Positions 1 to 64,000 of a DNA stretch of 64,000 nucleotides are shown piece after piece (within the stretch, counting starts at the first letter, position 1; every line of letters begins with the position of its first letter). Position numbers and translations under genes: made by a program. Location of the stretch: contig CM082577.2 in the NCBI GenBank assembly GCA_040954595.2, forward strand, positions 9,139,846 through 9,203,845. The letters are read 5' to 3'. The notes under the pieces were generated by a model. The model was not told the DNA's origin. It was given only the letters and a program-made list of their open reading frames with translations, and did no database searches. This stretch comes from Balanoglossus misakiensis (lineage: Eukaryota; Animalia; Hemichordata).

Positions 1-88
1 CTTCATAGCGAGGTTGTCAAAACAAAATGCCACAAGGCAACTTCGCCCTGGTTGAGAGTCTAAAGCGAAGCACAGTAAATTAACGTAC

Positions 89-6138
<6,050 letters not shown>

Positions 6139-7385
6139 CTTGGATTTTGAGAAGGTGGTTGTTACTTTCACCTTGTGTTTACAGCACTTAAGTATCGATT
6201 GTTGGTACCGTTCGTTGACCTCGTGACCTCGTCAATATACACCGTCTACTCTTGCTGACACAAAAGACCCCACTCTGAGAGACTGTGAAAAGGCGTGGAT
6301 TCCCACTTAAGCAATCTTTCTTAAATCACTGATTCATTCAAAAGCAAATATCCCGGGAGACAAAAAGTCAAACAATCTGGGTCACGACACTGTTTACTGC
6401 TAGTTCACCTAGGATACGGTAATTATATGCCTGGTTTGGTTACGGTTTATCAACGTAAAATAAACGCCTTCTGGCATAAGCATAGAAATACGCCTTCACA
6501 ACGATTTATATACCGAGCATTTACACAATCGGAGACACGGTCTGTGAATCCGTCAGCCCCGGCACCAGTATATGTGTGATTTACGGAGTGTTAGGCCTAT
6601 ACCCGCCTGTCACGTCAGCTCGGCTTGATTAACCATGCGTTCACAAACGTTTTTCGCTCCGCGCCTGCCAACGGAGTAATTGCAGCGTATATCGACGTAT
6701 TGTAGACCAATTTGGCAGAGAGAAGGCGCAACAATTTTTTGAGGAAATACACGGACTATTGACCTAAATCTACAAACGGGGATGTGAATACATGTATAGT
6801 TAAAGGGTGTTCAACGCATGGCGTAACACTGCAGAATGTTCAATCTTTTTTGCCCTTCTCTCTCAGCATTTTTTTTTGGAGGGGGGGGGGGTTCGGAACG
6901 GAATATACCACCGTTTAGTGCATTTTATATCAAAAGTCTAAGAAGTACATCAGAACACGACTAACTATACTTCACAGGAATTGAGTTAGTGTGAAGTTTT
7001 TGATAACTGGGTAAAAAATCACATCGTCATAAAAGGGACGATTAACACTAGCAGCATGAGAAGTAAGAAAGGACAACACAAAGCTATGTATTTGTGTCTA
7101 AGTTTATACACTGACCTCTAAAGTAGGTCACAAACAAACCAACGAAAGAGCTCATTAAAACCGCGGAAATAGAGCTGAGGTCAGTAGCTTTCGACTTCTG
7201 ATTTGGTCGGTCCAATGCCATGAAGTATACAAACTGCGTGATTTAATACAATCATCAATCTTCAAAGACATGCGGTTGCTGTCCACGTTGCCGGTGGCAA
7301 CGTCGGTGTCCCATGACAACATCACTGTCAACAAGTAAACAAAAGCGTCTACAAAGGCAAATTCGTGAGAGAGAAAAAAAAAAGA

Positions 7386-7391
7386 TTTATT
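7386..7391 (-). terminator. Probable polyadenylation signal (AATAAA) of TRPA paralog A
   Basis: AATAAA on the minus strand ~460 nt past the stop at 7852, followed by a U-rich tract. Confidence 0.5.
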
Positions 7392-7851
7392 TCAAGCCGT
7401 CGCCTGCCCATACACGCTCGAAGCAAAACAGTGTGTATAACAAAACAATACCAACGTGGGTAACCCAGGTGGAGACATTTTTCTCTGGTCATTGAAGCGT
7501 CAACGTGGTATGTGCTGGGAAAAACAAAAAAGCTATATTTGAAGTAATTTGTTATTTTCTCTTACTGTGATAGTCTGAATATCGTGCTTCAAGAAGATGG
7601 CAAAAAGTTTGCGAATAATAAATATTTTTGTTCATTACTGAAATAAATAAAAAACTCTGTCTAAAAGAATTCCGTCACATTGCATCCTAAAAATGTTTCA
7701 TTTCAACGCTTGGGCGTAGGTGGCGCTGTGGTCGTCGGTTTCTTGGATGGTCCACGGCAAATTAATTCTCACAGATTATCCTATCGTCTGATCAAAAAAC
7801 GGTCTACAAACCGACGATAGAAGTCACGTGAGCGGATCGTTTTCCAGCCAG

Positions 7852-22399
<14,548 letters not shown>

Positions 22400-23949
22400 C
22401 TTGACGATTAGAATTCGACGAGCCCAAGTACACTGCAGAAAAAGAGACACTCCGCTCCCAGATTCCGGATATCAACTGCTTCCTAGATGATCGAGTAGTG
22501 AGTGGTATCAGCGATACGCACAAAGGAGAACCGTGGTTGGGTTTCAGTCGTGACGCACCGCCCTTCGTATACCGTACCACATTAAATGTGTCTCATCCAG
22601 GCCCGATCCGACCGGCTTCCCGGCAACTGCAAGCTTTGTACCGATGAAATGCGAGAATGACCCGGCGACTCGCACCACACAGATTGACCTAAAAACGCTT
22701 ATAGCATCCTCGAAGATATTAGTATAGAACATGCGTTGGAGATGATACAGGCTGCATGTGATATATGATATCCGTCAGAGACTGCCTTCGTCTAACTGGT
22801 GTAATAGCCAGATTTCTCCTTGCGGCCCTATACGTCCTCGGGCTCGATAAACCCATTATGCGTATAGGTCATTGCCATTTGACTTGACTATAAGGTCGAC
22901 GAGGAGGTCACATGCTTTGGGAACAGAAATAAACGTTGTAGAAAAGATCGAATTTCTTCGCTATAAATGATCACACCGAGAGTGCGGTAATCGTTCCCCC
23001 ACACTAGTAAAGACGAAATGTTGCCCTAGTTTTATTCTGACGTCATGCCGCGAGGAAAGTGTGAGTTGGCGCCTTTTTTGAAAACACGAGTTCAGGGGTA
23101 CCAGCAAGCTTGAATTTGGTGGAAAGTGGAACGATTATTCGACCTAAAACATGGAAGTTTTATGCCATATTATCGTCGATATCACGGTTCCCCCTAGGGT
23201 AAACTTTATTAAATGACTGTGATGTGCATTAAAAAGAATGTTTTTTTTGTCGGTCAAGTGGTAAATCCAAGCACAGGTGCCTGATGATGTCGAACGGCCT
23301 CTGCAACTGAATACACCTGTGCATCCAAGAATGTCAGCGTCTGTGCCCGGGGAAGTTCTCAAAATGTCTCGCGGAATTCCATTTCCAACAGCTGCATCAA
23401 CATCCGATGTCGTCGAAGGTTTTCCGCCTCAAGTGAGTTTTCAGGCGGGTCCTACTCTTCAGGAATGTATACTTTGAAATTCACAACTGGGTGAAAGGGA
23501 AGATTGCTGAATTATTCTGGGGTAGAAATGTACAGGTTTCTTCCTAAAACGGGGCAAATTCCCCCCTTAATTCATTGCTTGCAGCGGACAGTTGTGAAAA
23601 TTTAAAAAAAGCATGTCAAAAAGTTCCCCAGTTGTATCGTTCACGCAAAAATATGCACTTGGAAATTGGGTATAGTACATGGTTCGTCAATCCCGGACGA
23701 TCCCATATGGAACTGCTGCGCCCTCTGTGGTGTATTAAGGTATGCAGCAGAGCAAATTCCAAAACCACACATATTCGACTTCATTTTATTTTTTACAAAA
23801 GTATGAAAATGCGGGTTGTAGTAACTTATTCTGCAGATACCAGTATATCTACATGACTCAAGTGAGTTCAATGTGATGAACCAGCCATCAGCGATCAGGC
23901 CAGCCGACAGCGATGCACCAGCCCACCACCAAGGCTACAATTATTGCAG

Positions 23950-24824
23950 CTAGTCCTCCTTAACCCTCTCCTTTAGTTTGGACACGAGTGCAGTGAGATC
24001 ACTGCGGTACTTGGTGCATTCAGTGCATCTTTTTTCTCCTGCAAGCATGGAGCACTTAGTTGTTCTGACTGTTGAGTGGTACACACTCCCATCGATGGCC
24101 TTGGAACTGTAGTCACCTTCAATGTAGGCAGATGCATCTTGCTCCCCGTCACCCTTACTTGTAACAAGACTAATAAATTCTTCATCAGAATTTCCTGCAC
24201 AGACGTAGGAGTTGCTGATCAAGTCGACCAGTTTGTTCAGTGTCTGGAGAGAATTGATGGCCACGAGCGGGAAACCCTCAAAAACTGTGTGCGATTTTGG
24301 AATCGATTTCCCGTGGATGACGACCTTCCATTGTAAATCTTCTGTCACAGCAATACTCTTGGATGTCTTCAGGTCCTCTCCTATCTCTTCCACTTTGTAG
24401 AAACGCAGCGACGATTCCATCATCACATGTGACCAGCCAGGCGGCAGGGTGACTTGGTTTAAATTTTGCCGAAGGAAGGAAAAATCAAATGTTACCTATG
24501 TAGCAAAAAAAAATAATCAGAAAACAGCATAAGTAATGACACGTCCAGAAACAAAGCTGCAAAAGCAGTTATCAACTCTGAATGTTTCCCAAAACAAAAT
24601 AATGTAGCACTTGCTTATGTGATAACATGAACTCCCCAAACTGATAGGGACAGCACATACATACCCCAATAAAACTAAAACCTGCAGAATGTGTAGCTAC
24701 GTAGTGCTGTACAATACAGCTGAGTAATTACCTTCTTTACAGTTGCTTCAGACTTGCGCCGGGCTGCCACCACCGACGCGTAGTAATGTTTCGGCCGATA
24801 CCACTTATTTTTCTTGTAGGGCAT
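23950..24824 (-). mobile_element. Truncated, spliced ORF resembling the N-terminal region of invertebrate P-element-like transposases (~212 aa)
   Basis: Exon 24732-24824 (MPYKKNKWYRPKHYYASVVAARRKSEATVKK, AG|GTAATT donor) joins in frame to exon 23950-24495 (polyT-tag acceptor; VTFDFSFLRQ...WKVVIHG...VCAGNSDEEF...TVRTTKCSML...RCTECTKYRSDL). I recognise this Cys pattern from upstream of P-type transposase cores. No catalytic domain follows. Family assignment is from memory. Confidence 0.6.
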
Positions 24825-24934
24825 ATTCTTAATAGGAAAAAGGAACGGGTACTTAGGTTATTAGGTAAACCAGGGCGAACAAAAAATGCCAGAAAAATCA
24901 AGCGGTCAAGAACAATCAAGGGATAGAACTGGAT

Positions 24935-24976
24935 GGGTTTTGGAGGGGTACTTGCGGAAGTACCCCTCCAAAACCC
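24935..24976. repeat. Perfect 19-bp inverted repeat with 4-nt loop
   Basis: gggttttggaggggtactt-gcgg-aagtacccctccaaaaccc. Confidence 0.97.
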
Positions 24977-25278
24977 CTCCAATTCTCTCCCACAACGCAC
25001 CTTGTTTCCAAGATGGCGGTTAAGACAAACCAAAATACATGTACGCATCGATTTATCCATGAATGAACCGCTTAGGAAAGAAAACTACACACTTACCTCT
25101 TTTCCGAGTATTAATTATTTGGAATATATCAAAGTTTTGTGAATTCTGATCATTATATGGTCGTTTTGCGTCAATGTTCTTCGCCACTGACAGCACGACT
25201 GACCCACGCTCACGCACTATGCTGCAGCTGGTGTGACGTCATCAGCAGCCGACCCTGGCGAAAGAACAATGCCCGTTC

Positions 25279-25388
25279 TTGCCTCTCACGACAGAGGGCG
25301 CCGTCAATAACCTTTGGCTTTTCAGAGAGGCGGTGAAAAGCTCATGTGAAAAGCCAAAGGTCATTGACGGCGCCCTATTGAGAGGCAA
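25279..25388. repeat. Imperfect inverted repeat (~43-bp arms)
   Basis: ttgcctctca...agggcgccgtcaataacctttggcttttca / tgaaaagccaaaggtcattgacggcgccctattgagaggcaa. Confidence 0.9.
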
Positions 25389-25592
25389 TGCCCGTGTTTA
25401 CAGGGACTGTGGTAGGGTCTATGGTTTCCATGACAAAGCGGTTTATTTTACCTAGACACGTTCGAACACTATGACCATAGCTGCATTTTCATCCTTATTG
25501 CGACCATAGTGACCCAACAGAGTACACAGCCACCACTGAGCAAAGTCGTATTTTTTTTCTAAATTGTTAGAATAACAAAAAAAATCAACCAC

Positions 25593-25616
25593 TGACCTCG
25601 ACGTGACTCGAACACG
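25593..25616 (-). pseudogene. tRNA-Trp 3'-half remnant (T-arm/B-box plus 3' acceptor strand)
   Basis: The minus strand reads cgtgttcgagtcacgtcgaggtca-gtggttgatttttttt. It differs at two positions from the full genes, has the same 3' trailer and lacks the 5' half. Confidence 0.85.
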
Positions 25617-25737
25617 AACTGTGTAAACATTTTGAAAATGTACCAGGATGGTACAGTGATGTAAAAGTGTGTCAGCTGACTGATTGGGAAGTAAGAACGA
25701 AAATAAACTTGCTCCGTTTTGCAAAAGAATTAACCAC

Positions 25738-25809
25738 TGACCCCGACGTGATTCGAACACGCAACCTTCTGATCTGGAGTCAGACGCGCTACCGTTGCGC
25801 CACGGAGTC
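25738..25809 (-). tRNA. trnW-CCA: tRNA-Trp (CCA)
   Basis: Exact reverse complement of the 12078 gene; trailer gtggttaattctttt. Confidence 0.98.
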
Positions 25810-26901
25810 ATTGTTACGAAATCTGCCATATTACAAAATATATTTAATTTGCACTTAGCTTGTTAAAAACCGCACGTCGACGTCATTATCATTAATATTC
25901 ATACTTGTCAAAGAACCTGAGATACGTCGCATGCGCGCTTTATTGTGATTCAACGAGGACCTTATGGACGCGCATCTGTTTCATGGTGAACAATTCGCAG
26001 GTTAAAATGTGCCCCGAATAAATATGTCAATTTCCGCCACGTGGTAAATTATTTTCTTGTACTGTATTTATACCCATCGGTCACAGAATGCCGATCAATC
26101 CTGACGTCTAGCCATTGAGGGACGAACGACGACGACCACCGAATAGTTTCGCACAGCTCTGCTATCACTCCGACCATCCATCTTCTTGATAGAGTAGTAT
26201 CGAGTTTGACAGAACATGGCCATATCATTATCTCGTTAAATTTCTCGCGCATTCTTGAAGTCGTCGCATTCTTTCCGACCACCCTTCTGTTTATATCCTC
26301 GCATCCAATGATTGAAGTGAATGGAGAGATTCCAGCTATTCTACTTTCGGTAGGAAGTGGTCATTCTTTTCCCGCAAGGACAAATGAGGATAATCCTTAG
26401 GGGCCGTTTCATACATGGGTAAACGTACATTCACCGGGAATAGGCCTACTAGTACTTTCTACACGCCATAAGCTTAGAAAGCCTTTTCTTCTTTCATCGA
26501 TCCTAATATCAGTGAAATTATACTATTATTATACTAAATTTCGCTGCATTTAAAGGTGTTAACTATCAGGCAATGGCGGGTTGTATACCTGAAGCGACTT
26601 GAAGTCTTCTATGGGTCTGTTTCGACATCCACTCTGGCCGCGAAGTTCGTACACCGGCTCCTGCAAGAAACCCGTACATTCTGGCCCTGTGGTTGTACTG
26701 ACTGAGCCGACGTTAAAATGACCTGCGGCCTCGTGAATATTACGAACTGATGACCAAAAGTGTGGTGATATACAGCGTAACGCACCGTTACTCGTGCAAT
26801 AACCTTTACTTACATCTTTGTAGTCAGTACTGACAAAACAGTATTTATTATGAATTGTTCGATTCTGTAACTTTCAAAATTACAGTAAAAAAATTAACCA
26901 C

Positions 26902-26973
26902 TGACCCCGACGTGATTCGAACACGCAACCTTCTGATCTGGAGTCAGACGCGCTACCGTTGCGCCACGGAGTC
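26902..26973 (-). tRNA. trnW-CCA: tRNA-Trp (CCA)
   Basis: Exact reverse complement of the 12078 gene, with an oligo-T terminator. About 270 bp of 5' flank is shared with the 25738 copy. Confidence 0.98.
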
Positions 26974-29900
26974 ATTGTTACATTCACATTACAAAATACA
27001 TAATTTGCACGCATCTCGTTAAAAATTGCGCGTCAATATCATTAATATTAATAACTTGTCGAAGAACCTGAGATACGCCGCATGCGCGCTTTATTGTGAT
27101 TCAACGAGAGCCATATGGACGCTCATCTTGATGAAATATTCGCAGGTCAAAATGTGCACAGAATAAATATGTCAATTCCCGTCGCGAGACATTTGATTTT
27201 TTCTTCAGTCAAGTTGTTTCCCATCGATACAGATTGCCGATCATGATCATGGTGGACGCACAATCTTGCAATTTAGTTGTACGTCCAGACGTCTGTCGAT
27301 ATTGTTGCTAGAGGGCGCTAACCCACACAGCGCCTGAAATCAACAGGTGTTTTTTTGTTGTCGTCATGTTTCGTGTCACGTTTGAAATGTTACGGTTATT
27401 TTCGAATTGTTTGATACTCCTAAAATGATTTGAGAACACAATACTAGTTCTTTTCTTTACTCGTCACTGTTGAAGACAAACAAACAACACATTTTTCACC
27501 ATCTGTACTTAACTTGGCACGGTTATTTGTCCACATCCTACAGCCTGAGATACATGCATCGGAGACATATTACCAGGAAAACCGAAAATCCCCCAGAAGT
27601 ACAAGTCGTGTCTGAGTTATTGCCCCCCCCCCCAAAAAAAAAAGAAAGTGAGTGAGAGAGAGAGGGAGGAAGAGGGAGAGAGAGGGAGGGAGGAAAGGGG
27701 GAGAGAGAGAGAAACAACCTTGATGGGTACTATCTATCAGCGGCGTAATCAAATTTACTCAACTTTCTCACCAACCGTTTTAATAGCTGGCCATTCAAGA
27801 GAATTGACATACGACCGGACCTCACAACTAGAGGGGCACCTTTAGAGATTCGTTTTAAAATACCAGCAAATGATTTCCCTCCTTACGGCTTTGTCCCATG
27901 ACAAATTACAATTTCCTGTTTTTTCTGCCAGTGGTTGAATGGACTGTGTTCTGAATAAGCAGTATTTCTGTTGTCATGAAAATCAGCCGAGGGCCTAACG
28001 CCATTAAGACTCCTGGAATCTAAAAGGTTGTCAAATGCCTTGATAATGCGACGCGGGGTCTGTGGCGTTGTAGATTTGGGGTTCGCTTTTGACCCGTATT
28101 GTTTGGGCTGTGTACTGATTTGTTTGGGGGTATCTTTTATCTGTAAAGGATTTGTTTTGTACATTCATCGCCTCTGTACTGCTGCAGAGGTCAGTTTGGT
28201 CGCAAGCCGCCGCCGGCTTTTGTGACTGATCTGTATCGATCGTCAGCCATAGCTCTCCCATGTCCCGCCCTCCACCCCGTCGTCAAGGCGACCGCGGGGC
28301 ACGCGTAGTTAGTTCGCTGTGCGTGTTTACCGCAAGGTACCACTACATACAACAAGGGCTTACACACATACATACAACAGCAGTGCAGCGCGGCAGTGAA
28401 GTTGAGTAGGACCTGTTACCGAGCGAGGCGGACTGGAAAACAGGTGTTCCGGAGAAGTGGTCGCGCTACAGAAATTCCCGCTAGAACTACCACAGGAGCA
28501 GCGGTGAGCCGGAGCGAGGAGTCGAGCAGGTAATTGTCGAGTTTCTTCTCCTCCCGCTAATGAATGCAAATTGCTAACCAAACACTCGATGGAAACACGT
28601 TCAAGTTGAGTACCGTACCGACACATTTGTGTGACAACATTTCTAAAGGCCGGTTCTGTCGTCAAAGTTGACCTTTCGATTCCACGTCCGATCGCTCTCG
28701 ATTCTCGACGAACCCCTGCAGTGTCCTCAGCGAAAACCAACTTGATACACCGTGTTGAATTCATCCGTGCAATCAGCATGAGGTCGACCACATACAGGTG
28801 AAAATCAGAATGTTCAGCGTCACGCCACCGTAACTTGGAAGTAGCCATTTTTAACTCGCAGGTTTCTTTTTTGTTCTATTCAATTCCTACAAAGAAACCG
28901 AAGACATTTTTTGTGTGTGGATCGAAATTCTACGCACATATTTAGACTGACTTGATATACCTGTTAAACGACTGCTTGAACCGGCGTTGTCGAGTGCGAG
29001 TTAGCGCGTCATTATGCGCTGACTTATTAATGAACCGTTGGGGGGAGTTCATTCAGATTGTATCGCACTGAAGTGTTTACAAAAGCTTTCGACTTGTTGG
29101 TTTGAAAATAGACTGTGTGGTCACCATTAAGTTCATCACGAGCGTTTGAATACTAGTAGCTCGCGGCGAGTGTCGGCGAAGAGACCCGGTGACCCCATTG
29201 CGTGTCCCGTGAAAGAGTGGCTGAACTCCTCAGTCAATGAGACTGTGACATTTGAGAGCTCGTTCGAAATCTGTGCTGAACAGTAGCCTCCAAACCCATT
29301 TGCACATGACCAGACATAATAAGCCATTCCAACACTTGAAAAGAGGGTTGACAGACTTGTGGAGGCGGAATAAATTGGCCGAGAGTGTTTGAGATCATTA
29401 TTCACAGAACAGGGTGTACATTCGAGGAGAAAGTCTGACCCCACCGTAGCCCGGGTCCACCTATTACCGCTTGCCTATTAACTGAAAACACGTTTTCAAA
29501 CACGCTACCACTTAAACAATTGCGGAGAAAACCAAACCGCCGTTAAAGAGAGAAACCATCACCCGACCTGTAATTAAGTCACCAACAAAGCAGGAGCGGG
29601 GAGAATCTACGATCAAAAAAGAATGACGATTTAATTTGCAATACGTGTTTTTACTGCTCACACGTACGCGCGAAAAAACATCCGTTTCGCACGGCCGTTG
29701 CTAATTACGGACAAACAGAACGTGTTTTGGTGAAATTAGTTCTTGTTTAAACTTTGCCCCACAGTTTCCATCATGATAAAGCGAACGAAAATAGACCAGG
29801 GAGCAATCTATCGCCATAGTGGTTCCATATTTCACGGTAAAAGTCATACAGGCATAACATTCAGTGCCCTGGGAAACCCATATCAATACCCAATAAATTA

Positions 29901-32900
29901 TTCAGTAACTTCAGTTGTAACGTTGTAAGTTTATCGGATATCAATATCGGTACAGAATCTAACGATCGCTTTTAAGTCTGGAACAGAACTCACGTTTTAG
30001 TTCTAATCATAGTAGCATAATCGATGAGAATTTCTAAAACTTGTTTTACCGTACGGTTGGTTTTAATTTTCTGCACACTATATATGCCAGTTGATTTCTT
30101 TATGGCGGCAATTTCCTCCATTTTTCTGTCTCCAGAGGCACAGGCCAATGTTCGACACCACTTGAAGTAACGCGGTTGCGCAAAACCATTAGTTAGCTCT
30201 GGACGACATCATTTAAGTTGGTTCCTGCCACGTCACGCATAATAAAGTCATCCGTTTGGTACTAAATCTCTTGGTTCTACTCAAAAAGTTGTGAAAATAG
30301 GGAGGGGCGATGTCGTATGATCTAAAGGGCCTCGGTGCTTGATGTCGACGTTGTACGTGCCGCTATGCTATTTTGATGTGTGTTTGAAACTATCAAATGT
30401 GTGGGTATACACCATCACGTCATCATGCAACATGCCAAGTGGTGGCAACGTTCACAACAATGCATGTTTTCCTGTAATTAGTAGTTAATATTCACAAAAC
30501 AAACAAAAAAATCGTGACGCTAAAAATTCAACCGGTAAATTATTATGACAAGTTGTCGATATCTTGGGTCATAAGTGTTTATTTGTTTGTTTGTTTGTAA
30601 GGGTGGCCAGCGTGTTGTGTTGTCTAGGACTTGATTTGGTCATAGGGTTTATGATTTGGTGCATTGTTCAGTGGGCATGTCAATGCGAGGGACGCCATAA
30701 ACAACGACAGTCACGCCTTGGCGGAAACTGCCACGGAACACGGCTTATGTTTATTTGGTCGATCCAAAACAGGTTCCATTTTTACATTGTATTGGGTCTA
30801 CACGCCACAAGGAGTAAATGATTTCGGATAGGTCAGAACATGGATACTCGTTTTTCTCGAGTGTTTATTGTCGGAAGTTCGATGACTTTCAATGATTTTC
30901 TCTGCTCTATTACGAATAAATGAGATGCTTTGTTTTCCTATACCGTTTTGGCACGGTATCGAATCTGCTTGGCATAGTCAAATTCGGTGACCACACGTTG
31001 CCATGTCAACACACTGCTTATATTGCCGTCTCGCCTGCCTCATGGACTTTGCAACACTAAAAGCAAAACAAGACACGCGGTGCTTTTGTCGTTGTTGAGA
31101 TACGATCACACCTAGACAGAGGAGACGACGTTGCCATGCCCACTAGACCGTATTTCAGATATGTGTAACCTGCCCCCAGATTACAGATTACCTTTCCCGC
31201 GGAACAATCGATCGTCATTTTATCACTATCGATCGATAACACCCGGGTAAGCTTTTACAGTCACCTTTTTATTCGCGAATTAGACTCAGGGCTTAATCTC
31301 CCCTTTTTGGCCTGAGCGAAGTTCGGAAACCGGTCAACGAATTTCTGAATAATATGGCCACGCCACCTGATCTGCGGATAGGACAGAGGTTTGAGAATGT
31401 AAGGTTAGTCATGGTTCGCGCCGCGCCGTTGTTTCATTTGTCTGAACGTATAGTCCCGTCTTATTTCTTCTGACCGAAAATAAAGAGTATCGTAGCGTGT
31501 ACACGCCTCAACGCAGACCAACCAACCAATATCACCGTCCACCACCATTCGCGCCTACACGAATCCTAAAATTGTCGTCAACAGCCTAGCCACAACAGTG
31601 AAGGGACGTGATAACAGTCCCGGTATTGTAAAAAAGGGCGAAGATCAATATATTGCAAACACATTGTTTGTTCACCAAAGCCTCTAGTGCTTTTTTCTGC
31701 CATTGACTCATATAATAGGTCATTTTGTTCTCAATAAACAGGTAAATAATCGTGCCTCCACATTAGACAGGTGTCAGAGAAATGACACAGTCCACCTCTA
31801 CGTAGGAAACGATTTATTGATATTATGTCGCCGTATATGGGTTGCAAGACCGATGACATCATAACGGTTTAACCCCAGCGTAAAACAATAACATATTTAG
31901 ACCAGGAAGACTAGTCATTTTTAAATCTCCGCTTGCGTTGCGATAGTGAAAGTTGACGGTCTATGTGGTAACTCCAAAACGATTAACGGAATAAGGTGTG
32001 TTTAACCTTGCTGCGAACCAGATCACGGGTAAGCGACGGTACTAGCACGTACATGTACATGTACTCTGGTTGGTAGTGAAAATATTTAGTAATGACATAT
32101 TGGCATGGCTGTGAAGTAAGCGCTAGAGGGGACTTTTGGGGGAATTTGGACTCTGGAATTTATTGCTCCGTTATTGACTGCCACATCGTCATGGCTCCAT
32201 AAACGACGGCAGTAGTTACCCCCATTCGCAGGTCGTTATTTCGTGGTCCTTTTAAAAAGGGGGGAACAATTGAGACCACGATTCACGATCCACACTTCTT
32301 TCAAGTGCAGCTAACACCTTGAAAGTGGTCGCCATTGTCCCGAATCGATCGACAAACGACACCAGAGCGGTCTTGTGTGAGCCAATTTTTCGCCCGCCGC
32401 ACTACCAGTTTTTGCCTGACAGTGGCACGCTGATTTCGGATAACGTCTTGTTGAATCGCATAGAGAGAGACACGTCCCCGTTTCAGGGTAAGGTGCTTAG
32501 TCCATTTCTTACAGCCGTATAATCGAGTTCGGGCAAAAACATGCAAAATGGCGATGGGGGATTATGCAAATCGGCGGCGCTATAAGTTTACGTCATTTTC
32601 TAACTTTAATATAATTCGGTCGATTTTGACGTTTTAAACTGCGCTGTAGCGTGTGACTTGTTTGAACTGGGGGACAGATTGGTACATTAGTGTTTATATA
32701 ATATGAACAGAAGAATGCTACAGAAATCGACGCAGAAATCCCACTGGCGATGGTGCAGTGGTCGATATACCAAGGATTCAAATAAATGCTCGACGAACGG
32801 GGGGGGGGGGGGCTTAGGTTTGTGCCGAAAATAGCACAGGTATGCAAGGACGCACTGCACTGTGCTAGACAAGAAACATCGATATATAGACACTATTGCT

Positions 32901-34038
32901 GACAAAGGACTTCCAACAAAGAGAAAATTAATGCTGACTGAATACGAAGATTTGAGTATGGATCATTATACTCCGATGGGGACAAAAGATAAAAGCAGTT
33001 CGATCATAATTAGCGGTTTAAGATTAAGATAGAAATAATAATCGATCGAGGACACCTGTCATATTTTGGGAGGGAAATGCGTCCGCTAAGTCAGACGTGA
33101 TGCTAAGTGTTGCCAGCCGTGAATTAAACACAATATTGCACATACACTGTCCACAGAGAAAAAGAAATGCCTACTTTAAAATAATAAAATGTCTTTGGTA
33201 CGTTGTAGAAACTGCGCATGCGTATGTGTCGGTGTAAAAACCCTAAATTTCCATTTCGGAAACAGTAATACAATTTTCAAGGAAAACGGCGGTAGTCGGT
33301 GTTATTGTAAAAAGTATAAACGTCTATTTTCAACCGCAAACATTAATTCACCACTTGTTTATTTGAAATTCGGAATATACTCGAGGACGGTTGAAAGATT
33401 TATTGGCAAAACAATATTTAAGATAAGCAAAAAAAAGGTCTCCCGTAGAAGGGCAAGGAATGATAGATTTGTGTATATTTGCCCACCGAAGAAGAAACGT
33501 CACCCGAAATGTTTGGCCAAGAAACGATATAGGCCACGAGGTCAAGTTTCTCGGTAAATATATTTTTATCAATAACGAGTATAGTCGAAGAGACGAGGGT
33601 GGTCTGCAGGAATGAGTACCGTTTCCTCCACGCAAGTTTTATCGTCAGCACGATCAGGCTGAGTCCCCGAGGGTCAATAGACAATGTCTCAAAACAGGTG
33701 TGTCCGCTCCCTGTTCGGCCGAAGGTTTTCCAACGCCGACGACATAAAGTTTTATGGCCACTTGAGAGATATCGCGACATTCGACTACTGCTCATTGACA
33801 TTGTTGAAGACATCACAACAACATCAATACGCATGTATCTGCCAAATGTCATTATGGAGCTTGCCACTACGGCTACTCGCCTGGCCCAATTATTGTTATC
33901 GTAAACTCCTCGATTCAAAACTAAGGTCAATGCATATCAGCCGTACCTAAAACAAGAGTGTCATTTTTTCAATTCGAGTGGTCATTACAACGGGTTTTTT
34001 TTATAACATAGACAGCATCTGTATACAATCTGAAAAAA

Positions 34039-34103
<65 letters not shown>
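34039..34103. repeat. (ATG)n microsatellite
   Basis: Directly visible. Confidence 0.97.
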
Positions 34104-34106
<3 letters not shown>

Positions 34107-34723
34107 TCAAATTCGTCATGATGACGAAAATAAACGTAAAATATTTAACAAATAATTTAGGTATTTATTTATACCTCAGACAACTACAACTGGTTGAGTT
34201 TCCAAAGTCTGTTTCATGAATGCATATTTTGTTGTTCGCCTACACTGACATGGTGATGACTACTGCAGCTAGCTACACAGTACATGGGGGGCATTGTCCA
34301 CACACAATAGCCGGAACATTTAGAGCGGAAAATTGTCACTGTCTGCTCCTTGTATCGTTTTTCTTAACGACCTAAGACGTCACTTCATTCGATGTCTCTG
34401 TACTTAGAAGTGCGCCATTTGACGTGTTTGCACGTGCCCTTCGCGATCAATTTGTCATATCGCGTGTTTTGGTACGAAAAGCAAAAGGGATTGTAGTGTC
34501 GCCGTGATCTAGCGTGGATGTGGTATAGTGTGAGTTTGAGAACAAAGACGCGGCTGATCACATTGAGACAGCGGACGAATAGTATCTAAGTGAGGTGTCA
34601 AGGTTGGTCCCTTGGCCTTGCTTGTATGGTCGGTAAGAATTATATTGTAGGAATTTCAAGAGAGTGAGCAATGGGGGAAAGGCGAGGTAGACAGAGACAC
34701 CCAGACAGACATACTGAGAGACG

Positions 34724-34726
<3 letters not shown>

Positions 34727-34789
<63 letters not shown>
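34727..34789. repeat. (GA)n microsatellite
   Basis: Directly visible. Confidence 0.97.
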
Positions 34790-34795
<6 letters not shown>

Positions 34796-36730
34796 CAGAT
34801 AGACGTAGACATAGACAGAAACAGATATAGTGAGACAGAGAAAATCACAGACCATTTTGGACCAATGCACTATCACAGAACAGATTGAACAACATTTAAG
34901 CGATAGAGAAACAAACAGAACGCACAATTAAGAACTCACGGTCTATCTCTAATCACCAAACGTCAGGTGCACGGTGTAAACAATATTCTGATAAATAGCA
35001 ATTATATTTATCTTTGTGTGATACGTGCATAGAGCGGCCTGTGGTTCTTCTGGCCTGCAGCCAAATGCTTTAAGGCGACACGAGATTTCGATAAACAGAG
35101 CAAACAGGGGACAACAATCTGATCCTAAGATCAACGAACTCTTGCCCAAAAATCAACTCAGAATTTTACCCAGTTCATTTCAATTCGCTTAATAAGTGAA
35201 ATACTTTCGCACACTCGCGTCATCCGACGTCTTAGCAAACGCCAGGGCCTCTCTAAACTCGGGAAATTACATAAGGCGGTGTCTGGATCGGCTATTGAAT
35301 TTCAAAATCGTATTTGCAGGCTATTAGTACACCTGAACAAATGAATGTAGAAACTGGAGTTTGCGTTTTTTCTAGTATACTAGCTTTTTATTGCGATCGA
35401 TGTGGTTCTGCGTGCAGATGTCTTATGATTGATCTATATGCAGACTGCTATTCAACGACTTGATGGGGTCAGGGGGAATCTTCAAACGGTTTCGCAACAA
35501 TGAGCGGTGTCGTTTCTCTCCGTGACTTGTGTGCTAAACACAAACAAGCGCTGTCAGCTTCGGAAATAAATAGGGTTTATACTGTAATAGTTTGGACGAG
35601 CCCCAAACGACACTATCTGTGAACTATCCCTCATTGCACGCAAAGGTGTTTGGGTAGCGAGGCTACGCGCTCTTGGTTTCTATGGAAACGAACGCACTGA
35701 CCTGCGCCAGGCTTGTGGTCGCATAACGGTTTGCAATGCATGCATTGAATATAGACCCCAAAAAAGAGAGAAGGGTCTTTTCAGACCTATTTGTAAAATA
35801 GGTCTATTTGTAAAACTTCGCTGATGGGAGAATCTTTTCTTGGGGTATAGACGCAGCTGCCAGCAAAATATACAGTCATGCATGCCATGGCGTTCTAGAG
35901 AATCGACGACTAGAAAAATCTACTCCAACAATTTGCAGCCGGTTGTTCCGAGCAATTTCCTTTCTTTTTGTCTCTCGAATACTGCGACTTGTCAAACGTA
36001 TAGACAGACATTTTTTCTATCGGAACTCGCTCTTTTGCTCGCAGTGCGCAGTTCTTAGCGAGTCAAGTAAATGTTTCATAAAGTCGATAAAGGTAATGAC
36101 CCATCGCCATGGCGACGTGCGGAAATCGATCAGCGCGCAGACATGCGTAGTCGGTTTCTGGGATTAAATACCGGGCGCAGCGTTTGGGGGGCTTTTGTTG
36201 TGAGAGGAAACGTGGTAAATAGAGTCTGAACTGTTAAGTCTCTTTGACATTTGCTGGTTTTTTTCTTTTCAAGGTAATGTTGAAAAGAAAGAAATTACTT
36301 TTGTGTTGGCATGTTAAGTGGAAGGTATATCGGCAAACCATCGTCAGATTCAATCTGTCGAGTAAGACTCAATGCTCAATATTTTTCTATACGGCGGTAT
36401 GCTATGCGATCTTATGCTATGATGTTTTATGGTGTGAATTGTGTTGGCATCACACTATACAATTTTATTGGCCAGCAGTGTCTTAGCGGGAAAATGTTGC
36501 TTTTCTGACGACACCAATTTTTCATCAACAGATTCGAGCCAGCGACGGAGAGACCCGTGTGCATCGTGGATATCAACCTGCGAGGTTATGAAGTCTCTGA
36601 AGTCGTAGAAATTTGCCAAAAAGGGGAGGCTGGACTGTGTCTGGATTCATTGCGGGAATACTATTGAAAGTAAAAAAATATCTTCGATGATTGTGTTCAT
36701 GACGTAACTGCCCACTTGCCGACCGACGCC

Positions 36731-37501
36731 ATGAGTAACCTGAACAAGCCGTCCAGCGCGCCGTCCCGTTTCATAACGAACAAATCGACGGTGACGAAGG
36801 ACATCAAAGAGTGGGCCGGCTGCGGGAACGAGGATGGCTCCACCCTCATCATCGGCGCCCAGCTGAAGGACAACATCACCGAGCAGAGGATGCTGGAGTC
36901 CAAGCTGTACGACCTGTCCAAGGAGCGGTACAAGTTCATCGTCCAGGTGCAGCTGCAGCGCAAGGCGTTCATCGACCGGCAGCAGAGGAAGACCAGCGTC
37001 ATGAAGGACCTGCTGCGCTGCGTCGACATCTCTGTGCGCAACAAGTCGACCAAGCTGTCGGACAAAGTGCAGGCCTACAGGGGTCTCATAGACGAGCACT
37101 ACCCTCCCAGGGGCAGGTTCGTCAAGCCGAGGAGGAGCGAGAGCGACGAGGAGGACGACGGCCAGCGCGCGCCCTCCTCCAACCTGGAACTGGCCATCAG
37201 CCGGGGAGGCAGCCTGCCCCTGTACAAGACCGAATTGAGGCCGTCGCCGTCGCTGAAACACCCGTCGCCGCAGCCAATCGCCGAGAAGCGAACGGCTCTA
37301 CCCGCCATTGAAAAGAACCGCCACCTGACCCGAGCAGCTTCTGCGCGACAGTTGAAATACCGAGCAGTACACGACGACAGATTCGTCAGACTGGAAACGA
37401 CGCTCTCGCCGCTGTATCGGCCGGGTCTGTCCCTAGACATTAGGAATTTCCTGAATCAGCTTATGCCCAGAGAGCCGGAGGAAGTGGAAGTTGCTGAATA
37501 A
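36731..37501 (+). CDS. Uncharacterized 256-aa protein (N-terminal predicted coiled coil, basic/disordered C-terminal half), single coding exon
   Basis: Long ORF with strong C/G third-position codon bias against AT-rich flanks, GCCATG start context, an acceptor-like site (tttttcatcaacag) ending at 36531, and clustered AATAAA signals at ~38977-39021. No family recognised. Confidence 0.85.
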   Translation: MSNLNKPSSAPSRFITNKSTVTKDIKEWAGCGNEDGSTLIIGAQLKDNITEQRMLESKLYDLSKERYKFIVQVQLQRKAFIDRQQRKTSVMKDLLRCVDISVRNKSTKLSDKVQAYRGLIDEHYPPRGRFVKPRRSESDEEDDGQRAPSSNLELAISRGGSLPLYKTELRPSPSLKHPSPQPIAEKRTALPAIEKNRHLTRAASARQLKYRAVHDDRFVRLETTLSPLYRPGLSLDIRNFLNQLMPREPEEVEVAE

Positions 37502-40500
37502 GGCATTTGAAGGTTAAAATTAATACTATAGTAATTCCACACGGATGAAGCAATAAACACAATGAAAATGCCAACAATGAAAAGAAAAATCTGCATCCAG
37601 AACCAATGATAGCCAATTTCTGAAAAATTACAAGCTTACACATTATGGACGTGGTTTCCATCTTGCACGCTCAACGACAACTGCCGCACACGGCATGACA
37701 GAAACCGTGACGCAGAATCACTACATCCGGGCAACTTTGTGAGCAAAACACAAACGACCAAGACCGAGGTTGTAGTCCGGTCGATTTTCGAAACAAGCTT
37801 GTACCTGAAAATACCGAAGATTCCAGTTCATTCACGACGAAATTGACTGCTCAATTACCTTGACAACGAATGACAACATCGCCATCCTATGTATCCTCAA
37901 AGAACATTTTTTTAAACTTCCCAATATCATGATGCAGACTAAAGCTCATGAAGCTATACCCACTGAAAGTTATGCACCAGGGACCTATTTGGTCGTGGCA
38001 TGTTTGGCAGGTGGGAATGACCATTTAAATTCCGTCACTAATCCAGATAATAGTTGTCTGATTTCCACACGACTCAATTTGGAGTCTGACTATATATTTT
38101 TCTCAAAGAAGCACGTTTATTGGAAAACAATTATTGTAAGGAGTGTTCGTTCTCAGAACACTCCTTACTCCGTTTGTTCAGAACATTCACCCTTCAATAT
38201 ATTCCGTCCACAATAACAAAAAACCGTCCATATTCAGCCGGTAGGCTTTATACACATTTATCCGTGCCTGAAGCCTATATACAGTTACGTGTATATTCAA
38301 GTAAAGCCCATGTCCGACTGCTGAGCTATAGTAAACCGATCAGCAATTGTATGCACCTGTACAGTGTAATCTCTGTGTTCCAATGTTACGAACAGCTGAT
38401 TTATAATTAAAAATAATTCTTTCTAAATGTCAAAAGCCATTGTACATAAATTTCACATTTGGCTGTTTCTCTCATTTGTCTGTATGTGGTTGAAAAAAAC
38501 GACTTCCGTTTTGTTTCGTTTTGTTTCGTGTTCACATAGCCAGTACGGGGTCCTTTGGCCTTGCCCTTTCAATTCACTTCGCTTTTGTAGCGGAGTAGCA
38601 CGGTATACACATTCATAAGCTGCAGGTGTTGTCTTTATATCTAAATCTTTGAAAAAGAACACGCAATAAAACCAACTGTCAAATAGGCAGAATTTATTTG
38701 TTTATACCGTGAAAACATTTTGAAGGTAATTAAAATTTGAAGAAAAAAAATTAAAGTGACGTCATCTCGAACGAGAATTATTGTTCAAATCAACGTCATA
38801 TCAGCAAAAGAAAGTACAAATTATATAATTGTATTGTGCTTCACAATATTTATATTGCCAACCGAGGTTACGGGATGTTTTCGTTTTTTTTTCCTGGATG
38901 CGTTTTATGATAAGCTTTCTTCTAACAATATTATAAGCACCGTGTGCAAAGGGTAAAACTACCCCTGTAAGAGTTTAATAAATAAATTTGTGTATAAATA
39001 AATGAGATGTATGTAAATAAAATGTGTGTATAGTGTTACTATTTCTTTCTTACGTTTCCCGTGCTGAAAATATCAAGTTCATATCTTATTGATGTGTCCA
39101 TAACTACAACTTTTTCGGTGGAAAATGTTGGTCAACTATGGGCCTATAATGGCCATGTCAGAATGATAGTAACATCAATAATGTGACAATGATGCTGACG
39201 TCATATCGGTCATAAAGTTTATCGGAGGGACGGCGGAAGGACCTTGAAAGACCGTTCCGAGAGAGCTTGGGACGAACACAGCGCCATCTTTCGGTGAAAT
39301 ATTACAAACGACAGATGATAGAGCTCCCACCACGTGCCTGACTTGATTACGTACTGAGGGCCTGGGAGTCGTGTGTAGTGAAGTAAACCGAGAACGGTAA
39401 GAATACTAGTAAATGGCAAAATAGGCTGAAGTTAAACTGTTCAACACTTGGTACTTGAAATCTTACAAAATGAAGGAACTCACAAAATATTAATCATATC
39501 ACAATAAAGTAATCAATAAATTCGACACAAATGCGAAAGACCCTGTCTGTTGGCGTGATGTCGGTGTTTCTGATTGTAGCGCCTCCACTGGCCAAATCCG
39601 TCATACGCTGTCGTATTACAAATTTTCAGGTACAACTTTCGGGTGTAAACAGCGCCGCCCCTGAGAAATAGTTAACAGTACTTTGTTTTTCCTTCAAGTT
39701 GCTTGCCTGGCGTTACCTATGTGTCTGACCTGGCTTGTGGATCGGGATTTTGCATATTGTACCATGTCCTGCCTATTAGCACAGATGTACGTTCCCTCTT
39801 GTGTCCGTCAAGACTTACAACCAGTCTCAATACTCCTGTGTAGCTCAGTACATGTATATCCATTACCTACAAATCTTCACCGGGGGAGGATACTAAGTTT
39901 CGATGGGTCACCAATTTCGCCAAATTATAGCAGGCTAATCAGCCTTGGTATGTAATGCTATTGGTGGATGGCTTAATTTTAAGGGGTTACTGACTTCGAG
40001 AATTACCCTTCTTATTTTACGACATTATTTCGGTTTCTCCGTGGTGACTCTGTTCTCACAACAAAAATTTCCATGGGCGGGTATGCGGTTTTGTTCATTG
40101 TAGTGTACAGGCCTGTTTTTCAAGCCGAAATTGCGGTGAAATTATCGTATGTTCCTTTTCTGAACTGTTATTTACGTATTCGCATAGGTTGATAAGCGAA
40201 AAACCCACAAAAGTTAGAATTTACTGATTGTTATACAATTTAACCTTTTTATTCGAATTACGTACACTGTCGGTTACTAGTCGTTATTATCGCCCCCAGT
40301 CTAGGTCAAACCACATGGAACACCCTCGGTTTTGAAAGAGTCTTCGACCCTTGTCGTTTAGTTTTGAAAATTCAGGTGAAATAAATAAGAGATAAAGAAG
40401 CGATCAAAAAACGACCATTCTTTGGAACAAAGAGTAAGGTCATATCTTAGTCAAAATCTGTTGTTACGAGGGCCGATGTGTACACGCACAATATATATAA

Positions 40501-42145
40501 GGCATTGTTGTGAGACGTGTTTGCTTTTGCCCATTCAGCGTTCCCTGTACCCCAATGGTACCCCTACGTCAGCCATGACTCTGTTTACAACCCTATTTAC
40601 GTGGTTCGAATCGGCAATCAGCAGGCGCGAACCGGACAATAGGTGGGATAACAGTTTGGCGTCAATGACGCACGCCCTAATAAATGGGTTCCCGGTACTT
40701 GATGTGTGAGTGTGTCGCTTGTCACTGCTCTGAAGAAGCCATTTGTGGGCAATTATGACAACTGTCTGCGAAAGACGCGCGTACTGAAACCCAATTTCGT
40801 CCCGCCATCGGCGATTCGCGCGTTTATAGCTCAATTCGTCGTGTTTACCGTCAGTTATTTTGAAATCTTCATAAAATTCTTAGTACCCCTCGGTCTCAAT
40901 GGCGGGTCTTGCCGCTGTTGTGAGTTCGAGTGTACTTGAATTGGACGAAATAAACACCGAACAAGCGCCGCCCACTCCGAGTGTCTCTATATTCGAACAA
41001 ACTGTTCCCTTTCTTGTTATGCTTCAACCGAAACGAGTAATTTGTTGCTTTATTTTTTCCTGTCAAGATTAAGAATTTTGTCGCGAGTGGTTCCTTTGTC
41101 AAATTGAAGGTGCTCGGGGTTAATCCTGCGTTGATGCCGTGCCTTCGCCCTTTTCACCCTGAATATTACAGAACCTAGCTGTTTACTATATTCGTGAAAG
41201 GTGGGAAACCCTTGCCAAGTTGTAAAAAATGCAATTAAATTTTTGTTGTTAAAGGAAATGTGTAAAACGCAACGCTTTATGGCTCAGGGGAGTTCTTATA
41301 CGATTTTCCCCTCCATTTTTGGCTAGATTAGTCGTGTGCATGTTGTTGTTGTTTTTCCCCTCCACGTTTCGATGAATTAACGGTTTCCTTATCTTTCAGT
41401 GAACTCTTTATTGAGACCCGTTTCTTTGTGAGGACAAGAATAGGGAAGCCGGTCAACGACTTTTTATTAACTCGCCATGTTATTTTGGAGTGGCTTGTCA
41501 TAAATTATGCCAGTGATATTATCGGAGTGACTAACATACCTGGAATAGTTCAAACTTCCGCGGTGAAGATATTTGGACTGCAGCGAAGTTCGACGATCTC
41601 TCGGTGAAGCCCGCCGAGATCAGAAGAAAAACAATGTTCGGTTTTAAAATTAAACACTGAGATGTTAAAGGGAATCGTATTTATGTTTTTCATCTCAATG
41701 AAATATGCTCAATGGCCGACAGTTGTCACATTTCAGAACCCTGCAGTATGGGTATAACAGTTCGCTGGGGAAACGATATGGTCCAACTGCAGCACGTGCA
41801 TGATATACATGTAAATGTTAAAAGAAAGTATTCCCAATGATTCTAAAAATGTGAGTCATTGGTCATGTTTCAGTGAAAAATCCTTGAATCTAACATTTTC
41901 AACCTTTTTTATATTACATTTTCGGGTTATTTTTAGTGCGTACTTATCTGTATCTGGGACGATTGATTTTTTCAAAGCTGGGTTATCGTGATTTTACTGT
42001 TACATCATTTCACAGTTTGTCTGCCAGCATAAAAATCGATATCTTTATCGATGGGAATGCGCCCCACATTTCCAATGTCCACGATCCAATTTGCATAAAT
42101 CGATTTTCCGTCTCGTGTGACAAACTTTGGAACTTGTGTGGGAAC

Positions 42146-42604
42146 TAGTCTCGGTTACCCAGACGCCTTTGCTTCTTCCGATGCTCTCCAGAAAAAGGGT
42201 CTGGGGAAATGCTATTGAAAGCTTTGTAAAACAAAATGGCCGATGTCAGGATTTTGATCATCGCCTGATTGGCTGAGCTGTCAGTATGACCCGGGTCACT
42301 GACTCTCGACAATGTGTGATTATTTGTCGTATCTTCATATCAAGAGACCGGTACTTGTTGGTTGATGCGAATGGCAAAATGCGTCCTCTGTTAGCATTGT
42401 TGGAGAAATTATATGAAATATCTTTGGTAGACGATTGTCGAAACTATTGCAATGACCCGGGTCATACTGACAGCTCAGCCAATCAGGCGATGATCAAAAT
42501 CCTGACATCGGCCATTTTGTTTTACAAAGCTTTCAATAGCATTTCCCCAGACCCTTTTCTGGAGAGCATCGGAAGAAGCAAAGGCGTCTGGGTAACCGAG
42601 ACTA
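42146..42604. mobile_element. Non-autonomous DNA transposon (foldback/MITE) with ~155-bp TIRs and target-site duplication
   Basis: TAGTCTCGGTTACCCAGACGCC... at 42146 and its near-perfect reverse complement ending at 42604; the direct repeat gtgtgggaac flanks it at 42136-42145 and 42605-42614. Confidence 0.95.
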
Positions 42605-45225
42605 GTGTGGGAACAAGAGCTCAGAATCCTCGACGGCACACGTGATTTTTAACCGTTCCAAAGTCCTTGTACACGTAGTAGTAATTTTCTGTCACTGATC
42701 CTTCCTGGACCTGTCGGAAAAATTGCGTAGTGATCTTTAAGTGGTTTCCTGTGACTTGGACCGCACTGCCGCTGAAAACGATCAAGAAGAAAATGCCCCC
42801 CCCCCCGCTGATGTGTACAAAAGAACGCGAGAAGGAAAAACAAAATTAACAACAAAAATCACCGAAAACATTCAAACATCTCGCCAGGGGGGATCGCACG
42901 ACGAAAATAAAGACAATTTGTTTCTTGTTTTTGATAGCGACATAATGGGGGACCCCACTCAAACTGATCGTCAATCACCTTTGGCCGACTGAATGCGCGT
43001 GAAAGGATAAGAAGCACATCATCGCTCAGAGGGGGATCTTCTGCTTCTGTAGACAGGAAGCCATGCATGATATTCGGGTTTCCTACGCATTATCATCAGA
43101 GAGATTTTTAAGACCCACTTTCGTGTATAAAAAACACGAGAAATCTTTTATTGTCATTCTTTTGTGACGGAAAAAAGTCAACGCGATGCACACTCAAATT
43201 AATCAAGTCCTACCAAGTCATACACAGGGTTCGGTCGCAGAGGTTAATCTACATTGATCCGGATGGTTAAACTATAGACAGGGTTTTTAATGCCTATGGT
43301 TAATTTATTTTTAAACTATCAACTATTTTTTTCTGTTTTAAAGAGTGTGGTTAGGTTGAAACCTTACATCATAACGGTGATCGTGAGCAGAATGACGAGT
43401 CCGGATATACACGAACACCATGATACAGTACGTGACAAAATAAAGGTGTCCACGAAAAGTAAACGCTTTAATTTTTTTCTCCTTTTGAGAAAATGAGCCC
43501 TATATCAGCGTATCCTGGCGCATGGTGGACGTTGCCCCGGACGGTCGCTACACTTAAAACTTACGGTTCTCCGAATACGCTACAATTTGATACGCGTAAA
43601 GATACCTTTTTCCGGTTGTGGAAGTCACGAGAGTCAATACAGCGCGAGCCGTTACCGGCCTCCGGTGGCTGTTATTTTAGAGTGGCTCTATTATTATACT
43701 CCTTTACTAGAATGACATCATATTTGAACACGATCTCACGGCTGACGTCACAAATTAGCGAGCTGAATGCACTGTCGAAAACGCAGCGGGTATCATCTTT
43801 CTTTCTTTTTCCGTTTTTTGCTTGATTGCATCTTGGGAAACAAATAGGTCGCCAAAGCAGCTATAGAGTCATCAGGTCAACGGTCGTTTAATGAAGGAGG
43901 GAGATTTTCTCTTGTCAATCTCTTCGCGCAAACCTTCTTTAAGATTCGGAGATTTGGCACGGTTGCCGTCATGGTATTTTAATAGGTTTGGTGGCCTCAG
44001 AAATACTGTTATATAAATGAAAACGTCCTTGGCAAGCCGCCGTGTGCGTCGACCGTCAGAGAACTATTGATCCACAGAAATTCTATTCTCGCCCCTAAGT
44101 CATGCTTCAGTTGCACCCCAATATAAACGTTGCATAAATAGTTATGAATCGCAGAGGGGAACCTTTGCGCAAGGTGATAGTTCTGGGCCGGAATGTTATT
44201 GCTAGAATATTTTTGCAGGTGTGAGATAAGGCCACGCGTCGCTTTTGTCGGGGGAGTCTGGGTAAATACCGTCTCCAGCAATCAACAAGTGTCTGTATAA
44301 ACACGTGAAATCTCATTCAGCTATGAAAGTGGGGTGTGAGGGAAAAAATGCACGGGTGACTGACCTAACGGTAAGGCAAATTGGATATCGGCGGTAAGAC
44401 GAGACGGCGTCGCTCACGTGATGCCCGGCTCGCATATAGCCGGTTCGGATCGGTATGTGGGTACATGCGGACGACGTCGGATATTACGAAACGCCGTCCA
44501 TTTTGTAGATTTACCCTTAGGCCCACTATCAACATTGTTTAAAACATTAAATGGTACACCTCGCAAATAATCGCACAACATGGCGGTAATAATAACAATA
44601 TCGAAGTCTAATTGTCATATTTGTGTCACGCCTACCTATTCAAATTGAAGCCAATATCAATCATGGCGACAATCGTGGTTTTATCATTTCCATGACAACT
44701 GTTCATTTTTTACCGTCTACTTTTGAACTCCGCGTGATGAGGCTCTCTGGGTCAATGAAGAGTTGCTGTGTTTGGCTTGCTTGTTCGCTCGCCAAAATGA
44801 GAATTTCAAAATATCGTTTTCGGAAAGACAGTTTGCAAGATTATACGCGTTTGCGGCACGTGAACAACGGTGAGATATATATTTCACAAGTGGCTCTGTT
44901 GACATAAAGGATTTTATTCACTGCGTTTATCGCGCGGCGGGGAAGGGTTCCTCCCACAATGCCGTTCGCGCGAGTTGACAATCCAACCCAGCGTTCAATT
45001 CATTGTCATGGAAACCGTCAGTTTTTCCTGTTGACGAGAGAGAGCGAGGGGGGTCAGCCAAGTAAAGTCGGGGAGTGGGTTGTACCCTCGGACGTCGGAC
45101 ACCACGACGTATGCCGTGCATTGTTCGCGGACTTATTCACCGTGACGCCGCCGTCGGGCTTTTGTTGTGCGGAGCAGTTCGGGGAATGATAAACACGCGC
45201 ATTGAATTGGCAGTCGGTGGCTGAG

Positions 45226-45266
45226 TATATAAAAGGGGGCGACCTTATACCAACCACTCTTCAGTT
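45226..45266 (+). promoter_or_regulatory. TATA box and initiator-like sequence of the ankyrin gene
   Basis: TATATAAAAGGGGG at 45226, with CCACTCT/TCAGTT about 30 nt downstream and the ATG ~120 nt further on. Confidence 0.6.
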
Positions 45267-45377
45267 GCCCGGGATAGCCACTCGGTATTAGCATGTATGT
45301 GTAAACGACACCGACATATCAAGCGATTTACTCTACAGACAACAAAAACCCCACAGTTTACAGCAAGGGACACTATC

Positions 45378-46847
45378 ATGGCTGGTCGACTATTCGAGGC
45401 GGTGTCCGAAGCTCGCTTCCCCGACGTCCGACTCCTGCTGAACCTCAGCGTCAACGTGAACTGCAGAAACTCGTCGGGGCAGACGCCCATCATGACGGCG
45501 TTGTTTATCGAGGACGAGCAGAACAGAGATAGGATGTTCCGCTACTTGCTGCGGCGCGGCGCCGACGTGCTGGCCGAAGACAACAGCGGGAGGACCGCGT
45601 TCCTGTACGCCTGTCAGAAGAGGCGGACCAAGCAGGCGCACCGCATTCTGAACTCGGTCGGTGCCGGCAGCGTGAACTTAAATTGCCGCGACGTGGACGG
45701 CACCACCCCGCTGCTGTACGCTGTGAAAACTAACAATATAGACTTGGTCAAGTTGCTCGTGCAGTTGTTAACGTACTATCATCTCAGTGTTGACGTCCCG
45801 GATCGGGACGGATGCACGCCTCTCATTCTAGCGCGTAAATTGGAACTGGCCGAAGTAGGCGACTTTCTTTACAAAGAAGGCAAGGCGAACCCGCACATAG
45901 CCGACGACAAGGAACACCTGAACGCTTACGAATGGGCCGAATATGCCAAGGAAAGGAGGGAAGTGGACGAGAAGGAACGGAAAAGGGTGCAGAATTTGAT
46001 ATTCCCACCCGTCACCCGCATTCGAAGGAAAAAGCTAAGACCGCGGGCGATTCGTCCGATTCACGGCCTGAAGTCGTCGCCACCCCACTCCGTGAGAGAC
46101 GATTCCGAAGTGACGAGTTACTCGGCCCCGGACGTGCTGAGCGGAATGTCGACTACGAGATCTTCCTCGTCCAGTCTGGGTACGTACCGGCGGAGGGGCT
46201 CGCTGACGTCGTCGCTGCCGCTCATCACGGACAAGCGGCCGCTGAACAAATCGATAGACTCGGCACTGACTCTGTTGGAGATGGCATCCATACACGGAGA
46301 CCATATGGAGCACGTTGACCATTTTGTGAGCAGCCAGCCGGACTGGAACAAGCACAGAACCCATTACCACCACCACCAACACCACCACCACCGCGCCAAC
46401 GAAGGTGGGGACTTGACTTTATTCAACAGGTTGTTCTCGGTGTACGCCGAGCAGCAGACCGACTCCTACCGCAAAGTTGCCAAAATCGCGAGGCCCAAAA
46501 CGCCGCCCAAGGCGGCGTCGGGCAAGAAGAAAGTGTCGTCGCTGGCCATCGTCTTCGGCAGGGACAAGGAACACCAGCGACAGCAGCGGCTGGCCGCGCG
46601 CAAGGGCAGACGAGGGGGAAAGAACGGCGAGAGAGACTCGAGGGCGGACGTCAAATCCAAGCGCTCGCGCGAGTCGAAGAAGGGCGACGGAGCGGGCTTC
46701 GACAGGAAACTGGCCATCATCACCGAAGACACGGAGGAATCAATCAACAGAGACTCGAGGAGACGCTCGACGCACAAGAAACTGAGCGCCGCAGCCACGC
46801 TGGAGAACAAGCGCATACCAAAAGTAGTGATGGCACAAAGCAATTAA
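45378..46847 (+). CDS. Ankyrin-repeat protein, ANKRD34/ANKRD63-like (489 aa, uninterrupted ORF)
   Basis: About 5 N-terminal ankyrin repeats (GQTPIMTA, GRTAFLYAC, GTTPLLYAV, GCTPLILA), then a long Ser-rich, His-tract and Lys/Arg-rich low-complexity tail. The architecture resembles ANKRD34/63. Coding-type codon bias. Confidence 0.88.
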   Translation: MAGRLFEAVSEARFPDVRLLLNLSVNVNCRNSSGQTPIMTALFIEDEQNRDRMFRYLLRRGADVLAEDNSGRTAFLYACQKRRTKQAHRILNSVGAGSVNLNCRDVDGTTPLLYAVKTNNIDLVKLLVQLLTYYHLSVDVPDRDGCTPLILARKLELAEVGDFLYKEGKANPHIADDKEHLNAYEWAEYAKERREVDEKERKRVQNLIFPPVTRIRRKKLRPRAIRPIHGLKSSPPHSVRDDSEVTSYSAPDVLSGMSTTRSSSSSLGTYRRRGSLTSSLPLITDKRPLNKSIDSALTLLEMASIHGDHMEHVDHFVSSQPDWNKHRTHYHHHQHHHHRANEGGDLTLFNRLFSVYAEQQTDSYRKVAKIARPKTPPKAASGKKKVSSLAIVFGRDKEHQRQQRLAARKGRRGGKNGERDSRADVKSKRSRESKKGDGAGFDRKLAIITEDTEESINRDSRRRSTHKKLSAAATLENKRIPKVVMAQSN

Positions 46848-49716
46848 ACATTGCCACCGTGTACTGTGATGATCGCCGTAAATCTGGCATCCGCGAAACC
46901 AAACATGTGTCGTGTAGCGCCGACACACCTGTTCGAGAGGAACGTCTGTTGCCAACATGTCGAGGAACAACCGTATTTACAAATCCGTCCGAAGTGTATA
47001 CATTGACGTAACTAAGCCCATTCCAATTAAATAACGCATTCGCGCTATTTCCTGATTTACACCTGAAAATTATTACTCAATCTTGCCGAACGTTTCCAAG
47101 TACTACGAATTTTATAGATCGTTTTTTTCAGAGTCACGATTTTGTAACGCCATTAACCTCAACAAGAACAGGTTGATTGTAATTAGAATATATATGTATA
47201 GCTTTAAGCAATTATGCCAAAAGACATATTGTTTAGCCATATGTAGGCCACAATCCGCTACCCAGACATTTTTTGCTTGAGTCGTTTTAGTATTTGAGTC
47301 GAAGATATAAATTAATGTCAGATGCCATCATATCGCCGACACTCACCCATAATTAATCGTTGAAGTATTTTAATATATTTTGTTAGTCAATAAGGCCTTG
47401 TAGGTTTCTCAGTTGAAAATATGTCCCGATTGGTTCGCATTCTTGAAATAAACGTTTTAATTTAATCGTACGACAAAGTCAGCATTCTGTTGTGTAATTC
47501 ATTCAGCTCTGCGTAGATATGTCGGTTGCCATCACACGTGTAGATAAATATTTGCTGTTTTATTATCATTTGGTTTAATCCACCGAATTCCCCAAACCAC
47601 TTATTGTATCGTAGATTTTTTAGAGTTTTTTTTAACGTAAACACTTGTCAATGACCAAAAATACTACCATCCGACCATGCGCTACACAAAACGAGACCGG
47701 GGCTTTCTCTCGGTCCGAAATGCTTCGATGTGGAGTGCGTGTGAATCATTCGCCGACACTGGACGCTTTGTTTACTCTGGAACAAGCGCTTGAAAGGGTC
47801 CGAAATGAGGACTTCGCTTCTCTCTGAAAGCGGAGCCAAGGGGTCGCAACAATGGATCATCCCGTCTGGGCCCAGCCATTCTGTAACTTAATTATCGCCC
47901 ATTGTGTATTACCCACGACCAGTGTTGTACGTTTCATTATATGCCAAATCCCCCCAAATGCCAGTCGCGATTAATTCAGGTCAATTTCGTGCGGTTTTTA
48001 GTTGGTGTATGTGGTATGTAATGTATGGAGTATGTGATGAGATTGTCGGAGGGGGCGCGGATTTGATTTCGTGCGGTCTACGGTGACCCCGGGCATGTAC
48101 ACCCACGTCAAACGGCCCCTCAAGTGCACCCAGCAAACATAACGCGCCTCTAAGTGTGTAAACTTGACCTTCTTTCACGCGTGATCGACAGCTTTGTTTT
48201 GTGATAAACACTCCAATCAAGTTTTTAGACCGGTAAACAGCTACATCCCTTCGATCAACTTGATTAAAGTGAGTGAGTGACAAGCGATTTCGCTGCTTGC
48301 AAATCAGTGCAGGAATCCCTAGTTTACTGAAAGCGGCACAGAGTGCAAATGAAGTGGCCAGTTGTCAACGTTGTACTGGATACCAGCGCATTGTAGCTGT
48401 GATGTTACAGCCTACAGGGCTCGAAGCAAGAACAAACACAATATAGCCTACAGGTCCAGTTATTTTTTTCCACGCATTTTTATTCGCCAAACAAAAACAC
48501 CACGAAACCCGAGTAAAATAGTTCCATCGTCTTTGTTTTGCGCTTGGATATTGCTTTGCACGGCTCCAAGGTCAAAGGTCGACGCGGTCACCATGGCCAT
48601 GGCGTCGCATGCTTTGCCCCTGGCCATGGTTACCGGGTAATAATTTCAGCAACATGCATGCGTGGAGATAGCTGCAACGGCAGTGATTCTGATTGGCACT
48701 GCCGTCGAATATTTCCTACAAATACATAATTACACTTTTGCCACCGACTGTGCCAAGTCGACGGACTCTCGTTTTCATCAATTTTCACAAATTTTGTCGC
48801 GGCAGCACCAGCGGGGCCGGGCAGCAAGGTAACTTTGACAAAGAGCTAGTCGGAAAAAAAACGCTGCCTATTAGGACAGAAAGCGTCGTGTGACGACACG
48901 CTCGCTTCATGTGGTATGCGCACTCCGGAGAGAATTCAATTACTGTGACGCTGGTGAATGAGTGTGTCTAAATTACCTGCTGAATCAGTTTTGTCACTGA
49001 CAGGAATGGGCCAACTTCCGCCGCGGCCATTAACTGTCATCTGACAGACCGCTATATAACATTGACAAAGGCAAAATAACGCGCTTAAACGGCATTAGGC
49101 CTATCCCAAATATGAAACTAACGGGGCCGCCCGTCACGAGGGCGGTGGCTAATTCTCCATTTCCGTTAGAATCAACACGTTCAATGTCATCGACAAGTTC
49201 ATTGTCCCGCTAAGTGTTGTTCCTGAGTGTAAACAACTTCACAAAAAGACACAATAGGGCATTCTTGTGCTAATGAACCGATGATGCATATCCCCCGGTA
49301 GGCACTAGTATCCAATTCTTAAATGTTTGTTTTGCCCCGACTGTGTTTTGTTTTGTTTCTCTTTTCCTCTTCACTTCTATTGTCTCTTCCCGGGCGATTG
49401 ATCTCCGTGCCTGACTTGGGCAAACTCGGCAACAAAGACCTGTCACAATTGAAAATGAACAGTACGCTTTTTTAGAGAACGGCCTTAACACGACAAGTGA
49501 GCGGTCGGGGTCGCCTCGCAACAACGCGAGACGAAAATTTGCAAAAACAAAAAGCTTTGCACGAACGCCACGTACGCGGCGAGAGATTCCGAAGTTGTGA
49601 CCCATCGACTGTTTGCCAATGTCCAGTCAAGTGCTCAGGGCTCCGTGACGTGGCAGAGAGAAGTCCCTGTTTTTCTACATATTTTCTTGATCGATATCAT
49701 CTGTGTCTCCGAATTG

Positions 49717-49719
<3 letters not shown>

Positions 49720-49804
<85 letters not shown>
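49720..49804. repeat. (CT)n microsatellite
   Basis: Directly visible. Confidence 0.97.
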
Positions 49805-49809
<5 letters not shown>

Positions 49810-51627
49810 CCTCCCCCCTCTCTCTCTCTTCGGGCTCCTGACGTACTTTACTTTCGGTGGCGGTATTGCCCGACTCGCTCGAACACTGAGGAAACCCATC
49901 CCTCGGGAACAGTCCCCAACCCCAAACAATGAGTAATCAGAGATCATATTCTTACTATGCCGTGCTGCAGATCCCCGTGATTTCGCGCGTAAATACGCAG
50001 AAATGAAAAACGAATACCAGCTACAAAGCGCATTCTTTGTTTCTTCAGCAACGTTCACTGCATTTGGCATGCATACTCCGTCATATCTTTCGACTGAAAC
50101 GATTGCTTGGTGACATAAACGTTCGACTGTTGACAAACGTATTGGTCTCTCGCAACTCCAAAATAAACGTTCTGATTTTCCTATAAGCGGAAGCTGAAAA
50201 ATGAAGCCAGATTTCTTGTATCTATCTCTGAACCACGATGACAGGGTCTCTCACAGTCTCTCCGTCCCCCGAAGGACCTGAGCCCGACTCAGCTTCGCTT
50301 AGGCCCCGTACACTTGACCGCGCTACCGTCGCCCGCAGTTCTGAAAGGCTGGTTGACGTATCGACTTTTGACTTCGTTTGACCATGACTTCATAACCGTG
50401 GATTCTCTCGACGTAAACAAACGCAGAACGGTTCGAAAGGGGTAAAACGTTTTACCATTGTGCAGTGATTCTTTAGAGTTTTATTTGCTGAGTACCTGAT
50501 AAGCACACATATTCCGATCAAGATAAATGTGAATGGAACACCGTGCTTGAGAGATCACCGACACTCACTGAAGGAAAGGAAAAAAAAACACTAAACGAGT
50601 GTACACACGGTTACCCTTATACAAAATTTGCTTGGAGGTTGCATGTGATGTAATAGAGAAAGGCTGAACGCTATATCCAAAACAGATTGAATGTAAACTT
50701 GGCGAAAGTCCCCGTGTCACGCGACATTTGGCATCACAAGACTGTCATTCATATGCGTGTAAAGTAACGTCACACATTTGGACCGCGTTTACATAGTTTT
50801 GTTTCCTACCATAGCTTTATTAGTTTTGCTCAAGGTAGAGTACTGAGTAGTCATAGAGGCGGAGTTCATCGCGTTCGTCGTTGTTGATCACGCCTGGCTA
50901 TTGACGTTTGCTGGAATCTTTAAAAGAGACCCTTTAGCGCATGCGTTTGACAAACGTCATTAATTAACGTGTAAAATGGCAAATCTCTGCTACTCGTTCT
51001 CCCCCCCTTCTACTATATAGACATGGAGACCTGTTTAGACAAGAAAGTGTGTTATGATTCTACATCCATGTATTGAATGCGTTTTATCCGAAATCGATGG
51101 CAGGTGCACGTCATTTCCTGTGTATTTTTTGCTTGCCTCCATGCTGGCAATATTTATCTTTCATTACGCTGGCTCTTGAAAACTTATCGACTCTCTACAC
51201 CTTTGTGTCGGATTGTATAGATATACATGTATTTCAAAACGAAAATAATACGTACCCTAGCCACACTGTCTCTGTCAATATTATTCTCTGTTCTACTTGA
51301 AGGAGACAAAATGAAAATGGTGACTAGAAGTATCACTGAGCAGGCACACGCACGCATACCCAAACAGACAAATATAGCTAAGGCAGTAATACTCTTCATT
51401 AACATGCAACAACACGGTCCCTTTTGTATCTGGTTTCATTAATCTCGTTTTAAAGTGGGTAAGTCATTTTAATAATAGGTGACGTCAAAACCCACTCCAG
51501 TTCTACCCACGCTTTGGATTATCAAGTTATAAATAATACTCTATTTCAATCGCTAGCCTGGTTTTCCGTGATATTGTTGCTTACGTTTGAAAATGTGATT
51601 ACTTACAAGTAACATGTCATTCTGGAA

Positions 51628-51629
<2 letters not shown>

Positions 51630-51708
<79 letters not shown>
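51630..51708. repeat. (CAT)n microsatellite
   Basis: Directly visible. Confidence 0.97.
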
Positions 51709-51711
<3 letters not shown>

Positions 51712-54144
51712 TTAGGTTTTCATTCCAAGACTTAAATCAAGCAGTACTAAACGTGGGATATATTTCCTGCCATCTGGAATGCCCACATATAGCTTGCTTT
51801 GCAAAATTCTGTCTGGGTGAGAGATAGTTGCGTGCGCATAAACCAAACACAGTCCCCAGACGTATTGAACTGGAAATGAGTAATGAAATGGCCTTTCAAC
51901 AAGCATGCATATAACAGAGACATTGCCTCTTCATAGAAAAAAAATATGGGCGACAGGACATCCACGTTTATGGATACTTAATTCTATCGGAATCGACACT
52001 TCCTGAGGTTTTATCGCTCCACAATTTCACGGAACAAAAAAAGCTTGTAAATGCAAGAAGTTTAATCTGCATTTAGATTAATATTAAAATGTATGTTAGG
52101 TGGGGTTACTTAGGCATTTTTCTACTGATCGAGGGGTGTGATTAACTATAGACAAATAAAGCGGGAAATGGTGTATGATTTTTATAGTAGCTTCGCGGGG
52201 AAAGATCATTTTCTTCTCCGCTTTTAAGTTTTTTCTTTGTTTTTGTGCGTCTGTATCACAATCTCTTTTTTTTTCTTTGTTTTGTACGTCTGCATTTCAA
52301 TTTTGCAGAAAATAAGACCACGGACACTCCAGATTCGATATACCTGGTCAGAGGAACAAATATTAAGAATTATGAAAGTCGTTCCGGCGCACAATAAAAC
52401 GGCACGAGTGCTTTATGTGGCCTCTAATGAGGACCAAAATGAATGGTCGTTCCTCAATAAAAACTGTCGCTTTCAACTTTAAGACCCATGATACTTTTAC
52501 AGTCGGTGACCTCGTGACCTTAACGCCACTTCATACCCTGGATTGCCAGGACACACCTGAAAGTGTTTTTGGATTGGTCGCGCTGCGTTTCCATGGCAAT
52601 CTCACGAAGCCTGTCATCGGGAAGAGAACACAGTCCTACACCGCTTGACAAACAGATGAATCTCGCGGTAAATTTTGGGGGATGACAGTTACTTTAAAAT
52701 CAACGTGGGCATGACTTATTCTCACAAAAAAGCATCGACTTTTTTCGAAAACCCGCCGTGGTGTAATTTGGGTTGGCAGAACAGATTTTCCTAAGTGCCC
52801 GAAATCACCAGGCGTTTTGTTCGGCCGCATAAATGGCGCCAAATTGCCTGTAAGTGGCCGCAATAAAAATTCTCTACGGAGAGGCGCTATAACTAATAAA
52901 AATTGCGCGTATTCTTTAAGCCGAACCATTAAAGCGTAGTAATACAATTCTGGGGAAACACATCAAGGCGTGTGTACGTGGCGCTTACCAGGTTACATTA
53001 CCTATGTATGGGCAGCAGATGAATTGTCAGAAAAACAAGATAAAACACTTTAAGTCTGTGCTCAGGTTGAAATGAAGACAGCTTCGTTCCATTTGTGTAC
53101 GCGTTCGAAACGTGCGCTGCATGACCGATGGCGCGCGTTCAGAAGCGTCGATTTCTATCCTCTGTTCCAATCGTTTTTTTATTAAAAGTGACAGAAACCT
53201 TTCAATCGGCGACGTCAAGATACATCGTTGTTGGCAGTGCAAGTCCTACGTGATATTTTTTTTAAAATCCGACGAACTCTTCGTTAAACCGGCGGTCGAA
53301 AACCTCCAGTCTGTGCAGTCAGCTTGCAAAAGCAGTGTTATTGCATTCTTGCTTTATGAATGTGTCACAATTTCACTGATAGCGTTATAGATTGATCGAT
53401 TGGGTTATATGCCAGAAGAATACATACTATACACTCGCGAAGTTCATTGGAATCTATCATCAGATAGATAGATCGATCGATAAATCAATCAATCAATCGA
53501 GTAATTGAATACTACAAAGGGGTTCATTTTCTTCATTAACTTTCTGCCCATGGTTTATCATAAGCTGTCCCGGCCACCTTGAGAAAAGACTAGGTGTTTT
53601 TAACAAGTAACTATTGAAGGCAATCTTCAATGCGGGCACCTCACATACTTGTTAAGAAGCAGCTTTCAACGCGCCTCTTTTGTCAAGTCCTGTGTAAATT
53701 TAATCAGCCTTGAAGGCCTTTATTAGCGTTGTGTCAACGAACGGCTACTTCGTTACTATCGCGATCTTCGAGGGAGAGAGAGAGGGAGAGAAATTAATGT
53801 ACTTTCCAGCGTCTGTTATCGTGAGTTAGCACACAGGTCACATCCAATCGGGTCATTGAAATCTGAGCCAAAGTGAATAGAAATCTGGAGAGAAAATAGA
53901 AGCTTGTTTCCGCGTGGCAGGTAAGGTCTGATCTCACTTCGAAATGAGAATGATAATGATTATGACAGTGATAATGATAATAGACCGAAACCGACTAAAA
54001 TGATCCCCAAGTGCCGGTGATCGAGTGTTTGCCAATGGATGTGATTGGAAATTAATGGGTCTTTTTTACGATTTAACAGTACCGTGGAACAGGAGATTAA
54101 AAACCAGACAACGCAGATATTTGGAGTAGACATGTTTTTGAAGT

Positions 54145-54242
54145 AGCACAGCGCAGCGCAGCACAGCAGAGCAGAGCAGAGCACAACACAACACAACACA
54201 ACACAACACGACACAAAACAAAACAACACGACACGACACACA
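54145..54242. repeat. Degenerate pentanucleotide microsatellite (CAGCA/CAGAG/CAACA/CGACA)
   Basis: Directly visible. Confidence 0.9.
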
Positions 54243-57200
54243 GTCGTATTTGACCGATGTCTCTCAGTGGTGATGGGCACAGTTCATGTTCAGTCATTGT
54301 GTTAGCGTTACTGGGCAGTTTGCGTGCATTAAATGGAAAATGAGAAAACTGGGTTGAAATATGTGTCTGTGACATAAATAGAGCAGAGTGCCGTGACATG
54401 ACCATGAGGGTCTTGACACCTGGCTGTGAAATTCAACATTGTCATCGTGACTAATATTGTCAACATTTTGAAAGAGACAGTGTCCTCGGACATGAACAAC
54501 AGCCCACTGTTCATATTCTTCTTCTTTTGGCCTAAAGTGCATTTTCGGGATATTTTCGTGCGAAATTTTGACATCTTAAACGGACTGGGCTGTGTACATT
54601 GGCGTGACTGATCTGACCAGTTCGAAAGTTCAACTACTCATCGGAGCGTCGCGTTATAGCACCGCCGTAAGAGGCTTTATTGTCGGAAGAAATGGGCGCC
54701 GAAGGATTAGTGTAAGTGGCCTATTGAGACTGACAGGCTGAGGGTTCGGGCTGACGACAGCTAGGTGAAGATAAATTACACTGTACCTTCGCTCTGGCGT
54801 TTAATCTGTTTTTACACTTTGGAGAAGATATTTTTTTTAAACTTTCACTCGCTGTGTGCATGCAAGACATGCGTCAGTGAAGTTAGATAACACATTGCAT
54901 TAAGCAATAAACTGAGTCGTGTCAATGACGTCAGACGGGGTGTACCACGGCAAGAGAACAATTCTCAAAAGTTAACATTAATTGGGAAAGTTCGAACGCA
55001 AGGCTGATGCCCTCCTTTATAAGTTTGGTTATCCCGCAATTTTAAATTATTGTAAATGAAGGCACACTTTTCAAAATCAGCCGCTGCTATTCAATACGTT
55101 AAACTGTAAAGAAGTATAGTTTTGACTGAAATCTTCAATTTCACAGGACATAAAAATCCGAGAAAAAGAGAAAACTTTGAGTAAGACAAAAAAGGCCCAA
55201 ATTTTGTTCTCAAACAGTAGGCCTAATATGACATGAAAAACACACACGAAGATTTGTTATCTTTCATCGTGGTTTTGATATCGCCACTAAGAGCAGGAGC
55301 TGAAAATTGGAATAAGGCTAAGGGTTTTGGTTCAATTCTTCGTGAAGATTCTCATTCGAATGATTCGCCACACCATGGCACCAAAACGCTTTGACTGTAC
55401 TCCCCCCGCGCTGTAGCATGAAAGACGCTGAAAATAATATCCGTCTTAAAATCGAAATTTATGATTGTGGGATTTTTCGGCCTTCGATTTGGACAAAAAA
55501 CCGCCACCGACTCAAAAAGACACGCCGAAGGTCTTCTGATTCACAAGCTCGCCGCCCTATACAACCCCAGTCAGGATATGTCCGTCATTAAGACTTAATA
55601 ACGTGTAAAATTGGCGTAATAAATGTGCACTAATGAATCGTAAAATGCATAAATGTGTTTGTGACGTCACTTCCTTCCCTTCTCCGGGAACGTATAGCAC
55701 ACAGCCTGACATAACACCGCCGCGTATGACGTGTGGTGACTTTCTGGAGATGGGAAGCGCTTCCGGGGGGACAAACTGCGTTACCCCGGCCGACAGCGAG
55801 CGATTAACCAGGTATGCGTCTGGCCTCACAGTCACACGGGGTCTCCCGTACCGACCCGATTCAACATTGGGCGTTGCATAACAAAAGGAAACGTGCGTTT
55901 ACATGGCTTAATTTCCCCCCGAGGCGTCATCCGAACCTTATGGGTGACAAGTACGCCCGGTCAAGACTATGGGATGTTTGATAAAAATTTCAATGACCTG
56001 GGGGTCAATGCTGAGAATTGCGAATTCATGTGAGCGGAGTTCTGTGCCCCTCGCCGTGAACTACCAGTCAAACCTTCAGACAGATCATACACGGCACGCA
56101 GGAGGGGACCGTAGGTACGGTCACGGTAAACCCGGCGGGTGCGATTCCATGTGAGATTTCCAACTTTTCCCGTTAAACCGCGCCCTCTAACACCGCCACG
56201 GGGTAATGGTAACCACCTGTTGATCAATACGACAGGCAATCCTTGTGCCCTGGCCAGCTTATACCTATCTACGTATCTGTACTATCGTCGATATCCAAAC
56301 ATCAGAATCGAAGTAACACAAGGAATTTAAAGATTATATATCCTTTATTAAGTCTCGTTCAAAGTTCGCCGGGGAAAACAATTATGTCCAAGGCCCCAAG
56401 CCCGAAGTATTATATCCGAGCTAAATTTGGTGTACAGTTTATCAGCCCAGAGACTGGTGCATAGCGAAACGTAGATATGATTATTGACGCGACGCTTGGT
56501 TAAAATGAAACAGTTTAGATTATACAGTCGGTGAGTGCAGTGACCTTAATTAATCGATACCTTCTATACCTGTCTAGCAACATTGCTATGTGTGCAAATT
56601 TGTCAAAACATTTGCGGAACCAATTGCGCTAATTGACACAATCGAATTTGAATGTGGAATTCTCACATGTCAATGTATGATTGCGGTTACCTGTAGGGAC
56701 AAAGGCATGGACATTTTGAACACTGATTTTGAGGGGCCACAAAATGGAATGCACGCGTTGAGCTGAAGGATAATGACATGCATGATTATTTTTGAACCGC
56801 GAAAAAACTGAGAGAAATTTAACCATTCAGATGTGAACCGAGTCGGGTGAATGTATACGTACGGGTGATTGCGTTACCACCAAAGGCGAAACCTTGAATA
56901 TTCAGCAGTTTTCCTGCGATGTATATCTAATGTTTTAACGCTAAATTTTGTGATAGCCATTACACCACGCAACGCAACGACACACTAGAATCTGATAACA
57001 CCGACCGCGCAGACCGTTTAACGCAAACCCGCCCCTACATATAGACTCTGAGACATATGCAAAGACAAATACCCTCTCTTGTATTTGTTGCCAAGGTAAC
57101 GAGCAGACGAATTATAATTTACAAGAATTAATATGGGCCTTATTAGGATTCGTGAAAATATGAGACCTCCCCGACCGATTGTGGCCGGAACAAACGCATG

Positions 57201-57815
57201 CAATGTATTTATTTAGTCTAGACTACTTGATGCGTGTCCAAGCATTCTTAAATTTACGGAAGTCCGCCAGCCGTGATTGATTAAATGGATTTTTAAAGCA
57301 TAAAAATGCCATAATTAAATCTATTACTTCTCAATCATGTATAATTGCAATAAATATAATCAAGTTGGAATATTGAAAACTGGCACGAATTCGACGACAG
57401 TGCGTACTGTATTTGTCCAGGGACGCTAAGTTTAATGGCGACATGTCATGCCCTCACCGTTCGAGGGCGCTTTTTTGCGGCAACTCTCCAGGGCCTTGGG
57501 TGATCAATGCGAATTTTTCAGATGACTGTCCGAGTCATATCAATTTCTCAATGCAAAACATCCATGTTTTTTGGTTATATGAGTCTCGTCCATACAAAAT
57601 GCACGTCAAACCGTTCACGTAGGCTCCGTGTGCAAGTTGACGCCACCTTGCCCAAAATCTAGGTAAAATTGCCGCCGCATACCTGTATTTTACGTGATAG
57701 CATAACCGCACCGATTTCGCCGGCCCTGATTACAAACTGGGATTAAGGGCACCACTAAAAATAGCAAAAACATCACAGAGCCTTCACAGAACTTGATAGT
57801 TTTAAAGTGGTGGTT

Positions 57816-57821
57816 TTTATT
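57816..57821 (-). terminator. RPL3 polyadenylation signal AATAAA
   Basis: About 83 nt downstream of the RPL3 stop codon. Confidence 0.75.
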
Positions 57822-57903
57822 GTATGTTTTACAGACAGATTCACACCACAGTTTCACTTGTGGAATGTCACATTTGTTTCTTCAGATCCGACCATCGCCA
57901 CGA

Positions 57904-60352
57904 CTAAACCTTCTCTTTTTTCAGGATATCCTTCTTCAGAGGTCCCTTTAAGAAAATTAAAAAAATACCGCGCGTCAACGAGATGCATTGGCAGCCAGTA
58001 TGATGAAAACGGGTGATACAAAGAACTTGGGGAAACTAATTACATTCTAATTAACCAATCTATTTGTTTTTCTTCTTTACAGGAGCAGATTTAAATCAAA
58101 GGACTAGTTTGTAATTACCTGAAGATATCTGGCATATAACAAAACCAACCCGCGCAGTTATTCAGAAAAATAACATGCCGAGAGAGGGCGCTATATCGGC
58201 ACAACTCGTGACAGAGATAGAGCCCACTATTAACAAAGTCTGTGCTGGGCACAACTAATTGCATTTATATACGCGCTCTACTTTAAAAAAAATTAAATCT
58301 GCCGTAGTTTGTTTACCATGAATTTGTGTTTCTCCTCAGGTGTCTGGAAGCGTCCGTGACCGAACTTGGATGATGTATCGATGAATTTCAGGTTGATCTT
58401 TTCGGTGGCTCTACGCGAAGTCTGCACAAGCAGTGACTGCAAATGGAGAAAAAACTTGGGTATTAATATCAAAGGACTCGTGAAGGGGTAACATTTTGTG
58501 ACGTGTTGAGAACATGATTATGATAAATGTGGTTTCCGATTTACACGTGCTGGGTAAATATGGCAAATACCGGCATTCAAATCTTCGTTGTACATTTCAT
58601 GATTTGAATTATATTATTATATTCTCAGTCTTACCTTGCGAAGAGTGAGCACGCGCTTCTTCGGACCGACAACACATCCCTTGAGCATCAGGAAGTCGTT
58701 CGTAACCACTCCATAATGCGGGAAGCCACCCTGTGATGATGTTGAAAACCGTGTTTATGTCAACAGAATACACTACAAGATTAGTTGGCTTATTTCAGAA
58801 AAAAGTGAACATTGAATCTGTGAAGCCCTTATAAAAAACTTTTGGACAAGTTGAGAAAATATCAGAGATATAATTGCACGTGCTTTACCGTAACTAGGCA
58901 AAATAAATCGTTCTTTCAATATGAACATATTTTACTGCCACTGTTTTCGTCATGTGAATTTTTCTTAGGTTTATGTTTTCTTTGGGGTTTCTTAGCTTCC
59001 AACATAAAAATTAAAAAACTATGTATTTAACGTTTTTTTTAAATTTTGAGACCATTTGGCCAGAATTACCATTGGAGTGATGGATTTCTCGGTATGGTCG
59101 AACTCGGTGTTGGCATTGTTTGTGACCATCTTTCCGTCCTTTGAATAGTAACCCTTGCCGATGCGGTACACCTTCTTGTTGATCTCGGTACGGTGGTGGT
59201 AGCCCTTCTGACCAGCACGGGCAACCCCGTAGCCGACGCGGGCCGGATGCCAGGCGCCGATGCAGGCCACTTTGCGCAGACCCTTGTGGGTTTTGCGCGG
59301 CAGCTTCTTGGTTCCCCAACGTGACGTCACACCTGTTGAGTGCAAGCAAAGGGTGGTTTGGTTTTGATTCTTCTTATTCAGGTATGACTACATTGTGAAT
59401 AGCCAATTTTTCATAAAATGTTGAATTCATAAAATTAACAAACGACACAGTGGGAACAATTACAACAGTTCACAATACACGCAATATGAAACCACAAATG
59501 TGGCTCACCTCACCTTTGAACCCTTTACCCTTGGTGACCCCGATGACGTCAATCATCTCATCCTGGATGAACACATTTTCGATGGGTACCTGCTTTTCCA
59601 ACATGTCACGAGCCCACTCCACTTTCTTCTCAACGGTGCCACCATTCACTTGGATTTCTACGATGTGTGCCTTCTTCTGACGCTGGTTCATCAAACGCAT
59701 CTGAAGCATAATTACATGCAATGAAGTAGGAATGTAACCACAGCACAAAACAGCTCAGCACAACACACAACGCCACACCACAAAACAGCACACCGCACCA
59801 CACCACACCACATCACCATGTCATATCTTATCCCTCCAGGGTCTATGGTTTTACTCGTCATAAAAATCGACTTGCATTTTACAGGATTCTAACCCATACC
59901 TATGCCGCACCAACTCACGTAGCAAGCAAGAAACCCCTACGCCAAATCCACAAGTGTATGTATCTATTTTTATTCTGACGAATAGAGCCAATCGACATAT
60001 ACCACTCTAACATGAAAAGAAGTAGGCAATGTTGGAGGCTGCGAAGGTCAAATACAATCTCTCCAGCGACCCAGCATCAGAAACACCTGTTTTATCTCAC
60101 CTGCGTATGAGCAATGACCCTGATCTCTTTGCAGTATTTCGCCATCGCCTTGAGGTCTTTCTCGATATCTTTCTTTCCAGCATCGTCTGCCCACTTCTTG
60201 GAGGCCTTGGTGAACGCCTTCTTCTTGGCGCGGTACCTGGTTGACGAGAAAGCAAACGGTGCTGGGCCTCGTCAGTACAAGAGAGGAGACCCGGAGCTAT
60301 AGGTGTAGAGGACGTTAGTCTCAAGCCAATGTATTTCTCTATTATCATAGAT

Positions 60353-60428
<76 letters not shown>

Positions 60429-61799
60429 CCGCCATCACCATCATCATCATCATCATCATGTAAATGTTAGATCAGAGGTGTAGGGATCTGGTCTCGCCAT
60501 TTCACATATTCAAAACTACTTGGTGGAATAGTTTTAATCGATTTCATCGGACGCAAGAATCTCTGGTCAATAACACGTCACCATGTACGATGACGGGTAT
60601 TAATCATACTGACAGAAAAATCAAAGTAAGTTACACTGTGAAACGCTTGCGGACAACATAAAAATATAAATCCAATCCTCACCAATTCTTGTAGAAACGA
60701 CGTCGACACTCCTCGCTGAGGTGCTCAGCCCACACGGTCTTCAGAGTGCGCTGACCTCGTGGTGTGTCGATGTATCCGACTATGCCAATTATCACTAGTG
60801 GTGGCGTTTCGATGATGGTCACAGCTTCGACTATCTCCTTCTTGTTCACCTCTGGAATAATTATTATATGTTGCAGAATGTGTAAATATCAGATCGCCCA
60901 TGTTATCAACAGAAAAAAAAAGTCGAACACGGTCATTAGCGACCGTCTAATATGCGCATGTGCATAATTTCATGTGTACAAACATTATATATACGTCCAA
61001 TCCAAATGTTCTGCCAATTTTGCGTTCGACGCATTCAAATAGTGGACTGCCTTCGCTTCGACCTACAAGCACTTTTTTACATTTCCAGGTTCAAATGTTA
61101 AAAACAACAGCACACTTTTTCCCGAATCTGGGTCTTTTTAATATCGATTCTCCCACGGCAAATAAACAATTAACATGTTTGTAATATTTTGGATAAGAAC
61201 GTTGCTCTTGAAATGCAAAATCAGGTGCAACGTTACAAAACAGGAACTGCCCAGTTCCGTTTCAAGGCAAATTTAGAAACTGTAACACTTCAATAGCGTG
61301 ATAAATTGAACTTACTCGACCCCGGCCTGTCCACGTCTCTCACAACGTGCGTCATGCCGGCCTTGTAGCCGACGAATGCGGTCAGGTGGCACGGCTTCGA
61401 CGGGTCGTCTCTGGGGAAAGACTTCAGTTTACCCCTATGCCTCTTGCTCCTCTTGCGTGGAAGGAATCCCAGAGACCCGTGACGGGGAGCAGAAAACTTA
61501 CGGTGACTCTGTGTGTGGACAGATTGTCGTTATAAACAGCGGTACCGTCACATTTGAGAGAGAGAGCGATATCTGAAGAACGCATGGCGTCAACATATTG
61601 TGTGCGTGTTTTGGCAATAGTCATTTTAATATTGCCATTTGCGATATAATATGCGATTACTGTTCCTGGAAAAAACACAACATCGGCGCATTACTTCATT
61701 TATTTTCAGCGGGTCGCATCAATTTCTACGGATGGCCCCATTTAACGTTGGCTTTTTGGCGATTTTTTTCCGCCATGTCAACGGCAACCTACTCACCAT
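57904..61799 (-). CDS. RPL3: 60S ribosomal protein L3 (uL3), 9 coding exons, 402 aa
   Basis: Exons 61797-61799 (ATG), 61316-61508, 60683-60851, 60101-60236, 59514-59700, 59070-59332, 58635-58730, 58317-58436, 57904-57945 = 1209 nt. Translation [21 protein letters not shown]...[21 protein letters not shown]...[13 protein letters not shown] is unmistakably uL3. Confidence 0.99.
60358..60459. repeat. (CAT)n microsatellite in RPL3 intron 3
   Basis: Directly visible. Confidence 0.97.
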
Positions 61800-61810
61800 A
61801 TTTCTCAGTC

Positions 61811-61825
61811 GGGGGGGAAAAGAGC
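61811..61825 (-). promoter_or_regulatory. TCT initiator / 5'TOP tract of RPL3
   Basis: The minus strand reads gCTCTTTTCCCCCCCgactgagaaatATG, the polypyrimidine start typical of ribosomal protein genes. A YY1-like ACATGGCGG lies just inside intron 1 (~61770). Confidence 0.85.
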
Positions 61826-62253
61826 GTGTTAGCATAGGTGCGGGGGTGACCTCGATTATCCCGTGGTTAAAGTAAAACAGGGGTTATCTTCGGAACGACC
61901 TTTAGGTCGAATCGAAACGTTAAATATTACCTCTACATGTATTTATTTCTGTATGGGGGTTACAATGAAAAAAAATGCCCCATCAAAAATAATTCTTATT
62001 TGTTTCATAATTGTCTTGCTTTTTTCAAAATTTACGAGTTACAGGAACCAGTGAAAGGAAGGTTACTGTATTTTCTATATTGAATGAAAACTACACCATA
62101 CTGAAATAAACGCCACATAGCTCAGTATCACAACCTGCATGTGTTCTTTATTTTTACAATTTTATTCGCTTCAGCATCTATTAATATGGAGAGTAGGAGT
62201 CTGCGGTAGCACATCCCTAGTTGGTCATTTACTTTTATTATCTCAGAAAAAAA

Positions 62254-63506
62254 TCACCATGGACGCGAATATCCGAATAGCTCATAGTCTAAATCATACA
62301 CTTGGTAAACCTTTTCTTTAAGCTCAGATGATATATTTCCGTAAAGGTCCTTCACTTTATCATGAGTTTTGCCTTGCGGGTGTTCACTGGCAGGGAAGCT
62401 CACCAAATCGGCAACTTTGGCCAATTTTAGGACAGACCCCGCGTCATCCATCAGTGTTTCGTATTTTCCGATGAAATCGAAATGGATGTGACATGGATTG
62501 CACAAAAGGTGATACTGTCTCCAATGTTGATTTAGCGGTTTTCTCTCTACTGTTCTTGGGTCGACTACATGCCGAAGAAATTCCTCGAATCGTACGTCTG
62601 TCCCGTCGTTATTGTTTGCCGAACTGTCGTTTCTGTATCGCCTGACTATTTCTTTTCCGTATCGACGAAAGGGGACATTGCTGCGGAATTTACTGAGAAA
62701 GGCAGACAGTAATCTTTCCATGGGTTCCCGGACAAAGAAGAATTTGAAGTAGTCGCGCAGGCGCACTTGTATTTCCTCGGCAGAGTACGAATCCAGTCTG
62801 CGAATGTAATTGTCGTGGTGTACATGCCGCATCTCCGCCATCGTTTTGTTGGTCTCGTTTCGCAGAATTGCGAGTACCCGTTTCCAGTTGGAACACGCTA
62901 CTTTGGGCACTGAACAGAAGAGGATCTTGTGCTTGTCTTCGACATAAAATTGTCCGATGTTCTTCTTGGTGAATTTCTTTGGGAAGAGTTCACAGATTTG
63001 CCGGACGTGTTCTTGTCGCTGCCGTTGTACGTCTCGCTGAAAATGAATATCATATACATTATCAATTTCTTGTGAAATTCGTAAAAATTAAATCTTTCTC
63101 GATTTATTTTTCTTGTCATTGAAATCCAGGCCTTGGCATGGTAAATCGAGTGTGGTTGTGAGCCGCATCAAATGTGAATTATCGTTCACACGAGCGGAGC
63201 CACACGAGGCGATGGGTGTGATGCGGCTCACAACCACACGTGTTGGATATACACGCCCATCCTAACCAAGAGGTGATATCGGGCCGGGGCGAAAACCACA
63301 ATACTTTGTTGTGTACTTACACGACTTAATGAGCCAGTTCTCTTTACGGTTATTCGTAAGTTGGGTAGGGAAACGTTGGAAAGCTCCCCGAAGCGGTAAG
63401 AAAATATGAACCACGCGCCCATGAAGACCAGACCAGCTGCAAACATGACACGTGCAGTCCTTTTCAGATCAGAAGGGCCTTCGTGACCGCGGAACGGACT
63501 GGTCAT
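62254..63506 (-). CDS. Golgi carbohydrate sulfotransferase (CHST8-14 / Sulfotransfer_2 family; CHST11/14-like), 2 coding exons, ~322 aa
   Basis: Exon 63321-63506 (type II signal anchor VMFAAGLVFMGAWFIFSY) joins in phase 0 to exon 62254-63036, which has the 5'-PSB motif VPKVACSNWKR, the 3'-PB motif FFFVREPMERLLSAF, and HWRQYHLLCNPC, FIGKYETL, YDLDYELFGY. Confidence 0.93.
63150..63239. repeat. Perfect 21-bp inverted repeat in the sulfotransferase intron
   Basis: gtgtggttgtgagccgcatca (63150-63170) / tgatgcggctcacaaccacac (63219-63239). Confidence 0.95.
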
Positions 63507-64000
63507 TTCCCTGCTGAAACCATAATACCGTACAGGAGCGCATATTTGAATTTGAATAAACGAATACACTTCTTCAAAACAGCAATGTGCAAAAGCCTTT
63601 CAAATTTTAATCAAAAACACTTATTATATATTATGACAAACAATATGAGAGTAAATTTGAAAGCAATCGAACTCCTGTGGCTATATTTTTCGCCACTTTC
63701 ACGAAGACAGTTTCAGAAATATTTTGGAAGAGCCGATGTGATGACGAGCCACTGCCGAGACAACTGCACCTGTTCTTTGAACAATTCCCGTTGCAAGTCT
63801 CTCCTTCATTTGCCTGTGAATGGGGGTCACCAAAATACTTCACCGTAGACAGTGTATGGGCGCATGTACTTATTCGATCTACATGTACATGTACAATCAT
63901 GCTGACGCTATTGTAAATGATTGTTCGTATGTTTTGTTCATAGACAGTAAACAAAAATGGTCGCTACGGTTATCAGAACTACATGTGCTTGAAAATGACA

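Follow-up and report, generated by a model that had tools for sequence, protein, structure and literature searches.

The window, a 64,000-nucleotide stretch of Balanoglossus misakiensis DNA, contains an RPL3 (uL3) gene on the minus strand (57904–61799), whose splice junctions and open frame define nine coding exons and an intact reading frame of 402 amino acids. Exon 3 is 89% identical to its counterpart in Glandiceps and 87% identical to that in Ptychodera, with Saccoglossus also among the best matches. Over six exons the identity is 83–88% to hemichordate sequences against 73–77% to six other full-length homologues, five of which are named non-hemichordates. On sequence similarity the gene is hemichordate-like. 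At 62255–62500 on the minus strand lies what we take to be the last part of an upstream, carbohydrate sulfotransferase-like coding sequence. Glandiceps has two uL3-like proteins (P0003 and P0006), and the window protein is slightly nearer to the pair P0005 and P0003 (87.9 and 86.6%) than to P0006 and P0009 (84.7 and 82.9%). The window gene may be a second hemichordate RPL3 paralogue, in which case cross-regulation would be possible, as for RPL3L with RPL3.

Intron 3 of this gene (60237–60682, minus strand, 446 nt) interrupts a Trp codon. Its donor follows position 60683 and its normal acceptor precedes position 60236, and the predicted normal branch point is TACTGAC (60271–60277), with A60272 as the branch adenosine. 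A trinucleotide microsatellite of 34 copies (60357–60459) within the intron is probably incidental; a pentanucleotide repeat of 16 copies lies in intron 4 (59737–59816). The Trp-codon position is common to 94 homologous loci and is that of the regulated intron there. The window gene is an intact RPL3, and its third intron is the orthologue of the RPL3 introns associated elsewhere with nonsense-mediated decay (NMD). Feedback control of RPL3 through unproductive splicing is known in mammals and nematodes, and the available text of two papers (PMC3177206; PMC12811116), both citing Cuccurese 2005, describes a cryptic 3' splice site in mammalian RPL3 intron 3 that is coupled to NMD. The mammalian NMD isoform under feedback control, which the initial annotation had treated as established for human RPL3, is in print (PMC3177206, as far as the available text goes).

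The initial annotation proposed that a second, poison acceptor lies 5' of the normal one in this intron and is combined with two competing hairpins, A and B; on re-reading the minus strand we find its coordinates for the acceptor, the stop, the hairpins and the donor all correct. A predicted branch point GACTAAC (60314–60320), just 3' of the microsatellite, has its branch adenosine 18 nt from the AG and is followed by a pyrimidine tract and TAG (60297–60313, with the TAG at 60299–60297). Splicing to 60296 would extend exon 4 by 60 nt (60237–60296). The extension would be read, as claimed, TG/C TCC GGG TCT CCT CTC TTG TAC TGA, ending on an in-frame stop (60274–60272) that falls inside the TACTGAC at 60277–60271. 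The predicted stop lies 837 nt 5' of the last junction, further than the 50–55 nt required to mark a message for NMD at the level of sequence. Among the 14 AGs of intron 3 that were listed, the AG at 60297 has a branch-point score second only to that of the normal acceptor. The combination of CTAAC and a pyrimidine tract, criteria chosen post hoc with the 60297 site already known, occurs at 3 of the 3154 YAGs of the window, and 60297 qualifies by direct reading.

The predicted extension contains hairpin A (60264–60292), which we recognize as a copy of a conserved element, its register displaced from that of lowest energy. The 7-bp outer stem (60292–60286 with 60270–60264) leads into a 3x1 internal loop, in which CUC (60285–60283) faces C60271, and this is closed by the pairs U60282–A60272 and C60281–G60273 around a 7-nt apical loop. 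The branch adenosine A60272 is thus the A of the closing U-A pair. Across homologues the consensus comprises a stem that terminates in YUC, then three bulged bases, C-(U/G/A)-C, facing a single base, and the closing U-A pair, which is C-G in loci L020 and L026. The inner stem-loop is free in both length and sequence. Introns carry between one and four copies, located in the 3' part or last few hundred bases of intron 3.

The homologues were obtained by scanning metagenome contigs for the junction between the intron and exon 4, which yielded 99 loci, 94 of them RPL3; five were excluded as non-RPL3 (L027, L040, L046, L066 and L080). A relaxed finder gave 37 matches in 21 of 34 homologue clusters, compared with 1 on the antisense strand and 2.1 in shuffled sequence, and about three of the 37 look like chance. 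With a strict finder there were 32 matches, two of which overlap others, in 20 of 33 exon-4 clusters, against 0 antisense and 0.4 shuffled. Both counts include the window, and the finder was designed from the same loci. Within these loci the intron-3 ends, 8,215 nt in all, contain 28 matches and the 74,965 nt elsewhere contain 1, so that the element is confined to RPL3 intron 3 among the sampled loci; the pattern alone has four further matches in the 64-kb window. Carriers include vertebrate-type and copepod-type loci, and other carrier loci we presumptively assign to taxa by peptide resemblance. The initial annotation described hairpin A but missed its membership of this animal-wide repeated element.

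No match was found in 13 of the 34 clusters, including that of L022, a vertebrate-type locus, and a 33-locus cluster that has variant loops only; some of the match-free clusters are presumably short alga-like introns. In the 33-locus cluster (that of L001; for example L004, L008 and L013), the last 200 nt of intron 3 form two long hairpins having CUC-containing internal loops with different flanking pairs. These hairpins are probably variant copies missed by both finders. Another RPL3 locus, L002, has two element copies and encodes a divergent peptide in exon 4; its segment 2649–2741 (plus strand) matches the snoU83B family at 48 bits.

Several lines of evidence indicate that the structure itself is conserved. 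With the window withheld from its construction, a covariance model ranked 60260–60296 first over both strands of the 64 kb, at 21.7 bits (E 0.005), with the runner-up at 13.2 bits, and RNAalifold recovers the 3x1 register unaided. The proposed structure is 87.8% paired in 37 hand-picked instances, compared with 63.8% after shuffling and 34–48% when the structure is slid along the sequence. Because these rows had been partly filtered for pairing, the count was repeated with instances detected by sequence only. Three unfiltered positions then pair in 51, 48 and 57 of 60 instances, against shuffled expectations of 26.5, 27.1 and 35.5, with several pair types and none of 5000 shuffles as high, although shared descent means that these instances are not phylogenetically independent. 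Two-sided change is seen in 9 of 12 pairs, a count that is not above chance as it is reached by 202 of 500 shuffles. In alignments of the intron-3 end from the homologue clusters, hairpin A of the initial annotation is therefore borne out as a real feature, a conserved and covarying RNA element to judge from these comparisons. This element is the durable result of the analysis, and alternation between A and B is secondary to it.

The homologues also bear on the poison acceptor. Locus L071 is a fully spliced cDNA of vertebrate (fish-like) type in which exon 3 is joined directly to the first element copy, a splice that adds 251 nt and a stop. In the fish-like genomic loci L056 and L072 the order is CTAAC, YAG, first element copy. 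The window has the same order, with CTAAC, TAG and then the element core 8 nt downstream, and this matching layout places the predicted 60296 acceptor at the position homologous to the acceptor of L071 and to the fish-like genomic sites. The first copy is preceded by a YAG at a distance of 10 nt or less in 13 of 21 clusters, compared with 5.7 expected, an enrichment that may be inflated by AG bases of the outer stem. A poison acceptor in RPL3 intron 3 is thus supported in that the predicted site fits both the known circuit and the layout in homologues, the spliced poison cDNA included, much as the initial annotation had drawn it. A search for truncated poison products among 120 exon-3 homologues gave none that was usable, the tails resembling intron read-through or assembly errors.

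Blocking of the normal branch point by the element could instead lead to intron retention or use of another acceptor, such as that at 60609, with the AG at 60297 being incidental. The score of the 60609 AG is almost as good, the branch-to-AG distance at the upstream site is short, and 8 of the 21 clusters have no YAG within 10 nt of the first copy. We nevertheless regard this outcome as very unlikely given the rarity of CTAAC, tract and YAG in combination and the coincidence of 60297 with the acceptor used in L071 and with the fish-like genomic sites. In the predicted fold of the fish-like loci the poison AG is itself base-paired in the stem of the first copy, and its use would be disfavoured as a result.

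Hairpin B (60242–60274, with strands 60274–60268 and 60248–60242) is an alternative fold that breaks the element. It contains 8+4 pairs and has a shuffle P of 0.007 to 0.03, a post hoc value for this locus alone. Taken whole, the 89-nt region folds no better than its shuffled versions (z −1.22), whereas a 41-nt piece chosen post hoc around hairpin B gives z −3.62. As originally proposed, the two hairpins exclude each other, and B sequesters the branch point; it also sequesters the normal pyrimidine tract, of which the initial annotation had named a part. ViennaRNA finds the two folds near-isoenergetic, at 0.61/0.39 or 0.38/0.62 depending on the segment folded. The proposal that hairpin A leaves the branch point looped out needs correcting: G60273 and the branch adenosine A60272 are paired in both predicted folds, with an unpaired probability of 0.03 in A and 0.00 in B, and it is the rest of the heptamer that is more open in A (0.72) than in B (0.29). 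Because the branch adenosine is buried in both folds, A and B would make a poor on/off toggle, and because B buries both the branch point and the tract it would not be the permissive state.

Acceptor choice could still be supposed to follow from an alternation of A and B, in which uL3 might draw the RNA out of B and into A. The exclusivity, near-equal energies and pairing strength of the two folds would suit such a switch, and 9 of 35 loci have a downstream partner of at least 6 bp. Precedents exist in yeast RPL7B (PMC12311795), a tested toggle according to the available text, and in boxes I–III of fly RpL3 (PMC13092977, in the portion available). Against this, five of those nine loci come from a single cluster, in which the B-like partner is the stem of the next element copy. 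Counting one representative per cluster, in a sample of loci without close relatives, the window is the only one of 21 clusters with a B-like partner of at least six Watson–Crick pairs, against 0.71 expected. Thus neither conservation of both folds nor differential access to the branch adenosine, the marks of a two-state switch, is seen, and neither fold is clearly permissive for splicing. The toggle offered by the initial annotation as the mechanism is not supported by these counts, and we consider it improbable. Hairpin B may be real in this lineage; in all likelihood it is a competitor specific to the lineage, or else an accident, rather than the core switch. The statement that no such toggle was known to have been described also needs amending, since two-fold acceptor models are in print for human (PMC10324135) and Drosophila (PMC13092977) RPL3, as far as the accessible text of these papers shows.

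Our preferred reading, which we hold with somewhat better than even confidence, is that hairpin A is a conserved element copy and likely a uL3 site, where binding would hide the branch adenosine and shift splicing to 60296, with NMD to follow. Surplus uL3 would bind the element in its own pre-mRNA, the bound element would mask A60272 inside the closing pair, the spliceosome would be diverted to the strong upstream branch point and the predicted 60296 acceptor, and NMD would clear the resulting message with its early stop. The matches to the element, its confinement to intron 3, the rank of the window site in the leave-one-out search, the L071 splice and the YAG placement all argue for this reading. 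So do published observations, to the extent of the available text: overexpressed uL3 promotes a cryptic 3' site in intron 3 and with it the poison isoform (PMC3177206), while for RPL3L crosslinking to intron 3 of RPL3 is described, and loss of NMD takes the decay isoform from 1.4% to 42% (both PMC12811116).

Other observations count against this reading. The RPL3L CLIP–qPCR signal is described as lying upstream of the alternative acceptor (PMC12811116, available portion), unlike the element copies of vertebrate-type loci, which lie downstream of it. RPL3 overexpression in muscle cells changed the isoform little or not at all (same source and portion), and the published model requires hnRNP H1 (PMC3177206, available text). 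The clusters without a match, the paired poison AG of the fish-like loci and the level of two-sided change, no better than in shuffles, also weigh on this side, as does a search of three partial large-subunit rRNAs, covering the 3' part only, that found no mimic of the element on the sense strand.

A rival reading is that the element is real but is read by hnRNP H1, KHSRP, NPM or snoRNP proteins, or by no protein at all, and that uL3 acts indirectly. In the protein-free version, structure alone would set access to the branch point, and the human region is annotated as SNORD139. A model involving hnRNP H1, NPM and KHSRP is in print (PMC3177206), and SNORD139 is located at the end of RPL3 intron 3 and holds the predicted branch point (PMC10324135), both according to the text available. 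A C-box-like TGATGA is present in 21 of the 60 element instances; the other 39, including the window, lack it. Mature SNORD139 was not detected, going by the same portion of PMC10324135, and no Rfam family overlaps the element in the window or its homologues. A fixed loop with free stems, retained in one gene across animals, would also be the pattern expected of a binding site for the gene's own product, by analogy with L30 and RPL7B. We judge indirect action unlikely on balance and retain uL3 as the probable ligand.

Identity of the element as a box C/D snoRNA or kink-turn (SNORD86 or SNORD139 type), which would call for a conserved C box (RUGAUGA) partnered by a D box, was considered and rejected on the scarcity of TGATGA, its absence from the window and the lack of an Rfam match over the element. 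At gathering score, Rfam identifies no family in 50000–64000, and by E-value gives only weak matches, on the microsatellite and elsewhere. No snoRNA is above threshold in the introns of the window RPL3 gene, in which respect vertebrate-type loci differ.

Mimicry of rRNA was likewise considered. Three of 73 scanned loci are large-subunit rRNA (partial, 3' part only), and the best match of the element model in them, at 14.9 bits, is antisense to the sarcin–ricin loop: the loop's 3' half (L112:3486–3522, minus strand) and the 5' strand of the element (window 60268–60288, plus strand) are complementary. We set this match aside because it is on the wrong strand and the middle base of the element's loop is variable; the variable base also disfavours pairing between the two. 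Sarcin–ricin-loop-like 15-mers flanked by short inverted repeats occur also in the viral contigs L109, L110, L111 and L163 (at about position 3501); their flanks are not rRNA-like, and they are possibly a structured RNA of phages.

Like the L10ARE, RPL7B and L30 elements, the RPL3 element is a conserved element in the regulated intron of its own gene. The comparisons that follow draw on the accessible text of each paper. The window gene shares with the mammalian RPL3 circuit the gene identity and the intron number, and would share an upstream acceptor that extends exon 4, a premature stop and feedback by the uL3 family; the cis-elements published for mammals, in contrast, are G runs and a broad CLIP–qPCR region, with no internal-loop element described, whereas the window has a predicted extension of 60 nt and one copy that contains the branch point. 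SNORD139–RPL3 (Bergeron 2023, PMC10324135) is similar in that two predicted folds at the end of intron 3 alter branch-point access, and in being conserved and linked to the NMD isoform, but it involves snoRNA pairing with upstream intron, is restricted to vertebrates and has no repeated loop or uL3 ligand. In Drosophila RpL3, mutually exclusive stems formed by boxes I, II and III are proposed to select acceptors (PMC13092977); these stems are long-range and under microRNA control, and NMD is absent from the main text. The L10ARE of RPL10A/rpl-1 (Takei 2016, PMC4937301) is a metazoan-wide intronic element whose binding by its own protein shifts splicing to an unproductive site, but there a 39-nt sequence is conserved between 5' sites, whereas in RPL3 structure is conserved, the copies are repeated and the choice concerns a 3' site. 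The same study found no conserved stretch for rpl-3. The yeast RPL7B switch (Granas 2025, PMC12311795) also opposes a conserved protein-binding structure to a rival fold that affects splicing; in yeast, splicing is enhanced by the rival fold and the switch results in inhibition, whereas hairpin B of the window sequesters the branch point and shows no conservation in the loci sampled.

A repeated loop of this kind is not described in the open text of the literature consulted, including PMC8047918, PMC6288889, PMC8216456, PMC3315480, PMC12205218 and PMC2724269, and the available portions of three papers on structure screens or RPS9 mention no RPL3 element. The conserved RNA element in RPL3 intron 3 is thus apparently undescribed.

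A broader proposal, to which we give even chances, is that animals share a single undescribed uL3-response element, a 3x1 loop in one to four copies that is the long-sought direct site for both uL3 and its muscle paralogue RPL3L, with copy number and position tuning the feedback. The window gene would then be the minimal form, its one copy merged with the branch point and its threshold set by a rival hairpin of its own. Variants of RPL3L that cause cardiomyopathy block RPL3 compensation through the same splicing event (PMC12811116, available text), and the element would be relevant to this if the human intron carries the loop. Although RPL3 feedback through unproductive splicing has been on record for some two decades, no RNA site has been defined for it. 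A short loop defined by structure provides an exact target for testing a uL3 feedback site, and the single copy in the window is the simplest substrate.
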